Below are positions 1-64,000 of a stretch of DNA of 64,000 bases, one piece after another. The position numbers and the translations under genes were made by a program. Source of the stretch: Escherichia phage ECP2303; the sequence record PP261279.1. One strand, written 5' to 3'. How positions within the stretch are numbered: the first letter of the stretch is position 1; every line of letters begins with the position of its first letter. Under the pieces are notes generated by a model. It did no database searches. It was given only the letters and a program-made list of their open reading frames with translations, and was not told the DNA's origin.

Positions 1-562
1 TGATACGAGGATCATAGCATTTTTTACCAACCTTGACGAGTGTAACGTTTGGCAACCCAAAAGGGAACTTGTTAGGGTCAAACCTGAAGCTGGCACGTAG
101 CCAACTGATCCCTCTACCTATCATGTCTGGTGACCACGACGGGCAGTGTGTACCCATGAAAGGATCAGATGTTTTTCTGTCGTTATGTAGCTCCCACGAT
201 ATCAAATCTCCATACGAGGAAATAGGATTACCGTCGATGAGTATATCTTCTATACCTTCCAGGGGATGATTGGCAAGAACAATAGCACAATGGAGGGTCC
301 TGTCCCTGTCCTGCTCCAAAAACGCAAGTAATCCAGATGTGCGTGTCTTCCCATACACTACAGAGCAAGGTGCAGCAGAAGATCTGAGAAGCTTTTGTCT
401 ATCTTGCTGACTTCTGTAAGATTTGTTGCCCTCAAAAATCTTATCCAGAGTTCTGGTGGTAACAGTGTTCAGGCTGTCAGCCAGAGCTGCCTTGGATGCG
501 TTCCAGTCATAACTTGAAGATCTTGCAGAAGCAACGATGTTATCAATCATTGCAATTGGCAT
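1..562 (-). CDS. tail/baseplate-associated protein, N-terminal part (gene runs off the window start)
   Basis: Open frame on the minus strand from ATG at 562 (RBS GGAGGT upstream, ATG overlaps the stop of the upstream gene as TAATG) to position 1 with no stop; not in the ORF track because it lacks a stop. Position in the tail module; family not recognised. Confidence 0.4.
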   Translation of the reverse strand, partial: MPIAMIDNIVASARSSSYDWNASKAALADSLNTVTTRTLDKIFEGNKSYRSQQDRQKLLRSSAAPCSVVYGKTRTSGLLAFLEQDRDRTLHCAIVLANHPLEGIEDILIDGNPISSYGDLISWELHNDRKTSDPFMGTHCPSWSPDMIGRGISWLRASFRFDPNKFPFGLPNVTLVKVGKKCYDPRI

Positions 563-999
563 TAATACCTCCAGACATCAACAACAATAGAATCTTTCAT
601 GTCGAACATAAAGACCCCTTTATCACCTTTCGCCCAAATCTGGTTGTTCCAGAACACACCCGCGGTGAGTCCGTTCAGTCCTTCGAAAATAACAATATCC
701 CCACGCTGAACCTGTTTAGGAGTGTCCAGTCGAGTCATAAAGAAATCAAAAATAGTAGGCAGGTGTGTGGTTTTGAAATGAAGCATGCACCATCTCTTGC
801 TTTCCAACTCTGTTTTATACGTTCCTTCGAAGTTAGAAAGAAAATCTGTTCCGTATTGGGCATCAACACACTTAGCCGCAAAGGTGCAACAATCGTGGAA
901 TCCCCATTCAAAAGGTATGGTGGCCTCTTCGTCAAACACTTTCCACAACCTTTCTTGCCAGTCCACTAGACGAGGATGTGTGCTCATTAAACCTCCCAA
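562..999 (-). CDS. hypothetical tail-module protein (Cys-containing, weak NlpC/P60-like pattern)
   Basis: 145-aa ORF; WGFHDCCTF then GDIVIF resembles the NlpC/P60 Cys and GDxxF segments, but no downstream His is present; translationally coupled to flanking genes. Confidence 0.35.
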   Translation of the reverse strand: MGGLMSTHPRLVDWQERLWKVFDEEATIPFEWGFHDCCTFAAKCVDAQYGTDFLSNFEGTYKTELESKRWCMLHFKTTHLPTIFDFFMTRLDTPKQVQRGDIVIFEGLNGLTAGVFWNNQIWAKGDKGVFMFDMKDSIVVDVWRY

Positions 1000-1553
1000 A
1001 TGATCGGGCGGCTCGCCACCTGATCCACATATTTAAAAAATCTGTCGTTATCGTTTCTTGAGCTGTGGCTTTCCTCCGTGTACCGATAAGGAAAACCTCT
1101 TAACCAGCTGTTGAAGATGGAAGAGATGGATATGGACAAAGCACTATTCTCTCCTGTCTGGATAGCCATATCTGTTATAAGGCCGTCAAACAAGCCATTA
1201 GTTGTGACAGGCAGACCATTCTCCATAGCGGTAATGTACAACGTGGCACGACAACCAGAATACTCCGTCTTCAGCAGATCACCCACATACTTAGGATCAA
1301 ACCCGTTCAATGTTGCTACCACAGATCCGAAGTTGGTGGCATCTTTCTCAGACACAGCGGTCAATGTTGCTGATCCGCCTATCCCTATAAAATGTTGACC
1401 CTCAATTACTACAACACCAGTGCCTGAGCACACCCTGACAGTGCCTGTCGGTAGCTCCAGCTTTGCAGCAATTAAGATCTCAACACCATCAAGCTCTAGC
1501 TTTTCAAGAAATAAATTATCTAATGGCGCTCTGATCATCTTAGAAATCCTCAA
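987..1553 (-). CDS. hypothetical tail/baseplate protein
   Basis: 188-aa ORF in the co-oriented tail gene string with overlapping start/stop. Confidence 0.35.
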   Translation of the reverse strand: MRISKMIRAPLDNLFLEKLELDGVEILIAAKLELPTGTVRVCSGTGVVVIEGQHFIGIGGSATLTAVSEKDATNFGSVVATLNGFDPKYVGDLLKTEYSGCRATLYITAMENGLPVTTNGLFDGLITDMAIQTGENSALSISISSIFNSWLRGFPYRYTEESHSSRNDNDRFFKYVDQVASRPIIWEV

Positions 1554-2130
1554 AGAAGTTGATAACTATATTATCACCTTTTTGCATAGCATCGACTTTT
1601 TGCTTAATTTTATAAATATCTCTGATATGGAACCTACCCTTCGGGGATTGAGTTATTATCTTCATAGTGTCCCCTGCGGCAATAGGTTTTCTAAGTCTTG
1701 GAGATATGCTTATAACAGCAGACCCAACACCATCACTACGCACTGGAGCTGTTACCACTTTCAATTCATCATTGACAGATATTTTATCCCCAGCTCTGGC
1801 TATGTCTCTGTTTGGCTCCCATCCGACCGTATTCAAAAAATCGTCGTTGCCAGTAGGCCCAAGGGCGATTGGCTCATTAGCTGTTACTGAGTGACCGTAA
1901 GTTTTAATGAGAAAGATGTTCCCATCTTTATACACCTGATCAACAAAGCTTTTAAGCTCTAGCAACTGTGACTCGCTGATATTGGAGACCGTCAAAGTGC
2001 CTTTCCAGTTAGGTGTGGCATAGGTTACTTTTTGCGTCTTACCTGTAAACGGACTTTTAAACGTAACAATATCTGCCAGCAGCTCCAATCTAATATCTGG
2101 AAGGTATCTAGGCCTTTCCCATAAAAACAT
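1540..2130 (-). CDS. hypothetical tail/baseplate protein
   Basis: 196-aa ORF directly downstream of the tail fiber gene terminator; no motif recognised. Confidence 0.35.
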   Translation of the reverse strand: MFLWERPRYLPDIRLELLADIVTFKSPFTGKTQKVTYATPNWKGTLTVSNISESQLLELKSFVDQVYKDGNIFLIKTYGHSVTANEPIALGPTGNDDFLNTVGWEPNRDIARAGDKISVNDELKVVTAPVRSDGVGSAVISISPRLRKPIAAGDTMKIITQSPKGRFHIRDIYKIKQKVDAMQKGDNIVINFFEDF

Positions 2131-2191
2131 TGTGCCTCCAGGTTAAACAATCATGATAGTTATTTTACCAGATTTTGAGTTAATACGCAAT

Positions 2192-2222
2192 ACAAACAAA
2201 AAGCCCCCGCCGAAGCGAGGGC
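2192..2222 (-). terminator. Rho-independent terminator after the tail fiber gene
   Basis: Minus-strand RNA GCCCTCGC-UUCG-GCGGGGGC hairpin followed by UUUUUGUUUGU, just 3' of the stop at 2230. Confidence 0.6.
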
Positions 2223-2229
2223 AAAACAG

Positions 2230-5200
2230 TTACTTCAATTTCTCTTGCAATCCAGTAACAACCTCTGTCAATTTTTTAACCTGCTCCTCAAGGGCGGTTA
2301 TTTTATCGTCCTGTTCCCTGCAAACCTGGACAAGCAAGCCTGTTACAGCTGCGTAGTCAACGTTATAGAACCTTTCCTCAGTCATTAAAGGAATGCCGTC
2401 TTGAGTAGGACCTTCTATTTCCTTCCTTTTCACGAAAGATCCTACTGCCTCTGGCAATGCTTCCATAACCTCTTGAGCAATCACGCCTGCATAAGGCATA
2501 CCATTCTCTTTCAAGGTGTAGGTATAGCCTTTCATCTTTCTAATTGCTTCCAGAGCGTTAGGTATGACCTCTATGTTATCCTTCAGGTCCCTATCGGAAC
2601 TTTGACTAACAGTAGTACATTCTACCGTGCCGTTGACAGCAAAATATCTTGATTTAGCCTCATCTGCCTTAGCACCACAGTGGAATACCCAGCTGGCGAC
2701 TGTTGAGTTATCACTTATCTGAAACTCCAGCACATTCTTCCTATCTGCGCCATTACCCCAATAGTACAACCTACCTGTATTAGAAGGCATGTTGGAAGTG
2801 TTGGTAACATCCGCACCACCACCTGTGTGTATTGTGAACTCCGGTTCAAGATTGGATCCTTGAGTTTTTAAAGTGATACCTTTACCACCAAGCTGCTGCC
2901 AATGGCCCCATGTGAAAACACCACCTATCGTTGTTCCATAACGCAGGAATTTTTCTCCAAGATATGTCGTATATTCCTGTACGCAACTCTCTGGAACGTT
3001 GGCATAGTTTCTGTAGACAACGAGAGTACCTGCCTGGGAGCATGGGTAGTTTTTATCAAGTGCGGCCTGAGCATTAGCCTCCTGATGATAAAAACCCTCT
3101 CTATCCCCTTTGTAGTCGTTAAGGTCATTAGTCCCCAGCCCTTGACCACGGTGCTGAATAACTTTGTTCCATGCCCTATGGTTACCACCCTCGATAGATC
3201 TGGTGTATAGCTGATCAAGGCGACCAGCCATTTGGAAGGCATAGTTTCCAGAAAACGCCACAGACAGCCCACCAACAACCATCGAACCTTCAGGTCCGTT
3301 GACATTGCCTGCCATTATTTTAGAAGGGTTGTTAGGACCAAACTGGTTGTTCCAGTCTGCACCAGTATGGCATACAAAACCACCTGGAGCTGAGAAAGTA
3401 CCATCCTTGTTGAAGTTGTAGAATCTATGAGCTGTGCCTACAACATCGCGAACAATAACTTGACCAGCTTCCGGAGTAGATCTGAACTCTGCCTGGCCTT
3501 TGAGACCAGCACCATTACCGCATTTAGAGGTAAACGTACCGTTAGTCAGATCCTCTGTCCCATCAGATGCACACTGGAATCCTGCATTAGAGAATAACGC
3601 CTTTCTAGGACTGCCGTAGCACAAATAGTCAAGACCGTCTGCCCATAGCTCGACTTTTGGCATATTCATTTTGCTCATCACAGCATAGCGTTCAGCAGTG
3701 CCTATATAGTGCCACTGTGTGCCGCCGCCAGTGTAGAACCCTGAAGTACCTTTAAAATCAACAATAGGTCTGGTATTGGTGTTGTTATCTCCAAGAATGG
3801 CAAGATTCAAATCTGCTGACTGAAGAGGTGCAACGAACTTAACCCCATCCTGATTGTCTGTTACAGAGCCAACCTGGTAATCTTGCTCTCTGGTAAACAC
3901 TTCGACAACATTTCTACTTGCGTATATGCTGACAGGGAAAGCACGAGCCTCTACATAGAAAGCAACATACTCTTGTTTACCCCTTGTTGGAGCAACCATC
4001 CCAAGAAGTGCTTTTTCATTCTGGTAGAAATTTACTACCCCGTAGAAAGCGTCCCCTCTGTCTGTCCAACCACCAGTTCTATAGTGACACTGTAAGGTAG
4101 CACAGTTCATAGGGTCACCGCCGGATGACGATCTGGTAACTATGGTAATATCAGTGCCAGTTGCTGGAGCATAGTACGGATCTGTTCTAACGATAATTGG
4201 GTAGTATTTCCCATCTTCCATCCCTGCGGTTCTTGGCAGTGTTAAGAAGTCTTTTACACCTGCTGCTATAGGAACTTTGAACAGATTCTGAGCATCTGCT
4301 AAAGTTGTGGCTCCAGTACCACCTGCGGCGTGAGGTAAAGGTTCCCACTTGGCCTTCCGGTTGTTATAAACACCCCATTCCAAACTGCCGTTACCGGATT
4401 CGTCCATCCCGCCATCCCAGATAACCATCTTGGCGGCTTTCTTGGACCCCCAAAAGCCTCTTTCTGCTCCTGAACTACGGATCCACTCCCCAAGTCCCCA
4501 GTTTGTCAGCTGACCAGTAAGATCCCCAACCTGCATATATTTAGGACAGTCTAATACACCGTCCTCGCGGAAACCTAAATATCTATGAGTTTCAGATCCT
4601 TTTGCACCTTTGTGGAGGTGGATTGTCAACCAAGCCTTATTGTCGTTTCTTACCTCAGAATAGATCCTATAACCATGCTCAAGAATACCATCAGTATTAT
4701 ATTTATCTCCATGGAGAATACCTGAGGCCGATTTAACATCTCCAGAGTATTGAGCTAAGTAAAGGTGCCCGAAGGCTGGCGAGTTGTTTTTACCAAGGCC
4801 GATATGAGATCTGAAAGTATCATCGTTACGAGGTCTGACCATCGGCTGCCATGCAGTCCACTGGTTTGTGTTGGCCTGATAGGTTCTCAAATACCAAACA
4901 TCTACGTTAGAAAATGGATAGTATTCCTGACGACAACCTGTACCGCCGTTAGCATTGTTCTGCCAAACAATCAAGTGACCAGCACCAGAACCTGCAGGGT
5001 AACCATTTGCCTCAGTTGCATAAGCAGTCATCGGCTGGTAGTATACGCCATCCTGATTACCAGTCAAGTTATTGATATTGAAATTTGGCTCAAGGGCTGC
5101 ACGTTGCTTATAGAAAGCACCGATATTGATACGGACTCCAGCGGCATCTCTAGCCCCTGTGCCGCCTTGCTCTATAGCAAGAGGTTGCCACGAAGCTGTT

Positions 5201-6030
5201 TGTTGGTTCCACATACCCCAACGGCCTGTTGCATCAAGCTGCAAGTACCCTGCCGTATTTAAATCATCTCCAGCACGGATAACTGTTCTTGTTGGGTTGT
5301 TTGCCTCTAGGCGTTTAAATTCATCACGAAGTGCTATTCTTTTCGTTGTTGCTACACCGTTGGTTACTGCAATGGTGTACATGGCTCCGGTGGTAGCGCC
5401 ACGGAAAATACCATCAACAGTTGTAGTATCACGACGAGATACCACACCGTTCAGAAATTTTTCACCAGCTGCTACAGAAGGGTAGTTGGTAGTTCTTCCC
5501 TCTTCAATAACTGCAGGGCCAACAAAGTTATCGAGGTGAATAACATCGCCTACAGTGTGCACTGTACCAAAATCTACACGCTGTGCAAGTGCTTTGGCAT
5601 CGTTAGCTGTCTGAACAGTAACATCCATTACATCCTGGACAGACTGCCCTTCGGCTGTCATGATCATAGATGCGCCAATGGTAGATTCCAGCTCCTCCCT
5701 TAATGACGGATCTGTATATACCATCCATGCAGCGTCAGTAATCCCACCATCGGAGTACGGTGAAGACAGTGCAGGAACAGTGTGTGGAAATTCGCCTTTC
5801 CAACGTAGGTAGAGGTCTTCCTCTTCGAAGTAGGCAAAATCCATTGGGCCGTTTAACTTACCACCTTCCTTAAAGGAGATTACATGAGAAACAGTCCCAT
5901 CAACATGGACAACATCGCCAATTTTTACACGACGGGTCAGGTCTGGTTGTTGAACAACCAGGTAATCATCCTCTGTCACTGCGGTAGTGGCAGGAAGAGA
6001 TTCAATTCTGACAACTTTAATATCAGCCAT
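2230..6030 (-). CDS. long tail fiber / tailspike with C-terminal intramolecular chaperone (peptidase S74-type) domain
   Basis: 1266 aa; C-terminus SDRDLKDNIEVI...GYTYT...coiled coil matches the autoproteolytic chaperone domain of endosialidase/L-shaped fibers; N-terminal ~110 aa homologous to the N-terminus of the 222-aa protein at 8665-9333. Confidence 0.8.
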   Translation of the reverse strand: MADIKVVRIESLPATTAVTEDDYLVVQQPDLTRRVKIGDVVHVDGTVSHVISFKEGGKLNGPMDFAYFEEEDLYLRWKGEFPHTVPALSSPYSDGGITDAAWMVYTDPSLREELESTIGASMIMTAEGQSVQDVMDVTVQTANDAKALAQRVDFGTVHTVGDVIHLDNFVGPAVIEEGRTTNYPSVAAGEKFLNGVVSRRDTTTVDGIFRGATTGAMYTIAVTNGVATTKRIALRDEFKRLEANNPTRTVIRAGDDLNTAGYLQLDATGRWGMWNQQTASWQPLAIEQGGTGARDAAGVRINIGAFYKQRAALEPNFNINNLTGNQDGVYYQPMTAYATEANGYPAGSGAGHLIVWQNNANGGTGCRQEYYPFSNVDVWYLRTYQANTNQWTAWQPMVRPRNDDTFRSHIGLGKNNSPAFGHLYLAQYSGDVKSASGILHGDKYNTDGILEHGYRIYSEVRNDNKAWLTIHLHKGAKGSETHRYLGFREDGVLDCPKYMQVGDLTGQLTNWGLGEWIRSSGAERGFWGSKKAAKMVIWDGGMDESGNGSLEWGVYNNRKAKWEPLPHAAGGTGATTLADAQNLFKVPIAAGVKDFLTLPRTAGMEDGKYYPIIVRTDPYYAPATGTDITIVTRSSSGGDPMNCATLQCHYRTGGWTDRGDAFYGVVNFYQNEKALLGMVAPTRGKQEYVAFYVEARAFPVSIYASRNVVEVFTREQDYQVGSVTDNQDGVKFVAPLQSADLNLAILGDNNTNTRPIVDFKGTSGFYTGGGTQWHYIGTAERYAVMSKMNMPKVELWADGLDYLCYGSPRKALFSNAGFQCASDGTEDLTNGTFTSKCGNGAGLKGQAEFRSTPEAGQVIVRDVVGTAHRFYNFNKDGTFSAPGGFVCHTGADWNNQFGPNNPSKIMAGNVNGPEGSMVVGGLSVAFSGNYAFQMAGRLDQLYTRSIEGGNHRAWNKVIQHRGQGLGTNDLNDYKGDREGFYHQEANAQAALDKNYPCSQAGTLVVYRNYANVPESCVQEYTTYLGEKFLRYGTTIGGVFTWGHWQQLGGKGITLKTQGSNLEPEFTIHTGGGADVTNTSNMPSNTGRLYYWGNGADRKNVLEFQISDNSTVASWVFHCGAKADEAKSRYFAVNGTVECTTVSQSSDRDLKDNIEVIPNALEAIRKMKGYTYTLKENGMPYAGVIAQEVMEALPEAVGSFVKRKEIEGPTQDGIPLMTEERFYNVDYAAVTGLLVQVCREQDDKITALEEQVKKLTEVVTGLQEKLK

Positions 6031-6065
6031 TCTTTCTCCTGAAAGGGGGCAAACAGCCCCCTATG

Positions 6066-8663
6066 TTAAAGGTACAATCCACGGTATTGAGCATAGAGGC
6101 CCAGACCGCGAAGGATTTCGCCAGAGTGATAGCCTACCGGATCAGAAACTGCCCAGCAGCCGTTTAAAACATTATCCCCATTAATGAAGTGGTGCTTTTG
6201 CAGTAGCTTCACACAGGCTTCTACAACAATGTCTATTTGAGGTATTGTCTCTGAATACCCACACAGACCTAGCCAGCAGCAACCTGCAAGCCATTCACCT
6301 ACCACCCACATCCTGTCTCCTCTGTCTTGATAAGAATATCCCCCAGAGGTGTTAAAGTCTGTAGGCAGATTTCCTGAATGAGATGACTGGAATCTGTTGA
6401 GGAACCATGCCCATTTCTGGCAGAACAGGAATAGTCTTTCATCAACAGGTTCTTTATGTTTCTTGAGCTCATATATTGTGCGGCACGCAGCAACAAAAGA
6501 TCTTGACTGGAGCTTAGAGTTATCTACCATCTCCCACCAACCAGTCAACCCTTCATTACCTCTTTGCCATACATAACGTGAGGCAACTGGACCCTCTGTC
6601 TTAAATGTATTATTATACCAGACTTGAGCGTCATACAGAAAGCCTATTGTATTTGACAATCTATGGCGATCTATGTTTTCTGCACCCATACAGTAGACTG
6701 CTGGGTATTGCATGCCAGGGTAGGGCCAATTTGGCCTTTCCTCTAAGAGATAGTTTTCCTTATCTATCACCTTTCCGGCAGGGAACACCCCTGGCGTGTG
6801 CCTGTATGCACCTTGCTTGTAGTTTCTGACATAGCAATCGCCAACCTTAGCGGTTGATTCTGTCTTGCTTGCCATCCATACGCTAAACCAGATTAGATAA
6901 GCATCCCTGTCTGCAATATAGAATTGCGGCAGCGTGTTGACGCAGTACAGATCAAACAAGCCATTACCTATCTGCCTGTCGCTTAGGCTGAAATCTACAG
7001 AGGTGAGCCCCTTAGGATTAGCAAAGAAAGGTTTAATCTCTTCTTCGGTGTGATGAGGTTGTGTCGGATCTAGTTTGAAATCTCCTAGAGTAAGAGTTTC
7101 TGTTATCCATTGTCCATTAGTGGCATATAGATCAGCATACCATAACCACCTGTCTTTGTCAAGAAATTTGACCCTTACCATCTCATCATCTGATCGATAA
7201 GTTACTGAGTTTAAAGAAATCTCTCTTCCAAAATTGAAAGTTACTTTACCTCTTGCTATATTACAACGGGTGAAGTTGTCAGAGTGGTTGTAAATGTCGG
7301 TATCATACTGCATACCAACACCAGCACCACCGCTTACGGCAATGTTTTCCTCTTTAGGTAAGAGATACGGATTACCGTCTTTACCAACCACCTCTACGAA
7401 ATCAGTAACCTTGGCAACTATTTCTGTTACCTCTGCACCTCCAAAAGGGACACCTATCCTGTACTGTTTTTTGTTATTGTTACCATCATTAAGGATGAAA
7501 TGCGGCTGGAACAGAACACCTTCTCCTCCGAAATTCATAACAATTTCAGCATCTCTACCTATTTTGTATGTAGTCCCTTTTTGAATTATTTCGCAAGGCT
7601 GGCGTGCGTTCATTCTAAAATTGATATACCCGTCACTGTCCCTGCTCATGACAGGAACTGTTCCTGCAACAAGACAAGCACCATCTGTGAACGGTGCCTT
7701 AATCAACGTGGTCTTTCTAAACAGCTTGTCGTAGGCGTTTATATCACTGAAATTAAGCAACTTGTTGTAAGACTGTTTAAACGCGGTGTAATACTTTTCC
7801 TCACCTGTCAAGGTGTAGAGTTGATAACAAGCGTCACACCACATTTCTTCCCCGTCCAACTCCGGGGCCTGATTATCTGCAACCACGTTTATAGGATTTA
7901 CAATTACAGGGGATCCTGCAGGTATCACCGATCCACCCTGCTCTTGAGGTAATCTTACACAATAGGTCACCTTGTGGCTGCCTGTAACACCCTTATCTTG
8001 TAATTGGATTGTGCCGAACTCTACAGATGTATGACCACTGTCGGCTATGCTACCGTTAGCCCAATAGCGGTTACCATCCCATGCTATATACCACTCAACC
8101 CACCAACTTAATCCGGATGTTGTCCAATCCGGGTTAGCATCTGTGCCGCCGTAAACATCAGAGTCTACAGTGTTTCTTCCTAACACACCGTTATACGCTT
8201 GGAATGCCTTGTCCAGGTATTCCCCCCATGTCGGAGATCCAGCTGGGATTTTTCCTCTACCATTGGTAAAAGACACCACCACATCTTTAAACCCACCATG
8301 TGATGGAACCCCGTCTGTGGATAGAGGGTAGTGGGACAATCTTTGCATTTTACTTTCTACAGCATATGCACCCAGAAGATGACTATTGTAAGCTTCCCAA
8401 GCATCTTTTGCCCTATCCAGATAGAAATCGCTTTTCGATGCCCTATATGCTTCAATGTATCCCAGAATCAACACAGCTTGGGACTCATGCATTGCCCAAT
8501 CATTATTTATCTTATTACCTGCCCACCCTGCAGCTATAAGACCATCAGGGTTTACTAGCTTATTTTGTGTAGGGGTGTTGGTAATACCTGTGTTGTTATC
8601 GAGGCACTTCCTGTGCCCCTCAATCATCTGAAATACGTTATCAATGTTGTGTTGAATACGCAT
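6066..8663 (-). CDS. putative tailspike enzymatic subunit (polysaccharide depolymerase/glycosidase-like)
   Basis: 865 aa; translationally coupled to the upstream 222-aa anchor-domain protein (GGAG then ATG 1 nt after its stop); Trp/Tyr/Gly-rich composition typical of carbohydrate-active beta-helix or alpha-toroid proteins; no motif confirmed. Confidence 0.45.
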   Translation of the reverse strand: MRIQHNIDNVFQMIEGHRKCLDNNTGITNTPTQNKLVNPDGLIAAGWAGNKINNDWAMHESQAVLILGYIEAYRASKSDFYLDRAKDAWEAYNSHLLGAYAVESKMQRLSHYPLSTDGVPSHGGFKDVVVSFTNGRGKIPAGSPTWGEYLDKAFQAYNGVLGRNTVDSDVYGGTDANPDWTTSGLSWWVEWYIAWDGNRYWANGSIADSGHTSVEFGTIQLQDKGVTGSHKVTYCVRLPQEQGGSVIPAGSPVIVNPINVVADNQAPELDGEEMWCDACYQLYTLTGEEKYYTAFKQSYNKLLNFSDINAYDKLFRKTTLIKAPFTDGACLVAGTVPVMSRDSDGYINFRMNARQPCEIIQKGTTYKIGRDAEIVMNFGGEGVLFQPHFILNDGNNNKKQYRIGVPFGGAEVTEIVAKVTDFVEVVGKDGNPYLLPKEENIAVSGGAGVGMQYDTDIYNHSDNFTRCNIARGKVTFNFGREISLNSVTYRSDDEMVRVKFLDKDRWLWYADLYATNGQWITETLTLGDFKLDPTQPHHTEEEIKPFFANPKGLTSVDFSLSDRQIGNGLFDLYCVNTLPQFYIADRDAYLIWFSVWMASKTESTAKVGDCYVRNYKQGAYRHTPGVFPAGKVIDKENYLLEERPNWPYPGMQYPAVYCMGAENIDRHRLSNTIGFLYDAQVWYNNTFKTEGPVASRYVWQRGNEGLTGWWEMVDNSKLQSRSFVAACRTIYELKKHKEPVDERLFLFCQKWAWFLNRFQSSHSGNLPTDFNTSGGYSYQDRGDRMWVVGEWLAGCCWLGLCGYSETIPQIDIVVEACVKLLQKHHFINGDNVLNGCWAVSDPVGYHSGEILRGLGLYAQYRGLYL

Positions 8664-8664
8664 C

Positions 8665-9333
8665 TTAGATAGCTCCTGCGATAATCAGTGCCCCGTACCA
8701 AGTTAACCCGTTGTCGTAGGTTTCCAACTTGAAAATATCTGTTGCACCAGCTGTAAATGTTAGGATAGGATCTCTTCCGTAGGACCATTTAACATTGTCA
8801 GGCCAATAGACTTTGTTGCCGCCAGAGGTCTGAGTAATGCATACGGTTATAGTTCTCGCCACCCCTTCAAGACCTTCTGTTTGATTTTCAAAAGAGATTG
8901 TGGTATTTGAAGTTAGTCGAACTTTAAAGGTATCCGCAACTTCAAGATCCATATCAAGCTGACCACCGATAGATCCGTAATCAACTATTCTGCCATAAGA
9001 AGTTGCAGCAAGCTCACCAAAAACAGACCATGCATTTGCAGACACACCCCCAGCACCCTCTACAGTGGAGTCTGGGAGGATTATTTTAGGATAATCCCCG
9101 TTCCACGTGTAGTAGCGCTTAGTCTCTGGGTCATAAGCAAAGTCCTTCTTGCTCTTAAGATAGCCACCCTCTGTGAAATAGACTATCTTAGTAATGCTAA
9201 GATCGTTGACAACATCGTCAATCTTAGCCTTTCTTGTCCCATCAGTCTGGTTGACAACCAAGAAGTCATCACTCAGGACTGTTTCTGCATCTTCAAGATC
9301 TGGAATTGGTATTGTAGGATAAGCTACAGCCAT
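8665..9333 (-). CDS. tail fiber/spike adaptor with conserved N-terminal particle-anchor domain
   Basis: 222 aa; N-terminus (DDFLVV..TDGTRKAKIDDVV...EGGYL...DFAY) aligns with the N-terminus of the 1266-aa fiber (DDYLVV..DLTRRVKIGDVV...EGGKL...DFAY). Confidence 0.5.
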   Translation of the reverse strand: MAVAYPTIPIPDLEDAETVLSDDFLVVNQTDGTRKAKIDDVVNDLSITKIVYFTEGGYLKSKKDFAYDPETKRYYTWNGDYPKIILPDSTVEGAGGVSANAWSVFGELAATSYGRIVDYGSIGGQLDMDLEVADTFKVRLTSNTTISFENQTEGLEGVARTITVCITQTSGGNKVYWPDNVKWSYGRDPILTFTAGATDIFKLETYDNGLTWYGALIIAGAI

Positions 9334-9342
9334 GATTTCTCC

Positions 9343-10059
9343 TTAGTTAACATCAATAGCACGACCAGACTGGTTGGCAATGGCCTCATCATTGGAGGTA
9401 GCAATAACACCAGAGTATTCGCGCTCATCTGGAGCAAGCGTCCAGGTATTGCGGTTAATGGTTTGTTCTGCCTCAGTCATCAGCAGATCTTTATCCTGAG
9501 TCAACAGAGAGCCTACAGGGATCGGGTTTTCCATCTCAGGACCAGCATACTGGTTCCACCATGTGGCATCTCCGGTTCTAGGCAATCTGAAGTTGATCAG
9601 ATAGTACAGTTTATTAGCCCACTTAATCCAACCCTCATCATCACAGAGAGAGGTTGTCCCAGAATCAGGCTGTGGGTAGGTGAACTGATCAAGACCTACG
9701 AAAGCCAGCCTTACAATCTCGTTCTCTTTGGTAACAACCTCAAAGAACGCTTGGTATGTTCTCGATCTTCGATCCATGGTAGACTGGAAGTTTATGATGT
9801 TTAGCACATCCGGCTCTTGTCTTGCCACTTCCATAATCTTGTTATCAAGAACAGTCTTCATGACCTTCTTACTGAGAAAGTCCATATAAGGGAAGCCAAA
9901 CAACTCGTCAAAGTACCAGCTCCCCTTCCACGTATTAAACCTCATCCACAAGCGCTGGCGCAGACTTACTTGGTTTGAATCTATCAACTCAAGACCTTTG
10001 TCTATCGCCAAATCGCCTGTCTGTGGGTCCATCAATATATCACTATAAAGCGTAGCCAT
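9343..10059 (-). CDS. baseplate wedge protein (putative)
   Basis: 238 aa between the spike and the fiber genes; N-terminal D..GDLAIDKG...W..F...W pattern reminiscent of small baseplate wedge proteins. Confidence 0.4.
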   Translation of the reverse strand: MATLYSDILMDPQTGDLAIDKGLELIDSNQVSLRQRLWMRFNTWKGSWYFDELFGFPYMDFLSKKVMKTVLDNKIMEVARQEPDVLNIINFQSTMDRRSRTYQAFFEVVTKENEIVRLAFVGLDQFTYPQPDSGTTSLCDDEGWIKWANKLYYLINFRLPRTGDATWWNQYAGPEMENPIPVGSLLTQDKDLLMTEAEQTINRNTWTLAPDEREYSGVIATSNDEAIANQSGRAIDVN

Positions 10060-10071
10060 GAAAGCCCTCTA

Positions 10072-10749
10072 TTAGTGCGGTCCACTTGTCTCGCCATCAG
10101 GGCAAGAGTGGGTATGACCTTTATATTCTGCATAGAATGAATCCAAATCCACACCAGCAGCAGTTATAATTCTACCAGATGGGTCTATTGTGGCACCATT
10201 CATTCTGATATTTCCATCCACAGCAGCTCGCAAATTGGCAGCCCCGTTAGTGAAAGAAAACTCCCCGCTACTGTCGCACCGTAATGTCCCACCAGGTGTT
10301 TGAAGCTCAAAATCGCCAGAAGGTGTCAGTTTAAAATAAACCATATCATTCCATAACTCTACGTTATCAGGATCGATCTGTAAAGCGTTTGAGTCTGAAT
10401 GAACAGAGGTGATTGCCCACCCTGGAAACAGGCCGTGAGTTTGTTGATCGTCGTTATTGTTTTCATTTCTCTCTGAAAACTGCAATCCTACAACATCCCC
10501 AGCCTTAATAGGAAGTGTTAACCTTGCCTTTCCGCTGTTTGCAGACATCACCTGAATTGGAACGTCATAGATAAGAGGGTATCTCTCCACATCCCCGTCA
10601 TCAAACGTGGTTTCAGCTATTGGCTGCACGGCTGCAGAAGGTATACTGTAGTCAACACTGACAACTCTGGCCCTGATACTGGTGTGATAGTCCCTCATTA
10701 TTTTTTCTATAAAGGATCTTACAGCAGCATCTTTCCTATTTATTGCCAT
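10072..10749 (-). CDS. baseplate central spike protein (gpV/gp45-like)
   Basis: 225 aa; C-terminal GHTHSCPDGETSGPH contains the HxH motif characteristic of metal-binding spike apex domains; sits between hub-like and wedge-like genes. Confidence 0.55.
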   Translation of the reverse strand: MAINRKDAAVRSFIEKIMRDYHTSIRARVVSVDYSIPSAAVQPIAETTFDDGDVERYPLIYDVPIQVMSANSGKARLTLPIKAGDVVGLQFSERNENNNDDQQTHGLFPGWAITSVHSDSNALQIDPDNVELWNDMVYFKLTPSGDFELQTPGGTLRCDSSGEFSFTNGAANLRAAVDGNIRMNGATIDPSGRIITAAGVDLDSFYAEYKGHTHSCPDGETSGPH

Positions 10750-11747
10750 TATACCTCCTCAGTTTTGTCAACAACTCCACCCACTGTTTCCCCAAGGCCA
10801 AGCTCTGTAGTGTAATCACCGCCTTCTATGGTGCCCTTATGATGCACCGTGATCACCTTATAGAAGCCTGTATATTGCCTGCTTTTAAGATAAATAGTGG
10901 ACTCTGGGAGGATAGCTCCGTTAAGGCATGTGGTTACAGTAAGGCCAACATCCTCTCTCGGGTTTTTCTTTTTCTTACGTGTGCCACCTTTCGCAGCAGC
11001 TTTAGCTTTTCGCTTTTTAGCAGGTTCTGGGTTTTTAGGGGTAGGTGATCCGTGCATCCCAGACTCTGCACTTATTTCAAACACAGAGTCTTTAAACCTT
11101 TTTCCAACCTTAGTCCAATACAAAGCCCCATCCTGAACGCTAAATGTGGAGTTGGTCAGCCTTGCAAACCTGCGGAGGTTCTCTGCAGTGTTTCCAGAGA
11201 AAGCCATAGAGTATTGCAAAGTCTGGTTTCCAAAACCAACAACCCTACCTTTTGGCAAGTTCATATCCTTCAGCAGGTCATTAAGCACAGAGTTCAGAGG
11301 TGTACCTTTCTGATAAGATCTTGTGCTTTGGCACTTAATGATGTTCTCAGTGCCATCCCCAAAGATGAACTTAGTTTTTCTGGTCGGGCCTTCCCATCTG
11401 TCCTCAACAAACTCTACAGTTCCAGAGAATATCAACTGGTTCTCATTGTCATAGCCAGCCTCAAACATAACTGCAAGAGCATCAGCTTGATGCATATCCA
11501 GATAGTTAACTGTATCGTCAGACAGGTTGTAAACTGTCACATAGCCTTTGTTTGGCTCTTTGGTATTGTCCTTTTGTATGTCAAACTCTATATTGGCAGC
11601 ACCAGTGTCCGAGCTAATCTCATAAACTCCGGAATCACTCTCTCCTTTCTTTTCAACAGATTTTGGGATATTGGTTTTTGATTTACCGCCATGCTCTACA
11701 GGACGACCAAATAATAATCGCCATGTTCTACGTCTGTACTCTGCCAT
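10749..11747 (-). CDS. baseplate hub-like protein (putative)
   Basis: 332 aa immediately upstream of the spike gene with ATG/stop overlap; the call is positional. Confidence 0.4.
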   Translation of the reverse strand: MAEYRRRTWRLLFGRPVEHGGKSKTNIPKSVEKKGESDSGVYEISSDTGAANIEFDIQKDNTKEPNKGYVTVYNLSDDTVNYLDMHQADALAVMFEAGYDNENQLIFSGTVEFVEDRWEGPTRKTKFIFGDGTENIIKCQSTRSYQKGTPLNSVLNDLLKDMNLPKGRVVGFGNQTLQYSMAFSGNTAENLRRFARLTNSTFSVQDGALYWTKVGKRFKDSVFEISAESGMHGSPTPKNPEPAKKRKAKAAAKGGTRKKKKNPREDVGLTVTTCLNGAILPESTIYLKSRQYTGFYKVITVHHKGTIEGGDYTTELGLGETVGGVVDKTEEV

Positions 11748-12127
11748 TATTCTAACCCTTGCTGTTCCTTGTAAAGATCAACTGGGGTGCCGTATACAAG
11801 CTGTAGCTCGGATCTTGCTCCAAGGTTGTATCTTCCAACCCTGCCCCAATATTGATCATCTTTAAACGACAGCGCCATCAATCTACCTTTCGGTAAATCG
11901 TCTCTGTAATGCAGTCCGTCTAAGATATCTTGACAAGCTGTTACTTTTCTGGTTACTAAAGGGCTGTCACCTACCGGACCAAGGGATAACCACCAAGACT
12001 CATCCCTCTCATTCCATTGCATACGCATTTCATATGTTTCATTGTCTAAAACAACACGCATGGTTTGATCAGGAAAGCCGTCAATGTCCCACACAAAGGT
12101 GATTATGCACCAATCTTTAAGCTCCAT
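11747..12127 (-). CDS. hypothetical tail/baseplate protein
   Basis: 126-aa ORF coupled between the 303-aa and 332-aa genes. Confidence 0.3.
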   Translation of the reverse strand: MELKDWCIITFVWDIDGFPDQTMRVVLDNETYEMRMQWNERDESWWLSLGPVGDSPLVTRKVTACQDILDGLHYRDDLPKGRLMALSFKDDQYWGRVGRYNLGARSELQLVYGTPVDLYKEQQGLE

Positions 12128-12139
12128 TACACGCTCCCC

Positions 12140-13051
12140 TTATTTTCCGTTAACTTTGTTGTAGTTTCCCTGCTCAGATGGGACTATGGTAGAAGGTCTT
12201 CCATATTCCTGGTAATACCAATCCGCAGCAGATTGGGTAACACCGTTTTCATCTGTCCACATCATAGATTTGTATGGCTGCCACTCTTCTGCAGCATTTG
12301 TGGATGCAGTGTCTGCAAATGCCCCTGTGTCCCTCTTGTTACCTACGTTACTGCCATTCTTACAATCGTTGACAGCACCTTTTTGCTGGGTCTTGCCTAC
12401 TTTCTTAGGGTTGCTGTATACAGTTGCATTAACAACCTTGTTCAAGTAGAATGTGCGGAACTCTGTAAGTTCTACATCAAACACCATCGCAGCACCTTCA
12501 CCAACAGACTTGTTGGCAGAAAGACTGGTTATGATGTAGTTCTCAAGGAGCCTCTCCTCGGTAACCAAAGAAACCAACTGGCGCTTATTAATGATCTCAG
12601 TCAAAGCCTCCAGTGCAGCGCCTGGTCGCATAGATGCTGCAGGGTTTTTAGAGTCAGTATTCCTGTCAATGTAGTTTTGCTCATAGATTATGTGTGGTGA
12701 TGTATTTACCCTACCAGTAAAAGAAAATACACCATCTTTAATTACAGCGTGGTCTGACAGGGTAGATTTATCTTCCACCGCAAAATCAGTCTTATCAACA
12801 GAATGTTTGAAAGAGTAATTCTCAATCTGATCGAAGATGATGGCAAGATCGTTAGTAAAGTTTTTGCCCTTCATCTCCGTATTGCGACCACCATAGTTAA
12901 GACCGCTGACAAACATAGTGTACTTTACATCGCTTTCAGTTTGTTGCTCTGCCTTTTCAGCCTTTGGAGATTTAACCTCTTGAGGCTTGTACAGGTCTTT
13001 TTCATCAACTATATTGCTTGGCATAACCTCTCCAGGACACTCCGATACCAT
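12140..13051 (-). CDS. hypothetical tail protein (distal tail/baseplate region)
   Basis: 303-aa ORF directly downstream of the tape measure gene. Confidence 0.3.
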   Translation of the reverse strand: MVSECPGEVMPSNIVDEKDLYKPQEVKSPKAEKAEQQTESDVKYTMFVSGLNYGGRNTEMKGKNFTNDLAIIFDQIENYSFKHSVDKTDFAVEDKSTLSDHAVIKDGVFSFTGRVNTSPHIIYEQNYIDRNTDSKNPAASMRPGAALEALTEIINKRQLVSLVTEERLLENYIITSLSANKSVGEGAAMVFDVELTEFRTFYLNKVVNATVYSNPKKVGKTQQKGAVNDCKNGSNVGNKRDTGAFADTASTNAAEEWQPYKSMMWTDENGVTQSAADWYYQEYGRPSTIVPSEQGNYNKVNGK

Positions 13052-13130
13052 CTAAATATTGTATCATAAAATAGCCGTTTTTACAACACCGATAAAATAA
13101 AGGGGGCCGGAGCCCCCTGTGTGCTGTTTA

Positions 13131-15470
13131 TTACCAAAGATCTGTTGACATAAAGTTAATATCCTTGTTGTTCTCCCACTCAAGTTTTGCATCAAGTATT
13201 TTGCTAAACTCCCCCTCATCTATTGAAATCGTGATTTTACCATCACTAATCTCTAAAGGGAGCATTTCCATAGTTCTTAATTGAGAAGCAAAACCAGGGC
13301 CACCGGGCAACGGAAGAGTCCCTCCCGGTAAGGTGTCCAAAGGATCAACAAACCCGTTACCTCCAGATATGATATCTTTGCGAATCATATCGCTGATAGT
13401 ATCCAGTTGCTGATTTCTCTCACTCAGTGGGTTGAAACGGTCATTAAATAACTCCCCGGCGCTTAATATTGTACCGATAATACCAAGCTTACCAAGCAGG
13501 CCAACTTTACCACCAGGTGTCTTGAGGCCACCTCCCCCTTTTCCTGCCGCACCACCACCAGATCCTTCTGTGGTAGCTGCACCTGCACCTGCTGCTCCAG
13601 CTGCACCTCTTATAGAACTAAGGAATTTGAAGGTTTTTACAAGCATAGATGCCATGACAAAACCTTTTGTCAGGGCGTTCACTACCAGCATAATGGCAGC
13701 AGCAAACCCTGCCCATTTAGCATAGCTAAAGGTGTCATTAAGCTCTTCAGAATATTCCTTCGTCTTAGCTGTTATGAGTCCCCATTTAATCCCCCATTCA
13801 AGGAAAAACATGCGGATCTTGACTATGGTATTGTTTAGTTCACCAACTACCCAGTTGAGACCTCTCACAAAACCACTAACAAAATCACCAGAGGCATCCC
13901 ACACAAATTGCAAAGTCTCACCAGTGCGAATCAGTGTATAATAGAACTCTGTTAGTTCATCAGCCCAACGGGTGAATAGTTTCTGACGAGACAGTTCAAT
14001 GAAGGTTTTCAGTCTGTTTTCTGCCAGTACGTTAGACTTCTGCATTCTTTCATAACCAGCTGCAGATGCCTCGTTCATGTACTTAGCCACATACTTCATG
14101 ATCTTGGCTGTCTTAACCTCACCTTTCTTCATCATGTCCATGAACTGATCCATGGATAGTTCAGAAAGACCAAAAGCCTCTTTGGTGGCTTTGATAAAAG
14201 GTTCGTATGCACCAGGCAATGCTTCAGCAAGTTGTTGCTTCAGTTCTTCGGACATTACCTGTCCTTTACCGAGCATTTGCTGGATTGCCATGATGCCACG
14301 CTGGTATTTTACCTCATCTGCACCGTAAGCAGCAGCATACTGTGAGTATGCAGAGAATAGCTCATGCACCTCTTGATTTGTCATCTGGTTTTTGGCGTTT
14401 ACCGCCATCTGGGCGTAACCTTGAAGACCAGATTTGAGATCAAAACCAAGACGCATAGCCTCTTGCTGGACAAACGCAACCTCACTGTTGGCTTTGTTTG
14501 GATCTCCAGTAACAGCAGTAAGAGCAGCACTTGCCCCCTCCATCATGTGACCAGATCTGTTCACAGCAGTAAATCCAGAGAAAGCCGTATACGCAGCTGT
14601 TGCATTAATAACAGACCTACGTAAGTCTCTCATGGCATCACCAAGTGTAAGCGTTTGGCTGGTGGCGCTTTTAAATCCAGACTGCAGAGCTGACAGGTGG
14701 GCGTTAAAGGTTGACTTTTTCATCTCTCCGCGAGCAAACCTGGACTCTAACTCTGAGTATCCTGGCAAGCTTCCACGGAATCCGGCCCCATACTTGGCAG
14801 AAAGTCTTATCGCAGAGTTGTAGAGGTGGGTTCTCCTTGCCTCACGATCCGACATAAGCTTATTATCCATACCAGCTTTACTGTCTCTTCTTAGCTGCCT
14901 ATGATAACGATTCATAGCGGCTGTCTGAGCTTTCACAAGGTTAGGGTCGGAAGCCACACCACCCATATTAGGGTTACCTGGGATATACTTGAAAGATTTG
15001 GCATTAGCCAAAACTCTTGCCTTAGGTGCCTTATAACCGCCGTAAGACACTGGTGCAGATTTGGTAGCCTTTTTGGCCTCTTTAGCTTGCTGCTGGTAGA
15101 ACTTACGCATCCTAGCCATTTCTGGATTTTTAGCGGTAAGATTACCCACAGCTTGTTTACGTCTCGCGTTCTCCCTACGTTCTATTGCAGCCCTTACTGC
15201 AGCCTCTTTCTTGGCCTGTGCTACGCTCTCCCTGTGCAGTTTAGCATTTGCCTGATATTGCTGTCTGGCAACCCGCTGCATTGTTTGCTGGGTTTTAACA
15301 GCCACTGCCTGCCATCTACTCATTGGGTTGGCTGAGTTAAAATCCTCGCCCAGTTTCCTGAACTCCCTCCCAATACTGCGAATTTTCTCTACAGCTTTTT
15401 TGTAGGAGGAGTTCTCTATCTCAAAGCCAATCTTGTTGACTGTTGTGGCAACTATTTTGTTTGTAGCCAT
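13131..15470 (-). CDS. tail tape measure protein
   Basis: 779 aa; long helical, coiled-coil-rich sequence with a Gly-rich segment (GAAGAGAATTEGSGGGAAGKGGGG); located after the chaperone pair. Confidence 0.75.
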   Translation of the reverse strand: MATNKIVATTVNKIGFEIENSSYKKAVEKIRSIGREFRKLGEDFNSANPMSRWQAVAVKTQQTMQRVARQQYQANAKLHRESVAQAKKEAAVRAAIERRENARRKQAVGNLTAKNPEMARMRKFYQQQAKEAKKATKSAPVSYGGYKAPKARVLANAKSFKYIPGNPNMGGVASDPNLVKAQTAAMNRYHRQLRRDSKAGMDNKLMSDREARRTHLYNSAIRLSAKYGAGFRGSLPGYSELESRFARGEMKKSTFNAHLSALQSGFKSATSQTLTLGDAMRDLRRSVINATAAYTAFSGFTAVNRSGHMMEGASAALTAVTGDPNKANSEVAFVQQEAMRLGFDLKSGLQGYAQMAVNAKNQMTNQEVHELFSAYSQYAAAYGADEVKYQRGIMAIQQMLGKGQVMSEELKQQLAEALPGAYEPFIKATKEAFGLSELSMDQFMDMMKKGEVKTAKIMKYVAKYMNEASAAGYERMQKSNVLAENRLKTFIELSRQKLFTRWADELTEFYYTLIRTGETLQFVWDASGDFVSGFVRGLNWVVGELNNTIVKIRMFFLEWGIKWGLITAKTKEYSEELNDTFSYAKWAGFAAAIMLVVNALTKGFVMASMLVKTFKFLSSIRGAAGAAGAGAATTEGSGGGAAGKGGGGLKTPGGKVGLLGKLGIIGTILSAGELFNDRFNPLSERNQQLDTISDMIRKDIISGGNGFVDPLDTLPGGTLPLPGGPGFASQLRTMEMLPLEISDGKITISIDEGEFSKILDAKLEWENNKDINFMSTDLW

Positions 15471-15524
15471 GCTTTCCTCATAATAAAAAGGGCCAGATCC
15501 CAGAAAAGGAATCCGGCCCTTAGA

Positions 15525-15773
15525 TTATCCTCTCCTGCGCTTAGCTTTCGCAGCAGCTGCGGCAGCCTTCTGCTCCCGCTCCATTTCCCTGTTTTGGACG
15601 GTATCTAGGAATTCTTCGATATCAAGATACTCACAGAGCTTCAGGAAATACGCCATATCTGCAAGATTTAGCGATTCAAAATTTTCCCCTTTGAAATTCT
15701 TGAGCACCCTGCACCAAAGAAAGTCGAACCAGTTAAGTGAACTGTTCTTAGCTGCCCACTCACTGGCCCTCAC
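15525..15773 (-). CDS. tail assembly chaperone C-terminal extension (reached by -1 frameshift)
   Basis: 82-aa frame lies in the -1 frame relative to the upstream chaperone ORF and stays open back across the slippery site; classic G/GT-type arrangement between tube and tape measure genes. Confidence 0.5.
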   Translation of the reverse strand: MRASEWAAKNSSLNWFDFLWCRVLKNFKGENFESLNLADMAYFLKLCEYLDIEEFLDTVQNREMEREQKAAAAAAKAKRRRG

Positions 15774-15784
15774 AACAACCTTGC

Positions 15785-16258
15785 TTATTCCTGCTCTTCC
15801 GGAGTCTGATCCAGATTGTTCACCTGCTGGATCATACCCATCTGCTGTAACATCTCCAGAAGGCTTCCTAAACCGTCTTGTGTGAAAAAACAGCCGTAGT
15901 TAACCTCCAGAACCTTACCTGCCAGCTTAATCATCTCCAGCAGATGCCCTGCAAACACAACATCAGGGTTAAGCTTATCCACACCATCCACGGTAATATC
16001 TTCGAACAAGATTTTAAATAACTCTTCAATAGAGTTATCATCAAGTTCTTGGAACAGGTAAGCTAGGGCTGTAGGAAGGACCTCTGCCATATTCTGACCG
16101 CCTGAGAGAATAGATCCACCGATAGCACCTAGCGGGACAGCCACAATCTTACCGATTTTAGGCATGTTTTTCATTGCTTTCATCGGTCCCCAGTGGGTGA
16201 TCACAAAGTTGTGCCCTGCTAAATCAATCTCTGTTGTAGGTCTAAAGTTTATAGCCAT
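15785..16258 (-). CDS. tail assembly chaperone
   Basis: 157-aa acidic protein between the tube and tape measure genes; carries in-frame heptamer T-TTT-TTC near its 3' end. Confidence 0.55.
   Translation of the reverse strand: MAINFRPTTEIDLAGHNFVITHWGPMKAMKNMPKIGKIVAVPLGAIGGSILSGGQNMAEVLPTALAYLFQELDDNSIEELFKILFEDITVDGVDKLNPDVVFAGHLLEMIKLAGKVLEVNYGCFFTQDGLGSLLEMLQQMGMIQQVNNLDQTPEEQE
15884..15890 (-). other. programmed -1 ribosomal frameshift slippery heptamer (U UUU UUC)
   Basis: Plus-strand gaaaaaa equals minus-strand TTTTTTC, in phase X-XXY-YYZ with the chaperone frame (TGT TTT TTC); the -1 frame is open from here into the 15525-15773 ORF. Confidence 0.5.
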
Positions 16259-16371
16259 TTTATAGCATCCTTATTAGTCATGTTGTGCACCATATTTGTG
16301 TATTTTACCATGATTACGGTGCATTGTCAATTTAACCTTTCAAGCAACTCAAGAACGTGTGTCAAAACCAT

Positions 16372-16402
16372 AAAAGCAAAAAGCCCCACCCGAAGGTGAG
16401 GC
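16372..16402 (-). terminator. Rho-independent terminator after the tube gene
   Basis: Minus-strand RNA GCCUCACC-UUCG-GGUGGGGC followed by UUUUUGCUUUU; the G-U pair exists only on the minus transcript. Confidence 0.6.
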
Positions 16403-16420
16403 CTATGCTAAAGTGTGCCC

Positions 16421-16894
16421 TTAGATAATACCTGCAAGACCTGCGAGGCCAGTGAGAGCACCAGTGATGTTGTCACGGTTGAGCCATGCATCCAGAATAC
16501 CGATATCCCAGTCCAGCTGACCTACTTCGGTTCCGTAAGTTAGGTCAGGCTGTTTCTGGATCCAACCGATTGTAGCAATGCCAGGGCCCTGGCTACCTTC
16601 CAGCAGAACCGGGAAGAATACCAGACCAGTAATAGATGCCTGTTTCTGCCAGTCAGAAAGGTAAGCGTTCCATACAGAAGTGTTCTGCAAGGATACAGTC
16701 ATAACACCAGATTGGTTACGAGACAGAGCTGCAGACATTTCACCATCCACACCAACGTGAGGGTAGATGTTGTCTTCGTTTCTTGAAACAACGATCTTGG
16801 TGTCAGCAGCGAAGCCAGTGACACGCTGCTGCATCAGATACAGTTTGACCTTTTTAGGGTCATACGCATAAGGAGTTAAAATTTGAGTTTCCAT
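16421..16894 (-). CDS. tail tube protein (putative)
   Basis: 157 aa immediately downstream of the sheath-like gene and upstream of a terminator and the chaperones. Confidence 0.5.
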   Translation of the reverse strand: METQILTPYAYDPKKVKLYLMQQRVTGFAADTKIVVSRNEDNIYPHVGVDGEMSAALSRNQSGVMTVSLQNTSVWNAYLSDWQKQASITGLVFFPVLLEGSQGPGIATIGWIQKQPDLTYGTEVGQLDWDIGILDAWLNRDNITGALTGLAGLAGII

Positions 16895-16904
16895 CTAGTC
16901 TTCC

Positions 16905-18281
16905 TTATTCAGTCATTGCAACAGCATTGGTGGATTTAGAACCAACTTTGTCCAGAAGGACGTTGATCCGGATACGAACGAAGTGCAGGGCGTTGTTATA
17001 CACCAGTTCTACTTTCACACCTTCCAGAACACGAGCAGCCAACTGATTGGTTGGGATTTCTGCACGTTTAGGAACTGTGATGATCGGGTCGTAGAATACA
17101 TTATTGTCTTCGTCAAAACCTGTCAGGATCGCACCATTTTTAATGCCAGTATTGATCGGGTTGTTCATCAGAACAGACTTGATAACCGGAAGATCATCAT
17201 CAGACATCTTCATGCTTAAGCCCATATTGGAGCGGCGATGCATGTACCCAAACATGGACTCTTCAGATCTGAACTTGATCCAGTGTGCAAAACGGATAGC
17301 GTCTGCATACTGACCTGAAGCACACTTACCTTCCCAGAAAGCGCCAACACCGTTAATCATTCTATAGAAGTTAACGTGGTTTTCCCAAATCGCCATACGC
17401 TGAGTTAAAGTCAGGGATGGTGCAATAACGCCCGGCATCTGTTTTAAATGCAAGCTGTCGCCGTAAGACGGATCGTTGGATGCCATAGCGCCTACGATAC
17501 CACCCTCTGGAAAATCTTTATCCGCACGAGGATCGTACATGCCGACACTATCATATTGTGCAGCCATCAGTTTGGTGGCGATGTTATTTTCTTTGCCAGT
17601 CACATCTTCTGCAGTAGAATAGACATGGAGCTTGTAGTTAGCCTGAGCCCACTTAGCACATGCTTCAATGTCGGTGTGGTCTTCATGGCACAGGAAGTAC
17701 CAATTATCACGCTCAGCATTGATCTTATCAACTACTGTAGAAGGTTTTTCAGAATTGGCGATATTTTTGATTGTATAGTTACCAGTATGATAACCAACAG
17801 TGCAGTCACCAGTGATGGTAATAACACCTTCAGAAGCCTCTACAGTGATATCGTTCAAGTTATCATCTGCTTCGATTTTAGTCTTCATTGATTCTGCAAT
17901 CTGAGTTGCACCTGTTCCACCAGAGATAGGTACTATCAGAGAAGTATTGTAGCCACCTTTTGCAATGGTCATTACGACATCGGTATCAGCTGCGGCAGCA
18001 ATACCTTTAAAATCTACAGTGGTTTTTTCTTTAGCCTGTCTGCCGATCATAACGTATTGTGGAGGGAATACACCGCCGAAAGCTTTTGCTGCAAACTCAT
18101 ACGCTGCAGAGCCTTGTGCGAAACCGTCTTCCACCATCTGGTCCAGCTCCGCATACACGCGAGCTCGCTCAGTAAAGTTGTTGTGGATAGCGATGAACAG
18201 CGGGGTTTCGAAACCTACAGTGTCAATAGGCTGGGTTCCGAGGTTAACTGTAACATCTACCACTTTATCTAAATATGGCAT
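16905..18281 (-). CDS. tail sheath protein (putative) or major tail protein
   Basis: 458 aa, first gene of the tail block; size and order relative to tube, chaperone and tape measure fit a contractile-tail sheath. Confidence 0.5.
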   Translation of the reverse strand: MPYLDKVVDVTVNLGTQPIDTVGFETPLFIAIHNNFTERARVYAELDQMVEDGFAQGSAAYEFAAKAFGGVFPPQYVMIGRQAKEKTTVDFKGIAAAADTDVVMTIAKGGYNTSLIVPISGGTGATQIAESMKTKIEADDNLNDITVEASEGVITITGDCTVGYHTGNYTIKNIANSEKPSTVVDKINAERDNWYFLCHEDHTDIEACAKWAQANYKLHVYSTAEDVTGKENNIATKLMAAQYDSVGMYDPRADKDFPEGGIVGAMASNDPSYGDSLHLKQMPGVIAPSLTLTQRMAIWENHVNFYRMINGVGAFWEGKCASGQYADAIRFAHWIKFRSEESMFGYMHRRSNMGLSMKMSDDDLPVIKSVLMNNPINTGIKNGAILTGFDEDNNVFYDPIITVPKRAEIPTNQLAARVLEGVKVELVYNNALHFVRIRINVLLDKVGSKSTNAVAMTE

Positions 18282-18353
18282 TTGTTTCCTCTTAATATCT
18301 GTGCACGGATATCAAACACGCAGTGTAATCATTACACTACACAATTATAACGA

Positions 18354-18905
18354 TTACTGACCACTGTCTGTAACCGATTTATCAGAATTGGGTGAAGGGA
18401 AGTGCGTGGTTATTTCAGCCTTAATTCCCTGAAGATCCTCAAAAGCCCCAATGTCTGTCTCAACAAACCTTACGTTAAATGTCAGCATTACCGTGGCTCT
18501 ATTTTCATACGTCTGCTTATTCAACGGCACCCTTTGAGGGGAGATTGTTGAATTGTTAGAGTAAGCAAAGCACGACCCCAGAGGGAAATACTTGTCATAA
18601 AACATTGGAAGATTTATTGCTTGCAATACTCTGCTAAGTGCAGCATGTGCCCTGCCACGATAAGCTGTTAACAGATAGGTAACAGTGTAACTGTGTGTTA
18701 CGTAAGCATTACCCTCCGCATCTTGAAACTCATTATCTTCCCAAGTGGTTGGATTGATCGCCAAGGTTTGTAAAAGTACAAACTCACCTTCCGGCTTCGG
18801 TATGGTAGAGCTTTCTGCCAGAACTACAGTTCTTCCTGTGGCAACCTTGACAAGCTTAGCAATGGTTGTTTCAAGATCAGAAAAAACTTTTTCGAAAGCT
18901 TCCAT
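18354..18905 (-). CDS. hypothetical head-tail joining protein
   Basis: 183-aa ORF between head and tail blocks. Confidence 0.3.
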   Translation of the reverse strand: MEAFEKVFSDLETTIAKLVKVATGRTVVLAESSTIPKPEGEFVLLQTLAINPTTWEDNEFQDAEGNAYVTHSYTVTYLLTAYRGRAHAALSRVLQAINLPMFYDKYFPLGSCFAYSNNSTISPQRVPLNKQTYENRATVMLTFNVRFVETDIGAFEDLQGIKAEITTHFPSPNSDKSVTDSGQ

Positions 18906-19330
18906 CAGTCTTCTCCTTCAGGCTCTTCTACCACAAAAAATCTATATCTTCCACCACCAGACGTGACATATGCATCGCATTTTAAAACGGTAAACCATTT
19001 CAAGTCACCACGGATGTCAGGCAGCTGAATTTGATCAGCCATTGCATATGTTCCTTCATCTGGACTATACAACTTGGTTGAGGAGTAAACTGTAAAAGCC
19101 TCGTACTGTCTGTCACCTTCGGGATTTATTTGAGAGGAGTAATCTTTAGCTGCCCTTCCTGTCAACGGCTGCACAACACACTCTAAGACATCAAACTCTT
19201 CATACTCAAGTTCTAACCCCTCGTTAGCAAAAGGACCACCAACTGTTTTGTTATACACTCTGTGGCGACCTTTGAATGTTTTGCGGGGTATTAGCCTGTT
19301 CTTTCCTATCAGCTTATAACCTGCTGCCAC
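18905..19330 (-). CDS. hypothetical head-tail joining protein
   Basis: 141-aa ORF, start/stop overlap with neighbours. Confidence 0.3.
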   Translation of the reverse strand: MAAGYKLIGKNRLIPRKTFKGRHRVYNKTVGGPFANEGLELEYEEFDVLECVVQPLTGRAAKDYSSQINPEGDRQYEAFTVYSSTKLYSPDEGTYAMADQIQLPDIRGDLKWFTVLKCDAYVTSGGGRYRFFVVEEPEGED

Positions 19331-19339
19331 TCAACCCCC

Positions 19340-19816
19340 TTATTTTTGCTGTCCAATTTTAAAGGTTGCAGATTCCAGCAGCACATCGTAATGCCGCATA
19401 GCCTCGTTGAAGCCCTTCTCTTGTGCCCACTGCTCACTAACAGTAGGGTTACTAAACTGCCCAGCCTCAATAACAAACTGGATAGCTTTGGCTCCTGTGT
19501 CCCCCATCTGCTTAAGAACAGCCTCTGCACTTGATCCTCTAGCCATAGCTCTCAACAATTTTTCTGTCAAGGTCTGCAGTTGCGTGCTGTGAAATGCAAA
19601 GGCCGTCTCCATGAAATTGCGAACAGGCAGCCCGTTCCAACCGAAGTTGTGAATAGCTGCCAATGTTGCCATATTTAAGCCTGACGGGTGAGGTTCATCA
19701 TAAAAGCCGTAGGTTATTGTTTTGCTTTCAAGTTTCACAAGGTCTTTATAAAAGCGATCTAAACGCTTTAAGTTGAACCTTGTTTGACATTTAACCTTTA
19801 GCATTATATTCCTCAC
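19340..19816 (-). CDS. hypothetical head completion/neck protein
   Basis: 158-aa ORF in the connector region. Confidence 0.3.
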   Translation of the reverse strand: MRNIMLKVKCQTRFNLKRLDRFYKDLVKLESKTITYGFYDEPHPSGLNMATLAAIHNFGWNGLPVRNFMETAFAFHSTQLQTLTEKLLRAMARGSSAEAVLKQMGDTGAKAIQFVIEAGQFSNPTVSEQWAQEKGFNEAMRHYDVLLESATFKIGQQK

Positions 19817-19857
19817 TAATGTATTTTACCACAAAGATACATCAAAAGCAACAATTT

Positions 19858-20535
19858 TTAAAAACTGCGTTTGCGTCTTGGGTGGCGAGGAGGTTGATTA
19901 TTTAGACCACTGATAGGTGTAATCCCTTGGACATCGAAAGGGCCGTTACTGTTTTCATTAAATTTAACCCGAATTCCTTCGTCTACACGAACACCCCCAA
20001 TGATAATCATTCTGCTATAAGCATCTAACTCAGAGTCTACATAGTCAGGGTGTGCCAGCAGCCAATCAAGGAAATCTTTCCACTGGGCGTAGGAAGATCC
20101 ACCACGGATCTCTATGGTCTCATCACCTATCTTTTCCAGACGAGAAGTTATACTTGCATTACCGCTGGACACTTCCTGCATCATCAGCCACCGCACAAGC
20201 TGCACAAGCACATTGTACTTAAGCAGTGGTAGCTTATCAGGGTCTGCCGGATAATTTAGTTTCAGCTTCTCCATGTCAAGGAATGTTTTAATTACTCCGT
20301 CAGGGAGTGTTTCCTCATCAATATTGCCAAGCAATAACCTCATAATATCAATAAGAGGTTGGTCTGGATCAGGTTCCGGAGGTACAGGATCTTCTTTTGG
20401 TGGTTCTTCTGGGGTATCGACTACACCATCATGGTTAGGCGGGGACGGGATAATCTCTTCATCTTCATACCATGCCATTTGAAAATACCTCGTAAAAATA
20501 AAGCCCCATTCCTGATTTGGAAGGGGCCTTAACAA
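19858..20535 (-). CDS. hypothetical head-tail connector protein
   Basis: 225-aa acidic ORF downstream of the capsid gene block. Confidence 0.3.
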   Translation of the reverse strand: MLRPLPNQEWGFIFTRYFQMAWYEDEEIIPSPPNHDGVVDTPEEPPKEDPVPPEPDPDQPLIDIMRLLLGNIDEETLPDGVIKTFLDMEKLKLNYPADPDKLPLLKYNVLVQLVRWLMMQEVSSGNASITSRLEKIGDETIEIRGGSSYAQWKDFLDWLLAHPDYVDSELDAYSRMIIIGGVRVDEGIRVKFNENSNGPFDVQGITPISGLNNQPPRHPRRKRSF

Positions 20536-20537
20536 AA

Positions 20538-21392
20538 TTATGCCAGTGCAGCCTCAAAATCTTTCATCATATTTTGGAAAGTTTTTGCCTTACTTAAGGT
20601 AACACCGTACTCTTTAGCAAAGGTTTGGAGTGCATCTTTTGAACCACTTTTGTCATCTTCGTTGTTAAGAGCTGCGGCTTGCTGCAGTATGGCATCAGTA
20701 TCACTGTGAGAAGATCTTGATTCTTGTGCCTGTTCAGGATCCTGCTCAGTACCTTCCGTACCTTCCGGTGCAGTCGGGCCTGGTGATTCCTCGCCGCCAC
20801 CACCAGGTTCAGTAGGGCCTACAGGTGGCTCCGGCTCAGGTTCAGGCTCTGGAGCCACTGTAGAAGTTAGCCCAAGATTTACAACCTGAGAACGTTTCTT
20901 AGGCCACTCAATAGTGAAAGTTTGGGTATCTTCTTCATAAACAATGCTGCATTGCTCATCGTTTATGGTCACTTTTTTAGGCATCCCTACAGGGTCCCAC
21001 AGATGTCCCTCTGCCACGGAAACTTTGAAAGCGGCATCTACCTCTTTAAACACTGACGGAGTGAGTGTGATATTGACATCTCCGCTTTGCAGTGTTAAAG
21101 TGCTTTCATCAAGGTTCTCTGTGAAGAACAGAAGAATAACACCCATACGGATAGTTGAAATACCGGTATCAATTGGCAGGCCTGTATGTTTTGCAATCTT
21201 CTCGAAGAAGTCTACAATAGTTCTGCATGGATAGTGAACACTGCCAATAACGAATTCTGTTGGTGGCAGCAAGGCTGATAAACCAACATTGATTTCTGGG
21301 TTATATTGTGCTAAAAATTGATAGAAACTTAACTGATTGTTGAAAACTCTTAATAGAGGATCATACTCAACTGGATATACGGCTCTCTTCAC
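20538..21392 (-). CDS. hypothetical structural protein with (PE)n linker
   Basis: 284 aa; two domains joined by PEPEPEPEPPVGPTEPGGGGEE linker; first gene after the capsid terminator. Confidence 0.3.
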   Translation of the reverse strand: MKRAVYPVEYDPLLRVFNNQLSFYQFLAQYNPEINVGLSALLPPTEFVIGSVHYPCRTIVDFFEKIAKHTGLPIDTGISTIRMGVILLFFTENLDESTLTLQSGDVNITLTPSVFKEVDAAFKVSVAEGHLWDPVGMPKKVTINDEQCSIVYEEDTQTFTIEWPKKRSQVVNLGLTSTVAPEPEPEPEPPVGPTEPGGGGEESPGPTAPEGTEGTEQDPEQAQESRSSHSDTDAILQQAAALNNEDDKSGSKDALQTFAKEYGVTLSKAKTFQNMMKDFEAALA

Positions 21393-21413
21393 GGGACACT
21401 CCTGTTAAACCCT

Positions 21414-21448
21414 AATAAATAAAAAGGGGAGGGGAGAACCCCCTCCCC
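21414..21448 (-). terminator. Rho-independent terminator after the major capsid gene
   Basis: Minus-strand RNA GGGGAGGGG-guucu-CCCCUCCCC (9-bp GC stem) followed by UUUUUAUUUAUU. Confidence 0.7.
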
Positions 21449-21472
21449 ATATGGGATGAATCACCTTAGTGA

Positions 21473-22483
21473 TTAGCCACCGTTTTTCAGAGTTACTTTA
21501 ACAACCAACTCTGGACGGGTGTTAACTGCCAGCATGGAAGTTTCAGATTCAATCTTCTCTTCACGCAGGTATGCAGAGTGTTTGTACCACATATACAGTT
21601 CCTGTGCTGGAGTGTTTGCTTCGTTAACATCATCTGCCGGAGCAAAGTGCAGCTGGAACATCTGATCAATACCCATCGGCAGAATGCGAGCTTCTTTCTT
21701 AGGAATATTGCCAGAGATATCTTCGATAAAGGTGATACCTTTATGTTCAAACACACGGTATACGCTGTCTTGACCGCCAGCACCAAGACGGCGACGCAGA
21801 GGTTCCTGAGCAGAGCCGTAATAGGTGTATGCCAGTTCTACCAGCGGGTGATGGGTAATAGCACTGAAGAACTCTGGTGAGCACAGAGCTACAATACGAT
21901 AGCCAGCTGCGTTATCACCAGCTTGCAGTGCGATGTGCAGACGAGCTTCTTCCAGAACCTCCATAGGATCCTGATCTGCTTTTGCAGGGTCAATCTCAAC
22001 AGATTTCTGTTCAACACCCCACAGAGTGTAGTAGTCATACTGACAGGTGGTGTCACCAGGTGCATAGGATTTACCCAGAATAGCCTGGAACAGCGCTTTC
22101 TCACGCAGTGCTTCATGAGAAACACGGATACGGCGAACAACGCGGGTTACTACGTCCTGAACAGTTTTCGGAGCATCAGGGGTGAAGTAACGACGGAAGT
22201 TCTGAACATCTGCGGCAGTGATGCCTTTGTCCAGAGGGAAGAACGGGATGTTCAGGTTTTTAACCTGGGCACGTTCACTACCAACGTAGTTACGCTCACC
22301 ACCACGACGGCGTGCCGGAATGTCGGTTACAACTTCATCAACACGCTCGATCTGAGCAATCGTTGAGGTGCCGAGACGGGTTTCGAACAGATCCATACCA
22401 GTAATCAGTCGGAATTGGCGCGGAACAAGTTCCAGAGTAGCACCTAAATCAACAATGCCAAATTCATCTTTACGAGTAATCAT
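21473..22483 (-). CDS. major capsid protein (lambda gpE-like family)
   Basis: 336 aa, size and sequence pattern similar to lambda gpE; preceded by decoration and scaffold genes and followed by a strong terminator. Confidence 0.75.
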   Translation of the reverse strand: MITRKDEFGIVDLGATLELVPRQFRLITGMDLFETRLGTSTIAQIERVDEVVTDIPARRRGGERNYVGSERAQVKNLNIPFFPLDKGITAADVQNFRRYFTPDAPKTVQDVVTRVVRRIRVSHEALREKALFQAILGKSYAPGDTTCQYDYYTLWGVEQKSVEIDPAKADQDPMEVLEEARLHIALQAGDNAAGYRIVALCSPEFFSAITHHPLVELAYTYYGSAQEPLRRRLGAGGQDSVYRVFEHKGITFIEDISGNIPKKEARILPMGIDQMFQLHFAPADDVNEANTPAQELYMWYKHSAYLREEKIESETSMLAVNTRPELVVKVTLKNGG

Positions 22484-22530
22484 TTATTTCTCCAAAGTAA
22501 AACTTAAATATTTCCCGAACAATTTAGGGC

Positions 22531-22920
22531 TTACTCATCACCAAGGGTCTGGACTTGAACCTTGTTACCAAGGGCCTCAAGCTTGTCTAACACAGCCTGT
22601 GCTGCTTTAGCGCCACCAGTTGCCAGCAATTTATCCTTGGCAAAAGTAACACCACGTACAGCAACAACCAGTTTATATTTCTTTGTGCCAAGAGGTTCAG
22701 CGATATGCACTTTACCAGCAGAGTCTGGAATTAAAGCACGATCCACCAGAACGCCGTAAGCGTCTGAACCGTCCTGATTGGCAATGCTACCATCTTTGGT
22801 CACAACCGTGCCAGCGTGGTGATGCTCTGTCAGTGTAATTTCCATCTCTTTAAAATTGTAGCCAGCATCGCTAGAATCAACTTTGCCGAGCACGATATCA
22901 GAATATTGAGCGGTAATCAT
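22531..22920 (-). CDS. head decoration protein (lambda gpD-like)
   Basis: 129 aa directly upstream of the capsid gene; size and Gly/Ala-rich pattern fit gpD-type decoration proteins. Confidence 0.65.
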   Translation of the reverse strand: MITAQYSDIVLGKVDSSDAGYNFKEMEITLTEHHHAGTVVTKDGSIANQDGSDAYGVLVDRALIPDSAGKVHIAEPLGTKKYKLVVAVRGVTFAKDKLLATGGAKAAQAVLDKLEALGNKVQVQTLGDE

Positions 22921-22940
22921 TTATTTCCCCCGTTAATGTC

Positions 22941-23918
22941 TTATTTGGTAGATTCTGCACGTGCACGAGCAAGTGCTTTTGCAACGTTTTCAGCAAGAAT
23001 TTCTTCTGCGGATTTTGCAATATCATCCACAACAGGTTCGCCATCATTACCATGTTCAGTGGTGGCAAACTCTTCTTTGGTTTTATGCACCTCTGCTTCC
23101 AGCTCTTTAATTTTGGCTTGAGCTTTCTCCAGCATAGCTACGATAGGTTCGTTAGCTTTTTCCAGCATGAAGTCAACCAGGGTTGCATGATCTTCTTCAC
23201 CAACAAAGCTTAAAGCTTGAGCTTTAGCCAGCATTTTAGCTTTTTCAACTTCAACCTGGGCCTTGATGATTTCTTCAGCTTTACTCTGGGTTGCTTTCAG
23301 CTCTTCTACTTGCTTCAGCAGATCCAGATACTCTTTAGTTTTGGTTACGTCCACCGGATTCTCCTCGGTATTTGCGGATTTTGCAACATCATCCACCTCG
23401 GTAGTTTTATCCACCTCAGTAGGTTCCTGTACCGCCTTGATCAGGTTCCCTTCTTTATCGAAGAGATCAGCGGTTACTTGTTCAAAAATCTGTTGTGTTT
23501 TTAACAGGCTGTACTGATCTACCACACTAAGCTGCTTGCCTTCTTTTGCAGCTTTATGAATGGTCACGTTATCACAACGCTCTTCCAGCCATGCAATGCA
23601 AGACTCTGCGTCAGCTTGCGCCCATTCCCAATCAGGATGCTCTTTAGCCCAAGCTTCCTCTTCAATCTCAAAACCAAGCATGTGTGCGAGTGCTTTGGCA
23701 TCGTCATACCACATATCGAAGAAACGACGCAGGTATTCTTCAAAACTCAGCTCCACAGTAACTTGGCGAAGTGCCTTAACAATATCGTCTGTTAACTGCT
23801 CAGGCTGAAGATCACTCTTCATCAAAAGAGATACAGGTCTGTTGTTAGCGCTATAGCCTTGAGCCTTATGGCACAGGGCAATCCCCTTCTCTTTAATAGT
23901 GATTGTTTTTTCAGACAT
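22941..23918 (-). CDS. scaffolding protein
   Basis: 325 aa, highly acidic and helical (long KAEE/EVEKAK coiled coil) between protease and decoration genes. Confidence 0.6.
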   Translation of the reverse strand: MSEKTITIKEKGIALCHKAQGYSANNRPVSLLMKSDLQPEQLTDDIVKALRQVTVELSFEEYLRRFFDMWYDDAKALAHMLGFEIEEEAWAKEHPDWEWAQADAESCIAWLEERCDNVTIHKAAKEGKQLSVVDQYSLLKTQQIFEQVTADLFDKEGNLIKAVQEPTEVDKTTEVDDVAKSANTEENPVDVTKTKEYLDLLKQVEELKATQSKAEEIIKAQVEVEKAKMLAKAQALSFVGEEDHATLVDFMLEKANEPIVAMLEKAQAKIKELEAEVHKTKEEFATTEHGNDGEPVVDDIAKSAEEILAENVAKALARARAESTK

Positions 23919-24337
23919 TATTCATTGCCCTCTTCTACAACACTGATCCCGAAATTTACGTTGGTAATTTCGCCCGTCTCTTCATCAACATTGCCTGTTG
24001 CCTGAATGCTTAGGCCACCAACAATGCCAGCCTTCTTAGCTTCCCATAATTCAGGATTATTGTATTTAACTTTAGCAACCCAAGAGCCAGCCTTGATGAC
24101 CTGCTCAGTACCAATTACTACAACATCAAACTCTTCTTGAATCCACGTCTTTTCAATAGTGAAAGCATCTGTAGAGGTCAAGTGGAAAAGGTTTTCAGAA
24201 ACTAGGCCTGCGGCGTATGCTGCGTCCCAATTATCTTTAGCCTTTTTGATGGTGTCTTTACTCATCCACTCACCGTGAGCGTCTTTAGTGTCCGGTTCGT
24301 AGATGATTTCGTAGGAAATCATTTCTTCCTGTGGCAT
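23918..24337 (-). CDS. prohead protease (XkdF-like, putative)
   Basis: YEIIYEPDTKDAHGEWMSKDTIKKAKDNW matches the XkdF-type phage protease core; longest ORF extends to 24493 but overlaps the portal gene by 89 nt, so start assigned to the in-frame ATG at 24337. Confidence 0.45.
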   Translation of the reverse strand: MPQEEMISYEIIYEPDTKDAHGEWMSKDTIKKAKDNWDAAYAAGLVSENLFHLTSTDAFTIEKTWIQEEFDVVVIGTEQVIKAGSWVAKVKYNNPELWEAKKAGIVGGLSIQATGNVDEETGEITNVNFGISVVEEGNE

Positions 24338-24404
24338 CTTATTCCCCATGTGGATTATTTTATCACGCCAAAGGAGGTTTTGCAACCCCCTGTGTTGATA
24401 ATTT

Positions 24405-25961
24405 TTAATTTTCCATGTTGGATATGGAATTATCTCTGGTTGATGACATCTTAGAAGTGCCGTTGCCAGTGGATCCTGCAGCCATACCATCACCAGCCCT
24501 GCTGATATCCTGGCCCAAAAGCTTCATCAGCTCTTCTTGATCCATGTCTTCGTCAAATCTTTCATCAAACCCGCCTACTTCAAGAATCTTATTAATTACT
24601 GTAGGAGTTTTTGGCAAGTAACCTACAGCACCGATCCTCTGGACAAACTTGGAGAAGCTCTCCATGTCCACTTCTTCAATCAGACCAGGTTTCAGTTTAG
24701 GCATATCATCATCTTCAAGGATGATACCATTCAATGCCAGAAGCTGTGGAATAAGATCTTTATTGAAGGCCTCAGTGATAATATCTATATCACGCTGAAC
24801 AAAATGCCCATGGATGGATTGTTTTGACTCAGACAGAGAGAAGGACCCAACGTTATCGTTACCAAGGTTAATAAAGCCAGCACCGAAACGGTCAAGAATC
24901 GCCTTCTTACGGGCATCAATCAAATCTTTAGTGGAATACTGCTTACCCATACCATCAACCCCCTTCAGGGTCATGGAGTAAAGCTCTTTACCAGACTTAT
25001 CTCTATCAGACGGAAGTATAAAGAAACTTTGCTCCCCACTATGGGCGTTTGCTGCGTCCAACATAAGATCTGCAACCATTCTCCCTTCCATCGAATTCGG
25101 GTCAATGCTGGCCTTGTTCAAAATATTGGAAGGAATTTTCAGCTCAAGCACACCACCAAGGTCTTTGGAGCAGCCAACAACCTCAAGGTTTTCAATCAAA
25201 ACTTTCTCACGGAAAGATCTGTAGCAACCTATCATCGGTGACACACCTGCAGGATTAGATTCTGTTCCTGACAGAGTCATGAGCATAAGCTTTTTAGCAG
25301 GGATGAAAATTTCAGGCTCATTAAAGCCTTTTGAAGGCATTGCAGCAAGAGGACCAGCCCAGCGTGCATTCTGCGTGTTTAGAAATGCATTAGGTGATTG
25401 ATAAATACCTGTCAGTGTTCTACTATTCTTGTCAAAGACAAACGGCTCTGATCTGGACAAACTGGCCTGTGGTCGGAACGCAATCTTATCAATAAGAAGC
25501 ATCCCGGCGTATTTACCTTCTTTCTCTCTGCGGTATACTTTCTCAAACAGTGAAAAACCATACTCGTTAAAGGTAGCTGCGCTTCTTGCAATATCTCGAA
25601 GAGTTTGTTGGTTTGCCAAATTACGCAAAGAATACTCTACAAGCTCGGCAGCTTTCTTAGAGTCTTCACTTTTAACATTATAAAGTATCTTAAAATCATT
25701 AAATGCTTTCGTGATGAAAACATATTTTGTATCTAAGGCAGTAGCAACTGTGGAATCACATTTCATAGTTTCCACTGTAGCAATCAGCTGAGGCCAACGC
25801 AATTCCTCAACCATCATAGATTGTGATTCTGCCATAATTTGGGAAAGTGCGCCAGAACCGATCTCACTCATACGAACATTATGAGTTGGTGCGCCTGCGT
25901 TCCCAGATTTATTCACAGTTTTGGCTGTGGCGTTGTGTTTCCTGCGGTTCTTTTTGGACAC
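24405..25961 (-). CDS. portal protein
   Basis: 518 aa directly downstream of the terminase large subunit, basic N-terminus and acidic C-terminus; the call is positional. Confidence 0.7.
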   Translation of the reverse strand: MSKKNRRKHNATAKTVNKSGNAGAPTHNVRMSEIGSGALSQIMAESQSMMVEELRWPQLIATVETMKCDSTVATALDTKYVFITKAFNDFKILYNVKSEDSKKAAELVEYSLRNLANQQTLRDIARSAATFNEYGFSLFEKVYRREKEGKYAGMLLIDKIAFRPQASLSRSEPFVFDKNSRTLTGIYQSPNAFLNTQNARWAGPLAAMPSKGFNEPEIFIPAKKLMLMTLSGTESNPAGVSPMIGCYRSFREKVLIENLEVVGCSKDLGGVLELKIPSNILNKASIDPNSMEGRMVADLMLDAANAHSGEQSFFILPSDRDKSGKELYSMTLKGVDGMGKQYSTKDLIDARKKAILDRFGAGFINLGNDNVGSFSLSESKQSIHGHFVQRDIDIITEAFNKDLIPQLLALNGIILEDDDMPKLKPGLIEEVDMESFSKFVQRIGAVGYLPKTPTVINKILEVGGFDERFDEDMDQEELMKLLGQDISRAGDGMAAGSTGNGTSKMSSTRDNSISNMEN

Positions 25962-26063
25962 AAGCTTTACCCCTCAAAACAGTATAACAAAATAGCCCTC
26001 GTGTCAGAGGGCTAGTATCTCCGATTACTCTATTCTACCACATCTAATTAAGATTGGCAACAC

Positions 26064-27611
26064 TTAGATAAAACGCTTGAACATAGAAGGTGATGAGATT
26101 GATGGAATCACACAAGGCAGCGCTACCTCCTCTTTCTCTAGGAAATTAATCGCAGAAGCTACACAGTCGGCCCAGTCGTCTTTTCTGTTAAATGTTGATC
26201 TTTCCCCGTTGAACTTTTCAAGTTCAGTCAGAAATGCTTCCAGAGTGTCAGGATGGAAACTGGATTTTACAATCCTCACCATTCCTTGTTGGGCAAGATT
26301 GGCAAAAGGTGAGAACCTTGTCAGTTTAGATTTGTTGGAAGGCATTGGATCTTCTTCAACCCTGAACCCTTCGGCGAGCAAGGATCTGGATGAGGTTAAG
26401 AACTCACTCTTACCTGCCTGGCCGGGGTCCACAGAAAATACGATTATGCAATCATCTCCATCAAACTGTGCCTGTTTCCTGATGATCACATCTCGTTCCC
26501 CAGCCTTTTTACAGAACTTGCCTTCCAGACCTGTGGAATACCTACCGTCATCCACGTTCTCAGGACAATAATCTCCGGACAGGTAATAAAAGCCGTCGCT
26601 ATCTTTACTTACCTTAACACTGGCGGTAAAGTCAGGAAATTTATTACCGGAAGTTCTCTCGGTCCCTGCCTTATCCCATGCCCTGCAAGATACTGATCCA
26701 AGAGGTACTCTATCGGCATCCCGAAGGAAAGATCTTTGGAAATAGTTTGCACCCTCAGGTTTGGCAAACCAGTTGCCATGAAGAAGCTGGGCTTTTTCAA
26801 GCTCTGGCAGACCTTCAAGGAAAGCAAGGTATTCTGGGTTGTCTCTCAAGCAGACAGGATTATCGAAAATTGTTGCGCCTATAAACGAGAATGACAACGG
26901 TCTTGGCTTGATCTCCACACCCAGTCCGTTAACCGTGGTGTATTTCTCTATTAACTCTTCTTTAGAGTCTCCCCAAATAAATTCACCGTCGCGTCGGATA
27001 AAATATCTTTTCTTACCACATTTCTCCGGATCTGGATACCCTTCATCGTCCAACCACCACCTAACCAGTTTGGCAAGCATGTGTTCTGAGTCGGGGTTAC
27101 AGCTGATAACCATTCTTGATGGATACTTTGACTGAGATCGCAGACGAGACATCAAATAGTCTATCTGCTCCCATTCGAATTGCGTGCCTTCATCGAAGCA
27201 AACCATGGTGTACTCAAGGCCTTGATGGTTAAGCTTATCTTGGACATACTCCATGTGGCAGTATTTTACAACGGCCCCCTTTTTGCTCCTATCCCACTTG
27301 CCAGTGCTCGGATCAAACCGTGGAAAAATAAACTTATGATCCTTCTCTCTGAACTTTGGTTTAATGTTTTCAGGCAGATCACTGTAAATAGCTACTGCTT
27401 TAGGCCATAGCCCACCCTCACCTTCCAACTGGGGAGTTGTTCTTCGGAACATAACCACAGAGCTGTGCGGGTCATCAATAATTTTAAGCGGCATTAGCTG
27501 CAAGAGGAACGACTTGCCAGACCCAGCTGCACCTCCGATCACCAAAATATCTGCATCGTTCTCTAGGATCATCTTCTGCTTTTCAGAACACGGTCCGTAA
27601 ATCTTAGACAT
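26064..27611 (-). CDS. terminase large subunit
   Basis: Walker A GGAAGSGKS, Walker B-like VCFDEG, C-terminal nuclease-domain acidic motifs (SVDPGQ); 515 aa. Confidence 0.85.
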   Translation of the reverse strand: MSKIYGPCSEKQKMILENDADILVIGGAAGSGKSFLLQLMPLKIIDDPHSSVVMFRRTTPQLEGEGGLWPKAVAIYSDLPENIKPKFREKDHKFIFPRFDPSTGKWDRSKKGAVVKYCHMEYVQDKLNHQGLEYTMVCFDEGTQFEWEQIDYLMSRLRSQSKYPSRMVISCNPDSEHMLAKLVRWWLDDEGYPDPEKCGKKRYFIRRDGEFIWGDSKEELIEKYTTVNGLGVEIKPRPLSFSFIGATIFDNPVCLRDNPEYLAFLEGLPELEKAQLLHGNWFAKPEGANYFQRSFLRDADRVPLGSVSCRAWDKAGTERTSGNKFPDFTASVKVSKDSDGFYYLSGDYCPENVDDGRYSTGLEGKFCKKAGERDVIIRKQAQFDGDDCIIVFSVDPGQAGKSEFLTSSRSLLAEGFRVEEDPMPSNKSKLTRFSPFANLAQQGMVRIVKSSFHPDTLEAFLTELEKFNGERSTFNRKDDWADCVASAINFLEKEEVALPCVIPSISSPSMFKRFI

Positions 27612-27898
27612 TAACCTCTCTCCTTTGGAAACAGTGTTCTTATATAGTCTTGCAAAATGATCAATTTAGCTCTATCATTACTACAAGACAGGTTATTATC
27701 CCTCATAATGCCAGAATTCACCGCATCTGGCGCACCTTTCTTCAAAGGGATAGCTTTAGCAGGTGGTTTCATAGCACCCTCGGGAGGTTTAACAATCAAC
27801 CTTCCTACATTCGGAGGGTCAATCTTGTATTCTCTCTCAACGCTGGTTGCACACCCACACAATAACAAGCACAAAACAACCAGTGCAGTAACTCTCAT
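27611..27898 (-). CDS. o-spanin (Rz1-like outer-membrane lipoprotein)
   Basis: 95 aa; signal peptide with Cys cluster (LLCGC), proline-rich mature part; start overlaps the i-spanin stop. Confidence 0.55.
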   Translation of the reverse strand: MRVTALVVLCLLLCGCATSVEREYKIDPPNVGRLIVKPPEGAMKPPAKAIPLKKGAPDAVNSGIMRDNNLSCSNDRAKLIILQDYIRTLFPKERG

Positions 27899-28293
27899 CG
27901 AACCTCCTGATTGATACTCTCATTATAAATATCTATTAGCTGATCAGGAAGTGTTGACTTCTTACCTTCAGGAGATTGGAGGTAGATAATCTGCTTTTCT
28001 TTACCTGCCTTCTCAGCCATATTTAATTTATCCTGTAGATCAGAAAGAGATTTTTCAAGGTTTTTAACCTCCTCTGCGTGGCCCATTTTAATTTTGTCGG
28101 CCTGCTTTTGTTGTTGGTCAAGGATCCGTTCCCACTTTAACTCTGTTGCTGACACACCTTCTTGATAAGCATCATTGAGCTTAGAGTTAAACCAATACAC
28201 GGCCCCAAGATAAGCCATGCCTATAGCCGCTGCAAAAACTAAACCTTTTATGATCCCTCTGTGTTTACTCATCAATGTTAAAACTGAAATCAT
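27895..28293 (-). CDS. i-spanin (Rz-like)
   Basis: 132 aa; N-terminal transmembrane helix then charged coiled coil; immediately followed by the lipoprotein gene. Confidence 0.55.
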   Translation of the reverse strand: MISVLTLMSKHRGIIKGLVFAAAIGMAYLGAVYWFNSKLNDAYQEGVSATELKWERILDQQQKQADKIKMGHAEEVKNLEKSLSDLQDKLNMAEKAGKEKQIIYLQSPEGKKSTLPDQLIDIYNESINQEVR

Positions 28294-28310
28294 TTTTAAG
28301 GCTCCAGAAA

Positions 28311-28345
28311 CGAAAAAACCCCGCAGCTATACAGCTAACGGGGCG
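28311..28345 (-). terminator. Rho-independent terminator at the early/late boundary
   Basis: Minus-strand GC-rich hairpin (CCCCG...AGCU-guau-AGCU...CGGGG) followed by UUUUUU. Confidence 0.55.
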
Positions 28346-28399
28346 GGTTAAAATTGAGTAACCTAAATAGATCGAAACTAACTAAAAGGAGACTAATAC

Positions 28400-28669
28400 T
28401 TATCGAGGCACTCGGTGGATGATTCTGACAGTAACCGCATTCTCATTCATCAAGTAAGCATCCACATCTCTGTAAATATAAAACTTCTGCTCGCTATCAA
28501 CAACACAAGCTACTGCCCCTTCAGAGTTGTCTTCAAAGAAGACCACAACTGCATCGCAGCTTAGTTCATGATACGACTCTCGAAGATTTACAGCAAGAGG
28601 GTTGAAATCGTCACGAAGATCTAAAGTATGGGTTGGATTTACACGTTCTACAATTTTAAGTGTATACAT
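28400..28669 (-). CDS. hypothetical protein
   Basis: 89-aa ORF downstream of the tRNA cluster with AAGGAA RBS. Confidence 0.4.
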   Translation of the reverse strand: MYTLKIVERVNPTHTLDLRDDFNPLAVNLRESYHELSCDAVVVFFEDNSEGAVACVVDSEQKFYIYRDVDAYLMNENAVTVRIIHRVPR

Positions 28670-28715
28670 TTTAAAGGTTCCTTTTGTGTGTATATATTTA
28701 AAGTATAACTAAAGG

Positions 28716-28792
28716 TGGTCTCCACGGAGTGATTCGAACACTCGACCTCCTGATCCCAAATCAGGCGCTCTACCAAGCTGAGCTACGCGGAG
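28716..28792 (-). tRNA. tRNA-Pro (anticodon UGG)
   Basis: Hand-folded cloverleaf: acceptor with C1-G72, D-arm GCTCAGCTTGGTAGAGC, anticodon loop UUUGGGA, T-arm GAGTG-TTCGAAT-CACTC, CCA encoded. Confidence 0.7.
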
Positions 28793-28803
28793 TATTTATT
28801 ATT

Positions 28804-28878
28804 TGGTGGCCCTGGGTGGAATTGAACCACCGTCTGGCGATTATGAGTCGCTTGCTTGAACCTTCCAGCTACAGGGCC
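28804..28878 (-). tRNA. tRNA-Met (anticodon CAU; initiator-like loop CUCAUAA)
   Basis: Acceptor GGCCCTG/CAGGGCC, anticodon loop CUCAUAA, T-arm GGTGG-TTCAATT-CCACC, CCA encoded; could alternatively be a lysidine-modified Ile tRNA. Confidence 0.6.
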
Positions 28879-28879
28879 A

Positions 28880-28955
28880 TGGTGCTGATGGCAGGACTTG
28901 AACCTGCAACCTATTGATTACAAATCAATTGCACTGACAATTGTGCTACATCAGC
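28880..28955 (-). tRNA. tRNA-Thr (anticodon UGU)
   Basis: Acceptor GCTGATG/CATCAGC, D-stem GCAC/GTGC, anticodon stem ATTGA/TCAAT with loop UUUGUAA, T-arm GCAGG-TTCAAGT-CCTGC, CCA encoded; 1-nt spacer from tRNA-Met. Confidence 0.7.
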
Positions 28956-28959
28956 AAAA

Positions 28960-29058
28960 GGTGCTAGGTGATGGAATCGAACCACCTATGTATTCAACGA
29001 CTACCTCGTCTATTTTCAGGATTAAAAATCCTCGCCCTTGCCAAAGGGCTTACCTAGC
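28960..29058 (-). tRNA. atypical tRNA-like gene (99 nt; Lys-type UUUUUAA anticodon loop; ~30-nt insertion before the T-arm)
   Basis: Perfect 7-bp acceptor (GCTAGGT/ACCTAGC), D-arm GCCC-TTTGGCAA-GGGC, 4-bp anticodon stem AGGA/TCCT with loop UUUUUAA, extra hairpin ACGA-GGTAG-TCGT, T-arm GGTGG-TTCGATT-CCATC; too long for a canonical type I tRNA and not folding as a standard type II. Confidence 0.35.
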
Positions 29059-29156
29059 GCAATATGTTGACCATGTGGCTAGTCGGCGATGACGACTGTA
29101 ACATTTGATAATCCGGTTCTGCTTCCGGCTTTCGCTTAATTACAAGGTCAACAATG

Positions 29157-29247
29157 TGGCGGAGAGTAATGGAATCGAACCATCATCGAGTTATCCTCAA
29201 CGGGACGGTTTTCAAGACCGCTTGAGCACCATTGCTCCCTACCCTCC
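29157..29247 (-). tRNA. tRNA-Ser (anticodon UGA), type II
   Basis: Anticodon arm GCGGT-CUUGAAA-ACCGT nearly identical to E. coli tRNA-Ser(UGA); long variable arm; T-arm GATGG-TTCGATT-CCATT; CCA encoded; 91 nt. Confidence 0.7.
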
Positions 29248-29361
29248 TTTATAAATTACACTGATAATGACACTGATTTTCGAGCAGTTAGTGACTAGTA
29301 TAAACGACGATAAATATCAATGTCATTATCTGTATGATTTATGCATTTAAAAATATAAATT

Positions 29362-29448
29362 TGGTGGGGAGTGGTGGAGTCGAACCACCCGAGTCGCAAT
29401 GACAATAGATTTACAGTCTACACCGCTACCTCTACGGGATAACTCCCC
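29362..29448 (-). tRNA. tRNA-Tyr (anticodon GUA), type II
   Basis: Anticodon arm GTAGA-CUGUAAA-TCTAT and variable region TGTCATTGCGACTCG resemble E. coli tRNA-Tyr; T-arm GGTGG-TTCGACT-CCACC; CCA encoded; 87 nt. Confidence 0.65.
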
Positions 29449-29452
29449 AATT

Positions 29453-29527
29453 TGGCACCCCGTACTGGACTCGAACCAGTGTCAACGGCTTAGAAGGCCG
29501 CTGCTTTATCCACTAAGCTAACAGGGC
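29453..29527 (-). tRNA. tRNA-Arg (anticodon UCU)
   Basis: Acceptor GCCCTGT/ACGGGGT (two G-U pairs), D-stem GCTT/AAGC, anticodon stem GCGGC/GCCGT with loop CUUCUAA, T-arm ACTGG-TTCGAGT-CCAGT, CCA encoded. Confidence 0.65.
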
Positions 29528-29585
29528 ACTGGGTGGCTTTCTTTTACACCTGAGCCGCCAGAAAAGGTGGGAGACCATGTTTATA

Positions 29586-29614
29586 ATATTACACTGTTAG
29601 GCAAAGTTTGTCAA
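29586..29614 (-). promoter_or_regulatory. sigma70-type promoter for the tRNA cluster
   Basis: Minus-strand TTGACA (29609-29614), 17-nt spacer, TAATAT (29586-29591) preceded by TG; about 55 nt upstream of tRNA-Arg. Confidence 0.5.
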
Positions 29615-29623
29615 GAAAATATT

Positions 29624-29962
29624 TTAACTATTGCCAACAGGCTGTATTTCTGTGGTAAATGGCATAAAAGGTGCTGGTTTTTCAGCCTCTTCTACTACCA
29701 CCTCTTCCTCTTCACCAAACATCTCATCATATTCTTCCTGCATTCGGTCTGCCTTATCAAGAACATACTCTGCAATGCTTTGACGAATATTTTGTTTGGT
29801 TTTCGGGTCCAACATCAGCTCTCTTAAAACTTTGTGAGCTTCTGGAACCATCGCTATAAAAGATTCCTTCATATCAAGGATGTTCTTCTCTAGCTGAATG
29901 GCGTTGGACTCCTCTTTCAGAGGTCTGCCTCTACGGCGACGCTTTTTAGTTGTATCCGCCAT
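29624..29962 (-). CDS. small basic/acidic protein with AT-hook-like KKRRRRGRP motif
   Basis: Start assigned to ATG at 29962 (GGAGGAAAC RBS), 112 aa; N-terminal Arg/Lys cluster with GRP core, C-terminal acidic tail; the longer track ORF (to 30082) would overlap the promoter. Confidence 0.45.
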   Translation of the reverse strand: MADTTKKRRRRGRPLKEESNAIQLEKNILDMKESFIAMVPEAHKVLRELMLDPKTKQNIRQSIAEYVLDKADRMQEEYDEMFGEEEEVVVEEAEKPAPFMPFTTEIQPVGNS

Positions 29963-29990
29963 GTTTCCTCCATTATCACGTGATAGGTGG

Positions 29991-30019
29991 ATTTTATCAC
30001 GGCAAATACTGATTGTCAA
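29991..30019 (-). promoter_or_regulatory. sigma70-type promoter
   Basis: Minus-strand TTGACA (30014-30019), 17-nt spacer, TAAAAT (29991-29996); a 7-bp-stem hairpin (30026-30046) abuts the -35. Confidence 0.45.
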
Positions 30020-30307
30020 GTTCGCCGCAGGGTGGTATTCCCTGCGACTTGCCCAGCGTCCTGGACCAGCAAGACCCAACAAGTGGGTTACCAGATACCC
30101 ATTACCGCGCTCTGGCTCGACCTTATTACAGGTTGGCTGGGGTCACATCGTCATGTGCTGGCTGCCCCTACCATTTTAAGTGTGGTGCACTATCAAGCCC
30201 TCTAAGGGGAACTCAGACTTCTCCGAACCCTGTTTCAAAGCATCCGGAGATAAAGCCATCAAACTCATCTTTAAATTGGATATTCATCATGATACACGAA
30301 AACAACC

Positions 30308-30550
30308 TCATTGTAAAGCACAAATAAATAAAACATACTTAATTTGTTTGTTATCGGGCTCAGGGTAGAAGTAGAAGATCTTGCTATCACCAATCTGCAC
30401 ACCACCATCCCAACAACATAAACCATAACCCGTATTCATACAAGCTAAGTCGTTTGCAAAATCTATTGCATCATCTAGTGCACGAAATTCACCTTCATCT
30501 TCTAAATAATCCTCATTCATGGAACGGAAAACGAGCTTAACCTTAAACAT
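30308..30550 (-). CDS. hypothetical early protein
   Basis: 80-aa acidic ORF. Confidence 0.4.
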   Translation of the reverse strand: MFKVKLVFRSMNEDYLEDEGEFRALDDAIDFANDLACMNTGYGLCCWDGGVQIGDSKIFYFYPEPDNKQIKYVLFICALQ

Positions 30551-30626
30551 AGCATTACCTGTAGACCTCGTAAGTTAAAATTGTATCACATCATATTGCA
30601 GATCTTATCAGGTAACATTATTTTTG

Positions 30627-30815
30627 TCAACAGATTCCGGCCTTATCCCTCCTGTCTGCGTATTCTTTAATCGCAACCTCACCTGCATTGGTAACCAGAT
30701 CTTCAAAGTAATTCTCAAGCTCCTCGTCAATGTCCGGTGACCAGCTCTTTTTCCTGTCAGTGTGAATTGCAGACTTGTTGAACTTATTACAATTCTTTGC
30801 TACCGGATTGTTCAT
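30627..30815 (-). CDS. hypothetical early protein
   Basis: 62-aa ORF. Confidence 0.35.
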   Translation of the reverse strand: MNNPVAKNCNKFNKSAIHTDRKKSWSPDIDEELENYFEDLVTNAGEVAIKEYADRRDKAGIC

Positions 30816-30825
30816 TAAGCTCTCC

Positions 30826-31404
30826 TCAACGTTCGTAGTAAATCTTATTCAACATTACCTCATCGTTTGCAGAAAGGATATCAAGATATGCATCACCAAA
30901 TCTGCCTGCAACAACCTCTGCATGATACATCACTTCGTTAACATCGTCAAGAGTGATAACCGGATGACCATATCTTTCTGAATATTGTCTCAGTGTGCGA
31001 TGTAACGAGTCGTCATCATATGCAGACTTTTTAATATCACAAACACGACGAATGGCCTTGATGTCGAAAAAACCTGTGCGATACCACCCAAGAAAAAAGT
31101 TCCGTGTAGTGTCAACATCTACATCAATACCATTAAGAACCTTATCTACAAGATAGCTGTCATCCTTTGGACTAGCGTCCTTAGTGCGAATGTAGTTGCC
31201 ATCTTTTCCAGGTGATAGCTCCTTCTCATCACCAACTTGCATGCCATCATTTGGCGGTGTTAGCCACTTATCAGGATGCTTACGATCACGAGCGTTAGAA
31301 TGATTACGCTGGAAACCTGGCTTCCACTTGAAAGTTTTCTCCATCTGTTCTTCATTCTGATAACGTTTTGCAATCTTTTCACTGGCATCTTTGCGTGAAC
31401 TCAT
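30826..31404 (-). CDS. hypothetical early protein
   Basis: 192-aa ORF with GAGGAG RBS; first gene downstream of the 660-bp non-coding hub. Confidence 0.45.
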   Translation of the reverse strand: MSSRKDASEKIAKRYQNEEQMEKTFKWKPGFQRNHSNARDRKHPDKWLTPPNDGMQVGDEKELSPGKDGNYIRTKDASPKDDSYLVDKVLNGIDVDVDTTRNFFLGWYRTGFFDIKAIRRVCDIKKSAYDDDSLHRTLRQYSERYGHPVITLDDVNEVMYHAEVVAGRFGDAYLDILSANDEVMLNKIYYER

Positions 31405-31908
31405 AGCAGACTCCTCTTCAAGTTATAGAAAAACTCACTGTATCGCTTTGTAACGAGCTTTTCTATCAAACTGGTGCGATTGCCTTACTTGGTATAGTTT
31501 ATATAGCTGTGGAGCGATTTAGGGGCCTTCTTGTCAGTTTCCACACATAAACTTTATCCGAACTCGCGCGGGAGGCTCTCAACCGACTCCTTCCGGCGCT
31601 GGCAAGCTTTCGTCGGTGGTACACATTAGTGCTCGGCCTTTGGCCTGCGCTATCGCTTCGCTCCCACACATGTTAACAGTCCTGCATGTATGCACTTCTG
31701 TTATTGTGTGCACTATGGAGGCCCGGCATCTCGCCCCTCGTAGGCGAGTGCCAATGAAGGGCCGACACTACCCATAATAAGTAATAAATTTAAAACATGG
31801 TACTTAGGATCTAGTATATTCTACATAAGTTAAGTATATGTACTTTAGTACCATAAGTACTAGATCTTTTATTTTTATTATTTAGTTATTTTAGTTATAT
31901 TCTTTATG

Positions 31909-31989
31909 TGTCCGTATCACGGACAGTTAGTGTCCGTATTACGGGCAGATGTGTCCGCGTGACGGACAGTAGTGTCCGTATCACGGACA
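31909..31989. repeat. array of four 17-bp palindromic iterons (TGTCCGT-ATC-ACGGACA) phased at 21-22 bp
   Basis: Copies at 31909-31925, 31931-31947 (variant), 31952-31968 (variant centre), 31973-31989; each has 7-bp inverted arms; read directly from sequence. Confidence 0.85.
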
Positions 31990-32064
31990 GTTACTAACCT
32001 CTGTTCCAGAGTGAACATAAAACATACAAATCCTTATAGTACAGATGTTTAAGTTTTTACTGGT

Positions 32065-32415
32065 CTAACCAGTTGTTGACATTCGAATAACTTCTTCTGG
32101 TGGCAAAACTTTGTAAAATGTGCATCTTTTACCTCTCCCTTGTGTGGATATTTCAACCACTCCTGCACATTCTAAAGTTTTAACGCACGCTGCTGCTTTT
32201 GTTTTCTTTATCCCAACATCTGCTGCAATTTTCCTTGTGCTGGGTGTGAAGCGTGAATTTTCTCCAAGCTTATACCAGTTGTGCAGATAGCAGTATACGA
32301 TCTTGTCATATAAGTCAAGAACAACAACCTCCCCAGTTGTGTCATTCAAAACTTTTGACATAGACAGTATTTCAAGGGGGACTTTAAGATATAGCAGCTT
32401 ATCCCCATCTTTCAT
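32065..32415 (-). CDS. winged-helix DNA-binding protein (putative transcriptional regulator or initiator)
   Basis: 116 aa; TRKIAADVGIKKTKAAACVKTLECAGVVEI has the helix-turn-helix pattern of wHTH regulators; gene ends ~75 bp from the iteron array. Confidence 0.5.
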   Translation of the reverse strand: MKDGDKLLYLKVPLEILSMSKVLNDTTGEVVVLDLYDKIVYCYLHNWYKLGENSRFTPSTRKIAADVGIKKTKAAACVKTLECAGVVEISTQGRGKRCTFYKVLPPEEVIRMSTTG

Positions 32416-32462
32416 ATCTCCTGATTCTCCTTGTGTGGCAATTTTCTTTAAAATAGCAGGGA

Positions 32463-33017
32463 TTACTCCCCGCTGTCAATAGCAAGACTCATTGCAATAC
32501 GGTATGCCTCTTCTAATGGTAAGAGTCTCCCCCACACATCCCAACCGACATCAAACTGCCTGCCAAACAACTGCTGTGTGGTTCCGTGAGCATGACCGAA
32601 CAGTTGGACTGATCCGTGAGGCTTTCTGTTCCACTTTGCAAACTGGTAATGGCTCATACAGATCAAATTCTTGTTGTGGCGAAGCTCGTAATAATCTACA
32701 ACCTCATGACCGAACTCTTTCATAATTCTGACAGTCGTTCTTGTGTCATGGTTACCACGAACAAGAATAATATGTCCGTTCAACATATTTAGAACATCTG
32801 GAAGCAGTTTGTTGATATTCTTATCATTAGTGCACGCAATATCCCCCAAGTGAAACACAGTGTCTGCAGGTGACACAACAGAGTTCCACTTGGTGATGAT
32901 TCCCGCATTCATACTGTCAAGATTGTGATCATACTGAGATCTGTGTTTTTGACATGAGTCGAACTCCATTACCCGCTGGTGGAGAAAGTGTGTGTCGCTT
33001 GTTACAAAGTATTTCAT
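32463..33017 (-). CDS. calcineurin-like metallophosphoesterase (putative RNA/DNA 3'-phosphatase)
   Basis: Start at ATG 33017 (GAGGAA RBS); motifs SDTHF, GDIACT, GNHD, GHAHG correspond to metallophosphatase motifs; coupled to the kinase gene. Confidence 0.65.
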   Translation of the reverse strand: MKYFVTSDTHFLHQRVMEFDSCQKHRSQYDHNLDSMNAGIITKWNSVVSPADTVFHLGDIACTNDKNINKLLPDVLNMLNGHIILVRGNHDTRTTVRIMKEFGHEVVDYYELRHNKNLICMSHYQFAKWNRKPHGSVQLFGHAHGTTQQLFGRQFDVGWDVWGRLLPLEEAYRIAMSLAIDSGE

Positions 33018-33024
33018 ACATTCC

Positions 33025-33435
33025 TCATTTAAGTTTAATGCAGTTTTTAAGCTGGCGTTCCATACGATCCACAACCCTGTCTGGAACATCATGAATGCTT
33101 TTATTACCATGGCGGTTTTCAACCACGATCACGGTATAACTATATCCATGACTGATCGCCATGTCAATATATTCTTGCACATATTTTTCTTTTGTAAACG
33201 TATTACTTACCACGATACGGTCGTAGCCCATACGCATCATATCTTCTACGTTATCTTTGCACCATTTTGCTGCAAGTGTTACTTTACTTGCATCCCAATT
33301 GTAATTGCCGTCATCGTCGTACCAGAACATATCGTTCTCAAAATGTGGATACAGACCTTCTAAAGATAGCGCATTTGCCAGTGTTGATTTGCCAGACCCT
33401 GGTAGACCACGCACGATATATAGCATTTTAGACAT
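33025..33435 (-). CDS. P-loop polynucleotide kinase-like protein
   Basis: Start at ATG 33435 (GGAGAG RBS); Walker A GLPGSGKST near N-terminus as in T4 Pnk kinase domain; 136 aa. Confidence 0.6.
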   Translation of the reverse strand: MSKMLYIVRGLPGSGKSTLANALSLEGLYPHFENDMFWYDDDGNYNWDASKVTLAAKWCKDNVEDMMRMGYDRIVVSNTFTKEKYVQEYIDMAISHGYSYTVIVVENRHGNKSIHDVPDRVVDRMERQLKNCIKLK

Positions 33436-33463
33436 AGTAACTCTCCGTTTTAATTTTAATGAT

Positions 33464-33492
33464 AGTATACCTAACTGTTTTGTTAATTTCAA
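33464..33492 (-). promoter_or_regulatory. sigma70-type promoter for the kinase/phosphatase operon
   Basis: Minus-strand TTGAAA, 17-nt spacer, TATACT; about 30 nt upstream of the kinase start. Confidence 0.4.
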
Positions 33493-33495
33493 GTG

Positions 33496-33524
33496 TTGAC
33501 ACCAGGTTATTTGTGTGGCAGAAT
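33496..33524 (+). promoter_or_regulatory. sigma70-type promoter opening the plus-strand block
   Basis: TTGACA, 17-nt spacer ending TGTGG, then CAGAAT; divergent from the minus-strand promoter. Confidence 0.4.
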
Positions 33525-33556
33525 AAAGGGACAAAATGACAAATGAGGAATGTATG

Positions 33557-34471
33557 ATGAAGTATTTTAATGCAGACGACCTGGTTGACAAAGGTCTTGT
33601 AACCAGCAGATATTACCCAGATCTTGGATTAAAGATCTACAAATATGCCAGAAAAGTATTCTACAACAATTTATGGCATTTGTCTCCGCGTTTACTAGAG
33701 TGCCGAGGCATTGTTGTCGGTAATGAAGGAAATGTTGTGGCATGGCCCTTCACAAAAGTGTTTAATTTGGGAGAAAACTCCACCAACCTGCCTGACAATA
33801 AACTTGTGACGGCGGTAGAGAAAAAGAACGGATTCCTTGGTGTGGTATCATCTCATAAAGGTGAACTATTGTTTTCAACAACCGGGTCTCTTGATTCTCC
33901 ATATTGTAACCTTGCAAAGGAAACCATCCAGGAGCAATGTGGTAATTTAGATCTCATCAAAAAGGTTATGGGCCATGAAAACATGACATTCATGTTTGAA
34001 ATTTGTCACCCTTCAGATCCGCATATTGTTCAGGAAGACCATGGCGCATATTTGATAGGTTGCAGATATAACGATTCTGGAATAATGCTACCAGAAGCAG
34101 CTTTAGATGGGATTGCCAAATACCTTGGTGCAAAACGTCCTCACACTGTGCGTGAAATTCCGTTCAGCTATGCAAAAGAATTAGCTGCAGAAACAAGAGG
34201 TGAAGGGTATATGATTCGTAAGCCTTACTACCCTTATGATCTGCAGCTGAAGATCAAGTCTCCATACTATTTGGCACGGAAGGCCGTAATGAGGGGTAAA
34301 GCTTGGAAGATTTGGGATGATGATATCTTTAAACGTATTGACGAAGAGTTTTACGGCATGGTAAACTTCATTCGTAACAATTACACAGAAGATGTGTGGA
34401 ACTGCCTCCTAGAGCAGGAACGCCGTGAGATACTTGACTGCTATTTCCACAACGAGGACTATATGCAATGA
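33557..34471 (+). CDS. RNA ligase 1 (T4 RnlA-like)
   Basis: LECRGIVVGNEG and FNLGEN match T4 Rnl1 (LECRGIMFEMDG, FNLNEN); nucleotidyltransferase motif I KKNGFL matches KEDGSL; start assigned to ATG with GAGGAA RBS (track start 33536). Confidence 0.75.
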   Translation: MKYFNADDLVDKGLVTSRYYPDLGLKIYKYARKVFYNNLWHLSPRLLECRGIVVGNEGNVVAWPFTKVFNLGENSTNLPDNKLVTAVEKKNGFLGVVSSHKGELLFSTTGSLDSPYCNLAKETIQEQCGNLDLIKKVMGHENMTFMFEICHPSDPHIVQEDHGAYLIGCRYNDSGIMLPEAALDGIAKYLGAKRPHTVREIPFSYAKELAAETRGEGYMIRKPYYPYDLQLKIKSPYYLARKAVMRGKAWKIWDDDIFKRIDEEFYGMVNFIRNNYTEDVWNCLLEQERREILDCYFHNEDYMQ

Positions 34472-34818
34472 AGAAGTTGATTGTGTGGCTGGATGACTTG
34501 AGAGATCCGTCAAATTATGGGCTCCCAGATGCTCTTTGGCTAAAGAATTCCTCTGAGTTTATGGATTTTATTAACGATAAGGGAAAGCTCTACAGGCGCG
34601 TTTCTGAGTGGCACATGGACAACGACCTTGGAGAGGTATTTGAAGGGTACGATTGCCTATCTATGCTGGAGGAAAAATTTGTATTTGGTAAGCCTCCTGT
34701 AGTTGACAACGTGAAGATTTTCGTGCATACTTCTAACCCATCAGCTGCTCGTAAATTCATGCTTGCTGCTGACTCGTTTAAAAAGTTTGGAATAGAGATT
34801 AAACAAAACATCTACTGA
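34468..34818 (+). CDS. hypothetical protein
   Basis: 116-aa ORF coupled between RNA ligase and Sir2-like genes; no motif recognised. Confidence 0.4.
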   Translation: MKKLIVWLDDLRDPSNYGLPDALWLKNSSEFMDFINDKGKLYRRVSEWHMDNDLGEVFEGYDCLSMLEEKFVFGKPPVVDNVKIFVHTSNPSAARKFMLAADSFKKFGIEIKQNIY

Positions 34819-34826
34819 GGACACTT

Positions 34827-35588
34827 ATGCGACGACTGATCATTATCTCCGGTGCTGGTTTGAGCGCTGAATCTGGTATCCCAACTTTCCGATCTGGTGG
34901 CACTGCAATGTGGGAGAATTTCAGCATCGATGAGGTGTGTAACATCCACACCTTTGCCAAGAACTACTATAAGGTTCATGACTTTTACAATGCACGGCGT
35001 GTAGCTCTTGGCAGTGTTGATCCTAACCTTGCACATCTCCGGATCGCTGAGTGGTATTCCCGCTGGTCTGGTCGTGTGATCAACCTGACCACCAATGTAG
35101 ATGATTTGCTGGAGCGTGCTGGTGTAAAACATGAAGATATTTTACATGTCCACGGATATTTGCCAGAAATAGTCTACAAGGATGATGAAGGGAGTAACGT
35201 CATTAAAGACATTGGATACTCTGAGGTAGATGCAAGCAAGTATACTTGGGTTAAGCCTAATGTAGTGTTCTTCGGAGAAGTAGCTCCAAAGTATACAGAC
35301 ATGTATGACCTGTTGACTTCTCTGACGAGCAATGATATGGTTATCCTTGTAGGGTGCTCCAACACAGTTATCAATTTTAACTGGGAGCTATTCCCTGCCT
35401 GTAATAAGGGGACCAAACTGCTGATCGTTAACAAATACGACTCACAGCATTTAGGGGAGAATGGCATTTCACGTAGTGACATTTACCAGTATGAGGATCG
35501 CGGCATCCCAGTTTGGTTTAACGGGGCTGTTGACGCTTTCTCTGATAAAACATTCATTGACATCGTAGAAAACTTTATGGAACTGTAA
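34827..35588 (+). CDS. Sir2-family (sirtuin-like) NAD-dependent protein, lacking the zinc ribbon
   Basis: GAGLSAESGIPTFR, TTNVDDLLERAG, catalytic-type HG (LHVHGYL), VVFFGE, LVGCS; no CxxC...CxxC zinc motif. Confidence 0.8.
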   Translation: MRRLIIISGAGLSAESGIPTFRSGGTAMWENFSIDEVCNIHTFAKNYYKVHDFYNARRVALGSVDPNLAHLRIAEWYSRWSGRVINLTTNVDDLLERAGVKHEDILHVHGYLPEIVYKDDEGSNVIKDIGYSEVDASKYTWVKPNVVFFGEVAPKYTDMYDLLTSLTSNDMVILVGCSNTVINFNWELFPACNKGTKLLIVNKYDSQHLGENGISRSDIYQYEDRGIPVWFNGAVDAFSDKTFIDIVENFMEL

Positions 35589-35602
35589 GCGGAGGCCTTT
35601 TA

Positions 35603-36316
35603 ATGCTGAATACTAAACTGATTGACAACTTGGAAAAACTGTCTCAGCCTGAAAACTACCTTTGGTCTGCCAACTGGGTGGAAAATTGGAACCGTGTAGC
35701 AGCTAAAGTGAAAAAATCATACACACCATTCGAACTTCAGCTGAGTTTCATTGAGGAAGAGTTCAATGAAGTTTTGGAAGAGTTGGAGAAAGGTGATGGT
35801 GGGGATCATCTCCTAAAAGAGGCCTGCGATCTTCACGTTGTCACAAGTTATGCCGCTTATCTTGTTAACGATAACCATGAAAAGTGGTCAAACCTGTTTG
35901 ATAATCCGCGAGGTCTTAAGTTTAAGATCGGTGAATTTTATGATACATTGATCGCTGCGAAAAATACCTCTAAGCAAAGAGCGTCTGCTTACCGCTTAGC
36001 AGAGTTGTCAACAGCTTTGCTGTTCCAGCTTCGCGGTGATGTGTGCGGGATGATGCGGAAGGTTCTAAAATCTAATGACAGCAAGTTTGCACGCGTCAAC
36101 CATCTGCGGTATTCACACGGTGCCAGTGCAGATATGCCTGCTGAACAACTTATCGAGTTGGAGATTAAAGATCTTGAGCGACGCTTTGATGGTCGCTATG
36201 AAGGTTTTGTTGCTAAAGAAGAATTCTACAACGGAAATAAAGTTATCATATTCCTCGACAGTAAAGGTAAGATTATGAAGCCTTCAAGCTTCAAGGATGT
36301 AACAGAATATATTTAA
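35603..36316 (+). CDS. MazG-like nucleotide pyrophosphohydrolase domain protein (putative)
   Basis: N-terminal FIEEEFNEVLEELEKGD resembles the EExxE/ExxE MazG motif; C-terminal 120 aa unassigned. Confidence 0.45.
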   Translation: MLNTKLIDNLEKLSQPENYLWSANWVENWNRVAAKVKKSYTPFELQLSFIEEEFNEVLEELEKGDGGDHLLKEACDLHVVTSYAAYLVNDNHEKWSNLFDNPRGLKFKIGEFYDTLIAAKNTSKQRASAYRLAELSTALLFQLRGDVCGMMRKVLKSNDSKFARVNHLRYSHGASADMPAEQLIELEIKDLERRFDGRYEGFVAKEEFYNGNKVIIFLDSKGKIMKPSSFKDVTEYI

Positions 36317-36322
36317 TAACAT

Positions 36323-36345
36323 AGCCGGGGCGATCCCGGCTTTAC
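36323..36345 (+). terminator. Rho-independent terminator
   Basis: GCCGGG-gcgau-CCCGGC followed by TTTACTTGTTT. Confidence 0.6.
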
Positions 36346-36380
36346 TTGTTTAGGAAAGTATGCAAGTGAGGTAGAAAGTT

Positions 36381-36689
36381 ATGTACAAGCACTCCAGAGA
36401 TCTTGAAAACGATGCTGTGTTTGGGGATCAGATGAAAGAATTGGTTAAACTTATAGGTAGGATAGAGGATAAGTTTGACACTAAGATCTACATCGACAGC
36501 AAAGTATTCAACCACAAAATATGGACAAATCTGTGTGTTGGACTGCATGGAGATAAAGATGTGGTAAATTTAGTTGTAATTAAGTTCATAGTGTGGCAGA
36601 ATAAAACTATAAATTATTACGATCCGCACCTGCTTGTTTACCCGATAAAAGACCTATTAGAGAAGGAGGACTGCAATGCCGTTATTTAA
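36381..36689 (+). CDS. hypothetical protein
   Basis: 102-aa ORF. Confidence 0.4.
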   Translation: MYKHSRDLENDAVFGDQMKELVKLIGRIEDKFDTKIYIDSKVFNHKIWTNLCVGLHGDKDVVNLVVIKFIVWQNKTINYYDPHLLVYPIKDLLEKEDCNAVI

Positions 36690-36945
36690 TCTTGCTAAAC
36701 CTGTAGAAGCACACCAGTTTGACGGAAGCTCTTCATCAGTATCTGATCTGCAACGGTGGATTGATACAGGTGTGTTTACACCGTCACCTGTTCGGACCAG
36801 AGATATTCTTCGCATGTGTGAGCTTGTGGAGCCGTTTGGTAACCTGGTCTTGTACCAAGGGGATTGGTTAGTTGACTTTATGGGAGACTGGTTGGTAATG
36901 AGCAAAGAAGAGATGTTTAAAATTTTTAAGGAAGAGGCTGAGTAA
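36676..36945 (+). CDS. hypothetical protein
   Basis: 89-aa ORF coupled to the ligase gene. Confidence 0.4.
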   Translation: MPLFNLAKPVEAHQFDGSSSSVSDLQRWIDTGVFTPSPVRTRDILRMCELVEPFGNLVLYQGDWLVDFMGDWLVMSKEEMFKIFKEEAE

Positions 36946-38228
36946 TGCATCAGATCAAAACAACACTGTACGCACTGAACAAAGATGGCAGCTACCAACA
37001 GTGGAAAGTATTCACGGATGGTGATAAGGTTATTGTAGAGTTTGGCAAGCTTGATGGTAAACTGCAATACAAAGAGACGATCTGCACACCTAAGAACGTG
37101 GGTCGTGCCAATGAAACTACAGCTGAGCAACAGGCTGAGCTGGAAGCGATCAGTAAGTGGGAAAAACAAGTCCGTCTGGGGTATGTTGAAAATATGGAAG
37201 ATTGCGAGCAGGGTGTTGACCTTTTACCCATGCTGGTGCATGACTACCTGAAGCGTGGAAAGGCACTTAAATTACCTTGCTGGATCTTGCGTAAGTTAGA
37301 TGGCCTTCGTCTACTGGTTGTTTTCCAAAACGGTGAGCCTAAATTTATTTCCCGTGGTAATAAGTCCTACCCTATTCAAGGAAAGCTTCTGGAGCAACTT
37401 CGTTCTTTCCACTTCACCACCGGGATTAAACAGCTCGACGGAGAGATCTATATTCATGGTCTGCCTCTGCAGAAAATAGTGTCTCTTGCTAAACGTTGGC
37501 GCACACAGGAAGAGATTCAGGCCGAGATCGATAAAGACTACGAGGCAGATAAAAAACGCCGTCATGCCGCAATTAAGGCAGGCTTATCAACATACAAAAA
37601 CTTCAATAAGGTAGATATTCCTGTTGATGTTGAGCCTGTTCGTGATGATTTGCGTTACGGAGGGTACTGTAGCTATGACTTAGAGTATCATATTTTCGAC
37701 ATTCCTAGTGACAAGGTATGGTGGGATCCTGAAACAGAATCTGGACGATGCAAGGATCTTATGGATGCAGAAGATACCATTACCACCCTGATGCTTGACC
37801 ATATCAAGGTTGTTGACGCAGAGCTTGCGTACACAGTTGATCATTGCGAAGAATCTGTTGGTGTATTCATGTCCGAAGGATATGAAGGTACTATCATGCG
37901 TAACTTCTGTGGTAAATATGAATATGGTCAGCGAACATCTGAAGCATTGAAATGGAAAAAGTTCAACGATGCTGAGGTGAAAGTTATTGACGTTGAGAAA
38001 GATAAGAATGATGAAGGTGTTCTTATCTGCGTTGACAAGGAAGGTATAGTTGTTAAAATGAAGATGAAAGGCACGCACGAGGAGCGTAGCTATGACAGGA
38101 TGCAGGAAATGATCGGCAAGTTTGTCACCTTCAAATATCAAGCAAGGACAGAAGACAACAACTACCAATTCCCTGTCGGCATCTGCGTCCGAAATGTTAA
38201 CCCGGACACTTGGGAGGTTCTGGAATGA
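36945..38228 (+). CDS. ATP-dependent DNA ligase
   Basis: Adenylation motif I KLDGLR (KxDGxR) and downstream nucleotidyltransferase/OB-fold pattern; 427 aa. Confidence 0.8.
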   Translation: MHQIKTTLYALNKDGSYQQWKVFTDGDKVIVEFGKLDGKLQYKETICTPKNVGRANETTAEQQAELEAISKWEKQVRLGYVENMEDCEQGVDLLPMLVHDYLKRGKALKLPCWILRKLDGLRLLVVFQNGEPKFISRGNKSYPIQGKLLEQLRSFHFTTGIKQLDGEIYIHGLPLQKIVSLAKRWRTQEEIQAEIDKDYEADKKRRHAAIKAGLSTYKNFNKVDIPVDVEPVRDDLRYGGYCSYDLEYHIFDIPSDKVWWDPETESGRCKDLMDAEDTITTLMLDHIKVVDAELAYTVDHCEESVGVFMSEGYEGTIMRNFCGKYEYGQRTSEALKWKKFNDAEVKVIDVEKDKNDEGVLICVDKEGIVVKMKMKGTHEERSYDRMQEMIGKFVTFKYQARTEDNNYQFPVGICVRNVNPDTWEVLE

Positions 38229-38352
38229 TGTAGGAAGGTTTAGTAGGTAACGGTAGCCAATTGAATGATGGTTTTTCAATTGGCACCTGCATAACCACAT
38301 TATGCAGTGTTGTTGATCGGGTTAGTTATGAGTAAATTGGAGAGTATGAAAA

Positions 38353-38823
38353 ATGAAACTTGATAAAAATGTTCAACGAAAAGCTTTCTTGGATATGATC
38401 GCATATTCAGAAGGTACAGATAACGGTAGACAACCTACCAAGGATCGGGGCTATGATGTCATAGTCGGTGGCAAGCTGTTTAGCGATTACAGCAAGCATC
38501 CGGGTGTGTACGTTAAGCTAAATGCTAAACTTACCTCCTCTGCTGCGGGGCGCTACCAAGTTTTGGAGAAGTTTGCTAAACACTATATGAAACAGTTAGG
38601 ATTACCAGATTTTGGCCCTGCCAGTCAGGATAAGATCGCACTACAATTGATCCGTGAGTGCAAGGCGCTCGATGATATTGATGAAGGTCGTATTCATCAG
38701 GCCATCCATCTTTGCAGATCCCGATGGGCAAGCCTTCCTGGTGCAGGGTATGGTCAGCACGAACAGAAGATCGAAAAGTTGATCGAGGTGTTTAAAAAGT
38801 CAGGCGGTGTTGTCCTAGATTAA
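38353..38823 (+). CDS. R: endolysin, lambda R-type lytic transglycosylase
   Basis: NVQRKAFLDMIAYSEGTDNGRQPTKDRGYDVIVGG...AGRYQ...WASLPGAGYGQHEQK is near-identical in pattern to lambda R. Confidence 0.9.
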   Translation: MKLDKNVQRKAFLDMIAYSEGTDNGRQPTKDRGYDVIVGGKLFSDYSKHPGVYVKLNAKLTSSAAGRYQVLEKFAKHYMKQLGLPDFGPASQDKIALQLIRECKALDDIDEGRIHQAIHLCRSRWASLPGAGYGQHEQKIEKLIEVFKKSGGVVLD

Positions 38824-38826
38824 TCA

Positions 38827-38855
38827 TTGACATGACCACATGGATGTGGTATTGT
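38827..38855 (+). promoter_or_regulatory. sigma70-type promoter with palindrome in the spacer
   Basis: TTGACA, 17-nt spacer containing CCACATGGATGTGG, then TATTGT. Confidence 0.4.
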
Positions 38856-38886
38856 TACCCAGTAAAATGTTAAGGAGAGTTTAACC

Positions 38887-39093
38887 ATGAAAGATTTTCT
38901 GTTGGCAATTTTATTCATGGCAGCATGCTTTGCCTGTGGTGTCGTGTTTGCAGGTGAAACAGCGTATCTTGTAGATGTATATCGGGACAATGGTAAACGT
39001 ATTTGCCTTTATGAAACAAGCCAAGGTGAGCTCTACGAGCTTGTGAAACAAGGCGAGGCTGGATCTTGTCCTCGGACTCACTTCTTCGAATAA
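38887..39093 (+). CDS. small secreted/lipoprotein-like protein
   Basis: 68 aa; hydrophobic N-terminus with Cys cluster (MAACFACG); AAGGAG RBS; adjacent to endolysin. Confidence 0.4.
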   Translation: MKDFLLAILFMAACFACGVVFAGETAYLVDVYRDNGKRICLYETSQGELYELVKQGEAGSCPRTHFFE

Positions 39094-39103
39094 GGGTGGT
39101 AAT

Positions 39104-39322
39104 ATGGCTTTAGAAGGCACTGATTATATTCACGATTATCGTGGGAGTGCAGTGTATGTGGGAGATACTGTTGCAGTATACTACGGTTATGGTTCCCTAG
39201 AAACAGCGAAGGTCATACAGATCAAGAATGACCGTGCTAAGCTTGAAGTTTATTACTCTAATGGCGAAAGATCGATTTCTAAGTGGAAAGATGGTCATTG
39301 TATGGTCAAATTGGAGGGCTGA
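39104..39322 (+). CDS. hypothetical protein
   Basis: 72-aa ORF. Confidence 0.35.
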   Translation: MALEGTDYIHDYRGSAVYVGDTVAVYYGYGSLETAKVIQIKNDRAKLEVYYSNGERSISKWKDGHCMVKLEG

Positions 39323-39786
39323 TGGAAGACGGACGTTTAATGAAGTCTGAACGCAGGCTTATTGTGCAACTGATCCCGGAAACAGCTTGGTATAATAACC
39401 TCAGAAACGCTGTGAAGAAGAGTGAGTGGGATAAGATCCGTAAGAAGTGCTACAGAGAAGCCAACTACACTTGTGAGGTGTGCGGTGGTAAAGGCAGCAA
39501 ACATCCGGTGGAGTGTCATGAACTTTACACTTTCGAAGATGGAGTGATCCGGCTTGTCGGACTGATAGCGTTGTGCCCAGATTGTCACACATCGGTGCAT
39601 CCTGGGTTAGCAAATATCCGTGGAAAGTATGCTCAGGCAGTTAATCAGTTGGCTAAGGTGAATAAGATCACCAAGGGTATGGCAGAGGCGTATTACCGAG
39701 ACTGCTTTGCAGAGTGGCGTGAGCTTAGTAAAGTTCCAGAATGGAAGACTGACTTTTCGTGGATAGAGGGTTACCTTGATGGCTAA
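39322..39786 (+). CDS. zinc-binding protein, HNH-like (putative nuclease)
   Basis: Start at ATG overlapping upstream stop (TGATG) with GGAGGG RBS; CEVCGG...HPVECHE...CPDCH...H pattern. Confidence 0.4.
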   Translation: MEDGRLMKSERRLIVQLIPETAWYNNLRNAVKKSEWDKIRKKCYREANYTCEVCGGKGSKHPVECHELYTFEDGVIRLVGLIALCPDCHTSVHPGLANIRGKYAQAVNQLAKVNKITKGMAEAYYRDCFAEWRELSKVPEWKTDFSWIEGYLDG

Positions 39787-40069
39787 GAAACCTGTAAAAG
39801 AGAAATTCGATAAGACAGCTTTTGTATTTGATACGCCTCTGGACGACATTATCAGAGGTATGCAAGCACTGTATCGAAAGGCTGAATCTGAGCAGTTGTC
39901 TGAATCAGAACTTTACTGGCTTGGTTGGTGGGAGTTAAACCTGCCTAAAGCTGAAAGTTCTTGTCTGAGAACTGTTAAAACGTGCGCCCAAGAAAACGCT
40001 GCACTTGGAATCTACCACAAAAGGAAAAGATCAACAAAAGGCTCTCCAAGAAAGACTAAAAAGTCTTGA
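39776..40069 (+). CDS. hypothetical basic protein
   Basis: 97 aa, Lys/Arg-rich C-terminus. Confidence 0.35.
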   Translation: MMAKKPVKEKFDKTAFVFDTPLDDIIRGMQALYRKAESEQLSESELYWLGWWELNLPKAESSCLRTVKTCAQENAALGIYHKRKRSTKGSPRKTKKS

Positions 40070-40095
40070 CAAAAGTGCTATTAATCTGATATTAT
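40066..40095 (+). promoter_or_regulatory. sigma70-type promoter
   Basis: TTGACA, 18-nt spacer, TATTAT; about 35 nt upstream of the 40129 start. Confidence 0.45.
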
Positions 40096-40128
40096 CAGTC
40101 AGATATTTATAAACTAGGAGAACTAGAC

Positions 40129-40437
40129 ATGCTTAAAATTTTTATTGTTGAAGATAAAGATATTGTCCAGTTGTATGCAAACGAGAATCATAAAGGTATG
40201 ATCCTGAAGAAGGCAAGCAACCTTCATGAAAACACCATTCAACCTGGCGATGTAATTAAGATCTGTGGCTATCTGATACCAGACTCCTTGATGAAAATAA
40301 CCCACCACTGGGGGTCTAATCCGTTCCTTTTTGAAAAATATTGGGATGTTGAGTCGCTTATTGCAGAGAGTGATGATGCATTCCATTACAGCATCCAACC
40401 ATCTTGCAGAATAACTAACAGGAGGGTCTTTGAGTAG
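40129..40437 (+). CDS. hypothetical protein
   Basis: 102-aa ORF with AGGAG RBS. Confidence 0.4.
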   Translation: MLKIFIVEDKDIVQLYANENHKGMILKKASNLHENTIQPGDVIKICGYLIPDSLMKITHHWGSNPFLFEKYWDVESLIAESDDAFHYSIQPSCRITNRRVFE

Positions 40438-41569
40438 AGAATATCCGCTTATTGAGTCCATAGATTGTCTAGCTGATCTTCTTGAACCTGACGCTATAGT
40501 TTATTATGACTTCGATCAGGTTGCATATCAAGCTGCAGCAAGTTGTGAAAAAAGGACAATTGAGGTAACACATAAAGCCTCAGGACGTAAGAAGGTGTTT
40601 AAAACACGAACAGAGTTTTGGGGGAGGCAGAAGAACGCAGTTGGCGGCTGGTTAAAGGCTGAGAACACCAACCGTGAAGCTGCATGTAAAAAAGCTGGCA
40701 AGGAGTTTATTCCGTGGACACGCGAAGATTTCGATGTCTTGGATATCCAAACCCCCGATCCTGTAGAGAACTGCTTGCACACAATTAAGTGTAAAGCTAA
40801 TGCAGTCCTTAACTATCTAGGTATTCCTGAAGATCGGTGCGTAGGAGTGCTTGGGGGTACTGGTAATTTCAGACTAGATCTTCCCATGCCGGAACGATAT
40901 AAAGCCAACCGTAACAATACTCTTCGACCACTGTTGCTTGAAGATGCAAGACAGTATCTCCAAAAGCAATATAACGCTCAAGTGATCAACGGTATTGAAG
41001 CTGACGACTGGTTAGCTATCCAGCAATTTGAAGGTTGGAACCACTACCAGAAAACAGGAAAGTTCAACAAGTTTATTATCTCTATAGATAAGGACCAGCG
41101 AACACTTCCTGGGCTTGTATTCGATCCGATGAGGAACGATAAAGGTGATTTTGTAAGAGAAACCCCTATGCTCATTGATAACGGTATGGGTAACATATTC
41201 ATGAAGCCAAACGGTGATGTTGGTGGGTATGGAATGTTGTTCTTCGGTTATCAAATGCTGTGTGGTGATTCGGCTGACAATATTAAGCCTTACCAAGGGC
41301 TTATTGGTAAAGGAAAGTTCGGGGATGCATCTGCATTCTCCTTACTGTCTCAGTGCAGCACACCGAAAGAGATGTGGTTAGCAATCATTGATCAGTATAA
41401 AAAATGGTTTCCGAAAGGTGCCGTTAAGTATACTGATTTCAATGGCATAGACCGTAGGATTTCCGTAGGTCAGTGGATGAGTATAATTTTCGACTGTTTG
41501 TATATGAAGCGATCATTCAATGACCAAACAAAACTTGTTAACGTTCTTAGAAATGTTGGAGCAATTTGA
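40430..41569 (+). CDS. 5'-3' exonuclease / flap endonuclease (T5 D15 / T4 RNase H family)
   Basis: NGIEADDWLAI, SIDKDQ and GDSADNI correspond to the conserved acidic clusters of FEN-type nucleases. Confidence 0.8.
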   Translation: MSREYPLIESIDCLADLLEPDAIVYYDFDQVAYQAAASCEKRTIEVTHKASGRKKVFKTRTEFWGRQKNAVGGWLKAENTNREAACKKAGKEFIPWTREDFDVLDIQTPDPVENCLHTIKCKANAVLNYLGIPEDRCVGVLGGTGNFRLDLPMPERYKANRNNTLRPLLLEDARQYLQKQYNAQVINGIEADDWLAIQQFEGWNHYQKTGKFNKFIISIDKDQRTLPGLVFDPMRNDKGDFVRETPMLIDNGMGNIFMKPNGDVGGYGMLFFGYQMLCGDSADNIKPYQGLIGKGKFGDASAFSLLSQCSTPKEMWLAIIDQYKKWFPKGAVKYTDFNGIDRRISVGQWMSIIFDCLYMKRSFNDQTKLVNVLRNVGAI

Positions 41570-41892
41570 TGACTAAAAATTCTGTAGATAATGCAATTAT
41601 GGAAGCTGTTTTTGAGGATGACCATACAACAGGTACCATTAAAACAAAAAATACATTTATTGTTGCCACAGGTATGTGGCGGTTGTATGAAGATGACACT
41701 ATTGCATACATCCTGTATACTGATGATTACGCAGATGATCGTGTATGGTCTGCTGTTTTAAAAGAGGATTGCGAGCTGATTGAGGGCGAGCGGTTATGCA
41801 TGTTTACCAGCGTGGAAACAGACGTTAAGCTTTGCTCTCTTGTGCTATTCAAAGACAAAGCTTATTCTCCAGATGAAGAGGAAACAGCATGA
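41566..41892 (+). CDS. hypothetical protein
   Basis: 108-aa acidic ORF. Confidence 0.35.
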   Translation: MMTKNSVDNAIMEAVFEDDHTTGTIKTKNTFIVATGMWRLYEDDTIAYILYTDDYADDRVWSAVLKEDCELIEGERLCMFTSVETDVKLCSLVLFKDKAYSPDEEETA

Positions 41893-42518
41893 GAGAAAGA
41901 CTGCTGTCTATAGACCAGTCTCTTACCCACACAGCCTGTGTTGTATGGGACGATGGTAGGCCTGTTCATAAGGTTGTGTTACGCACACAAAGCTCATCTG
42001 CAAAAGAGAAGAAACCAGGGACGGTTTCTTTTGCAACAGCTGCTGAGCGTATTGACTGGATCTGCAAACAGGTTAGATATTATATCCACACGCACGGCGT
42101 TGACACCGTGGTTATGGAAGGGCTCTCCTTCGGATCGCGAGGAGATGCCACACGTGAACTGGCTGGGTTGTTTTACGGTCTTGAAGTTATGCTTTGGGAT
42201 GCTTTAGCAGATTGTGAAAATGACGGCCTGTTTAAGGTTCACACAGTGACACCAACAACTGCCAAAAAGTTTGCTCGTAGTCATCTTCCTGAAGAACTTG
42301 CTTTTGAGGAGAAGAAAAAGCTTGACAAAAGGACAGGTAAAGAGCATACTGTGAAGAAACCTGTTACGATGGATAAAAAGTTGATGGTTAAGGCCTGTGA
42401 AGTATCTGAACCTGGGTTCCTGGATGGGATCAACTTGGTACAAGGTAAGGCCGATCTCGCAGATGCTTATTGGATAGGTAGGGCGCATCTGGAGGGATTA
42501 TCGCAAAGCGTAAAATAA
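41889..42518 (+). CDS. RuvC-like Holliday junction resolvase
   Basis: N-terminal LSIDQSLTHTACVVWD and central MEGLSFGSRGDATRELAGL fit the RNase H-fold RuvC/resolvase pattern. Confidence 0.65.
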   Translation: MRERLLSIDQSLTHTACVVWDDGRPVHKVVLRTQSSSAKEKKPGTVSFATAAERIDWICKQVRYYIHTHGVDTVVMEGLSFGSRGDATRELAGLFYGLEVMLWDALADCENDGLFKVHTVTPTTAKKFARSHLPEELAFEEKKKLDKRTGKEHTVKKPVTMDKKLMVKACEVSEPGFLDGINLVQGKADLADAYWIGRAHLEGLSQSVK

Positions 42519-42595
42519 GAAAGAAAGCTGTCAAAGCCCCCGTCCATAGCGGGTGGCTAAAAGATTCTAAGGACATAGCCGACTTTCGGAAAGAA

Positions 42596-43075
42596 TTGTC
42601 AGAAGAGCAGGATGGTCTTGATCCAATCTTGTGCGAACCACTTCGTAAGCCTTGTTTAGACCATGATCATCTGACTGGTCGTTGCAGGGGTGTTTTGTCC
42701 CAATGCACTAATACCTTTGAGGGGTATGTGCTTAAATACTGGATGAAATACTGTAACGAGTATACAGATTGCAGTTTATCAGAGGCGTTACGCCGGATGG
42801 CTGACTATCTGGAGAAAGACTACAGCGACTTCCCGCTCCACAAAAACTACAGAGATGATATGACAAAGTTCTTGAGGAGATGCTCTAAAGCTACGATTAT
42901 TGCACGTGCAGAATCAGATCTCGGTCTTGTCATTAATTCAGAGTATACCAAGCATGAGGCTATTGAGGCCTACATGCAGGAGTTTATAAAGAAAACTGAG
43001 GAGAGAGATTTCTATGGGGACGAAAAAGGTATTCAATCCTTGCGATTCAGTTCTGATCAGGATGAAATACCGTAA
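42596..43075 (+). CDS. recombination endonuclease VII (T4 gp49-like)
   Basis: CEPLRKPCLDHDHLTGRCRGVLSQCTN matches the CxxC-DHDH-TG-RG-LC-CN signature. Confidence 0.8.
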   Translation: MSEEQDGLDPILCEPLRKPCLDHDHLTGRCRGVLSQCTNTFEGYVLKYWMKYCNEYTDCSLSEALRRMADYLEKDYSDFPLHKNYRDDMTKFLRRCSKATIIARAESDLGLVINSEYTKHEAIEAYMQEFIKKTEERDFYGDEKGIQSLRFSSDQDEIP

Positions 43076-43235
43076 CTGGAAAGGTGTTGTTGCAGATCGC
43101 TGCGTTACTGAGCCTAATTTATGGTTTGGCTCTACAGAGTATCATAAAGAAGAGCAGTGGTTGATGCATGCATTTGACGTAGATAAGGGCGAATACCGTG
43201 ACTTCGCTTTAAAAGACATTCTTCAGTTTTACTAA
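43014..43235 (+). CDS. hypothetical protein (start uncertain)
   Basis: 73-aa ORF overlapping the endonuclease VII 3' end by ~60 nt; the true start may be internal. Confidence 0.25.
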   Translation: MGTKKVFNPCDSVLIRMKYRNWKGVVADRCVTEPNLWFGSTEYHKEEQWLMHAFDVDKGEYRDFALKDILQFY

Positions 43236-43247
43236 GGAATCTTAACG

Positions 43248-44231
43248 ATGATGACAAAGTTAACTCTTGAGCAAATTTTAACACTAAAGCAACAGGGATA
43301 CACTAATAGACAAATTGCTCGTGAATTTTTAGGGCGTGAGTCGCGTGAGAGCTGGATCCGACTACAGCTTAAACGTGCACAAGAGAATATGTCAGAGATT
43401 GTAGGAGAGGCAACGGAGCGCTTCCTTGAAGAACATAAAGGTGCTAAAGTTTGGGTGTATGACACAGAGACATCTCCAACAAACGGCTGGTTCTTTGGGC
43501 ATTATAAGACCAACATTCAAACCTGCGGTATTGAAATTATGCCCTATATGCTGACTTTCGCAGGTAAGTGGTTAGATAGCCCTAGCGTGGTTGACTGTGG
43601 TCTTCCTGATTACAAAATGTGGGACGAGGATATTCACAACGATCTTGAACTGATTCAAGATTTGTGGTATTATCTGGATAAATGTGATGTCGCAGTAGCG
43701 CACAACTCCGGTTTTGACTGTGGATGGGCCAACCAACGATTTGCATTTCACGGTTTGCCTCCAACAAGTCCATACAAAGAGGTTGACACCCTCAAGATGA
43801 TTAAAAAGGCATTCCGTTTGAATGCAAACACGTTAGAGTATGCATGTAAATACTTCCAACTGGCCCGACAGAAGCTGATTGACCACACATTTGAAATGTG
43901 GATCAAGTGTGTTCATGGTGATCTTGAGGCGTTTAAACAGATGCGGGAGTATAATGTTGGGGACATCTTGTCTCTGGAAGGCCTGTATTTGCTGGCGCGT
44001 CCGTTTGCTAAGCAGCACCCTAACATGTCATTGTACTACCAAGATGAGGAGTCAAAAGTTCGTTGCCCACGTTGTGGTGGAGAACACCTTCACGAGGAAG
44101 AAGCTTTGGCGTATACTCAGCTGAGTGCATTTAAAACATACCGCTGCGAAAGTTGTGGATCTGTTGTTCGTGATCGTAACAACATCCGTACTAGGGAAGA
44201 GATGAAAAACACCCTTATTCAGATAATCTAA
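43248..44231 (+). CDS. DnaQ-like 3'-5' exonuclease with N-terminal HTH and C-terminal zinc ribbon
   Basis: Exo motifs VYDTETS, AHNSGFD, YNVGD (DEDDy); N-terminal QQGYTNRQIAREF HTH; C-terminal CPRCGG...CESCG. Confidence 0.7.
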   Translation: MMTKLTLEQILTLKQQGYTNRQIAREFLGRESRESWIRLQLKRAQENMSEIVGEATERFLEEHKGAKVWVYDTETSPTNGWFFGHYKTNIQTCGIEIMPYMLTFAGKWLDSPSVVDCGLPDYKMWDEDIHNDLELIQDLWYYLDKCDVAVAHNSGFDCGWANQRFAFHGLPPTSPYKEVDTLKMIKKAFRLNANTLEYACKYFQLARQKLIDHTFEMWIKCVHGDLEAFKQMREYNVGDILSLEGLYLLARPFAKQHPNMSLYYQDEESKVRCPRCGGEHLHEEEALAYTQLSAFKTYRCESCGSVVRDRNNIRTREEMKNTLIQII

Positions 44232-44239
44232 CAAGTAGA

Positions 44240-44266
44240 GGGAGGCTTGCGCCTCCCTTTTCCTTT
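44240..44266 (+). terminator. Rho-independent terminator
   Basis: GGGAGGC-uugc-GCCUCCC followed by TTTTCCTTTT. Confidence 0.7.
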
Positions 44267-44276
44267 TGGAGGCACT

Positions 44277-45083
44277 TTGAGCAAGAAAGAGTCCAACGAC
44301 AAATATTACACAGACCCCGAGTATGCAGAATATCTTGTTGGTAAAGTAAAAGGTAAGTATGGGAATTGTGCATACGTTGAGCCTTCTGCTGGAAAGGGTT
44401 CTTTTTCAAAACTATTTTCAGAGATACTGTCGTATGATTTGGTACCAGATCCTGAATTTGAAGGCCCAACCCCGTGTATTAAGGCAAACTTCTTAGAGGT
44501 GTATCCCAAGGCTGATGTATTCATAGGTAATCCTCCATTCGGCAAAAATTCGTCTTTAGCTTGCAAGTTCTTTAACCACTGTGCATCATTGCTAGAGCCT
44601 GGTGGAGCTATAGCCTTCATCTTGCCACGGACTTTTGAAAAAATATTTTTTGCAAACAAACTGGACATGTCGATGCACCTTATTTATAGCGAAAGGTGCC
44701 CCAAGAACTCGTTTTTACTTAACGGCAAACCTTATGACGTGCCATGTGTTTTCCAAATTTGGGAGAAAAAGGTGTGCAGTAGGGATCCTGTAGAGATCGG
44801 GGAGAATAAGTTATTTTCTTTTAGCACTCCGGATGATTACGACTTCTGTATAAGACGTGTTGGGTATAATGCTGGGAAAGTATTGGGAGAGGATGACCCA
44901 AAATCTGAAGAATCAACATATTTCATAAAATCTTTAGTTGATGGTGTTGACAGAGTGTTTGCTGAGTGCTATTCTTCTTTTCAAGAAGAAGCAGGTAAGA
45001 CTGCTGGAATGAAGAGTATAGGCAAGAAAGAACTACAATACATTTTGGAGACCAGGTATGATCAAAAGCATAGACTTGACTAA
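44277..45083 (+). CDS. DNA N6-adenine methyltransferase
   Basis: Motif I VEPSAGKGSF and motif IV NPPFG; start moved to TTG 44277 (GGAGG RBS) because the track start 44247 lies inside the terminator hairpin. Confidence 0.75.
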   Translation: MSKKESNDKYYTDPEYAEYLVGKVKGKYGNCAYVEPSAGKGSFSKLFSEILSYDLVPDPEFEGPTPCIKANFLEVYPKADVFIGNPPFGKNSSLACKFFNHCASLLEPGGAIAFILPRTFEKIFFANKLDMSMHLIYSERCPKNSFLLNGKPYDVPCVFQIWEKKVCSRDPVEIGENKLFSFSTPDDYDFCIRRVGYNAGKVLGEDDPKSEESTYFIKSLVDGVDRVFAECYSSFQEEAGKTAGMKSIGKKELQYILETRYDQKHRLD

Positions 45084-45516
45084 AGAGCTTTCCGATGCAA
45101 AAGCTTTTGGTGAGACAGCCGTGCAAAGGGGACAGGCTATGGGGCTGGCACTACCTTTTGTCTTAAAAGAGCATTTTACAGATTTTCAGCTTATCCGGGG
45201 TGAAAAGGGTATGCTTATTCTGGAACATAAGCTGAGTAAGAAACGTTATAAAGTTGTTTTTAATTCTAAAGCTCCAACAAAACTTGGATTCAGAACTTAC
45301 AATCTCAACCCTTCTTATACTAAGGGTGTTGGAAGAGTGGAGCAGCAGCATTTCAGTGCTAGAGCTTCTTTAGCCCCTTTGATGATAAATTTCTCAGGTG
45401 TGGCTTTAGGATACCTAGATAAGAAAAGAGTTCTTCATGTTCGTTTTACAGACTTTGTAACGCTTTTAGCTAACAACGAAGTAGATGAAAAGGGACGTGT
45501 AAAAACAAACTTCTAA
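45058..45516 (+). CDS. hypothetical protein
   Basis: 152-aa ORF. Confidence 0.35.
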   Translation: MIKSIDLTKELSDAKAFGETAVQRGQAMGLALPFVLKEHFTDFQLIRGEKGMLILEHKLSKKRYKVVFNSKAPTKLGFRTYNLNPSYTKGVGRVEQQHFSARASLAPLMINFSGVALGYLDKKRVLHVRFTDFVTLLANNEVDEKGRVKTNF

Positions 45517-45531
45517 TAACGCACAATATGA

Positions 45532-45735
45532 TTGGAGACCGCAATGACACCAGAGTTAACAATTCCAGACAGCTTTTCAGAAGACTTTGTTCCAGAGATG
45601 ATGGGGAAGATGCGAACACTACTTGATCAGATTGAGGAGGCTGTTTGGGAAGATGATGCTGTAGTGGCTAACGAGCTGGTAGATAAGTGTAAAAGTATTA
45701 TTGATGCAGTCGAAGAATATCACGGAGGTTTTTAA
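45532..45735 (+). CDS. hypothetical acidic protein
   Basis: 67-aa ORF with GGAGAC RBS. Confidence 0.35.
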   Translation: METAMTPELTIPDSFSEDFVPEMMGKMRTLLDQIEEAVWEDDAVVANELVDKCKSIIDAVEEYHGGF

Positions 45736-46349
45736 TGGATATTATTGTTCTTAATGCCCCACCAAGTTCTGGAAAAGACCATATCGCAGATCTTTTGTTG
45801 GAAGCTATTCCAAACTCGCATCACCGCGAGGTAAAGGAAATGCTATTCAGCGTGGCAATTAAGGCAGCAGGTATTTCACCACAGTTGTGGAATGCATTCT
45901 ATGATCGCCGCTATAAAGAAGAGCCGTGCCCGTTCTTGATGATCGATGGCAAGCACGTTTCTCCTCGTGAGTGGATGATCCATTGTAGCGAGGCCCTGAT
46001 TAAACCTGTATTCGGCAGTGATGCCTTCGGAAAGGCCAGTGTTGCTTCTCTGGAGAAAGATTTCCCAGAAGGTAAAGGGGTTGTTGTTTACTCCGATGGT
46101 GGCTTCAAAGAGGAGCTGGCATGCCTTAGCGAGTACGCATACAGCACAGGTGGAGATCTGTTGTTGTTCCGTATTCACCGGGCCGGATATGACTGGGGAA
46201 ATGATTCCAGAACCTATCTAAGTCTGGAAAAGAACGGAATAAAAGGAATTGAGTTCGATGTTGTAAACCCTGAAGGTGCACCTTGGGAATGTGCATCGGA
46301 GATTGTGTGCAAGTATATTGATGCTAAAGAGGCCCAAGAAGAATGTTAA
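45735..46349 (+). CDS. P-loop kinase, dNMP kinase-like (T4 gp1-like)
   Basis: N-terminal Walker A LNAPPSSGKD comparable to T4 gp1 LSGVKRSGKD; 204 aa. Confidence 0.5.
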   Translation: MDIIVLNAPPSSGKDHIADLLLEAIPNSHHREVKEMLFSVAIKAAGISPQLWNAFYDRRYKEEPCPFLMIDGKHVSPREWMIHCSEALIKPVFGSDAFGKASVASLEKDFPEGKGVVVYSDGGFKEELACLSEYAYSTGGDLLLFRIHRAGYDWGNDSRTYLSLEKNGIKGIEFDVVNPEGAPWECASEIVCKYIDAKEAQEEC

Positions 46350-46936
46350 TCGGAATTGATGTAGATTTGACACTGGTAGATTCAGGAACAGCATGGTGGG
46401 AGTGGTTGGAGCGTTTGTATGGTCCAGCCAGTAAGACAGTTGCTAAACCTTCTAACGGACTGATGTATTACGATCTGTCAAAGTATTGGCCTGATCGCCC
46501 CAAAGAAAACATCATAGGGCCTTTTGATTTCTGGAGTGATCCGTTCCTCTACGACTTTCTTAAGCCTGAAGAGGGGGCTATTGAGGTTATGAAAGATTTG
46601 GTGGCTCGTGGTCACAAGCTTGCATTTATCTCGGTATGCAAGAAAGGTCACCTTGCATCTAAATCAAGGTTCTTAAAGCGTTGGACCAGTGATTTTATGG
46701 ATCTGGACGATCACACCCAGGGCCACGGCTTCTACGCCACACATTTCAAAGGTAATGTGGCTGTAGATGTTATAATTGACGACAGGCATGAATACCTGAA
46801 CCAATTCGCTTCACGCCCTGAAGTTATTAAAATCTTAAAAGACACTCCTTATGAGCAATTCGAGGAGTTGAAGGTCAGTGTTGACTATACCACCAATAGT
46901 TGGTATAAAATAGGAAAGTTTTTAGAAGGTATTTGA
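46343..46936 (+). CDS. HAD-superfamily phosphatase (putative 5'-deoxynucleotidase)
   Basis: Motif I GIDVDLTLVDS (DxDxT) and C-terminal IIDDR. Confidence 0.6.
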   Translation: MLIGIDVDLTLVDSGTAWWEWLERLYGPASKTVAKPSNGLMYYDLSKYWPDRPKENIIGPFDFWSDPFLYDFLKPEEGAIEVMKDLVARGHKLAFISVCKKGHLASKSRFLKRWTSDFMDLDDHTQGHGFYATHFKGNVAVDVIIDDRHEYLNQFASRPEVIKILKDTPYEQFEELKVSVDYTTNSWYKIGKFLEGI

Positions 46937-46937
46937 A

Positions 46938-47138
46938 ATGGGCAGATGTTCTAAAGGTGGCGATCCTGTAGTCAGATACGGTGACTGGCTAGAGGTATAT
47001 GATCTTGGAGGTAAGCTAGTGTATGCCTCCAGGATCACCCAAGACATGTGCTCTGATATGTTTAACAGATACCTTGCATTTAAGGCCAACATAAACCCAG
47101 ACGAAATTTCCAAAATTAAAACAAGGAGAGCTAAATAA
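46938..47138 (+). CDS. hypothetical protein
   Basis: 66-aa ORF. Confidence 0.3.
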   Translation: MGRCSKGGDPVVRYGDWLEVYDLGGKLVYASRITQDMCSDMFNRYLAFKANINPDEISKIKTRRAK

Positions 47139-48121
47139 TGCTAAAACTGTGCACTGCAAAGATTATTGCCGACAGTATTTCCGAGAAAGGTAAGCGTATC
47201 ACCACTTTTGAGCTAGAGTATCCTCGAATTATTCACTCAGAGCTTATGACACATCGAGTGTTCAGCCGAAACGCCATGTCTTCTCGTGCAGTTCCTGTCG
47301 GTAAGATGCTGCAGCAGATCGTGGAGAATCCGGCAATGCCAGTTCGCTTCGGTGTAAATAAGCGAGGGATGGAAGATGGTGGGGAACACGATCAAAAGAT
47401 CCGTGTAGAGTATACCGACATGGAGTTAACTCCTGAAGAGTTTTGGAAAGAAGCTGCAAAAAACGCCGCGTGGCATGCAGAGAAGTTCGCCCTTGCTGGT
47501 TACCATAAGCAGGTATGTAATCGCTTAGTGGAGCCGTTTCAGCGCATGAAAACAGTTGTAACAAGCACCGAGTGGAATAATTTTTTCCACCTGCGTTGCT
47601 GGCACGATGCTGATCCTACGATTCAGATGCTGGCTAATTGTATGTGGGATGCTCTTATGAATAGCACTCCTGAAACCCTTAAACCGGGTCAATGGCACAC
47701 CCCATATGTAGAGCACGTTTATTTGGACGGTGAGTTTAACTACGCTGTACGTGACACAGAAGGGAAGCTATGCATTCTCGATACTAAAGAAGCCCTATCT
47801 ATTAGTGCTAGTTGCTGTGCACAAGTATCTTATCGAAATATTGACAGCACGTTTGAAAAGGCAGACAGTGTGGCTAAAAAATTGATTGGCGGGGATCGTA
47901 TTCATGCAAGCCCTTACGAGCACCAGGCAACACCTATGGATCACGATAACGCAATGGAACGTTTAAACTACTACCTGTCTTCATGTGAAATCACACAGGA
48001 CAGCTGTGTTTGGCAGGAAGGTGTAACCCATCAAGACCGTGATGGTAAATTCTGGTCTGCCAACTTTTGTGGGTGGGTTCAGCACAGACAGCTGCTTAAT
48101 AACCACTTCATGAAAGGTTAA
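47138..48121 (+). CDS. thyX: flavin-dependent thymidylate synthase (ThyX-like)
   Basis: ELMTHRVFSRNAMSSRA resembles the ThyX RHR-x7-S signature; 327 aa. Confidence 0.65.
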   Translation: MLKLCTAKIIADSISEKGKRITTFELEYPRIIHSELMTHRVFSRNAMSSRAVPVGKMLQQIVENPAMPVRFGVNKRGMEDGGEHDQKIRVEYTDMELTPEEFWKEAAKNAAWHAEKFALAGYHKQVCNRLVEPFQRMKTVVTSTEWNNFFHLRCWHDADPTIQMLANCMWDALMNSTPETLKPGQWHTPYVEHVYLDGEFNYAVRDTEGKLCILDTKEALSISASCCAQVSYRNIDSTFEKADSVAKKLIGGDRIHASPYEHQATPMDHDNAMERLNYYLSSCEITQDSCVWQEGVTHQDRDGKFWSANFCGWVQHRQLLNNHFMKG

Positions 48122-48150
48122 TCCTATCACAGCGATAGGTAACTTTTGTG

Positions 48151-48179
48151 TTGACTAATAGTATTAGATAATCTATAAT
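48151..48179 (+). promoter_or_regulatory. sigma70-type promoter
   Basis: TTGACT, 17-nt spacer, TATAAT; preceded by hairpin CCTATC-acagc-GATAGG at the thyX stop. Confidence 0.5.
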
Positions 48180-48219
48180 AATGGCTCACTTTGTTGGTGA
48201 GCCAGAAATGGAGACAGAT

Positions 48220-48681
48220 ATGAGTAATGTTATGATTCCTAAAAAGACATTTATTTCAGTTACTTTAGATTTCCTATCTACTGTTCCCGGATTTAACGTT
48301 CGCACACGAAACGGTCTCCGAGCTGCACTCTTTGCTGTAGGGTTTGATTTAAAAAATATTGATGTTCTTCGTGGAAAAAACGTTCGATGCAAAAATAAGC
48401 CAACACATTATAGAAAGGCAGATGTATTTGCTGGTGTCATGCGTGCAGACTTTAGATACCCGCAAATGTATAACGGTGTAGATATTTTAGATGTAGATAA
48501 AGCACCCGATGAGGCAATGCTTGTTCAAGATCTTCCCTATGATATCCCTGTAGAAGATCGTGTTAATGTAAGAAAGTATACAAAACAATCTGAAAAGGCT
48601 GAAGATATTCATATTGTTGATGAACCTTTCAATTTTGAAGATCTGCATCGCCTGGAAAAATTATTCGGTATTGAAAGCTAA
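48220..48681 (+). CDS. hypothetical protein
   Basis: Start assigned to ATG 48220 (GGAG RBS 6 nt upstream); the track start 48181 lies within 2 nt of the -10 hexamer. Confidence 0.4.
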   Translation: MSNVMIPKKTFISVTLDFLSTVPGFNVRTRNGLRAALFAVGFDLKNIDVLRGKNVRCKNKPTHYRKADVFAGVMRADFRYPQMYNGVDILDVDKAPDEAMLVQDLPYDIPVEDRVNVRKYTKQSEKAEDIHIVDEPFNFEDLHRLEKLFGIES

Positions 48682-48691
48682 GGTGGTGAAG

Positions 48692-48922
48692 ATGAGTCAT
48701 AACTCCAAGTGGAAGGATCTTGGTTTTGCAAGTCGGGCAGAATATGTTGGTTGGCTTTGGTTCAACGGTCTGACAAACGATATTAAAATGTATGATGATG
48801 TTTACTATGACGAGTATACAGGTAAAATTATAAATATCTCTGTAGAAGAGGATACCTTTGTCCAGCAAGATACTGATACCTGCCTTGATAAATACGTTGA
48901 TGAAGTGGAGGAAGCAAATTGA
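48692..48922 (+). CDS. hypothetical protein
   Basis: Start at ATG 48692 with AAGGTGGTG RBS; 76 aa. Confidence 0.4.
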   Translation: MSHNSKWKDLGFASRAEYVGWLWFNGLTNDIKMYDDVYYDEYTGKIINISVEEDTFVQQDTDTCLDKYVDEVEEAN

Positions 48923-51234
48923 TCACCAAGGTAATTAAAAGCAACGGATGTGAAGTGGCATTCGATCCAGAACGTTTAAATAAGGCGGCTATTTTCGGTG
49001 ACGACGGTAACGGCAATTGGTCACATATTGCACTGGATGCATACAAGCGGCTGTATGATGGATGTACAACCAAAGAAGTTAACCAAGCTATTATAGACTC
49101 TTGTGTTAGCCGTAAAGACGAAGCACATTCCCGTATGGCTGGTCGTGTTCTTATTGGTCAGATTTATAAAGAGGCTTTTGGAGGGTTTACAAAGATCCCT
49201 TCCTTACCATCATTTTACAATACCATGGTTGAGAAAGGGTATTGGGAGGATATGGGTTATAGCTTTACCGAGCTAAACACTTTAGACGCTGTTATTGACC
49301 ACAGTAAAGATCTCGGTTATGGCTATGCAGTCCTTAAACAGTTTCGAGACAAATACGGGATCAAGGATACTCTTAAAGACACCCTGTTCGAATCTCCACA
49401 GATGATGTTTATGGGGATAGCGATGGCTGTCATGAAAAATATGCCGAAAGAACGCCGTATTGACGATGTTGTAAAATTATACACTTATCTGTCAGACTTA
49501 AAGATCAATGCCCCGACACCGTACTTAAACGGTCTACGCACAGGTAAGACAGGGTATGCATCTTGTTGTGTAATAAAAGCTGACGATACAGCAAAATCTA
49601 TTGGTGTGGCACGTGAAGTTGCGTACACAATGACGGTTAACCAAGCAGGTATCGGCTACTATTTATCATCAAGATCTGCAGGCGATGGTGTTCGTGGTAA
49701 CACTATTAAACATATGGGTAAGATTCCATATTATCGAGGTATTGATGCTGGGGTTAAGGAGAACAGACAACAATCACGTGGCGGTTCTGCAACAGTATCA
49801 TTCCTTGCACTGGACCCGCAGATTGATGAGCTAATCCGTTTGAGAAACCCTATGACTGTTGCTTCAAAAAGAATCAACACCATGGACTACTCCATCGGTA
49901 TTAATAGGTCGTTTATCAACCGTGTGGCTAAGAATTTAGATTGGATGCTTGTTTCTTATAAGCACGCTCCTCAACTGCATGAGGGTATCTTCACCATGTC
50001 TATGGAGGAGTTTGATGCAGAGGTTGAGCGTATTGCTAAAGATGACAGTATTCCTAAAACATGGATCCGAGCCAGAGATCTTGCTGTTGAACTGATCACG
50101 CAGCGTACTGAGGTGGGAAGGCTGTATGTATACTGGACAGATGAGATGAATAGACATACACCTTTTAAAGATGTGATCTATTCAAGTAACCTGTGTGCAG
50201 AAATAGCCCTCCCGACAAAAGGCTATTCAGATATGCGTAATATCTTCAAGTACGATGCTGATGATGGAGAGGTTGCATTGTGCTTCCTGTCATCTCTTGT
50301 AGCTGGAAGGGTTACTCCAGAGGAGTATGAGGATGTTGCATACTACACGGTGCTTATGATTGACAATGTTATGGAAATCATGACATATCCGTATGAAAAT
50401 ATGGAAAGCACAGTTAAAAAACGCAGATCCATCGGGGTTGGCCTTACCAATGTTGCACATTTTATTGCCAGCCACAAGGTTACTTACGGATCTCCTGAAA
50501 GTAAACAGCTCGTTCACGATCTTGCAGAACTTCACAGCTACAGCTTGCATAAGGCAAGTTTACGGTTGGCAAAAGAGCGTGGTGTCTGCGAGTGGATGCA
50601 TAAAACAAAATATCCAGAAGGTTGGTTACCAATCGACACCTATAACAAAGAGGTCGATAGCGTGGTGAAAGATCCTTCTCTTAAACAGGATTGGGAAGGG
50701 TTACGTAAAGAAATCATTGAAAATGGTGGGCTACGTAATAGCGTTCTTGAAGCATATATGCCTAATGAAAGCTCTTCGCTGGCAACAAACACCACTAACG
50801 GGGTTTATCCTGTCCGTGAGCACATTATCTTTAAAAAGTCGCCACAAGGGCAGGTGCTGTTTATCGTTCCTGACTATGATGAGTTGAAAGAGTATTACAC
50901 TTCGGCTTGGGACGTTGATACTAACGACATGATCGATATGTATGCTGTGATTCAAAAATTCACAGGTCAGGCAATCAGCGCGGATTTATACATAGACTAC
51001 ACCAAGTTGAAAGATGGTAAAATTTCAATGAAGGAGCAGCTAGGGTACCTTATCCGTGCCACTAAATTCGGGATGAAGACATGGTATTATTTAAACTCTA
51101 GGGTTGGTGCTGGTGACTCCTTGGCAGAGGAACTTCATGCCAAGAAACAGGCTGAAGATGAAACCAGAAAGAATTATCCTTTGATTGCAGATAGTTCAGT
51201 TGAAGATCCGTATTGCGAAAGTTGTGCACTATAA
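48919..51234 (+). CDS. nrdA: ribonucleotide reductase class I alpha subunit
   Basis: N-terminal ATP-cone, SNLCAEIALPT active-site region; TTG start with GGAGGA RBS; 771 aa. Confidence 0.9.
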   Translation: MITKVIKSNGCEVAFDPERLNKAAIFGDDGNGNWSHIALDAYKRLYDGCTTKEVNQAIIDSCVSRKDEAHSRMAGRVLIGQIYKEAFGGFTKIPSLPSFYNTMVEKGYWEDMGYSFTELNTLDAVIDHSKDLGYGYAVLKQFRDKYGIKDTLKDTLFESPQMMFMGIAMAVMKNMPKERRIDDVVKLYTYLSDLKINAPTPYLNGLRTGKTGYASCCVIKADDTAKSIGVAREVAYTMTVNQAGIGYYLSSRSAGDGVRGNTIKHMGKIPYYRGIDAGVKENRQQSRGGSATVSFLALDPQIDELIRLRNPMTVASKRINTMDYSIGINRSFINRVAKNLDWMLVSYKHAPQLHEGIFTMSMEEFDAEVERIAKDDSIPKTWIRARDLAVELITQRTEVGRLYVYWTDEMNRHTPFKDVIYSSNLCAEIALPTKGYSDMRNIFKYDADDGEVALCFLSSLVAGRVTPEEYEDVAYYTVLMIDNVMEIMTYPYENMESTVKKRRSIGVGLTNVAHFIASHKVTYGSPESKQLVHDLAELHSYSLHKASLRLAKERGVCEWMHKTKYPEGWLPIDTYNKEVDSVVKDPSLKQDWEGLRKEIIENGGLRNSVLEAYMPNESSSLATNTTNGVYPVREHIIFKKSPQGQVLFIVPDYDELKEYYTSAWDVDTNDMIDMYAVIQKFTGQAISADLYIDYTKLKDGKISMKEQLGYLIRATKFGMKTWYYLNSRVGAGDSLAEELHAKKQAEDETRKNYPLIADSSVEDPYCESCAL

Positions 51235-51241
51235 TTTTAAA

Positions 51242-51260
51242 GGGGCTTCGGCCCCATTTT
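51242..51260 (+). terminator. Rho-independent terminator
   Basis: GGGGC-uucg-GCCCC followed by ATTTT. Confidence 0.65.
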
Positions 51261-51273
51261 AGAGGTTAGAATA

Positions 51274-52362
51274 ATGGCTGTATTTAATGCTGAGAACACC
51301 GCTCATAAAACTGGTGATTATCCGCTGTTTCTAGGACAGCAGATGGGGATGTACGACTCTATTAACAAAAAGTACCCACAACTGTTTGAACTATATAAAA
51401 AACAAAAAGAACAGGATTGGGCAGAGGACGAAGTAGATTTGTCACAGTCTATTTCGGATTTCGTAACATGCTCAAAGTCAACTTACGATGTGATGGTGCA
51501 GACACTGATGTGGCAATGGGAGGCAGACAGTGTTGCAGCAAGATCTATCATTTGCCTGTTTTCACCATTTATCACCAATAGTGAGCTTTTCACCTTGTTG
51601 ATGAAGCAGTCTGAGATTGAGGTTCTTCATGCACTAACTTACTCAGAGATTGTTAGACAATGCCTTCCTAATGCTCGTGAGATTATAGAAGAGATCCAGG
51701 AAAACCAGAACGTGCTGAGCAGATCTGGAGTTATTGTCAAATATATGCAAGAGCTTGAGGTTATTGGTGCAAAATACCGACTGGATACTTCCAGTGTTGA
51801 AGAAGATGTTGTACGGAAATGTATCCTTAGAGCACTTTTTGCACTTTTAGCTTTAGAAAGTATTGAGTTTATTGCAAGTTTTGCATGTACGTTCGCAGTA
51901 GCTGAGCAAGGTATTTTTGTTCAAGTGGCACAACTTGTTCAAAAAATTATGCTTGATGAAATGCTGCATTCGAAAGGTGATTTTGCTATCATCGATATCC
52001 TGCTTGATGATCCTGCATGGGAGCAAAGCTTCCTTGAGATTAAGGGTGAGTTAAAAGAAATTCTTGACGAAGTGCGGACCAAGGAGTACGGTTGGAGTGA
52101 CTATATTTTCAGCGAAGGAAGAGCGATTATAGGTCTTAATTCACCGTTGCTTAAAGAATGGGTTGACTATAACTGCTCACCGATTTATGATTATTACGAC
52201 ATCGACAAAGACTTTGTGCCGCCAACAAAAGACCCGCTACCGTTTATGCAGGTGTGGATGAAACCTTCACTGCAACAGACGGCTAACCAGGAAATGTCTA
52301 ACACCGACTACCGCGTCAACACAACCGTTAACGACGCTGAAGAAGAAATTTGGGAGTTTTAA
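51274..52362 (+). CDS. nrdB: ribonucleotide reductase class I beta subunit
   Basis: Di-iron ligand pattern (EVLHALTYSE, ESIEFIASFACTF, DEMLHS); 362 aa. Confidence 0.85.
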   Translation: MAVFNAENTAHKTGDYPLFLGQQMGMYDSINKKYPQLFELYKKQKEQDWAEDEVDLSQSISDFVTCSKSTYDVMVQTLMWQWEADSVAARSIICLFSPFITNSELFTLLMKQSEIEVLHALTYSEIVRQCLPNAREIIEEIQENQNVLSRSGVIVKYMQELEVIGAKYRLDTSSVEEDVVRKCILRALFALLALESIEFIASFACTFAVAEQGIFVQVAQLVQKIMLDEMLHSKGDFAIIDILLDDPAWEQSFLEIKGELKEILDEVRTKEYGWSDYIFSEGRAIIGLNSPLLKEWVDYNCSPIYDYYDIDKDFVPPTKDPLPFMQVWMKPSLQQTANQEMSNTDYRVNTTVNDAEEEIWEF

Positions 52363-52365
52363 TAT

Positions 52366-52644
52366 ATGAGCTGCGAAAAATCTTTTTTCATCATCATTTA
52401 CGGCAAGGATAACTGCCCACATTGTGTAAGAGCAAAAGAATTTGCAGTCAGCAAAGGCATACCTTTCGTATACAAGACGCTAGGTGAGGGATACACAAAA
52501 GAAGAGCTTATCGAGAAGTGTAGCCCATTTGTTCCCAGAACGTTGCCTCAGATCTTCTTGGAAAGCAACCTTGACAGTATCCACATAGGTGGTGCTGACG
52601 ATTTCATCTCTTTTGTTAAGAATGGTTTTGGAGAGAAAAAGTGA
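52366..52644 (+). CDS. glutaredoxin-like protein
   Basis: CPHC active site (KDNCPHCVRAKEF); 92 aa between nrdB and nrdD. Confidence 0.7.
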   Translation: MSCEKSFFIIIYGKDNCPHCVRAKEFAVSKGIPFVYKTLGEGYTKEELIEKCSPFVPRTLPQIFLESNLDSIHIGGADDFISFVKNGFGEKK

Positions 52645-54761
52645 AAGTTGTAAAACGGGACGGTAGAGAAGAGTTTTATAACGGAATTAAGGTGATCAAG
52701 GCGGCAGAGTCCGCCTTACTTGAGTCTGGACATACTGAAGAAGAAGCTTACCGGATTGCCTGTGCGGTTAATGAAGTTGTTGCCAACAATCTGCCAACCG
52801 ACCAGTGCACGATCTCTGTAAAAAATATCCATATCCTTGTTGAAGATGCTCTTATGGATATGGGTTTAAAATGTGCAGCCAGAGAATACATCCAGTATAG
52901 ACAGACAAGAGATAATAACAGAGAGGCAGGTGGAAAACTGCTTGCAGATATTAGTGGCTTCTTGGATCGTACTTGTGATGAATTTACAAAAGAAAACGCA
53001 AATAAGCCTACTAATCATGTACACACTCATCGTGACCTGCTTGCAGGTATCCTTAGCAAACACCTTGCATCAACACAGATCCTGCCAGATCGTGTCTCAG
53101 AAGAGCACAACAAGGGCTTCATCCATGTGCATGATCTTGACTACTTGATCAGCCCGTTAACAAACTGTTGTTTGGTGAATTATCCGGATATGCTGGAAAA
53201 CGGATTCAACATTGGCAACGCCCATGTCAGTAAGCCGAAGTCAATAGGGGTTGCAACAACAATCCTTAGCCAAATCTCTAGTGCAGTAGCTAGTGCTCAA
53301 TATGGCGGTCAGACCATGAGCCATATTGATCATTATCTGGCACAGTATGCTGAAGCAACCTATGAGAAGAACCTTAAATTTTGTCAGGAACATTGGTTGC
53401 CAGATGCTGAGACTGTTGCAATGCAAATGACAGATAAAGACGTGTTTGATAGTATGCAAACTTTGCTCTACCAAATCAATACGTTAACTTCTGTCAACGG
53501 GCAAACTCCATTCATCACACTAAGTTTAGGGCTGGATACCTCGGTCTTTGGTAGAATGATTACCAAAAACTACTTGAAAGTTCACAAAATGGGTCTCGGT
53601 GAAGAACGGATCACACCTGTGTTCCCTAAAGTGCTGTTCTTCTTAGAGGAGGGTGTCAACATGAACCCTGGGGATCCTAACTATGATTTGAAACGATTGG
53701 CATTAGAATGCTCTGCAGAGCGGATTTATCCTGACTTTGTTTCTGTTCCGCTAAATCGTAAAGTGACAGGTTCAACAGACGGCAAAGTAACAAGCATGGG
53801 ATGTAGGTCGTTCCTTGGAAAATACGTTACACCGGAGGGTGATGAAAAATACCTTGGCAGATTCAACTTGGGTGTTGTTAGCCTTAACCTACCAATGATT
53901 GCGGCAAAAGCTAAGACGGAAGGTATTGATTTCTTTGCAGTTCTTGACGAATACTTGGATCTTGCATACGAGGCTCACCTTGTAAGGGTTAACCGTCTAA
54001 AAGGAACAAAGGCAGGGCAGAACCCTATCATGTGGTGTGAAGGAGCTCTTGCTCGCCTGGATCCTGAAGAGAGTATCGATAAACTCTTCTATGACGGGTA
54101 CGCTTCCATCAGTATTGGGTATATTGGTGTGTATGAAACCTGTCAGATTTTGGGTAGAGAGGGTGACAAGGCTTTAGCTCTTGAAATCCTTCAGCACATG
54201 AGAGATGCTTGTGAGCGATACAAGAAGGAAAGTAGACTAGCATTTAGCTTGTACGGCACTCCTTCTGAGAGTCTATGCTATAAAGCTGCAACCTGTCTGG
54301 ATCGTGAATATCCGGAAGTGTTGAAGCACGAGCATGAATATCTCACCAACAGTTTCCATCAGCCAGTATGGATAAATAGCTCCCCTTTTGATAAGTGGGA
54401 GTATGAGGAAGGTTTTGCTATGATCTCCTCCGGTGGCAACATCGGATACGTAGAGACACCTAACCTGAAAAACAACCTGGATGCTTTAGAGGCTCTTGTT
54501 GACTTCGGGTATAAACATATTATGTATTTTGGTATTAACCAACCTGTGGATAAATGTCTCAAGTGTGGTTTCTCTGGTGAGTTCAGTGCAACAGCTAAAG
54601 GCTTTGTATGCCCAGAGTGTGGAAACCATGAAGAGGGAACGATCAGTGTAATTCGACGTGTGTCTGGATACCTTTCCAGTCCTAACTCCCGTCCTTACAA
54701 TAAAGGTAAGCAAGCGGAAGTTATCGAGCGAGTTAAGCACTATGGAAGTTGTAGTTGCTGA
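52641..54761 (+). CDS. nrdD: anaerobic ribonucleotide reductase (class III)
   Basis: C-terminal CLKCGFSGE...CPECG zinc site and glycyl-radical motif RVSGYL; 706 aa. Confidence 0.9.
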   Translation: MKVVKRDGREEFYNGIKVIKAAESALLESGHTEEEAYRIACAVNEVVANNLPTDQCTISVKNIHILVEDALMDMGLKCAAREYIQYRQTRDNNREAGGKLLADISGFLDRTCDEFTKENANKPTNHVHTHRDLLAGILSKHLASTQILPDRVSEEHNKGFIHVHDLDYLISPLTNCCLVNYPDMLENGFNIGNAHVSKPKSIGVATTILSQISSAVASAQYGGQTMSHIDHYLAQYAEATYEKNLKFCQEHWLPDAETVAMQMTDKDVFDSMQTLLYQINTLTSVNGQTPFITLSLGLDTSVFGRMITKNYLKVHKMGLGEERITPVFPKVLFFLEEGVNMNPGDPNYDLKRLALECSAERIYPDFVSVPLNRKVTGSTDGKVTSMGCRSFLGKYVTPEGDEKYLGRFNLGVVSLNLPMIAAKAKTEGIDFFAVLDEYLDLAYEAHLVRVNRLKGTKAGQNPIMWCEGALARLDPEESIDKLFYDGYASISIGYIGVYETCQILGREGDKALALEILQHMRDACERYKKESRLAFSLYGTPSESLCYKAATCLDREYPEVLKHEHEYLTNSFHQPVWINSSPFDKWEYEEGFAMISSGGNIGYVETPNLKNNLDALEALVDFGYKHIMYFGINQPVDKCLKCGFSGEFSATAKGFVCPECGNHEEGTISVIRRVSGYLSSPNSRPYNKGKQAEVIERVKHYGSCSC

Positions 54762-54764
54762 TAC

Positions 54765-54794
54765 TTGACAAAAGCCACAAGGATGTGGCATATT
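54765..54794 (+). promoter_or_regulatory. sigma70-type promoter with palindrome in the spacer
   Basis: TTGACA, 18-nt spacer containing CCACAAGGATGTGG, then CATATT. Confidence 0.35.
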
Positions 54795-54824
54795 ATTGGC
54801 ACACAGTGAGCTAGGAGGTACAGT

Positions 54825-54941
54825 ATGTCTAAAGGTATTTATAAAATTTGCAAGTGTGGTTGTCGTTGTAATCTTCGGTGGTGCAAGGCATTAGACGATT
54901 TTATTTGGCATTGCCCTAAATGCGATGCGGAGTACTTATAA
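54825..54941 (+). CDS. small Cys-rich zinc-ribbon protein (38 aa)
   Basis: ATG with strong RBS TAGGAGGT; CKCGCRC...CPKCD pattern; below the ORF-track size cutoff. Confidence 0.4.
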   Translation: MSKGIYKICKCGCRCNLRWCKALDDFIWHCPKCDAEYL

Positions 54942-55092
54942 GCATAAGGGGTCGAAATGCGGAAATCTATCAAGAAAATCAAGATAAAATTGTTAGCACT
55001 GAAGCGTAAGTATAAAAAGTTATACGGCTTCATCAAATGGACTTTTATAGGTTTATCTTGAATAGAAGCACACCACAGAAGAGAGGTTCCTT

Positions 55093-55329
55093 ATGATAGG
55101 TGTCTGTGTAAAAGCTAACAGATGGTTTACATTCGGTAAGGATTACGAAATTATCTTTCATTCGGACAGAGCCACAACAGTAGAAAGCGATGATGGGTGC
55201 CACTGGTTCGTTAGTTACCATGGTGATGGGTATTATAGATCTACTGATTCCAGAGGGGAAGAAGCTGTTTTCTTGGATAGAGCTTATTGTGGGCCTGAAT
55301 ATCCTTACCTAAAAGAGGATAAGGAATGA
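55093..55329 (+). CDS. hypothetical protein
   Basis: 78-aa ORF with AGAGAGG RBS, coupled to nrdG. Confidence 0.4.
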   Translation: MIGVCVKANRWFTFGKDYEIIFHSDRATTVESDDGCHWFVSYHGDGYYRSTDSRGEEAVFLDRAYCGPEYPYLKEDKE

Positions 55330-55799
55330 ATGTTGTTAATATTATAGAGTGTAGCATGGTTGACGGCCCAGGCATTAGGACAACGGTGTTCTGTTCTGGT
55401 TGCCCACATCACTGCGTCGGTTGCCAAAACAAAAGTGTTTGGTCGCCAGCTAAAGGGGAACCGTTAACAAATGACACTATTGAGAGTATACTTCACTCTA
55501 TAGAGCCGAAACACATTACTGGCGTTACATTATGCGGTGGCGAACCTTTAGCGCCTTACAATATTGAGGGTATGTACTCGATCATTCGCGCTATCCGTGA
55601 ACACTTCGGCAACACAAAAACTATCTGGGTGTACACAGGGTATTTGTTTGAAGAGGTTCCCGATTACATTAAAGATAGTGTCGATTACATTATGGATGGT
55701 AAGTACGAAAAAGATAACCCAACCAAAAAACCCTTCAGAGGTAGTGATAACCAAAGAATGTTTAAAAAGGTAGCAGGTGGTTGGGTTCAGGTTGACTAA
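55326..55799 (+). CDS. nrdG: anaerobic ribonucleotide reductase activating protein (radical SAM)
   Basis: CSGCPHHCVGC cluster and GGEPL motif; 157 aa. Confidence 0.85.
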   Translation: MNVVNIIECSMVDGPGIRTTVFCSGCPHHCVGCQNKSVWSPAKGEPLTNDTIESILHSIEPKHITGVTLCGGEPLAPYNIEGMYSIIRAIREHFGNTKTIWVYTGYLFEEVPDYIKDSVDYIMDGKYEKDNPTKKPFRGSDNQRMFKKVAGGWVQVD

Positions 55800-55802
55800 T
55801 TG

Positions 55803-55832
55803 TTGACAAAGTTTTGTTAAGTTGGTTATAAT
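55803..55832 (+). promoter_or_regulatory. consensus sigma70 promoter
   Basis: TTGACA, 18-nt spacer, TATAAT. Confidence 0.55.
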
Positions 55833-55861
55833 TAGCGTAATGAAAGCAGAGGAGGTGCCAA

Positions 55862-55975
55862 ATGGCTAAAAAAGCCTTGAAGAAGGCGTACAAGAAAGAG
55901 ATTGCGCTTGAGCTTAAGAAAAAACACAAGCGTGAAAAGAAACATCATGAAGATGAAGAGGGGGTGCAACAGTGA
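55862..55975 (+). CDS. small lysine-rich basic protein (37 aa)
   Basis: ATG with AGGAGGTG RBS 30 nt downstream of the consensus promoter; MAKKALKKAYKKEIALELKKKHKREKK...; stop overlaps the next GTG start. Confidence 0.35.
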   Translation: MAKKALKKAYKKEIALELKKKHKREKKHHEDEEGVQQ

Positions 55976-56322
55976 CACAAGAACGTATCGATTTGGCTAA
56001 TAAGTTTGTAGACCTCATTTTGCCACGGTTAGTTACTCAACATGCAGATGCTATTTCTACTAATCTTGATGGCTTACGCCTAATGCTGAATCGCACAGAT
56101 GACCCTCGTATTCGGGCTGATTTAGAAGCCTCTGCCAACAAACTGGAAAAGTTCTTGCAAGTAGACACGCAAGAAGCCTTGCACAAGATTATGGTGGAAG
56201 GTTTCTCTAAAGAATTTACCATTAAAGAGCTTAAGGAGCTGATCCACCAAGAAGAGATGAATATCCGAGTTCAGGCTGTTGCAAGCAGCATGGAAGCGGC
56301 TATTGAAAAACTGTTGCAGTAA
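55972..56322 (+). CDS. hypothetical protein
   Basis: 116-aa helical acidic ORF. Confidence 0.4.
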   Translation: MTQERIDLANKFVDLILPRLVTQHADAISTNLDGLRLMLNRTDDPRIRADLEASANKLEKFLQVDTQEALHKIMVEGFSKEFTIKELKELIHQEEMNIRVQAVASSMEAAIEKLLQ

Positions 56323-56360
56323 AAGTACTTGGCACATCTCAATCTGAAAGGAGTCCCAAC

Positions 56361-57149
56361 ATGGGTCGAGCTAAAGAAACAAAACGCATGCGTGATGAAG
56401 CTAGAGAGGCTCGCAAATCTGATCGCCTGCGTAAGGCTGCTGAGAAATTTGCTGACGAAAGAGAGCACACCGCTCCAGCTCTCCGACCAATGAATAAGAA
56501 GCAGCAAAAGTATCTTGATTATCTAGGGTCACGTAAGATTATTATTGTAAACGGTGTGTTTGGATCCGGTAAGACATTTATGGCATCTGCATATGCAGGT
56601 GATCTTCTGCGTAAGAACGAGATTGATAAGATCATTGTTGCACGTCCTTACGTCCAGACAGGAAAGACTTCAGGATTTAAACCTGGAAATGCAATGCAGA
56701 AACTGTGGCCCTATCTTAGAAGCATGATGGACACGATTTGTCGTCGTGTTGGCAAAGGTGCTTTTGCAGCAATGCTTGGGGACGGTCAGAACAGCCGTAT
56801 CGAGATTTGTGAGGTTGAAAGCATTCGTGGTCGTAGTTTTGATGAACGATGCTTTGTCCTTATTGATGAAGCACAGCAAACTAACCCTGAAGAAATGTTG
56901 TCAATTATCACAAGGATCTCTGATCAGGCCACCCTTGTAATTATGGGTGATAATAGCCAACGTGACATCCCTGGTAAATCTGGCCTTGCATGGGTGACAG
57001 ATTTCTTTACTCGCCATCCAGATCCTGATGTTGGAATGATTAGCTTTGATAGTCCAGACGATGTCGTTCGTTCCGGGTTAGGCCGTCAGATTGCACTCAA
57101 TCTTATTGAGGATCGTGCAAATCATATTTGGACTCCTGTTTCCGAGTAA
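56361..57149 (+). CDS. phoH: PhoH-like ATPase
   Basis: Walker A GVFGSGKTF and PhoH-type core; 262 aa. Confidence 0.85.
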   Translation: MGRAKETKRMRDEAREARKSDRLRKAAEKFADEREHTAPALRPMNKKQQKYLDYLGSRKIIIVNGVFGSGKTFMASAYAGDLLRKNEIDKIIVARPYVQTGKTSGFKPGNAMQKLWPYLRSMMDTICRRVGKGAFAAMLGDGQNSRIEICEVESIRGRSFDERCFVLIDEAQQTNPEEMLSIITRISDQATLVIMGDNSQRDIPGKSGLAWVTDFFTRHPDPDVGMISFDSPDDVVRSGLGRQIALNLIEDRANHIWTPVSE

Positions 57150-57155
57150 TACAGA

Positions 57156-57178
57156 AGGGTGGTTATTCCACCCTTAAA
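57156..57178 (+). terminator. Rho-independent terminator (weak U-tract)
   Basis: AGGGTGG-uuauu-CCACCCT followed by TAAATATCT. Confidence 0.45.
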
Positions 57179-57193
57179 TATCTAAAACAGTTG

Positions 57194-57222
57194 TTGACAA
57201 ACAGGTGAGCTTTAGATATTAT
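57194..57222 (+). promoter_or_regulatory. sigma70-type promoter
   Basis: TTGACA, 17-nt spacer, TATTAT. Confidence 0.5.
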
Positions 57223-57252
57223 TATTGGACAAAACAAGGAGAAGGGCACAGT

Positions 57253-57564
57253 ATGGCTACAATACAAGAGAGACTGAATAAAATATACTGCCTGTTTGTG
57301 CATAACGGCGAGACAATTTTGGCAAATAAGGGATTCAAGAATGTGTGGACCAAGGACAGTGGTGGTAATATAATCAACCTAGCGTTGCTACGTGAGCGCC
57401 GACACAGATTCTTTATCGAGTCTCGGATTATTGAAAGCAGCACCTGCTACAGAACAGGCGATAAAGTAATTGTTGACAATGATACGTGGTATGTGGTAGA
57501 CTGGCAATCATTGAGCTGTGATGCTTCTGACAATCGTAAGTATTCTATAGTGATTGCTAAATAA
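57253..57564 (+). CDS. hypothetical protein
   Basis: Start at ATG 57253 (AAGGAG RBS); the track start 57205 lies inside the promoter spacer. Confidence 0.4.
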   Translation: MATIQERLNKIYCLFVHNGETILANKGFKNVWTKDSGGNIINLALLRERRHRFFIESRIIESSTCYRTGDKVIVDNDTWYVVDWQSLSCDASDNRKYSIVIAK

Positions 57565-57624
57565 AGGTAAATGTGAATCAGGTTTAAATAAATAGCTTTC
57601 AACTTCCAATATTAAGGATTTCTC

Positions 57625-58674
57625 ATGAATTTAACACCTCGCAGCACCATGGTACACGGCATGAAAGAAAAACAGAACGGTTTCGAACCTATGAGTAATA
57701 AAATGTTCGGTATGCCGGGTGGTATTATGGAGACATACAGCTACCCAACACCTGTTGTTGACCACGTTCTTTATATCGACGATTTGGAAGACCTGCAGGA
57801 TCATATGTCTCGCCTGCAGACGATCCGTATGGCTCAGCCTGAAGAAAGCATTCGAGTGATCATTAACAGCCCTGGTGGTTGCGTGCACATTGCGATGGCT
57901 TATCTGCAGGCATTCCGCGAGTCTCAGGCAAGCGTTGTTGCACATGCGGAAGGGATGTGCTGCTCTGCGGGAACAATCTTATGGCTGGGTTGCAAAGAAC
58001 GTACTGTGGCTCCGGACACAGAATTTATGTTCCACTACTATCAAGGTGGCACTTATGGTAACGGTGTGAACATGAATACTCAGGTCAGCTACTGGAAAAA
58101 GCGTTTCGAACGCCTGATCGAAAAATACTACGGTTGGGTGCTGACAGAAGATGAGATCGCATCCATCACAGCTGGTGGTGAAGTGTGGTTGGACGGAGAG
58201 GAGCTGGCAGCTCGAACTGGAGCTATCATTCTGGATGAAGGTAACATACAACGCATCCAGAACGGACAAAAACCGAAAAAGCTTCTGGCAAAAGGTGATG
58301 AAGAAGGTGTGTTAGGTGAAGCAGGTCTCCCGGAGATTCACCAGTGTACCTCTTTAGATGAGTTAGTTCATGCTGTTGAATCTGCAAAAGCTGGTGGTTC
58401 GAAAGGTGATGTTCACACTGTGTTCCTGAACCTGCAGATGGAAAGTGGTGAGACCGTTAAGATTGCCTTAGGTGAGATTACCTCAGAAGATCTGCAGCGA
58501 TTCTCTGTCGTTGAACTTCAAGACATTTTGTCCCAATTGAAGACAACCCTAAACGGCGGTGAAGAGGTTAAGGTAAAAGATAAGACTCGCAAGCGTCTGG
58601 TGGACAATATTATTAAAACAGCAAAAGAGCTCAATGAAAAAATCCTGGGTGCAGGAATTGTCGAAGAAGCTTAA
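57625..58674 (+). CDS. ClpP-like serine protease with C-terminal extension
   Basis: INSPGG and MCCSAG active-site regions as in ClpP; ~150-aa charged helical C-terminal tail; 349 aa. Confidence 0.7.
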   Translation: MNLTPRSTMVHGMKEKQNGFEPMSNKMFGMPGGIMETYSYPTPVVDHVLYIDDLEDLQDHMSRLQTIRMAQPEESIRVIINSPGGCVHIAMAYLQAFRESQASVVAHAEGMCCSAGTILWLGCKERTVAPDTEFMFHYYQGGTYGNGVNMNTQVSYWKKRFERLIEKYYGWVLTEDEIASITAGGEVWLDGEELAARTGAIILDEGNIQRIQNGQKPKKLLAKGDEEGVLGEAGLPEIHQCTSLDELVHAVESAKAGGSKGDVHTVFLNLQMESGETVKIALGEITSEDLQRFSVVELQDILSQLKTTLNGGEEVKVKDKTRKRLVDNIIKTAKELNEKILGAGIVEEA

Positions 58675-58686
58675 ACATTAATTCTA

Positions 58687-58708
58687 AAGCCCTCTTCGGA
58701 GGGCTTTT
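58687..58708 (+). terminator. Rho-independent terminator
   Basis: AAGCCCUC-uucg-GAGGGCUU followed by TTAT. Confidence 0.65.
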
Positions 58709-58725
58709 ATGATCTGGAGATTTGC

Positions 58726-59259
58726 ATGACTTGTGCTCGAAAACCTGATGAACAACGTAACGCCTACGATGAGTATGTGACACCGGAGTGGTGTGCAGAA
58801 GGGCTGTATGACCTTATTCCGTTCCCAGAAGACTGGACCTACTTAGAGCCTTGCAGGAATAGTGCCTCAGGTGTGTTCTACTCCCGTATGCCGTTAGGAT
58901 CTGCATGGGGAGAAATCCAAGAAGGTGTTGACTATCTGAATACAGAATACAACCATGTTGACTGTATTATCACCAACCCACCATACAGTTTGGCTCGTGA
59001 GTTTGTAGACAAGGCGTTGAAAGATGCTGACGTAGTTATTATGCTTTTGCGTCTTAATTTTCTGGAAAGCAAAGCCAGATTTGAATGGTGGCTTGATAAT
59101 GCACCTACCACTGTGATCACAATATCTAAGCGTCCATCTTTTCAATCAAATGGCAGAACTGACGGGCAAGCATATGCATATTTTGTGTGGGATAAGAAAA
59201 ACCGTTTAGGCTTGCCGCCGTTTATGTGGTTGGCACCCCCAGAGGTAGACCTGAAATGA
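58726..59259 (+). CDS. phage Dam-type DNA N6-adenine methyltransferase (small)
   Basis: CIITNPPYSLA (NPPY catalytic motif) in a 177-aa protein. Confidence 0.7.
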   Translation: MTCARKPDEQRNAYDEYVTPEWCAEGLYDLIPFPEDWTYLEPCRNSASGVFYSRMPLGSAWGEIQEGVDYLNTEYNHVDCIITNPPYSLAREFVDKALKDADVVIMLLRLNFLESKARFEWWLDNAPTTVITISKRPSFQSNGRTDGQAYAYFVWDKKNRLGLPPFMWLAPPEVDLK

Positions 59260-59540
59260 AAATGAGTGCTAAGGACAAATTACACCAGCTAGCGCTAAAA
59301 CGCCCTGTAACGCTCCCTGACGAGCTTAACTCCATTTATGATGCGATTGTAGGGGAGATACAAAATAAAGCGTTAGCAGGCTTTCTGGGGTGCGGATTTT
59401 CGATAAATCTACCCTCGCATCTCTCAGATTACTTCCCGCACATTGTTGGAGATTTAAGGGCAGGAGGTCTGCAGGTAGATGTTGTTGGCATCTCCCCAGA
59501 GAAAAATAATACGGTTGCCTACTTGACAGTAACCTGGTAG
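59256..59540 (+). CDS. hypothetical protein
   Basis: Start at ATG overlapping the upstream stop (ATGA); 94 aa. Confidence 0.35.
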   Translation: MKMSAKDKLHQLALKRPVTLPDELNSIYDAIVGEIQNKALAGFLGCGFSINLPSHLSDYFPHIVGDLRAGGLQVDVVGISPEKNNTVAYLTVTW

Positions 59541-59542
59541 TT

Positions 59543-59815
59543 GTGTATTGTTGTTTTCAACAAGAGGGGTCATTTATGTACAAGTCATTTTCAATCTACT
59601 CAAGACAGGCGAAACACTACACAGAGATCCTGATCACTCAGAAAAAATCTGTGGAAGGTGAGTGGGAATATCACCATAAAATGTTGCGTCCAGACTGGGT
59701 TTTTGATAGACTTATTGCTATGATCCCTCTCGGAGAAGTATACCCTCTGACAGCCCATCGCGATGCTTGGGATTTAATTGATTACATAGATTCATTTAAG
59801 GAGCCTAGATTATGA
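59543..59815 (+). CDS. hypothetical protein
   Basis: 90-aa ORF. Confidence 0.35.
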   Translation: MYCCFQQEGSFMYKSFSIYSRQAKHYTEILITQKKSVEGEWEYHHKMLRPDWVFDRLIAMIPLGEVYPLTAHRDAWDLIDYIDSFKEPRL

Positions 59816-60210
59816 AGATTGAGATTACTAAAGAAGGTAAGAAAGTGTCCGGCAACTATGCAACAGTAATTCGGGATTTAATGTTTGAAGCCACCAAGAT
59901 CGGTACATCTAAAGTTGGTCAAACTGTTAGTGTGAAAAGTAATATCTCCACAGGAGAGAAGGTATTCATTGTGGTCAAAGGGCAGGATCCCGTGGAAGGA
60001 ACAGTGGGCCGAGGTGGCTACCTGTGCATTTCTGAAGAGCCGCGTATGTTAGTGGCTGACGCTACTATGGGTGGGAAACGTGTGTGCGAGGCGGATGAGG
60101 TAATGATTATCCAACCTGTTGATCCAGATGACCCAGCAACTTGGGTGGTAGGAAATGAAATCTTCTCTTTAGAAGAGTTATCCTTCCCAGCACCGCGCTC
60201 TGTTCAGTAA
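59812..60210 (+). CDS. hypothetical protein
   Basis: 132-aa ORF with GGAG RBS. Confidence 0.4.
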   Translation: MKIEITKEGKKVSGNYATVIRDLMFEATKIGTSKVGQTVSVKSNISTGEKVFIVVKGQDPVEGTVGRGGYLCISEEPRMLVADATMGGKRVCEADEVMIIQPVDPDDPATWVVGNEIFSLEELSFPAPRSVQ

Positions 60211-60247
60211 TAATTTATCTTACCAGGGACGGTAGGTAGGAGGTAGC

Positions 60248-60481
60248 ATGAAAGTTAAATTTCTTACAGATTTAGGGTACCCTTCCTTGGTTGACTGTGT
60301 TGGTAAAATTGTGGAAGCAAAACGGCTATCTGCAAACGAGAATGTTGTCCTGGTTAAAGGGAAGGATTTACTAGCTGCAGGTGCAGAGTCTGGCAGGATC
60401 TCTCCTGATTATATGTATTACCTATCTTTAAGTAATCTGCCAGAGCGAGGCGGTAAAGGCCTTGAAGTTGTGGAGGAGTGA
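60248..60481 (+). CDS. hypothetical protein
   Basis: 77-aa ORF with AGGAGG RBS. Confidence 0.4.
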   Translation: MKVKFLTDLGYPSLVDCVGKIVEAKRLSANENVVLVKGKDLLAAGAESGRISPDYMYYLSLSNLPERGGKGLEVVEE

Positions 60482-61011
60482 CAGGTATGCTTCTGATTAA
60501 CTGGGAAGACCTCTATGGGGACAAAGACCCTGTTGCGTTTGTTGATCGTAGGTGGAGATACACTGAAGAACAACTGGCGGCAAAAAATTTAACTGCAAAA
60601 CGCAGAAAGATCATCCAGTGCAAGTACAAATACGCACAGTTTGCTGCAAAAGTGTCTCCACAAATCGAGAGCTTTGTGCTTAAATTGTATGACGAGTACC
60701 TCAAATTCAAATTGGATTTTGTGCAGGTGTACCGTGCACAGGTACGACCAGATACCAACATATGTAGATGGAAGGTTGTTTGTGAAGGTAAAGATTTGCC
60801 GCTCAGCTTGACAATTGAGTGGCGTTATGGGTATCATGAGTGTGGTCTGTATGATATTTGGGATGTCATTGTAGATCCTGCTAAGCATCTGAACACAGAG
60901 GAGCTGGAATATATCAATAAGGTTATTCTCGATATGTTTTTCAGCTACACACATGAAAACTCTGAGAAAGAACGGGATAATTTTCTTGACACCCTCAGCG
61001 ACCATTTGTAG
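60478..61011 (+). CDS. hypothetical protein
   Basis: 177-aa ORF. Confidence 0.4.
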   Translation: MTGMLLINWEDLYGDKDPVAFVDRRWRYTEEQLAAKNLTAKRRKIIQCKYKYAQFAAKVSPQIESFVLKLYDEYLKFKLDFVQVYRAQVRPDTNICRWKVVCEGKDLPLSLTIEWRYGYHECGLYDIWDVIVDPAKHLNTEELEYINKVILDMFFSYTHENSEKERDNFLDTLSDHL

Positions 61012-61041
61012 TATACAATTTAACCTACAAAGGGAGGACCA

Positions 61042-61269
61042 ATGAGTATAAATGTTGTGCTAATAGGTTACCTGGTAATGTCCGTTATAACAGCGGTATT
61101 CTTGACAGGTGTATGCATCGTGTCCAGACGAAGGGTGAAGTTTGATGATTTTATCACCATCATCACTGCTGCACCTTTTTGGCCTGTTGTTATCTTCATC
61201 GTAATAATGTGCCTAGTTGATTACTACAAGAATATCAGGAAGGAGAGTAGGGATGGAGACCGCACCTAA
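61042..61269 (+). CDS. small membrane protein (two predicted transmembrane helices)
   Basis: 75 aa, two hydrophobic stretches and a charged C-terminus; GGGAGG RBS. Confidence 0.45.
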   Translation: MSINVVLIGYLVMSVITAVFLTGVCIVSRRRVKFDDFITIITAAPFWPVVIFIVIMCLVDYYKNIRKESRDGDRT

Positions 61270-61382
61270 AACTATCTATACTGTTCTTAAAGAGATTGCG
61301 TTCTACGCAGATCTTAGCCAGGCACCTTTATGGGAAAAGAGCATGTATTTAAAATGGTGCGTTAATTTAGGGAGACCTTCCA

Positions 61383-61502
61383 GTGTTTCAAGCCATGTTT
61401 ATTGAGATGCTATCTGGGATATTGTTACTGGTAGCCATCTTAGGTGGTGCAGTTCTGATGTATAACTATCTTGAAAAAGGAGACAGCAATGGTAAAAAAT
61501 AA
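61383..61502 (+). CDS. small membrane peptide (39 aa)
   Basis: GTG start 6 nt after GGGAGA; single hydrophobic helix (LSGILLLVAILGGAVLM). Confidence 0.3.
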   Translation: MFQAMFIEMLSGILLLVAILGGAVLMYNYLEKGDSNGKK

Positions 61503-61674
61503 ATCTTTAGAGCAGGCTGAAAACCTTCTCCACGAGCTGGTAAAGGAGTGGAAAGTTGAATACTCAGATTTTAATGCACGAGAGGGTGAAGATTATTGGC
61601 CTACGGAGCGCTCAGAGGGCGAATGGTATCAAGATTTTATAGAGTGGTTATATCAGACGTGCGATGAGGGGTGA
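61489..61674 (+). CDS. hypothetical acidic protein
   Basis: Start at ATG 61489 with AAGGAG RBS (track start 61471). Confidence 0.4.
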   Translation: MVKNKSLEQAENLLHELVKEWKVEYSDFNAREGEDYWPTERSEGEWYQDFIEWLYQTCDEG

Positions 61675-62141
61675 CGATGTTTGTTAAATATGTAAAAACG
61701 TGCCTCAACAGTCTTGGCAGAGAGCATTGGTACACCTTGCTTGAAAAAGGGGAAATTTTAACAAAATCTGGAAAGATAACTTTGATACCTCTTGATAGTA
61801 AAGGTAAAGACCCGTCACGACTTGTTATAGATGATTACGTTACAGGTGTGACGTTCGAGGTCTCTGTGGAGAGGTTAATACGCAGAGCTGGCGGCCCTTA
61901 TGACCGAAGAGAGTATGTTTTCGATTCCGTTACAGAGATGGGGGAGCATCCGTCTTTAATGTTCAGGATGGTAATCAGAGATATGAGGTCATCTATAGAT
62001 AGGATCGTAAAGGACATTAAGGAACCTTTTAGAGTAAAAGTTAAGAAGTTTTTCGATTCTAAGATTAACATACTCGCCGTTGCACTAGGTGTAGTTCAAC
62101 TTCTGTTAATTTTGCACTATTTTGAACTACTATTTAAGTAG
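61671..62141 (+). CDS. hypothetical protein with C-terminal transmembrane anchor
   Basis: 156 aa, hydrophobic C-terminus (ILAVALGVVQLLLILHYF). Confidence 0.4.
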   Translation: MTMFVKYVKTCLNSLGREHWYTLLEKGEILTKSGKITLIPLDSKGKDPSRLVIDDYVTGVTFEVSVERLIRRAGGPYDRREYVFDSVTEMGEHPSLMFRMVIRDMRSSIDRIVKDIKEPFRVKVKKFFDSKINILAVALGVVQLLLILHYFELLFK

Positions 62142-62203
62142 TAGTTGAGATATGGCACAAAGGATGTGCCATAGTGAAATAAACTAAGAAAGAGGTAGAG
62201 AGA

Positions 62204-62551
62204 ATGCCAAAGATTAAAACGTTATTACTGTGGGTAGCTGTTTTAGCTTTTATAGGGTACTGGACTTGGGAAACTGAATTAAAAGATATCGGATATACCA
62301 GTCTTGAGAGCAAGGCGTGCATTGGCATAACCGATGCGTTCAGGCAAAATGCTATGGATCACGAATGTGTTGATGCAGATATAGATGAGAAACTGTCTAA
62401 GGACAAAGATTTTTACCATGGGTATGCTTTACTTGATAGTGGTGACACTGTAGAGTTCTGGTCGTGGTTTCGTGAAGATGGAACAATAAAAACAGCAGTA
62501 AAGATCTCTAACAAAGAGTTAATGCTGTTGCAGCAAAAGGAGGCTCAATGA
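62204..62551 (+). CDS. hypothetical secreted/membrane-anchored protein
   Basis: 115 aa, N-terminal signal-anchor-like helix; AGAGG RBS. Confidence 0.4.
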   Translation: MPKIKTLLLWVAVLAFIGYWTWETELKDIGYTSLESKACIGITDAFRQNAMDHECVDADIDEKLSKDKDFYHGYALLDSGDTVEFWSWFREDGTIKTAVKISNKELMLLQQKEAQ

Positions 62552-62835
62552 TCTGGATATCCTATGCTGATGGCACCATGCTGTATACTGCAGGTACCAG
62601 ATATGAAGTTCAGGAGAACGATAAAAAATTTATCGTAAAAACATTTGACAAGGACGACAACCTTTTGCTAGAATTGACTTACAAAGTTGGAGAGGTATCC
62701 AATATCCAGTTGGATTGTGGTCATAAAGATAATCCACTCAAAAAACCTGGAGTAGGTAAGGCTTCAGAAGAACGTCTGTCTCGTATTGCAGAAAGCGTTT
62801 CTCCCCAAAAATCTAAGAAGAGGACTAGAAAATGA
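62548..62835 (+). CDS. hypothetical protein
   Basis: 95-aa ORF. Confidence 0.35.
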   Translation: MIWISYADGTMLYTAGTRYEVQENDKKFIVKTFDKDDNLLLELTYKVGEVSNIQLDCGHKDNPLKKPGVGKASEERLSRIAESVSPQKSKKRTRK

Positions 62836-63026
62836 AAAACTTACGTTTTAACACTTATTACTACAACACATTGAATGATTTGTATTATATTGTTCGAAGT
62901 AAAAGTCCTGAAACAGTCCTATTCTGCCGCGAACCTTTCAAAGGGGAGGAAGTAGAGTCTGAGATGAATGTTAGCCAGATCACCTCTTTGTTGCTCTCAG
63001 GCGCAATGGAAGAAGCAATATTCTAA
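62832..63026 (+). CDS. hypothetical protein
   Basis: 64-aa ORF. Confidence 0.3.
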   Translation: MKNLRFNTYYYNTLNDLYYIVRSKSPETVLFCREPFKGEEVESEMNVSQITSLLLSGAMEEAIF

Positions 63027-63044
63027 ACCAGGCAGGAGGGTTTT

Positions 63045-63230
63045 ATGAAGCACTATTGCCTGTCTGGTAGAATGGGTGCAGATTGTGATTGGGTTTTCTT
63101 AAAACTTGTCAGCATTCGAGAGTTCATCCCAGAGGAAGAGCAAGAAAGCGAGCTGATGTCATGGATCAACCATTACGGTAACACTTTTCGGCATGTTAAG
63201 GTAGAAGAGTTGCCAAGCGAGGCTGATTGA
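63045..63230 (+). CDS. hypothetical protein
   Basis: 61-aa ORF with AGGAGGG RBS. Confidence 0.35.
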   Translation: MKHYCLSGRMGADCDWVFLKLVSIREFIPEEEQESELMSWINHYGNTFRHVKVEELPSEAD

Positions 63231-63232
63231 CT

Positions 63233-63322
63233 ATGATTGCATCAATATTAACGTTTATAGGTGGCGTGGCATTCGGATTCATTGTTTGCCTGTTTATAGT
63301 GATTATGTCTATGCGAGGCTGA
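63233..63322 (+). CDS. small hydrophobic peptide (29 aa)
   Basis: ATG 2 nt after the upstream stop; single predicted transmembrane helix. Confidence 0.25.
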   Translation: MIASILTFIGGVAFGFIVCLFIVIMSMRG

Positions 63323-63325
63323 ATT

Positions 63326-63622
63326 ATGAAACTTTTTGAGTGGTTTAAAAAGTTTAAATATAAAGCTGTAGCCATCGTGCCGTGGTCCATTCAGTGGGTT
63401 GATGAAGGTGGTCTACCGATACCTGGTGACAAAGATACTGGGTACTGGATTATGATGGAGAACGGGTTTGGAAAGCGAAAGTATACGTGCACAAACTCTA
63501 CTCGATCTGCACTTAATAGAGTTCCTGGTTACAAACTTATGGTTGTGTGGAAAATGTCAGGCGTGCCTCCAGCCAATGCTCAATTTCTTACTGACAATCC
63601 GACCACGGTAGAGGGAGATTGA
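63326..63622 (+). CDS. hypothetical protein
   Basis: 98-aa ORF. Confidence 0.35.
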   Translation: MKLFEWFKKFKYKAVAIVPWSIQWVDEGGLPIPGDKDTGYWIMMENGFGKRKYTCTNSTRSALNRVPGYKLMVVWKMSGVPPANAQFLTDNPTTVEGD

Positions 63623-63906
63623 TAATGAAAAAGATTAACAGTAGTGAAGTAGAGTTTAAACTTGTCGGAAAAGGCACTTACTGGGAAGTTCGTCAAAAGG
63701 TATATTTGTTCGGTATTATTCCCTACTGGTCTAAATTCTACTGGGGAGCTAACGAGTGGGGAAGATACGCCACCAAATCAATGGCACTTATTGGTATAGC
63801 AGAGTACATTGCAGCCCGAGATAGGGTTGGAACCACTTATTACTACACTGCTGACGATATTCGTAACAGTGTTTACGTCCCACAACCGCCTGAGGGAGAC
63901 CGTTGA
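63619..63906 (+). CDS. hypothetical protein
   Basis: 95-aa ORF. Confidence 0.35.
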   Translation: MIMKKINSSEVEFKLVGKGTYWEVRQKVYLFGIIPYWSKFYWGANEWGRYATKSMALIGIAEYIAARDRVGTTYYYTADDIRNSVYVPQPPEGDR

Positions 63907-64000
63907 TGAAAGTTAAAGTTTTAGATTCAAGCTTCTATATTGGTCAGGAGCCTTTAGTGGGGAAAGTGTTTACCGCTATCCCTAACGAAGATTATCCTGA
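63906..64000 (+). CDS. hypothetical protein, N-terminal fragment (runs off the window end)
   Basis: ATG overlapping the upstream stop (TGATG); open to the window end. Confidence 0.3.
   Translation, partial: MKVKVLDSSFYIGQEPLVGKVFTAIPNEDYP

Follow-up and report, generated by a model that had tools for sequence, protein, structure and literature searches.

A phased palindrome array beside a small winged-helix gene as the candidate iteron-type replication origin of rV5-like coliphages

The replication origin of phage lambda contains four 19-bp imperfect inverted-repeat iterons and an AT-rich tract; two iterons and the AT tract make up the minimal origin, and the number of iterons varies between related phages (PMC7466680). 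RepA_N proteins bind as dimers to semi-palindromic direct repeats, whose arms converge on poly-A and which usually lie inside the rep gene, and Barth et al. used EMSA and deletions to demonstrate binding of PLE RepA to the semi-palindromic iterons of the PLE origin (PMC7145576). The Odn protein of phage ICP1 (gp88) recognizes origin iterons through a DUF6945/RepA_N-like DNA-binding domain (PMC8263062). In the rV5 genome paper, the rV5 polymerase is reported to have ICP1 among its closest homologs, a PIF1/RecD-like SF1B helicase is described for rV5, and the skew analysis could not tell an origin from effects of transcription (PMC3606486). A literature search (rV5 origin, Vequintavirus iteron, TGTCCG with iteron, and DUF6945) returned no account of the origin described here; the TGTCCG matches, judged by titles and abstracts, dealt with other subjects than this motif.

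The window analysed here is a 64,000-nucleotide stretch of Escherichia phage ECP2303 (PP261279.1), an rV5-like coliphage (Vequintavirus) with a large genome of ~137 kb. Whole-genome checks were performed on ECP2309, an identical phage of 136,863 bp. Four phased palindromes in the window most likely serve as initiator-binding repeats in the replication origin of this phage. With moderate confidence, the array is interpreted as an iteron-type origin with a truncated initiator that comprises an N-terminal domain only.

The locus resembles the lambda origin in its four phased imperfect inverted repeats of 17-19 bp, in the AT-rich unwinding tract that directly adjoins them, in an iteron number that varies (four, three or two copies here) and in transcription that would enter from upstream. 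TGTCCG-N5-CGGACA arrays are also found within O-like genes of other phages. Like lambda O, the rV5 protein has an N-terminal winged-helix domain; lambda O binds as a dimer, and a dimer is proposed for the rV5 protein. The two systems differ in that the lambda iterons lie in the middle of the gene, whereas those of rV5 are found 75 bp past the stop codon. The C-terminal domain of lambda O binds P and thereby brings DnaB, whereas the rV5 protein of 116 residues has no such domain. In addition, the rV5 protein has no match to Pfam Phage_rep_O and only a weak match to PHROG O-like families, the site sequence differs, and the rV5-like phage, a virulent myovirus of 137 kb, has a replisome of its own.

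The best sequence and fold matches of the rV5 protein are RepA_N proteins, namely PLE RepA (4RO3) and the staphylococcal pSK41/pTZ2162 RepA proteins (4PQL, 4PT7 and 5KBJ), and semi-palindromic direct repeats are present in the rV5 array. PLE RepA depends on an SF1B helicase and works with the ICP1 replisome; a helicase of this type (PIF1/RecD-like) is also present in rV5. In contrast to RepA_N proteins, the rV5 protein lacks the host- or replisome-specific C-terminal domain and has no match to Pfam RepA_N (PF06970). PLE iterons are ~30 bp long, compared with units of 21-22 bp in rV5, whose centres are not poly-A; the rV5 iterons lie outside the coding sequence, and the element is a virulent phage rather than a plasmid or satellite. 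ICP1 Odn has the same type of DNA-binding domain as the rV5 protein, and two distant relatives of the latter (P0009 and P0012) carry a T5orf172 or GIY-YIG nuclease domain fused to this domain. The rV5 protein differs from Odn in having no nuclease domain and in having its presumed sites next to the gene that encodes it, within the same genome, and it is therefore not an anti-satellite nuclease.

The palindrome array and its flanks

The array (31908-31993) is composed of four 21/22-bp direct repeats, each of which encloses the palindrome TGTCCG-N5-CGGACA (Table 1). A repeat finder returned a single direct-repeat family with four 22-nt copies that start at 31908, 31930, 31951 and 31972 and are spaced by 22, 21 and 21 bp. 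When up to three mismatches were allowed, the 17-mer TGTCCGTATCACGGACA matched the 64-kb window at 31909, 31931, 31952 and 31973 only; 0.04 matches are expected by chance, and none of 100 shuffles reached the observed count. The motif search, the repeat finder and the shuffles thereby confirm the four phased palindromes and the spacing given in the initial annotation. Throughout the ECP2309 genome, TGTCCG-N5-CGGACA is limited to this array. Several phased, dyad-symmetric direct repeats are thus confined to one locus, as in an iteron origin. The true repeat unit is the 21/22-bp direct repeat GTGTCCG-N5-CGGACAGTNN, which is longer than the palindrome and contains conserved arms of 6 bp (TGTCCG and CGGACA) around a variable 5-bp centre (TATCA, TATTA or CGTGA).

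The description of copies 1 and 4 as perfect palindromes holds, and their 22-bp units are identical. Copy 2 had been assigned one arm change; it differs from copy 1 in two places, with ATC replaced by ATT in the centre and ACGGACA replaced by ACGGGCA in the arm. For copy 3, the changed centre was described correctly, but the arms are not intact over 7 bp because the seventh arm base is also altered; the 6-bp arms are kept. The array lies within a unidirectional minus-strand unit, and no DnaA box with up to one mismatch is found in the non-coding region around it.

Table 1. Features of the candidate origin region, with positions in the window
Feature	Position	Strand	Description
GC-rich non-coding island	31500..31780		GC 53-60%; beyond the AT-rich tract; strong hairpin at ~31721-31764
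AT-rich tract, candidate DNA-unwinding element	31782..31907		GC 19%; beside iteron 1
GATCTTTTATTTT	31863..31875	+	Sole exact match in 64 kb to GATCTnTTnTTTT; 33 bp from iteron 1
Iteron 1	31908..31929		22-bp unit GTGTCCGTATCACGGACAGTTA; perfect palindrome 31909-31925; copy closest to the AT-rich tract
Iteron 2	31930..31950		Palindrome 31931-31947 TGTCCGTATTACGGGCA; right arm degenerate, G for A at 31945
Iteron 3	31951..31971		Palindrome 31952-31968 TGTCCGCGTGACGGACA; 6-bp arms intact, centre CGTGA
Iteron 4	31972..31993		22-bp unit identical to iteron 1; palindrome 31973-31989
Spacer, array to stop codon of the winged-helix gene	31994..32064		Most variable part of the non-coding region in relatives
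Winged-helix gene, rV5 ORF79/gp075	32065..32415	-	116 aa, N-terminal domain only; candidate iteron-binding initiator
Sigma-70-like promoter TTGACA-18-TATTTT with TG	32450..32479	-	Upstream of the winged-helix gene

The AT-rich tract is the most AT-rich and least stable 100-120 bp in the whole 136.9-kb genome. Its nearest-neighbour dG is -102.2 per 100 bp, ~5.5 standard deviations off the genome mean of -133.5 (sd 5.7), and the runner-up has a value of -110.4. An AT-rich element directly beside the repeats is a further property of iteron origins. The tract contains an inverted repeat (GATCTAGTA/TACTAGATC at 31808-31816 / 31858-31866) and is strongly conserved in the alignment of vequintaviruses. 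The GATCTTTTATTTT element is an exact match to GATCTnTTnTTTT, the E. coli oriC 13-mer consensus; the likeness was spotted post hoc and is suggestive only. On the other side of the array, the spacer differs sharply from the array itself in the alignment of relatives, with many substitutions at ~31994-32020 and almost none in the array.

The sigma-70-like promoter upstream of the winged-helix gene corresponds to 'P76' of the rV5 RefSeq record. Transcripts from this promoter would cross the gene into the array, and a prediction scan found no terminator-like site between the two. A consensus scan, which is a weak test that does not cover phage-specific promoters, found no minus-strand promoter-like site in 31405-32064 and, on the plus strand, only a weak match within the hypervariable spacer (32012-32040). 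The GC-rich island beyond the tract folds somewhat more stably than its shuffles (MFE z of -4.0 on the plus strand and -2.8 on the minus strand). Convincing covariation that would mark the island as a structured RNA is absent, and an Rfam scan of 29500-32500 gave zero matches. The idea that the island is what remains of the C-terminal half of a degenerated O-like gene was rejected; tblastn with ten array-linked initiators matched the iterons alone. The cumulative GC-skew minimum of the whole genome is located at position 97,906 in ECP2309 (window 33,446), 1.5 kb from the array. This minimum falls at a switch in transcription direction, which is an equally good explanation, and the rV5 authors raised the same caveat (PMC3606486).

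The adjacent winged-helix protein

The initial annotation had assigned a winged-helix-like protein to the gene nearest to the array, and this assignment is borne out by Pfam, an AF2 model and Foldseek. The 116-residue protein matches PHROG 12838, 'replication initiation protein', with an E-value of 2e-78 and the PHROG O-like families weakly, with an E-value of about 4e-3 (4.4e-3); 'replication initiation' names in PHROG are annotations and not experimentally tested functions. The match to Pfam DUF6945 (PF22182), a family that appears to model the N-terminal domain of PLE RepA, is marginal at 28.5 bits, only 0.5 bit above the cut-off of 28, and the match to HTH_36 falls just short (24.8 bits, cut-off 25). 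Neither PF04492 (Phage_rep_O) nor PF06970 (RepA_N) was returned by the Pfam search. By sequence, the closest PDB entry is 4RO3, which covers the N-terminal domain of Vibrio PLE RepA (phmmer E 9.4e-6).

The AF2 model, built from a 13-sequence alignment, has a pLDDT of 81.8 and a pTM of 0.76; prediction from the single sequence was unusable (pLDDT 34). The top seven PDB chains found by Foldseek are all structures of RepA_N N-terminal domains (4RO3, 4PQL, 4PT7 and 5KBJ), and 4PTA is at rank 32. The match to 4RO3 has an E-value of 7.8e-7 and a TM value of 0.67, and 5KBJ, which is among the top matches, is a Rep-iteron DNA complex. Judged from the model and Foldseek, the protein has the N-terminal winged-helix (DnaD-like) DNA-binding fold of RepA_N proteins. 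Fold matches in BFVD include phage 'replication protein' entries and ICP1 ORF88 (Odn). On sequence and modelled fold, the protein appears to be a member of an initiator lineage of the RepA_N or lambda-O type. A C-terminal recruitment domain is absent; the protein stops at residue 116, and no remnant of such a domain is encoded downstream.

The gene, 75 bp from the array, is linked to it in all 118 of the 118 Vequintavirus records. The adjacent protein is the obvious candidate to bind the array sites and likely does so, and the sites look like those of a dimeric winged-helix protein, in agreement with the dimeric HTH protein proposed initially. No close homologs were found outside the genus by tblastn against 50,697 phage records and a search of 5.8 billion proteins, which returned only proteins at least 84% identical, and an exhaustive HMMER search gave weak relatives alone (E 4e-8 or worse). 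No clear phased palindromic array was found beside the gene at the loci of three small distant homologs (P0014, P0018 and P0019).

Variation and recurrence of the module

Across 15 vequintavirus sequences, the 6-bp arms and the inter-site spacers are nearly invariant, and the substitutions in the array either fall in the 5-bp centres or restore a consensus arm. An A at 31945 restores the consensus arm of iteron 2 in two sequences (L001 and L009), and the variable centre of iteron 3 is CGTGG in L003 and L061-63. Indels in the array are exact units of 21, 22 or 42 bp and leave four, three or two copies. The unit of iteron 1 is deleted whole in phage FFH2 (L006), one 21-bp unit is missing at the junction of iterons 3 and 4 in A135 (L005), and YN3 (L004) lacks two units (42 bp). 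Variants with two or three copies are apparently viable and, provided that the assemblies are correct, fit the lambda minimum of two iterons and an AT tract.

A diverged homolog, KB57_095 (122 residues; hhalign probability 93.9%), is encoded by Klebsiella phage KB57 of the sister genus Mydovirus. The KB57_095 gene adjoins TATTCC-N6-GGAATA repeats that are unique in the KB57 genome, and these repeats adjoin the least stable 100 bp of that genome, in which AGATCTTTTA, the core of GATCTTTTATTTT, is found again. The order of gene, sites and AT-rich tract is kept between KB57 and rV5, as is a neighbourhood of phosphoesterase, RNA ligase, Sir2 and a tRNA block. The two phages differ in site sequence, in unit length (24 bp in KB57) and in copy arrangement, with two tandem copies and a degenerate third copy 59 bp off in KB57. 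Moreover, the KB57 sites are located 5' of the gene in a divergent intergenic region, whereas the rV5 sites are located 3' of the gene, and the orientation of the KB57 gene relative to the sites is opposite to that in rV5. KB57 is an independent replicate of the pairing of gene, palindromes and unstable tract and is not a previously described system. The whole-genome GC skew of KB57 is uninformative, with extremes at the record start and at 114 kb. In Phapecoctavirus 'anhysbys', the 7.5 kb examined at the syntenic phosphoesterase locus contains no comparable module.

Phased TGTCCG-N5-CGGACA arrays were also sought in IMG/VR by DNA motif alone. Phased arrays with the same core are present in at least eight unrelated contig groups with a GC content of 36-70%, and in most of the groups examined, the array lies within a gene for a lambda-O-like/HTH_36 replication initiator. 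In L045, L023, L041, L031/L039, L024 and group A (L037), the array is inside the gene, just past an N-terminal winged-helix domain of the HTH_36 type, and a scan of bacterial genomes located an array in the same in-gene position in a Treponema MAG (L053). This in-gene placement after an N-terminal winged-helix domain is the arrangement of lambda O and RepA_N. The first five of these loci match PHROG 'replication initiation (O-like)' families, and the L024 initiator gave zero matches against the phage collection. The winged-helix cores of the array-linked initiators align with the rV5 family with an hhalign probability of 84% (E 7.6e-6). The L045 array is part of a replication module, next to SSB, and several arrays at other loci also adjoin unstable AT-rich DNA.

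Proposed mechanism and alternative readings

In rV5-like phages the array probably serves as the iteron block of a theta-type origin, and we infer that replication starts at the array once the protein has bound the sites and the tract has opened. Dimers of gp075, which may represent a stand-alone form of the iteron-binding N-terminal domain of RepA_N or lambda-O-like initiators, would bind the four TGTCCG-N5-CGGACA sites. The site spacing of two helical turns would place the dimers on a single face of the helix, and the resulting O-some-like nucleoprotein complex may bend or wrap the DNA. This complex, together with negative supercoiling and transcription from the promoter upstream of the gene, would open the tract at 31782-31907. 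Because gp075 has no C-terminal recruitment domain, one or more of the phage's own helicases are presumed to load; the gp4-type primase-helicase and/or the SF1B helicase would enter the opened DNA directly or via a partner. This origin interpretation extends the idea of the initial annotation and does not contradict it, as replication had already been mentioned there among the effects that would bear on the proposal.

Several features fit an origin less well. Helicase loading is left unexplained by a protein without a C-terminal domain, and the iterons lie outside the gene, past its stop codon, and not inside it as in lambda and RepA_N systems. The module is ~60 kb away from the phage polymerase and helicase genes, the region has no DnaA box, and the family membership of the protein is marginal. 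Large virulent phages often initiate replication by recombination or from several origins, and a single iteron origin therefore need not be essential.

A transcriptional operator array, in which the winged-helix protein represses or activates through the four sites, is an unlikely alternative and may coexist with the role of an origin; a dual function in origin activity and autoregulation is common for initiators. The targets would be read-through from the PNK/phosphoesterase/winged-helix mini-operon into the small genes, tRNAs and late genes located downstream, or else concealed promoters within the AT-rich tract. Phased palindromes bound by winged-helix dimers are a typical repressor arrangement, the protein weakly matches the Pfam DNA-binding domains of TrmB, CodY and LexA, and many GenBank records name it a 'putative transcriptional regulator'. 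The array also lies at the boundary between an early-looking mini-operon and a block of tRNA, lysis and structural genes, and the KB57 palindromes, which sit directly on the 5' side of the homologous gene within a divergent promoter region, occupy a classic autoregulatory position. Of the initially proposed operator array bound by the winged-helix protein, the binding is likely, but transcriptional control is the weaker reading, and graded affinity for flanking promoters is poorly supported. The rV5-type sites are located 75 bp downstream of the stop codon, no promoter-like site on the transcribed minus strand overlaps or adjoins them, and none is annotated there in the rV5 record. Among the sequence and fold relatives of the protein, replication initiators outrank regulators and repressors, and the same motif arrays elsewhere lie inside the coding sequences of O-like initiators, where an operator role is unlikely. 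Furthermore, the site position shifts from 3' of the gene in rV5 to 5' in KB57 while the order of gene, sites and AT-rich tract stays, and an operator leaves the adjoining tract, the most meltable of the genome, unexplained.

Lambda Nu1 recognizes R sites in cosB, and by analogy the winged-helix protein could be a terminase small subunit that acts on the repeats as a pac site, with headful packaging series starting at the array. This reading is very improbable, although vequintaviruses are circularly permuted, headful-type packagers (PMC3606486; PMC8407724; PMC13211470) in whose genomes the small terminase subunit is not annotated. The protein has no match to terminase small-subunit families in Pfam, PHROG or NCBIfam, and its relatives are RepA_N and O-like N-terminal domains. 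The gene for the large terminase, ~4.2 kb downstream, shares the transcription unit but is separated from the winged-helix gene by tRNAs, spanins and several ORFs. The record MG065672 (phage A141) starts exactly at the array, but an assembly break is the likelier cause of a record start at such a repeat. The motif arrays of other contigs lie in replication modules, as next to SSB in L045, and an extremely AT-rich flank is not required of a pac site.

It is highly unlikely that the palindromes act at the RNA level as tandem stem-loops (processing, stability or attenuation signals) in a read-through transcript: each unit could form a 6-7-bp stem with a 3-5-nt loop, the conserved stems and variable loops in relatives are the pattern expected of hairpins and, with no terminator predicted between gene and array, transcription probably extends through the region, but compensatory changes are absent, the arms are conserved in sequence beyond mere pairing and recur in unrelated phages of 36 to 70% GC, which points to protein recognition, the G at 31945 leaves copy 2 with a C-A mismatch in the minus-strand (sense) transcript, no hairpin is followed by a U-tract, no Rfam match exists, and a helical phasing of 21/22 bp is meaningless for RNA.

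Returning to the iteron origin, a broader proposal is put forward tentatively: both the rV5-like phages and, at a minimum, their sister genus Mydovirus may initiate at a single iteron origin, using a minimal initiator of ~115 residues that comprises just the DNA-binding domain of the RepA_N / lambda-O lineage and has no recruitment domain, and TGTCCG-N5-CGGACA may be a widely shared iteron 'word'. If so, tract opening and helicase loading would be uncoupled from the C-terminus of the initiator, and the gp4-type or SF1B helicase would load once the iteron complex alone has opened the DNA, or via a partner. The TGTCCG-N5-CGGACA motif at two-turn spacing would then be read by very divergent initiators (<40% identity) across a host GC range of 36-70%. 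Iteron specificity normally diverges fast, and a widely shared iteron word is therefore unusual; the recurrence of the motif across phages provides a handle on how winged-helix initiators keep or change their DNA specificity.

For the vequintaviruses, which include rV5, FV3 and many therapy and biocontrol isolates, no origin has been defined to date. The candidate of ~640 bp (31782-32415), which comprises the gene, the iterons and the unwinding tract, opens the origin question to direct test, and the label 'transcriptional regulator', common in GenBank for the gene at 32065-32415, should be used with caution. A defined origin would be useful for phage engineering, for example in building replicons or in sparing the origin from disruption. 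The locus may also offer a natural case of how an initiator without a recruitment domain starts replication, a question that is tied to the way in which RepA_N proteins, PLE RepA among them, engage a phage replisome.

Sequence and variation of the candidate iteron array

The array consists of four direct repeats of 21/22 bp (GTGTCCGTATCACGGACAGTTA) that begin at 31908, 31930, 31951 and 31972, each holding one of the four 17-bp palindromes that the initial annotation had correctly described. The conserved palindrome arms span 6 bp rather than the 7 bp first assigned and flank a variable 5-bp centre (TGTCCG-N5-CGGACA), and copy 2 deviates by two changes, not by a single arm change. With up to three mismatches allowed, the 17-mer matches only the four array sites within the 64 kb (0.04 expected by chance), and TGTCCG-N5-CGGACA is absent from the rest of the complete 136,863-bp genome. 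The surrounding region (31400-32500) is 100% identical in phage ECP2309 and 91-99% identical in 117 further records, all from rV5-like Vequintavirus. "Campylobacter phage" records among these matches are classified as Vequintavirus, and the one inspected is marked UNVERIFIED.

The alignment of the non-coding region covers 15 vequintaviruses, some of them metagenomic sequences in which the protein has diverged to 86% identity. In this alignment, the palindrome arms contain one variable site in 48 positions (31945, G/A, with A being the consensus base), the inter-site spacers none in 13 and the palindrome centres several among 20. The most variable stretch of the whole non-coding region is the 27 bp directly right of the array (31994-32020). 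The copy number shifts in exact units, with three copies in FFH2 and A135 and two in YN3. Judged from the alignment, this variation pattern is that of a putatively protein-bound tandem array under selection. Positions 1-590 of the phage A141 record (MG065672.1) correspond to window positions 31405-31993, and the deposited genome begins exactly at the right-hand end of the array; a second matching place is located elsewhere in the same record. The start of MG065672.1 is most likely an assembly break at a tandem repeat.

The AT-rich tract beside the array is the genome-wide stability minimum at a scale of 100-120 bp, by both GC content and nearest-neighbour stacking energy (dG of -102.2 per 100 bp; genome mean, -133.5, sd 5.7; runner-up, -110.4). 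The E. coli oriC 13-mer consensus GATCTnTTnTTTT is matched exactly at a single place in the window, inside this tract (31863-31875); the likeness was drawn post hoc, after the sequence was seen. No DnaA box is present in the region. The GC-rich island yielded no Rfam match, convincing covariation or coding signal. It includes a strong hairpin at ~31721-31764 (GGCATCTCGCC...GGCGAGTGCC), and CCACACAT occurs twice within it, at 31541 and 31664, and once more outside, at 32532. Some relatives display an 18-bp indel between its TGTATGCACT/TGTGTGCACT repeats, and some records annotate short ORFs within it.

Genes surrounding the array are all on the minus strand, and a divergent transcription switch is found at 33436-33535. 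An apparent tRNA-repair set (32463-34471), comprising the PNK-like AAA_33 kinase, the metallophosphoesterase and a T4 Rnl1-type RNA ligase, adjoins the candidate origin and borders the phage tRNA cluster, a neighbourhood also kept in Klebsiella phage KB57; a Sir2-like gene lies outside this range at 34827-35588. In the tRNA cluster, between tRNA-Thr and tRNA-Ser, ARAGORN predicts a tRNA-like gene of 99 nt whose anticodon has four bases (atcc) at 28960-29058 (-), which is annotated identically in the slur16 RefSeq record and could be an intron-bearing tRNA, a pseudo-tRNA or an artefact.

Coordinates of the array region and of related arrays (window positions unless a locus is named)
Feature	Position	Strand	Description
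PNK-like AAA_33 kinase gene	33025-33435	-	
Metallophosphoesterase gene	32463-33017	-	
116-aa protein gene	32065-32415	-	
Non-coding region	31405-32064		660 bp
Iteron array	31908-31993		four iterons
AT-rich tract	31782-31907		126 bp, 19% GC, directly left of iteron 1
GC-rich non-coding island	31500-31780		53-60% GC vs 43% in the phage; between AT-rich tract and next gene
Small ORFs, seven tRNA genes, spanins, large terminase gene, head and tail genes		-	after the non-coding region, in this order
KB57 module	L070:1568-2152		record 71533-72117
Example array, IMG/VR contig	L017:4906-5071		
Example array, IMG/VR contig	L024:6316-6460		
Example array, IMG/VR contig	L031:6856-6966		
Example array, IMG/VR contig	L037:8056-8139		
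Example array, Treponema MAG	L053:1495-1579		

Initiator kinship of the 116-aa protein

The 116-aa protein ends at residue 116 and consists of a DNA-binding domain alone; no decayed C-terminal domain is detectable downstream of its gene. The protein scores 28.5 bits against Pfam DUF6945 (cut-off, 28) and 24.8 bits against HTH_36 (cut-off, 25), and it matches PHROG family 12838 ("replication initiation protein") and, more weakly, other initiator and O-like families. Among PDB sequences, it matches 4RO3 alone at a significant level (E 9.4e-6). According to Barth et al. (NAR 2020, PMC7145576), this structure is the N-terminal domain of RepA from the Vibrio cholerae satellite PLE; the same study classes PLE RepA with the RepA_N-family initiators and demonstrates its binding to semi-palindromic iterons of the PLE origin by EMSA and deletion. 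An AlphaFold model (pLDDT 81.8, pTM 0.76) was built with A4, a 13-sequence alignment of distant relatives. In a Foldseek search of the PDB, the top seven chains are all RepA_N N-terminal-domain structures (4RO3, 4PQL, 4PT7 and 5KBJ, in which Rep is in complex with iteron DNA; 4PTA ranks 32), and generic wHTH regulators such as CodY, ArsR and MarR score lower. DUF6945 proteins and phage "replication proteins" are among the fold matches in a viral structure library, as is ICP1 ORF88; this last protein is the origin-directed nuclease Odn, which finds PLE iterons by the same domain (PMC8263062). GenBank records name the gene "transcriptional regulator", "replication initiation protein" or "DsrC like protein", and the array carries no label beyond "repeat_region".

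The protein family is narrow, with only remote relatives outside the genus (E 4e-8 or worse). Two of the distant relatives (P0009 and P0012) contain a T5orf172/MUG113 or GIY-YIG nuclease domain fused to the HTH_36/DUF6945 domain, the architecture of ICP1 Odn, which suggests that Odn-like nucleases targeting iterons may be more widespread. Two O-like relatives (P0013 and P0017) carry short peptide repeats, such as SESERSESERSESER, that resemble translated in-gene iterons and, if they are such, would be a further sign that in-gene iterons are common across the protein clan.

Related arrays in other phages

A scan of IMG/VR by DNA pattern alone (TGTCCG-N5-CGGACA-N4-5-TGTCCG) identified 35 contigs with GC contents of 36 to 70%, none of which (0/35) encodes a tblastn-detectable homolog of the rV5 protein. 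In many of them, 3-7 copies follow one another every 20-25 bp. In the groups examined (L045, L023, L041, L031/L039, L024 and group A, represented by L037), the array resides inside an ORF, directly after an N-terminal wHTH, and an array from the bacterial-genome scan (L053) is likewise located in an ORF just past the N-terminal wHTH. Five ORFs match PHROG "replication initiation / O-like" families (L045, 3.8e-25; L023, 8.7e-15; L041, 1.5e-9; L031/L039, ~1e-6; L024, 1e-4). By tblastn, L045 matches records of Stx-converting lambdoid phages, with the best hits annotated "replication initiation O-like", and its array-bearing gene adjoins an SSB gene. In the L037 and L041 groups, the protein is short (~133-143 aa) and the array occupies the 3' end of the gene, a layout nearing that of rV5. 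Across the array-linked proteins, the wHTH cores align to the rV5 family with an hhalign probability of 84% (E 7.6e-6). In L053, L041 and L023, the stability minimum of the locus (per 100 bp) is found beside the array or within ~110 bp of it; the stretch near the array takes second place in L031 and third place in L037, and in L045 and L024 the minimum is away from the array. Phased TGTCCG-N5-CGGACA arrays are shared by many viral contigs that are unrelated to one another and by a few bacterial MAGs (L015-L049 and L050-L060), usually within HTH_36 / O-like initiator genes, and the L017 array exhibits the centre variants CGTGG and TATTG, as in vequintaviruses. Across these sequences, TGTCCG-N5-CGGACA appears to represent a widespread class of iteron specificity.

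In KB57, a Mydovirus of the same subfamily, a diverged homolog is present, KB57_095 (122 aa; hhalign probability of 93.9% and E 1.6e-7 against A4), in the same neighbourhood as in rV5-like phages (phosphoesterase, RNA ligase, Sir2 and tRNA block). KB57_095 is directly adjoined by TATTCC-N6-GGAATA repeats with a unit length of 24 bp, and no other exact copies of this motif occur in the 143-kb genome. The AT-rich tract that follows contains AGATCTTTTA, as in rV5, with three GATCT motifs in all, and is narrowly the least stable 100 bp of the genome (-105.8 vs -106.7 for the runner-up). KB57 and rV5 share the order of gene, palindromes and AT tract, but site sequence and protein have both changed, and the orientation of the gene with respect to the sites is reversed. 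From this arrangement, the KB57 module is probably the Mydovirus counterpart of the rV5 module. A promoter operator would be expected to hold its position relative to the promoter of the gene, which is not required of an origin. A transcriptional operator is a possible function of the array, perhaps alongside an origin role; the position of the sites, the lack of a predicted promoter at them, the initiator kinship of the 116-aa protein and the in-gene arrays elsewhere argue against it.

Proposed origin function

The best-supported reading of the array is an iteron-type replication origin, all functional steps of which we infer. Dimers of the 116-aa protein would occupy the four sites on a single helical face and distort the DNA, so that the adjoining unwinding tract would open with the assistance of supercoiling and transcription from the promoter at 32479-32450. 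The phage gp4-type primase-helicase or SF1B helicase would load directly or via a partner, given that the 116-aa protein has no C-terminal domain. This mechanism is the weak point of the origin reading. In lambda O and RepA_N proteins, a C-terminal domain recruits the helicase or primase, whereas the 116-aa protein lacks such a domain. PLE RepA requires the ICP1 replisome together with an SF1B helicase (PMC7145576), and the rV5 genome paper places ICP1 with the nearest homologs of the rV5 polymerase (PMC3606486); by analogy, the PLE case is suggestive for helicase loading in rV5-like phages.

The whole-genome cumulative GC-skew minimum (ECP2309 ~97,906) falls where transcription diverges, between the genes for the PNK-like kinase and the RNA ligase (33436-33535), at a distance of 1.5 kb from the iterons. 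This minimum agrees with an origin and is explained equally well by the switch in transcription direction, a point also made by the rV5 authors, who failed to define an origin (PMC3606486). A pac site with a small terminase subunit would fit headful biology (PMC3606486, PMC8407724, PMC13211470), and the start of the A141 record at the array is the one hint in favour of a pac site or terminus, but neither the protein family nor the gene position fits. Tandem RNA hairpins would match the pattern of conserved stems and variable loops but leave the conservation of the arm sequence across unrelated phages and the helical phasing unaccounted for, and copy 2 would form a C-A mismatch in the sense RNA.

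Literature searches found no published description of a Vequintavirus origin at the array. The combination of iterons, an unwinding element and a wHTH initiator is a classical system, and the putative origin would differ in its N-terminal-domain-only initiator, its iterons past the stop codon and its setting in a large virulent myovirus.

What the first reader, a model, noticed from the sequence alone, without database searches (positions are those of the whole stretch)
32463..34471. RNA repair module: T4 Rnl1-like ligase divergent from a split polynucleotide kinase and calcineurin-type phosphatase
The plus-strand RNA ligase (LECRGI and KKNGFL motifs as in T4 RnlA) is transcribed divergently from a two-gene minus-strand operon encoding a P-loop kinase (GLPGSGKST) and a calcineurin-like metallophosphoesterase (GDxxD, GNHD, GHAHG). 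In T4 the kinase and a HAD-type phosphatase are fused in Pnk. Here the end-healing activities are separate genes and the phosphatase is of the metallophosphoesterase type, resembling the domain content of bacterial Pnkp/Hen1-type repair enzymes. Together with the tRNA cluster this suggests counter-defence against anticodon nucleases such as PrrC or RloC.
Basis: partly seen in the sequence, partly recalled or inferred. Interest (0 to 1): 0.6.

Follow-up and report, generated by a model that had tools for sequence, protein, structure and literature searches.

The report
Phage RNA break-repair gene cluster
This stretch of an rV5-type E. coli phage encodes a ligase, a small kinase and a phosphatase that most likely mend cut RNA such as tRNA; the gene set is real and widespread in phages, but it is already annotated and has been described in the literature, and it has never been tested at the bench.

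Summary
The window is 100% identical to Escherichia phage ECP2309, an rV5-like Vequintavirus. It carries a metallophosphoesterase (32463-33017, -), a 136-aa P-loop kinase (33025-33435, -) and a 311-aa ligase (33536-34471, +), with all catalytic motifs intact.

By profile and fold, the ligase core belongs with T4 Rnl1 and fungal Trl1, but it lacks T4's C-terminal tRNA-specificity domain. The kinase folds like T4, Clostridium and Capnocytophaga polynucleotide kinases. The phosphoesterase is closest to Aquifex aq_1665, not to the lambda-phosphatase/CthPnkp type.

In 80 related viral loci (38 ligase clusters at 70% identity), the kinase is linked to the ligase in 31 clusters and the phosphoesterase in 32. 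Gene orders vary. One or two lineages have kinase and ligase fused.

The ligase operon continues through a cREC domain protein, a zinc-less sirtuin and a MazG-like protein to a terminator at 36323-36341. Iyer et al. 2022 described exactly this neighbourhood for phage V5.

The verdict is "already known" as a prediction, with moderate interest. The open lead is that invariant Trl1-like residues hint at sealing that depends on a 2'-phosphate.

The parts
32463..33017 (-). Binuclear metallophosphoesterase, 184 aa (rV5 gp076). Inferred to heal the 3' end by removing a 2',3'-cyclic or 3'/2'-phosphate.
   Evidence: Pfam Metallophos_2 and Metallophos. phrog_547 at 5e-51. Best solved relative is Aquifex aq_1665 (1xm7), 7e-11 with the single sequence and 2.6e-21 with the profile. 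All five metal and catalytic motifs are invariant in 39 homologues: D8-x-H10, G58-D59, G88-N89-H90, H123, G141-H142-x-H144.
33025..33435 (-). Stand-alone 136-aa P-loop kinase of the polynucleotide-kinase fold (rV5 gp077). Inferred to phosphorylate 5'-OH RNA ends.
   Evidence: AAA_33 at 2.7e-10. phrog_2071 at 2e-58 and phrog_505 'polynucleotide kinase' at 3e-10. The family profile hits Pnkp1 4xrp, T4 Pnk 1ly1/1ltq and CthPnk 4gp7. The AF2 model has pLDDT 90. Foldseek top hits are PSTK, CthPnk and T4 Pnk with TM 0.72-0.77. G10, G15, K16, T18 and D35 are invariant; R108 is nearly invariant.
33436..33535 (.). Divergent intergenic control region between the kinase and the ligase.
   Evidence: Promoter-like sites: on +, TTGACA (33496), 17-nt spacer, CAGAAT with an upstream TG; on -, TTGAAA (33492), 17-nt spacer, TATACT. 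Shine-Dalgarno-like GGAGAG (minus strand) and AAGGGA (plus strand) can be read. This is also where the strand switch and the change of GC-skew sign fall.
33536..34471 (+). ATP-dependent RNA ligase, 311 aa (rV5 gp078). It has an Rnl1/Trl1-type nucleotidyltransferase core and a short, distinct helical C-terminal module.
   Evidence: PF09511 at 8e-15. phrog_562 at 2e-66. The profile of 40 homologues hits T4 Rnl1 2c5u at 2.6e-14 over T4 residues 51-250. The AF2 model has pLDDT 92.7. Foldseek top hits are the Trl1 ligase domain (9qw7, 6n0t) and T4 Rnl1, with E about 1e-12. Invariant residues in 305-aa numbering: R51, K68, F70, K90-x-N92-G93, E149, E217-G218, K233-x-K235.
34468..34818 (+). cREC protein (cyclic-phosphate-processing receiver domain), 116 aa (rV5 gp079). 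Its start overlaps the ligase stop by 4 nt.
   Evidence: PF20274 at 4.5e-14. phrog_1479 at 9e-35. D9, D10, R12, D51, D53 and N90-P91 are invariant in 8 homologues.
34827..35588 (+). Sirtuin (SIR2 family), 253 aa (rV5 gp080). It lacks the zinc-ribbon cysteines.
   Evidence: PF02146 at 1e-26. phrog_2162 at 8e-109. GAGLSAESGIPTFR, TTNVDDL and HVHG are present, and there is no Cys between HG and VVFFGE (sequence).
35603..36316 (+). MazG-like nucleotide pyrophosphohydrolase, 237 aa (rV5 gp081).
   Evidence: phrog_671 at 5e-22, with no Pfam hit. It is co-linked in the closest relatives. Iyer et al. 2022 name it as part of this neighbourhood.
36323..36341 (.). GC-rich hairpin followed by a T-run, a terminator-like site that closes the ligase-cREC-sirtuin-MazG operon.
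   Evidence: 8-pair stem with 6 G-C pairs, followed by TTACTTGTTT.

Best explanation
This is a phage-borne cassette that heals and seals broken RNA.

Inferred mechanism:
- The small P-loop kinase phosphorylates the 5'-OH end.
- The metallophosphoesterase opens or removes the phosphate at the 3' end.
- The ligase seals the break through a lysyl-AMP intermediate on K90 (305-aa numbering, i.e. K96 of the 311-aa ORF).

In rV5-type phages the ligase is co-transcribed with a cREC protein, a zinc-less sirtuin and a MazG-like pyrophosphatase. Iyer et al. predicted that these handle cyclic or 2'-phosphates and NAD+-derived by-products.

Shown here: the identity and fold class of each protein, intact catalytic residues, operon layout, and conserved linkage and fusion across phages.

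Inferred, not shown: the substrates (RNA, and tRNA in particular), the order of the reactions, and the counter-defence role.
For: - **Family and fold.**
- **Catalytic residues.** They are invariant across 38-40 homologues of each enzyme.
- **Linkage.** Of 80 viral loci whose ligases are 35-49% identical, 65 carry the kinase and 63 the phosphoesterase within 6 kb. All are on the ligase strand, in at least five different gene orders.
- **Linkage after clustering.** At 70% ligase identity there are 38 clusters. The kinase is present in 31, the phosphoesterase in 32 and both in 28.
- **Fusion.** Eleven loci (one or two lineages) encode a single 431-aa protein with AAA_33 at residues 15-114 and RNA_lig_T4_1 at 183-366. 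PHROG 8238 is a 737-aa family matched by the kinase at its N-terminus and by the ligase at its C-terminus.
- **Operon layout.** The ligase stop overlaps the cREC start, gaps of 8 and 14 nt follow, and a terminator lies after the MazG-like gene.
- **Literature.** Iyer et al. 2022 independently describe this neighbourhood for phage V5 and predict RNA-end clean-up. The T4 Pnkp/Rnl1 versus PrrC precedent is established knowledge, cited.
Against: - No member of this short-ligase, mini-kinase or phosphoesterase family was found biochemically characterised in the searched literature.
- The ligase lacks the T4 Rnl1 C-domain that confers tRNA specificity.
- The closest solved phosphoesterase relative has unknown function, and the clade with known RNA 3'-end activity (lambda-phosphatase/CthPnkp) was not matched.
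- The kinase fold also resembles tRNA and small-molecule kinases such as PSTK and gluconokinase.
- The fused kinase-ligase lineage has no phosphoesterase within reach.
- Proximity to tRNA genes is not conserved.
Confidence: 0.7

Rival explanations
1. Same cassette, different chemistry: a Trl1/Tpt1-like '2'-phosphate route'. The cyclic phosphate is opened to 3'-OH/2'-PO4 by cREC and/or the metallophosphoesterase. The ligase needs the 2'-PO4 to seal. The zinc-less sirtuin then removes the junction 2'-phosphate with NAD+, as Tpt1/KptA does.
For: - Iyer et al. 2022 predict the sirtuin step for phage V5.
- The top structural neighbours of the ligase are Trl1 ligase domains.
- Banerjee et al. list Asn150, His227, Arg334 and Arg337 as the Trl1-specific ligands of a sulfate that mimics the 2'-PO4.
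- The phage family has invariant N92 (motif I, KxNG) and H157. hhalign aligns 'FEICDPSDPHIV' with Trl1 'AELCDDSFEEHIL'.
- K243 and R247 are invariant and sit on the helix just after motif V.
- T4 Rnl1 has D, I, H and S at those positions.
- Macro, NUDIX and NAD+-salvage genes recur next to the cassette in other phages.
Against: - The Trl1-like residues are family-wide, but the sirtuin is linked in only 3 and cREC in only 4 of 38 ligase clusters.
- No Tpt1/KptA family was among the 25 most frequent neighbour families in either half of the census.
- hhalign did not resolve the register after motif V, and no coordinates were available for a superposition.
- The Trl1 C-domain itself is absent.
Confidence: 0.2
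2. The kinase and phosphoesterase act on small molecules rather than RNA ends. Candidates are NAD+/ADP-ribose derivatives or nucleotide second messengers of host immunity. On this view the cluster is mainly a nucleotide and NAD+ counter-defence island that also happens to hold a ligase.
For: - Iyer et al. call the kinase a 'nucleotide kinase' and allow that the phosphoesterases process ADPr>P.
- NAPRTase/NAMPT, Prs-like, NMNAT-like, NUDIX and Tad3 genes recur nearby in other phages.
- The kinase fold also matches gluconokinase and UMP-CMP kinase, with lower TM scores.
Against: - The kinase is fused directly to the ligase in one or two lineages.
- The kinase and phosphoesterase track the ligase far more often than they track any NAD+ gene.
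- The best kinase matches by profile and fold are polynucleotide and tRNA kinases.
Confidence: 0.07
3. The ligase gene is kept for a structural role, non-covalent catalysis of tail-fibre attachment as reported for T4 gp63. Its neighbours are then unrelated housekeeping genes.
For: GenBank and PHROG names carry 'tail fiber protein attachment catalyst' over from T4 gp63.
Against: - Those names come from annotation transfer only.
- All nucleotidyltransferase catalytic residues are invariant.
- The gene travels with a kinase and a phosphoesterase, and sits among early-type genes rather than tail genes.
Confidence: 0.03

Closest known systems
Sirtuin-centred phage RNA-repair neighbourhood, type 2, of Iyer, Burroughs, Anantharaman and Aravind 2022 (prototypes Escherichia phage V5 and Proteus phage Mydo)
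   Same: It is the same phage lineage and the same genes: T4-like ligase, cREC, nucleotide kinase, sirtuin, MazG and a calcineurin-like phosphoesterase.
   Different: That paper centres on the sirtuin and calls the phosphoesterase 'occasional'. Seen from the ligase, the kinase and phosphoesterase form the conserved core (31 and 32 of 38 clusters), and sirtuin, cREC and MazG are lineage-specific additions (3-4 of 38). Both accounts are computational only.
Bacteriophage T4 Pnkp + Rnl1 tRNA repair (counter to PrrC)
   Same: The same three activities are expected: 5'-kinase, 3'-end phosphatase and ATP-dependent sealing. The ligase core is homologous to Rnl1 and the kinase fold matches T4 Pnk.
   Different: Here the kinase stands alone at 136 aa. 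The phosphatase is a binuclear metallophosphoesterase rather than a fused HAD (DxDxT) domain. The ligase is 311 aa rather than 374 and lacks the T4 C-terminal tRNA-specificity domain. The genes are divergently arranged and joined to cREC, sirtuin and MazG.
Bacterial Pnkp/Hen1 (Clostridium thermocellum) and Pnkp1-Rnl-Hen1 (Capnocytophaga) RNA repair systems
   Same: Kinase, metallophosphoesterase and ligase content is shared at superfamily level. The kinase profile matches Pnkp1 and CthPnk.
   Different: The genes here are separate rather than one polypeptide. The phosphoesterase is aq_1665-like, with no match to the lambda-phosphatase clade. The ligase core is Rnl1/Trl1-like. No Hen1 methyltransferase is annotated within 14 kb.
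Fungal tRNA ligase Trl1 (LIG-KIN-CPD) with Tpt1
   Same: Trl1 ligase domains are the best structural neighbours of the ligase. Shared features are KxNG in motif I and the C-D-x-S...H-I-[VL] stretch after motif III. Kinase-ligase fusions exist in phages. In rV5 an NAD+-using enzyme lies next door.
   Different: There is no Trl1 C-domain and no 2H cyclic phosphodiesterase. The kinase-ligase fusion order is reversed (kinase N-terminal). The proposed 2'-phosphate remover would be a sirtuin, not a Tpt1/KptA ADP-ribosyltransferase.

Membership tests
T4 Rnl1 family (Rnl1 clade as defined by Shuman and co-workers) | Nucleotidyltransferase core with motifs I, III, IV and V, plus the Rnl1-type N-terminal sub-module (equivalents of T4 R54, K75 and the adjacent Phe) | tested here: met
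   PF09511 at 8e-15. The profile hits T4 Rnl1 at 2.6e-14 over residues 51-250. R51, K68, F70, K90, E149, E217, G218, K233 and K235 are invariant.
T4 Rnl1 family (Rnl1 clade as defined by Shuman and co-workers) | The T4-type C-terminal domain that confers tRNA anticodon-loop specificity. The clades are defined by their appended domains (PMC6379707). | tested here: not met
   The sequence alignment stops at T4 residue 250. The protein has only about 60 residues (three short helices, 264-299) after motif V. The NCBIfam equivalog TIGR02308 scores 39 bits against a cut-off of 242. No residue-level structural superposition was possible.
T4 Rnl1 family (Rnl1 clade as defined by Shuman and co-workers) | ATP-dependent sealing of RNA 3'-OH/5'-PO4 ends | not testable with these tools
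   This needs enzyme assays.
Polynucleotide 5'-kinase clade (T4 Pnk, CthPnk, Pnkp1) | P-loop GxxGxGK[ST], followed about 20 residues later by the general-base Asp, and a lid Arg | tested here: met
   G10, G15, K16, T18 and D35 are invariant and R108 is nearly invariant. D35 aligns with the Asp of 'VNRDDF' in Pnkp1.
Polynucleotide 5'-kinase clade (T4 Pnk, CthPnk, Pnkp1) | Fold closest to polynucleotide kinases rather than to nucleotide or sugar kinases | tested here: met
   Foldseek top hits are PSTK, CthPnk and T4 Pnk with TM 0.72-0.77; gluconokinase and UMP-CMP kinase score 0.48-0.59. E-values are modest (about 1e-5).
Polynucleotide 5'-kinase clade (T4 Pnk, CthPnk, Pnkp1) | Phosphorylation of 5'-OH polynucleotide ends | not testable with these tools
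   Indirect support only: fusion to the ligase in a 431-aa protein.
T4 Pnkp (bifunctional kinase-phosphatase) | Kinase fused to a HAD/DxDxT 3'-phosphatase domain | tested here: not met
   The protein is 136 aa with one domain only.
Calcineurin-like binuclear metallophosphoesterases | Motifs DxH, GD, GNH[DE], H and GHxH | tested here: met
   D8, H10, G58, D59, G88, N89, H90, H123, G141, H142 and H144 are invariant in 39 sequences.
Lambda-phosphatase / CthPnkp phosphatase clade (RNA 2',3'-cyclic phosphodiesterase and 3'-phosphatase) | Detectable sequence relationship to lambda phosphatase or the CthPnkp central domain | tested here: not met
   The family profile searched against all PDB sequences at E<=0.1 returns only aq_1665, GpdQ, 6unc and 3ck2.
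Bacterial Pnkp/Hen1 repair system | One polypeptide with kinase, phosphatase and ligase, plus a Hen1 2'-O-methyltransferase partner | tested here: not met
   There are three separate genes. No methyltransferase of that kind is annotated within 14 kb in the rV5 reference record. The Hen1 point rests on annotation only.
Sirtuin-centred phage RNA-repair neighbourhood type 2 (Iyer et al. 2022) | Sirtuin next to a T4-like ligase, cREC, a nucleotide kinase and MazG (with or without a calcineurin-like phosphoesterase) | tested here: met
   All six genes lie within 32463-36316. The paper names phage V5 as the prototype. The window is 97-100% identical to rV5-type phages.
Trl1-type (Rnl6) 2'-PO4-dependent ligases | Equivalents of the sulfate/2'-PO4 ligands Asn150, His227, Arg334 and Arg337, and the Trl1 C-domain | tested here: inconclusive
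   hhalign aligns N92 and H157 to Asn150 and His227. Invariant K243 and R247 lie at +8 and +12 from motif V, against +9 and +12 in Trl1, but the register was not resolved. No Trl1 C-domain similarity was found.

The most novel reading that the evidence does not exclude
The short phage ligase may be a Trl1-type enzyme that requires a 3'-OH/2'-PO4 end. On this reading the rV5 cluster is a complete viral '2'-phosphate' RNA repair pathway. cREC and/or the metallophosphoesterase would open the cyclic phosphate, and a zinc-less sirtuin would replace Tpt1/KptA as the NAD+-dependent remover of the 2'-phosphate. That would be a new enzymatic activity for a sirtuin and the first bacterial-virus counterpart of fungal and plant tRNA ligation chemistry.
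Probability: 0.2. Interest if true: 0.8.

Novelty: already known. Interest (0 to 1): 0.4.

Why it matters
tRNA-cutting defences such as PrrC, RloC, PARIS, retron-linked PtuAB and OLD are now recognised as common in bacteria. The only phage repair answer studied at the bench is T4 Pnkp/Rnl1.

This ligase type occurs in at least 665 deposited phage genomes infecting Escherichia, Pseudomonas, Vibrio, Klebsiella, Acinetobacter, Streptomyces and other hosts. In the sampled loci it usually travels with the kinase and phosphoesterase. It may therefore be a commoner phage RNA-repair solution than the T4 one, yet none of its enzymes has been characterised.

rV5-type phages are easy to handle (BASEL collection) and are used against E. 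coli O157. The cassette is therefore a practical system for two questions: which defences RNA repair defeats, and whether a sirtuin takes part in RNA end chemistry.

Tried and rejected
- **Single-sequence PDB searches.** Searches with the ligase and kinase found nothing useful. Family profiles were needed.
- **Non-coding RNAs.** Rfam searches found no known RNA family apart from tRNAs, both over the window at gathering thresholds and over 28.5-33.7 kb at E<=1.
- **Ligase-tRNA gene linkage.** I tested whether linkage of the ligase to tRNA genes is conserved. Only 16 of 60 related loci have a tRNA or tmRNA within 6 kb, and none of the closest relatives do. I therefore do not use the tRNA cluster as evidence.
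- **PdeM-like DNA-repair reading of the phosphoesterase.** The match is 20.6 bits against a cut-off of 150, so I rejected it.
- **Alternative 3'-healing enzyme in the fused lineage.** Pfam recognised none next to the fused kinase-ligase genes.
- **Trl1 alignment after motif V.** I tried to align the region after motif V to Trl1 with local and global hhalign. The local run stopped at motif IV, and the global run put the KxK motif out of register.
- **Model coordinates.** None were available offline to check whether N92, H157, K243 and R247 cluster in space.
- **Literature.** Searches for biochemical work on this cassette or on rV5 RNA repair found none.
Full report
**Where the window comes from.** The 3-kb stretch around the finding is 100% identical to Escherichia phage ECP2309 and 95-99% identical to about 90 other rV5-type Vequintavirus genomes. 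In the rV5 reference record the genes are gp076 'phosphoesterase', gp077 'ATPase', gp078 'RNA ligase 1 and tail attachment protein', gp079 'hypothetical', gp080 'Sir2' and gp081 'nucleotide pyrophosphohydrolase'. Other records already name gp077 a polynucleotide kinase.

**The observation.**
The one exception is that the phosphoesterase motif II reads GDIAC rather than GDxxD.
- The likely starts give a 184-aa phosphoesterase (32463-33017, -), a 136-aa kinase (33025-33435, -) and a 311-aa ligase (33536-34471, +; alternative starts at 33554 and 33557).
- The kinase and phosphoesterase genes are 7 nt apart.
- The 100-nt gap between kinase and ligase holds promoter-like hexamers on both strands and Shine-Dalgarno-like sequences. 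Transcription direction and GC skew also change sign here.
- A strong promoter-like site lies inside the kinase gene at 33167-33139. The rV5 record annotates it as P80, so the phosphoesterase may also have its own promoter.

**The ligase.**
- Pfam RNA_lig_T4_1 matches at 8e-15 and PHROG 562 (the gp63 family) at 2e-66. A plain sequence search of the PDB misses T4 Rnl1, and the NCBIfam equivalog for T4 RnlA scores 39 bits against a cut-off of 242.
- A profile of 40 homologues (42-50% identical to the query) finds T4 Rnl1 at 2.6e-14 over T4 residues 51-250.
- Invariant residues include R51, K68, F70, K90-x-N92-G93 (motif I), E149 (III), E217-G218 (IV) and K233-x-K235 (V).
- The AlphaFold model is confident (pLDDT 92.7). 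Its best structural neighbours are fungal Trl1 ligase domains and T4 Rnl1 (E about 1e-12), followed by archaeal Rnl3 enzymes.
- After motif V there are only about 60 residues, forming three short helices. Nothing aligns to the T4 C-terminal domain.
- RNA ligase clades are defined by their appended domains, and the T4 C-domain gives tRNA specificity (PMC6379707). The protein therefore shares the Rnl1/Trl1 core but fails that membership criterion for Rnl1 proper.

**The kinase.**
- It matches AAA_33 at 2.7e-10, PHROG 2071 at 2e-58 and PHROG 505 'polynucleotide kinase' at 3e-10.
- It belongs to a very large family of kinases of about 130 aa, with at least 7,988 database clusters.
- The family profile's best solved matches include Pnkp1 of the Pnkp1-Rnl-Hen1 complex, T4 Pnk, Clostridium Pnk and the tRNA kinase PSTK.
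- The model (pLDDT 90) superposes best on PSTK, CthPnk and T4 Pnk with TM 0.72-0.77.
- The P-loop and the Asp at the general-base position (D35) are invariant.

**The phosphoesterase.**
- All five binuclear-metal motifs are invariant in 39 homologues.
- The only close solved relative is Aquifex aq_1665, a protein of unknown function (2.6e-21). GpdQ follows distantly. Lambda phosphatase and the CthPnkp phosphatase domain are not matched.
- The likeness to bacterial Pnkp therefore exists only at superfamily level.

**Linkage elsewhere.** I fetched 80 viral loci whose ligases are 35-49% identical to this one and searched their ORFs with iterated profiles.
- The kinase is within 6 kb in 65 loci and the phosphoesterase in 63.
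- Both always lie on the ligase strand. Gene orders vary: PE-LIG-KIN, KIN-LIG-PE, KIN-PE-LIG, LIG-PE-KIN and LIG-KIN-PE.
- After clustering the ligases at 70% identity there are 38 clusters. The kinase is present in 31, the phosphoesterase in 32 and both in 28.
- Eleven loci, from one or two lineages, encode kinase and ligase as a single 431-aa protein. Pfam confirms this.
- This shuffled but persistent linkage, together with the fusion, is the main evidence that the three proteins work together on the same substrate.
- The divergent layout seen in rV5 is the exception. In the nearest relatives of about 146 kb, which include Salmonella phage PVP-SE1, the order is PE, LIG, cREC, KIN, SIR2, MazG, all on one strand.
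- The ligase type occurs in at least 665 deposited phage genomes from many host genera.

**The module is larger than reported.**
- The ligase stop overlaps the start of a cREC protein (PF20274, 4.5e-14). A sirtuin (1e-26) and a MazG-like protein (PHROG 671, 5e-22) follow, and a GC-rich terminator hairpin lies at 36323-36341.
- The cREC acidic residues (D9, D10, D51, D53) are invariant.
- The sirtuin keeps its NAD+-binding motifs and catalytic His but has no zinc-ribbon cysteines.
- Iyer et al. 2022 (PMC9503650) describe exactly this neighbourhood with 'Escherichia phage V5' as the prototype. They predict that the sirtuin removes 2'-phosphates in the manner of KptA.
- In my ligase-centred sample, cREC, sirtuin and MazG accompany only 3-4 of 38 clusters. 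They are lineage-specific additions to a three-gene core.

**Mechanism.**
[quoted passage not shown] It is functionally analogous to T4 Pnkp/Rnl1.
- Which RNA is repaired, and which defence is countered, is not shown.
- The tRNA cluster 3-4 kb away is not a conserved neighbour.

**A variant worth testing.**
- Banerjee et al. name Asn150, His227, Arg334 and Arg337 as Trl1-specific ligands of a sulfate that mimics the 2'-PO4.
- Using real Trl1 chain sequences recovered from the PDB, hhalign aligns the invariant phage residues N92 and H157 with Asn150 and His227. The stretch 'FEICDPSDPHIV' pairs with 'AELCDDSFEEHIL'.
- Invariant K243 and R247 lie on the helix just after motif V, at +8 and +12 from K235. 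In Trl1 the two arginines lie at +9 and +12.
- T4 Rnl1 has D, I, H and S at these four positions.
- The register after motif V could not be fixed, and no coordinates were available to check it. This remains a lead.
- It fits the cREC and sirtuin neighbours. It also fits the recurrence of Macro, NUDIX and NAD+-salvage genes near the cassette in other phages.
- It is weakened because most phages with the same residues have no linked sirtuin.

**Novelty and score.** The genes are annotated in GenBank, and the neighbourhood has been published for this very phage lineage. As a finding it is already known. No biochemical characterisation turned up. What this analysis adds:
- a ligase-centred view of a three-gene core;
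- the kinase-ligase fusions;
- the failed Rnl1 C-domain and lambda-phosphatase membership tests;
- the Trl1-like residues.

I score interest at 0.4.

Noticed in passing
window 28960-29058 (-): A 99-nt tRNA has the anticodon loop UUUUUAA, giving anticodon UUU (Lys). It also has an extra arm of about 27 nt that folds as its own hairpin, a class-II shape unusual for tRNA-Lys. ARAGORN cannot type it. Rfam scores it 35.5 bits. The MFE fold is a cloverleaf plus the extra arm (z = -3.7). It is at least 95% conserved in 119 Vequintavirus records, where it is annotated variously as nothing, tRNA-OTHER, tRNA-Lys or tRNA-Thr; the rV5 reference omits it. tRNA-Lys(UUU) is the target of PrrC and of PARIS, so this could be a nuclease-resistant replacement. 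There is too little sequence variation for a covariation test.
   Followed up: partly
window 31908-31993: Four tandem units of 21-22 nt each contain the palindrome TGTCCGT...ACGGACA. An AT-rich stretch (31800-31905) lies next to them. On the minus strand they sit just downstream of the HTH gene at 32065-32415 (DUF6945; PHROG 12838 'replication initiation protein') and near the cumulative GC-skew minimum. This looks like an iteron or operator array, and possibly a replication origin.
   Followed up: partly
window 31500-31790: A GC-rich stretch of about 290 nt has no convincing ORF; some records annotate a 56-aa GTG ORF here. It folds more stably than shuffled sequence on both strands (z = -2.6 and -3.2) and matches no Rfam family.
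   Followed up: partly
window 34827-35588 (+): The sirtuin keeps GAGxS..GIPTFR, TTNVDDL and the catalytic HG, but has no cysteines where the zinc ribbon normally lies, between HG and VVFFGE.
   Followed up: no
L035, L037, L039, L040, L041 (about 4.5-5.5 kb downstream of the fused kinase-ligase gene): Phages with the fused kinase-ligase gene also encode a tmRNA of about 400 nt with the tag AANDANYGDYALAA. A thioredoxin and an ATP-dependent DNA ligase lie between the fused gene and the tmRNA.
   Followed up: no
L057, L058, L060: In one phage lineage the phosphoesterase-ligase pair sits inside a very large tRNA array: 34 tRNA genes in 12.8 kb, flanking the pair on both sides. No kinase lies within reach.
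   Followed up: no
38 representative loci, within 1.8 kb of the core cassette: Recurrent neighbour families are ATP-dependent DNA ligase (10 ORFs), NAPRTase/NAMPT (5), Prs-like (4), a second metallophosphoesterase (5), Macro (2), NUDIX (2), NMNAT-like (2), Rv2179c-like 3'-5' exoribonuclease (2), and one each of HAD 'Swiss Army Knife', Rnl2-type ligase and Tad3. The cassette tends to lie in an island of nucleic-acid repair, NAD+ and counter-defence genes.
   Followed up: partly
window 33167-33139 (-): An 11/12 match to the sigma-70 consensus (TTGACA, 17-nt spacer, TATAGT) lies inside the kinase coding sequence, upstream of the phosphoesterase gene. The rV5 reference annotates it as promoter P80.
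   Followed up: no

Follow-up and report, generated by a model that had tools for sequence, protein, structure and literature searches.

The zinc-less sirtuin encoded in the window, i.e., the whole stretch of 64,000 nucleotides analysed here, may serve NAD+-dependent RNA end-healing within a six-gene tRNA-repair module. We give this reading, whose substrates and reaction steps we infer, a probability of roughly 40%; the assignment of the locus to an RNA-repair module is moderately supported. The source phage is a Vequintavirus (rV5/FV3-like E. coli phage), and the window matches Escherichia phage ECP2309 at 100% identity. The same neighbourhood has been described, as type 2 of the sirtuin-centred RNA-repair neighbourhoods of phages, by Iyer, Burroughs, Anantharaman & Aravind 2022 (Viruses 14:1977, PMC9503650, section 3.7.3), with Escherichia phage V5 and Proteus phage Mydo as prototypes; the phage group is the same. 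All six components of that type (sirtuin, T4-like RNA ligase, cREC protein, nucleotide kinase, MazG-superfamily pyrophosphatase and calcineurin-like phosphoesterase) were recovered here, a Macro domain is likewise not adjacent, and there is no substantive difference: the cluster is the published system. The locus is an instance of a widespread, already annotated and already interpreted neighbourhood. To the published system we add the boundaries of the operon, the finding that the sirtuin has lost its zinc knuckles but kept a SIRT5-type Tyr/Arg pair, a dimeric-dUTPase-like fold for the "MazG" protein and the dispensability of the genes in phage Bas54. Iyer et al. predicted that the sirtuin strips 2'-phosphates from RNA in a KptA/Tpt1-like manner (PMC9503650); no biochemical or genetic tests of its substrate were found in the literature searched.

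An earlier note on this DNA had singled out three genes at 34468-36316, and the list of open reading frames confirmed them as closely spaced genes on the + strand, with products of 116, 253 and 237 aa. They form the distal part of a six-gene cluster spanning 32463-36316 (Table 1). As asserted in the note, the sirtuin is translationally close to the small protein encoded upstream of it and to the all-alpha NTP-pyrophosphohydrolase-like protein encoded downstream, the MazG-like gene following the sirtuin stop codon after 14 nt. Left out of the note were the RNA ligase gene, the end of which overlaps the 116-aa gene (stop and start codons share ATGA at 34468-34471), and the divergent kinase and phosphoesterase genes. 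This missed context, an Rnl1-type RNA ligase within the operon and a kinase plus a phosphoesterase on the other strand, is decisive. The + strand operon runs from the RNA ligase through cREC and the sirtuin to the MazG-like protein and ends with a terminator; divergent from it, on the opposite strand, lie the polynucleotide kinase gene and then that of the calcineurin-like phosphoesterase. Within the gap between the kinase and ligase genes, sigma-70-like sites with 17-nt spacers were found on the + strand (33496-33524; TTGACA and CAGAAT, with TG) and on the - strand (33492-33464; TTGAAA and TATACT), and the sign of the GC skew flips there. The terminator hairpin, AGCCGGGG-CGA-TCCCGGCT followed by a T-rich tail, lies seven bases past the stop codon and was predicted for both strands. 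In phage Gotham, a terminator is annotated beneath the matching region. Seven tRNA genes are located 4-5 kb upstream of the cluster.

Table 1. Features of the sirtuin cluster and its predicted transcription signals.
Feature	Position	Strand	Remarks
Metallophosphoesterase, calcineurin-like	32463..33017	-	184 aa from ATG at 33017; predicted RNA 3'-end healing
P-loop kinase	33025..33435	-	136 aa from ATG at 33435; predicted polynucleotide 5'-kinase
Divergent promoter-like region, kinase/RNA ligase gap	33464..33524	both strands	sigma-70 consensus matches only
RNA ligase, Rnl1-type (T4 RnlA-like), ATP-dependent	33536..34471	+	311 aa; heads operon
cREC protein	34468..34818	+	116 aa; cyclic-phosphate-processing receiver-like domain; Pfam PF20274
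Sirtuin, zinc-less, class III-like	34827..35588	+	253 aa; Pfam SIR2
All-alpha NTP-pyrophosphohydrolase superfamily protein (MazG/dimeric-dUTPase-like)	35603..36316	+	237 aa; last gene of operon
Intrinsic-terminator-like GC-rich hairpin	36323..36341		closes four-gene operon

Pfam and PHROG assignments were obtained for all six cluster genes, and a Pfam search of ten neighbouring proteins gave no match to a Macro domain. The RNA ligase matched Pfam RNA_lig_T4_1 (8.3e-15) and a PHROG family (1.8e-66); its match to the NCBIfam T4 RnlA family (4.9e-10) stayed under the family cut-off. For the kinase, Pfam AAA_33 (9.7e-10) and the PHROG polynucleotide kinase (9e-10) were found, and its homologues in HMD-6 and Bas54 are annotated as polynucleotide kinase. 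The phosphoesterase matched Pfam Metallophos and Metallophos_2 (~5e-6) and the PHROG "phosphoesterase" (5e-52), the annotation that its homologues carry in HMD-6 and FV3. Both the kinase and the phosphoesterase accompany the sirtuin at Mydo-like and phi92-like loci, the kinase gene being a direct neighbour of Sir2. T4 Pnkp-Rnl1 and Clostridium thermocellum Pnkp are tRNA/RNA repair systems countering host RNA cleavage. The cluster shares with them an Rnl1-type ligase, a P-loop 5'-kinase and a 3'-end phosphoesterase, whose calcineurin type recalls the bacterial Pnkp arrangement. It differs from T4 in that kinase and phosphatase are separate proteins and that cREC, the sirtuin and the MazG-like protein are without a T4 counterpart.

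The 116-aa protein had been regarded as having an unknown fold. This view was not upheld, as the protein matched the Pfam family PF20274 (cREC_REC) with E = 4.5e-14 and 53.3 bits (cut-off 27). Its receiver-type acidic residues are conserved: D51, D53, S89, N90 and K96 were invariant in 21 homologues, while D9, D10 and T88 reached at least 90%. The annotated neighbourhood contains no histidine-kinase partner. Hydrolysis of cyclic phosphates or phosphoesters by cREC has been predicted in published work (PMC9503650, PMC7824862).

The sirtuin motifs quoted in the earlier note were all found (GAGLSAESGIPTFR at 9-22, TTNVDDL at 88-94, HG at 109-110 and FFGE at 148-151), and the zinc-ribbon cysteines are absent as it had noted: the protein has three cysteines (38, 177 and 192) and no CxxC pair. 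Alignment with zinc-bearing relatives placed VYKDD at the first CxxC position and revealed a deletion of the second knuckle, so the Cys4 module with its two CxxC knuckles in the small domain is missing. Judged by its sequence, membership of the protein in Pfam SIR2 (PF02146) is far past chance (94.5 bits, cut-off 24, E = 9.8e-27, profile positions 1-178 of 180). An AF2 model (pLDDT 90.2), in which a three-stranded sheet is still there at 110-146, had E. coli CobB and SIRT5 as closest structural matches (Foldseek 1e-18, TM about 0.75-0.83), and the best sequence matches were SIRT5 (4.9e-21) and E. coli CobB (6.3e-21). Across 69 homologues G9-A10-G11, F21, R22, Y54, R57, R58, N90, D92, H109 and G110 were invariant. 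The stretch FYNARR aligns with FYHYRR of SIRT5, Y54/R57 being the Tyr-x-x-Arg anion-binding pair. With CobB (1S5P, 6RXQ) and human SIRT5 the phage protein has in common the fold, GAGxS, (T/Q)N(I/V)D, HG, FGE and this pair for acidic acyl groups, at about 25-27% identity in structural alignments. It departs from them, besides the lost zinc module, by TTN for TQN, a clade-specific D(I/V)GY motif and a phage-specific gene context. All scores were below the curated CobB cut-offs (best CobB-type NCBIfam model 121 bits vs. 243, CobB equivalog 102 vs. 320). These scores and the loss of the zinc knuckles are consistent with a diverged substrate. The clade is phage-centred and acidic, with a median pI of 5.2 and a net charge of about -11 for the 253-aa protein.

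In sequence and predicted model, the protein resembles class III sirtuins (CobB/SIRT5) and not the SIR2 NADases of defence systems. The latter (ThsA, DSR1/2, SIR2-HerA, SPARSA) share with it the broad superfamily, NAD+ as a substrate and the lack of a canonical zinc ribbon. However, no PADLOC family matched the sirtuin at E <= 0.01, Pfam SIR2_2 scored 14.2 bits (threshold 24.5), and no sensor or partner domain (SLOG, HerA, pAgo, TIR) is fused or adjacent; the neighbours in this lytic phage are the ligase, cREC, MazG-like, kinase and phosphoesterase genes of a repair operon. The analogy to defence NADases drawn in the earlier note thus did not hold.

A sirtuin gene is not rare among phages, since homologues were detected in 990 of 50,697 phage records, T5 among them. 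Mydo-like loci comprise a phosphoesterase, RNA ligase, cREC, kinase, Sir2 and DNA ligase; at these and at phi92-like loci the gene set is retained in a rearranged order, the Sir2 proteins showing 50-58% identity. In T5-like phages, the partner of the orthologous Sir2 is an RNA-end phosphatase of the HAD_SAK_2 family. The Yersinia jumbo phage fHe-Yen9-04 encodes an NMNAT-like cytidyltransferase, NadV, an Acb1-like 2H phosphodiesterase upstream of Sir2 (PF23474, 2.6e-17) and, directly downstream of Sir2, a Nudix-cREC fusion, while at two further loci (L058 and L059) the sirtuin stands beside NAMPT and PRPP synthetase. Across these lineages, the recurrent partner of Sir2 is therefore always a phosphoesterase of RNA-end/ADP-ribose chemistry, never a Macro domain or a sensor.

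The identities of the genes, the architecture of the operon, the conservation of the neighbourhood and the intactness of the catalytic residues were established here; the working order of the reactions follows Iyer et al. 2022 (PMC9503650), and for all substrates and steps it is conjectural. The divergent promoter region would drive the kinase and metallophosphoesterase genes one way and the ligase, cREC, sirtuin and MazG-like genes the other. The module would heal and seal RNA; its most plausible substrate is tRNA that host anticodon nucleases or other RNases independent of metals have cleaved. Such cleavage would yield a 2',3'-cyclic phosphate and a 5'-OH. The 5' end would be phosphorylated by the kinase, the cyclic phosphate opened by cREC, acting as a REC/HAD-like aspartate phosphoesterase, and/or by the metallophosphoesterase, and the break sealed by the Rnl1-type ligase. 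With NAD+, the sirtuin would then remove a leftover 2'-phosphate or a terminal 2'/3'-phosphate, a phosphate oxygen attacking C1'' of NAD+ and displacing nicotinamide, in parallel to sirtuin deacylation and to the unrelated Tpt1/KptA. The resulting ADP-ribose cyclic phosphate may be disposed of by cREC and possibly also by the MazG-like pyrophosphatase.

Tpt1/KptA is proposed as a functional analogue only. Both enzymes would depend on NAD+ and use an oxygen nucleophile to displace nicotinamide, followed by attack of the ADP-ribose 2''-OH, and both are associated with genes for RNA ligase, kinase and cyclic phosphodiesterase. Tpt1 has an ADP-ribosyltransferase fold, whereas that of the sirtuin is a Rossmann fold, and the sirtuin is no member of the Tpt1 family. 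The two-step mechanism of Tpt1 is outlined, for example, in PMC6097658, and removal of terminal 2'/3'-phosphates by some Tpt1 enzymes is mentioned in PMC6573784.

When the related phage Bas54 was screened by transposon insertion on E. coli K-12, the homologous six genes were dispensable, the cREC gene being intermediate. The Bas54 sirtuin gene was hit at 48 of 51 TA sites with no fitness cost. Tolerance of insertions on K-12 is as expected for a conditional accessory module. Against RNA end-healing speaks that the Bas54 mutants revealed no conditional defect in a comparison with clinical strains (supplement; log2FC 0.13, adjusted p = 1). Furthermore, the kinase, the metallophosphoesterase and Rnl1 are by themselves a full set for healing and sealing in the manner of T4 or of Clostridium Pnkp. 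Since this route leaves a 2'-OH, a 2'-phosphotransferase is not obviously needed. Nor is Sir2 invariably accompanied by an RNA ligase: among the Salmonella-phage records, 287 contain Sir2 (largely T5-like among the matches listed) and 14 match the RNA ligase, and many Pseudomonas and Streptomyces phages bearing the ligase are without the sirtuin. The acidic clade is also unlike typical RNA-binding enzymes.

The 237-aa protein has a dimeric-dUTPase-like fold, and its four-helix core carries the metal-binding motifs EExxE and ExxD. It has no match to a curated family: Pfam MazG and dUTPase_2 were absent, PRA-PH reached 13.7 bits (vs. 21.3), and neither NCBIfam nor a profile search of PDB sequences gave any match. 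In comparison with the all-alpha NTP pyrophosphohydrolases (dimeric dUTPases, MazG, HisE), it is extended at the C-terminus by a beta-hairpin region that contains the invariant motif GKIMKPSSF. That this protein is a dUTPase/dCTPase-type house-cleaning enzyme of DNA precursor metabolism and not a partner of the sirtuin is a serious option at somewhat under even odds. In Mydo-like and phi92-like phages its gene does not adjoin Sir2, which counts against RNA end-healing as outlined above. Against a house-cleaning enzyme speaks that in Vequintaviruses it ends the sirtuin operon just ahead of the terminator, that Iyer et al. counted MazG in the neighbourhood (PMC9503650) and that jumbo phages have another pyrophosphatase, the Nudix, in the slot after Sir2, suggesting that a pyrophosphatase step is part of the pathway.

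In its most specific form, RNA end-healing would mean that the zinc-less protein is no protein deacylase but the first sirtuin directed at nucleic acids, a phosphotransferase that acts with NAD+ on RNA 2'-phosphates (or terminal 2'/3'-phosphates). It would stand in for Tpt1/KptA, to which it has no homology, and work with an aspartate-nucleophile phosphoesterase, which would be cREC in the rV5-like phage and HAD_SAK_2 in T5-like phages. The conserved SIRT5-type Tyr/Arg pocket would be redeployed to bind the phosphate, and the phages would gain a yeast/plant-style 2'-phosphate route of tRNA repair. We consider this form doubtful. Its core idea is the published prediction (Iyer et al. 2022); re-use of the pocket and a minimal core of "sirtuin plus Asp-phosphoesterase" are our own suggestions.

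It is unlikely that the sirtuin is a phage CobB/SIRT5-type lysine deacylase (deacetylase/desuccinylase) remodelling the acylation of host or phage proteins in infection, so that its RNA-repair neighbours would merely reflect a general early-gene region of nucleic-acid metabolism with no shared pathway. Such an activity is in line with the top sequence and structure matches, with the invariant Tyr/Arg pair and with the acidic character of the protein, and most database records are annotated accordingly. The nearest characterised relatives are indeed protein lysine deacylases, and the FFGE and HG residues of the acyl-lysine tunnel are intact and invariant, which again speaks against RNA end-healing. 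A deacylase does not sit well, however, with scores far under all curated CobB equivalog cut-offs, the lost zinc module and a phage-centred clade. The RNA-end/ADP-ribose phosphoesterases found as neighbours in four phage lineages would not be needed by a generic deacylase, and the context points to no target protein.

Quite unlikely, in our view, is a counter-defence module without RNA repair, in which the sirtuin and cREC, together with Nudix, 2H or MazG proteins, would act on immune signals (ADP-ribose-derived or cyclic-nucleotide) or on the products of host NADases, converting or destroying them, alongside phage NAD+ salvage. The run of genes in fHe-Yen9-04, NAMPT and PRPP synthetase beside the sirtuin at two loci and the dispensability of the cluster on K-12 agree with it, and cREC has been described as confined to NAD+/cyclic-phosphate contexts (PMC7824862). 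But in the source phage and its closest lineages, the sirtuin gene is surrounded by RNA ligase, kinase and phosphoesterase genes and not by NAD+ salvage genes, and any phage enzyme that depends on NAD+ would equally be expected to lie next to NadV. Moreover, an NAD+-consuming enzyme would be an odd weapon against NAD+-depleting defences, and none of the anti-defence screens found in our literature searches reported the sirtuin. The counter-defence role put forward in the earlier note is plausible in the broad sense of repairing RNA cut by host nucleases; its NADase or takeover form finds no specific support. An NADase or a protein/nucleic-acid ADP-ribosyltransferase for host takeover, like defence SIR2 effectors or SirTM-type sirtuins, is highly improbable: although the NAD+-binding and catalytic residues are intact and sirtuins of other clades are known to ADP-ribosylate proteins (reviewed in PMC9503650), nothing specific favours this role, defence SIR2 models were not matched, the Macro domain as companion of ADP-ribosylating sirtuins is not adjacent, and the dispensability of the gene on K-12 argues against a core takeover function.

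With the transposon library of the closely related Bas54, a direct test of the predicted RNA end-healing is now easy. If the published prediction is true, the sirtuin fold would support a second chemistry, one directed at nucleic acids, and such common phages as T5 and rV5 would possess a step of RNA healing that depends on NAD+ and is missing from T4. This bears on the survival of phages facing tRNA-cleaving defences and on the reason why phages invest in NAD+ salvage.

Three closely spaced plus-strand ORFs, claimed with their coordinates in the earlier note, were confirmed by ORF listing. The start codon of the 116-aa gene overlaps the stop codon of a gene for an Rnl1-type RNA ligase (ATGA), and the genes for a P-loop kinase and a calcineurin-like phosphoesterase diverge out of the same intergenic region as the RNA ligase gene. 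At approximately 33400-33560, the divergent promoter region between kinase (-) and RNA ligase (+), the sign of the GC skew flips, which marks the switch in transcription direction between the two halves of the window. A sigma-70-like site and a GC-rich hairpin with a T-rich tail, both consensus matches, would bracket a four-gene operon comprising the genes for the RNA ligase, the 116-aa protein, the sirtuin and the MazG-like protein. An Rfam scan of the region 28.5-38.5 kb disclosed tRNAs only and no known RNA elements within the three genes. The 116-aa protein, to which an unknown fold had been ascribed, matched Pfam PF20274 (cREC_REC) with an E-value of 4.5e-14, above the curated cut-off, and is referred to as cREC.

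Features of the window, number of phage records (out of 50,697) with homologues, and transposon data of the corresponding genes of phage Bas54 (HIDEN-SEQ preprint, 10.1101/2025.11.20.689424)
Feature	Coordinates	Strand	Basis or remark	Phage records	Bas54 gene	TA sites	Bas54 class
tRNA cluster	28716-29527		seven genes
tRNA-like gene, 97-99 nt	28962-29058	-	inside tRNA cluster
Calcineurin-like phosphoesterase, 184 aa	32463-33017	- (divergent)			bas54_0211	26/27	Non-essential
P-loop kinase, 136 aa	33025-33435	- (divergent)	AAA_33, 9.7e-10; PHROG polynucleotide kinase		bas54_0210	33/36	Non-essential
Sigma-70-like site	33496-33524		consensus match
Rnl1-type RNA ligase	33536-34471	+	Pfam RNA_lig_T4_1, 8.3e-15	765	bas54_0209	56/60	Non-essential
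cREC, 116 aa	34468-34818	+	ORF listing	356	bas54_0208	16/21	Intermediate
Sirtuin, 253 aa	34827-35588	+	ORF listing	990	bas54_0207	48/51	Non-essential
MazG-like protein, 237 aa	35603-36316	+	ORF listing	323	bas54_0206	35/40	Non-essential
GC-rich hairpin, T-rich tail	36323-36341		consensus match; seven bases past stop of 237-aa gene
Two small ORFs, 102 aa and 89 aa	36381-36945		between operon terminator and DNA ligase
Gap, 124 bp	38229-38352		equivalent of HNH position in HMD-6

The 4.8 kb surrounding these genes are 100% identical to Escherichia phage ECP2309, and over 100 rV5/FV3-like phages (genus Vequintavirus) match this stretch at 94-99% identity. In Vequintavirus records cREC is labelled 'hypothetical' or 'cyclic-phosphate processing receiver domain-containing protein', the sirtuin 'Sir2 (NAD-dependent deacetylase)' and the MazG-like protein 'nucleotide pyrophosphohydrolase'. 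Over these genes, four 'Campylobacter phage' records (MG065676.1, MG065644.1, MG065677.1 and MG065654.1; host C. jejuni) showed 88-100% identity with rV5-like phages of E. coli; their host labels are probably wrong or due to contamination. The two small ORFs gave no matches in a Pfam search and recur, at other positions, alongside the cluster of Mydo-like and phi92-like phages. Where phage HMD-6 (L001, 9730-10599) carries an HNH endonuclease gene between DNA ligase and lysozyme, only a gap exists in the window, a difference that looks like a homing-endonuclease presence/absence polymorphism. The tRNA-like gene was reported by ARAGORN as 'tRNA-???' with a four-base anticodon, and reached 35.5 bits with Rfam tRNA (cut-off 29). 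The FV3 RefSeq record does not annotate it. Possibly it is an unusual tRNA, for example one containing an intron.

The sirtuin contains the motifs GAGLSAESGIPTFR (residues 9-22), TTNVDDL (88-94), HG (109-110) and FFGE (148-151). It has just three cysteines, C38, C177 and C192, none of which forms a CxxC pair, and it matched Pfam SIR2 with 94.5 bits (E = 9.8e-27). Motifs, cysteine pattern and score thus bear out the signatures and the missing zinc ribbon reported before. An AlphaFold model built with 69 homologues was confident, at a pLDDT of 90.2. Foldseek returned E. coli CobB (1e-18; TM 0.75 when normalised by query length and 0.83 by target) and SIRT5 as top PDB matches. Both were also the best sequence matches; the sirtuin is therefore class III-like, unlike the SIR2 domains of defence systems. 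Invariant in the 69 homologues are G9-A10-G11, F21, R22, Y54, R57, R58, N90, D92, H109-G110, F148, F149 and E151, while G150 is conserved in at least 90%. In the HMMER alignment FYNARR of the sirtuin lies over FYHYRR of SIRT5, a segment comprising Tyr102 and Arg105, which bind the carboxylate of succinyl- or malonyl-lysine.

Alignment of the sirtuin to relatives that have the zinc module, among them phage versions from the compared locus L060 and from a 518-kb contig (L061), showed VYKDD in place of the first CxxC and a deletion of the second knuckle. A D(I/V)GY motif is common to zinc-less and zinc-bearing forms, and residues 110-146 still form a three-stranded sheet in the model. Searching 1.84 billion cluster representatives exhaustively yielded 5,636 matches at E <= 0.001. 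The segment from HG to FGE could be delimited in 19 of the best 30 matches, 16 of which lacked CxxC, whereas lower-ranked matches were mostly four-cysteine forms. The zinc-less state is thus derived and characterises a clade of considerable size that resides largely on phage-sized contigs.

Among 21 cREC homologues, D51, D53, S89, N90 and K96 are invariant, while D9, D10 and T88 are conserved in at least 90%. In receiver-domain terms, these residues represent the acidic pair, the acceptor-site aspartate region, the Thr/Ser position and the Lys. We infer that D-x-D also recalls the pairing of nucleophile and acid/base residue in HAD phosphatases, a likeness that fits a HAD_SAK_2 protein filling the partner role in T5-like phages. 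The cREC domain was defined in a jumbo-phage paper of the Aravind laboratory (PMC7824862). Our homologue search yielded only standalone relatives of 106-121 aa and a few shorter fragments but no fusions; a Nudix-cREC fusion came from reading a jumbo-phage record.

The MazG-like protein carries EExxE and ExxD motifs (E51-E53, E56 and D76 invariant, E73 conserved in at least 90%), and comparison gave figures of 12.6 for the Staphylococcal phage dimeric dUTPase, 9.7 for the C. jejuni dUTPase, 8.4 for the L. major dUTPase and 8.0 for MazG. On these grounds it is a member of the all-alpha NTP-pyrophosphohydrolase superfamily. For this gene, a plain house-cleaning role without relation to the sirtuin must be taken seriously as an alternative, because ThyX and ribonucleotide reductases are present according to the FV3 annotation and no other dUTPase is annotated before 50 kb or after 60 kb of the FV3 record, annotation being no proof of absence.

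With the proteins of the window, 61 loci on viral contigs were scanned. Mydo-like phages carry phosphoesterase, RNA ligase, cREC, kinase, Sir2 and DNA ligase genes on one strand, the MazG-like gene lying 2-3 kb beyond. The order in phi92-like phages is phosphoesterase, RNA ligase, kinase, a 160-aa protein, Sir2 and DNA ligase. In T5-like phages HAD_SAK_2, a 'Swiss-army-knife' RNA-end phosphatase, is followed by a 93-aa protein and Sir2, with no ligase nearby. At two further loci the sirtuin adjoins NAMPT and PRPP synthetase. Across the surveyed contexts, the sirtuin is constantly accompanied by a phosphoesterase belonging to RNA-end or ADP-ribose chemistry, and neither a Macro domain nor a sensor of defence type is ever present. 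The conserved 160-aa protein (phrog_652; 5308-5790 of locus L042) occupies the cREC slot of Mydo-like phages and may be a non-homologous replacement. Searches of Pfam, PDB sequences and PHROG assigned it to no named family, and a suspected NADAR domain was dropped for this reason. The HAD_SAK_2 protein at 5235-5723 of the T5-like locus L063 also matched phrog_18062 (1.8e-10), whose label 'Sir2 (NAD-dependent deacetylase)' was probably carried over from the adjoining gene.

Sirtuin homologues occur in T5 ('cobb: putative transferase'), T5-like, Vequintavirinae, Mydo-like, phi92-like and jumbo phages, while many of the RNA ligase records are Pseudomonas and Streptomyces phages without a sirtuin. 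Salmonella phages account for 287 Sir2 records, largely T5-like among the matches listed, versus 14 for the RNA ligase. Bas54, a member of the Vequintavirinae studied in E. coli K-12, shares gene order and lengths with the window. In its clinical-strain comparison, resampling left the six genes unchanged (sirtuin log2FC 0.13, adjusted p = 1). A literature search for experimental work on the phage sirtuin clade found only two comparative papers of the Aravind laboratory and these essentiality data; the DruSM1 knockout screen was set aside, as it concerns a defence SIR2-HerA.

We prefer, at a probability of roughly 0.4, the reading that the cluster is the RNA-repair module predicted by Iyer et al. 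(PMC9503650), who proposed a KptA-like sirtuin stripping 2′-phosphates, with associated phosphoesterases opening cyclic phosphate or processing the ADP-ribose cyclic phosphate product. We consider module membership likelier than the specific chemistry, and 2′-phosphotransfer by the sirtuin is doubtful. Several points count against RNA repair: kinase, phosphoesterase and ligase are already enough for T4-style repair, T5-like phages carry the sirtuin without a ligase, and sirtuins of this clade are acidic, with a median pI of 5.2. This acidity weakly opposes direct RNA binding and is not decisive, because the RNA ligase of the window is acidic too. Sirtuins begin with an attack of the acyl oxygen on C1″ of NAD+, followed by one of the ribose 2″-OH on the acyl carbon. 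Tpt1, as described in published work, proceeds from the phosphate oxygen to C1″ and then from the 2″-OH to phosphorus. Given these parallel two-step courses, 2′-phosphate chemistry by a sirtuin is plausible, and the conserved Tyr/Arg anion pocket could bind phosphate.

A further objection is that the characterised proteins closest to the sirtuin are protein deacylases. That the sirtuin itself is a CobB-like deacylase is nevertheless unlikely; it remained far under the cut-off of all curated NCBIfam CobB models (e.g., 121 bits vs 243) and is not an ordinary CobB either. A counter-defence role in NAD+/ADP-ribose metabolism is quite improbable. It is favored by the NAD+-centred gene run of the Yersinia jumbo phage fHe-Yen9-04 (L068; NC_042116.1, 50777-61397), in which an NMNAT-like cytidyltransferase, NadV, an Acb1-like 2H phosphodiesterase (PF23474, 2.6e-17), Sir2 and a Nudix-cREC fusion with a Nudt16-like Nudix domain are encoded. 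An NADase or ADP-ribosyltransferase for host takeover is very improbable, and the analogy to defence SIR2 effectors drawn in the earlier note failed, as PADLOC gave no matches for sirtuin, cREC and MazG-like protein, on which ground a defence-type SIR2 was rejected, Pfam SIR2_2 scored under threshold, and CobB and SIRT5 are nearest.

What the earlier note saw is real and not new: the family is widely annotated, and both the exact neighbourhood and its most interesting interpretation are published. According to the RNA-repair reading, the module would heal and seal RNA cut by metal-independent host RNases, to which the sirtuin would contribute an NAD+-dependent dephosphorylation step.
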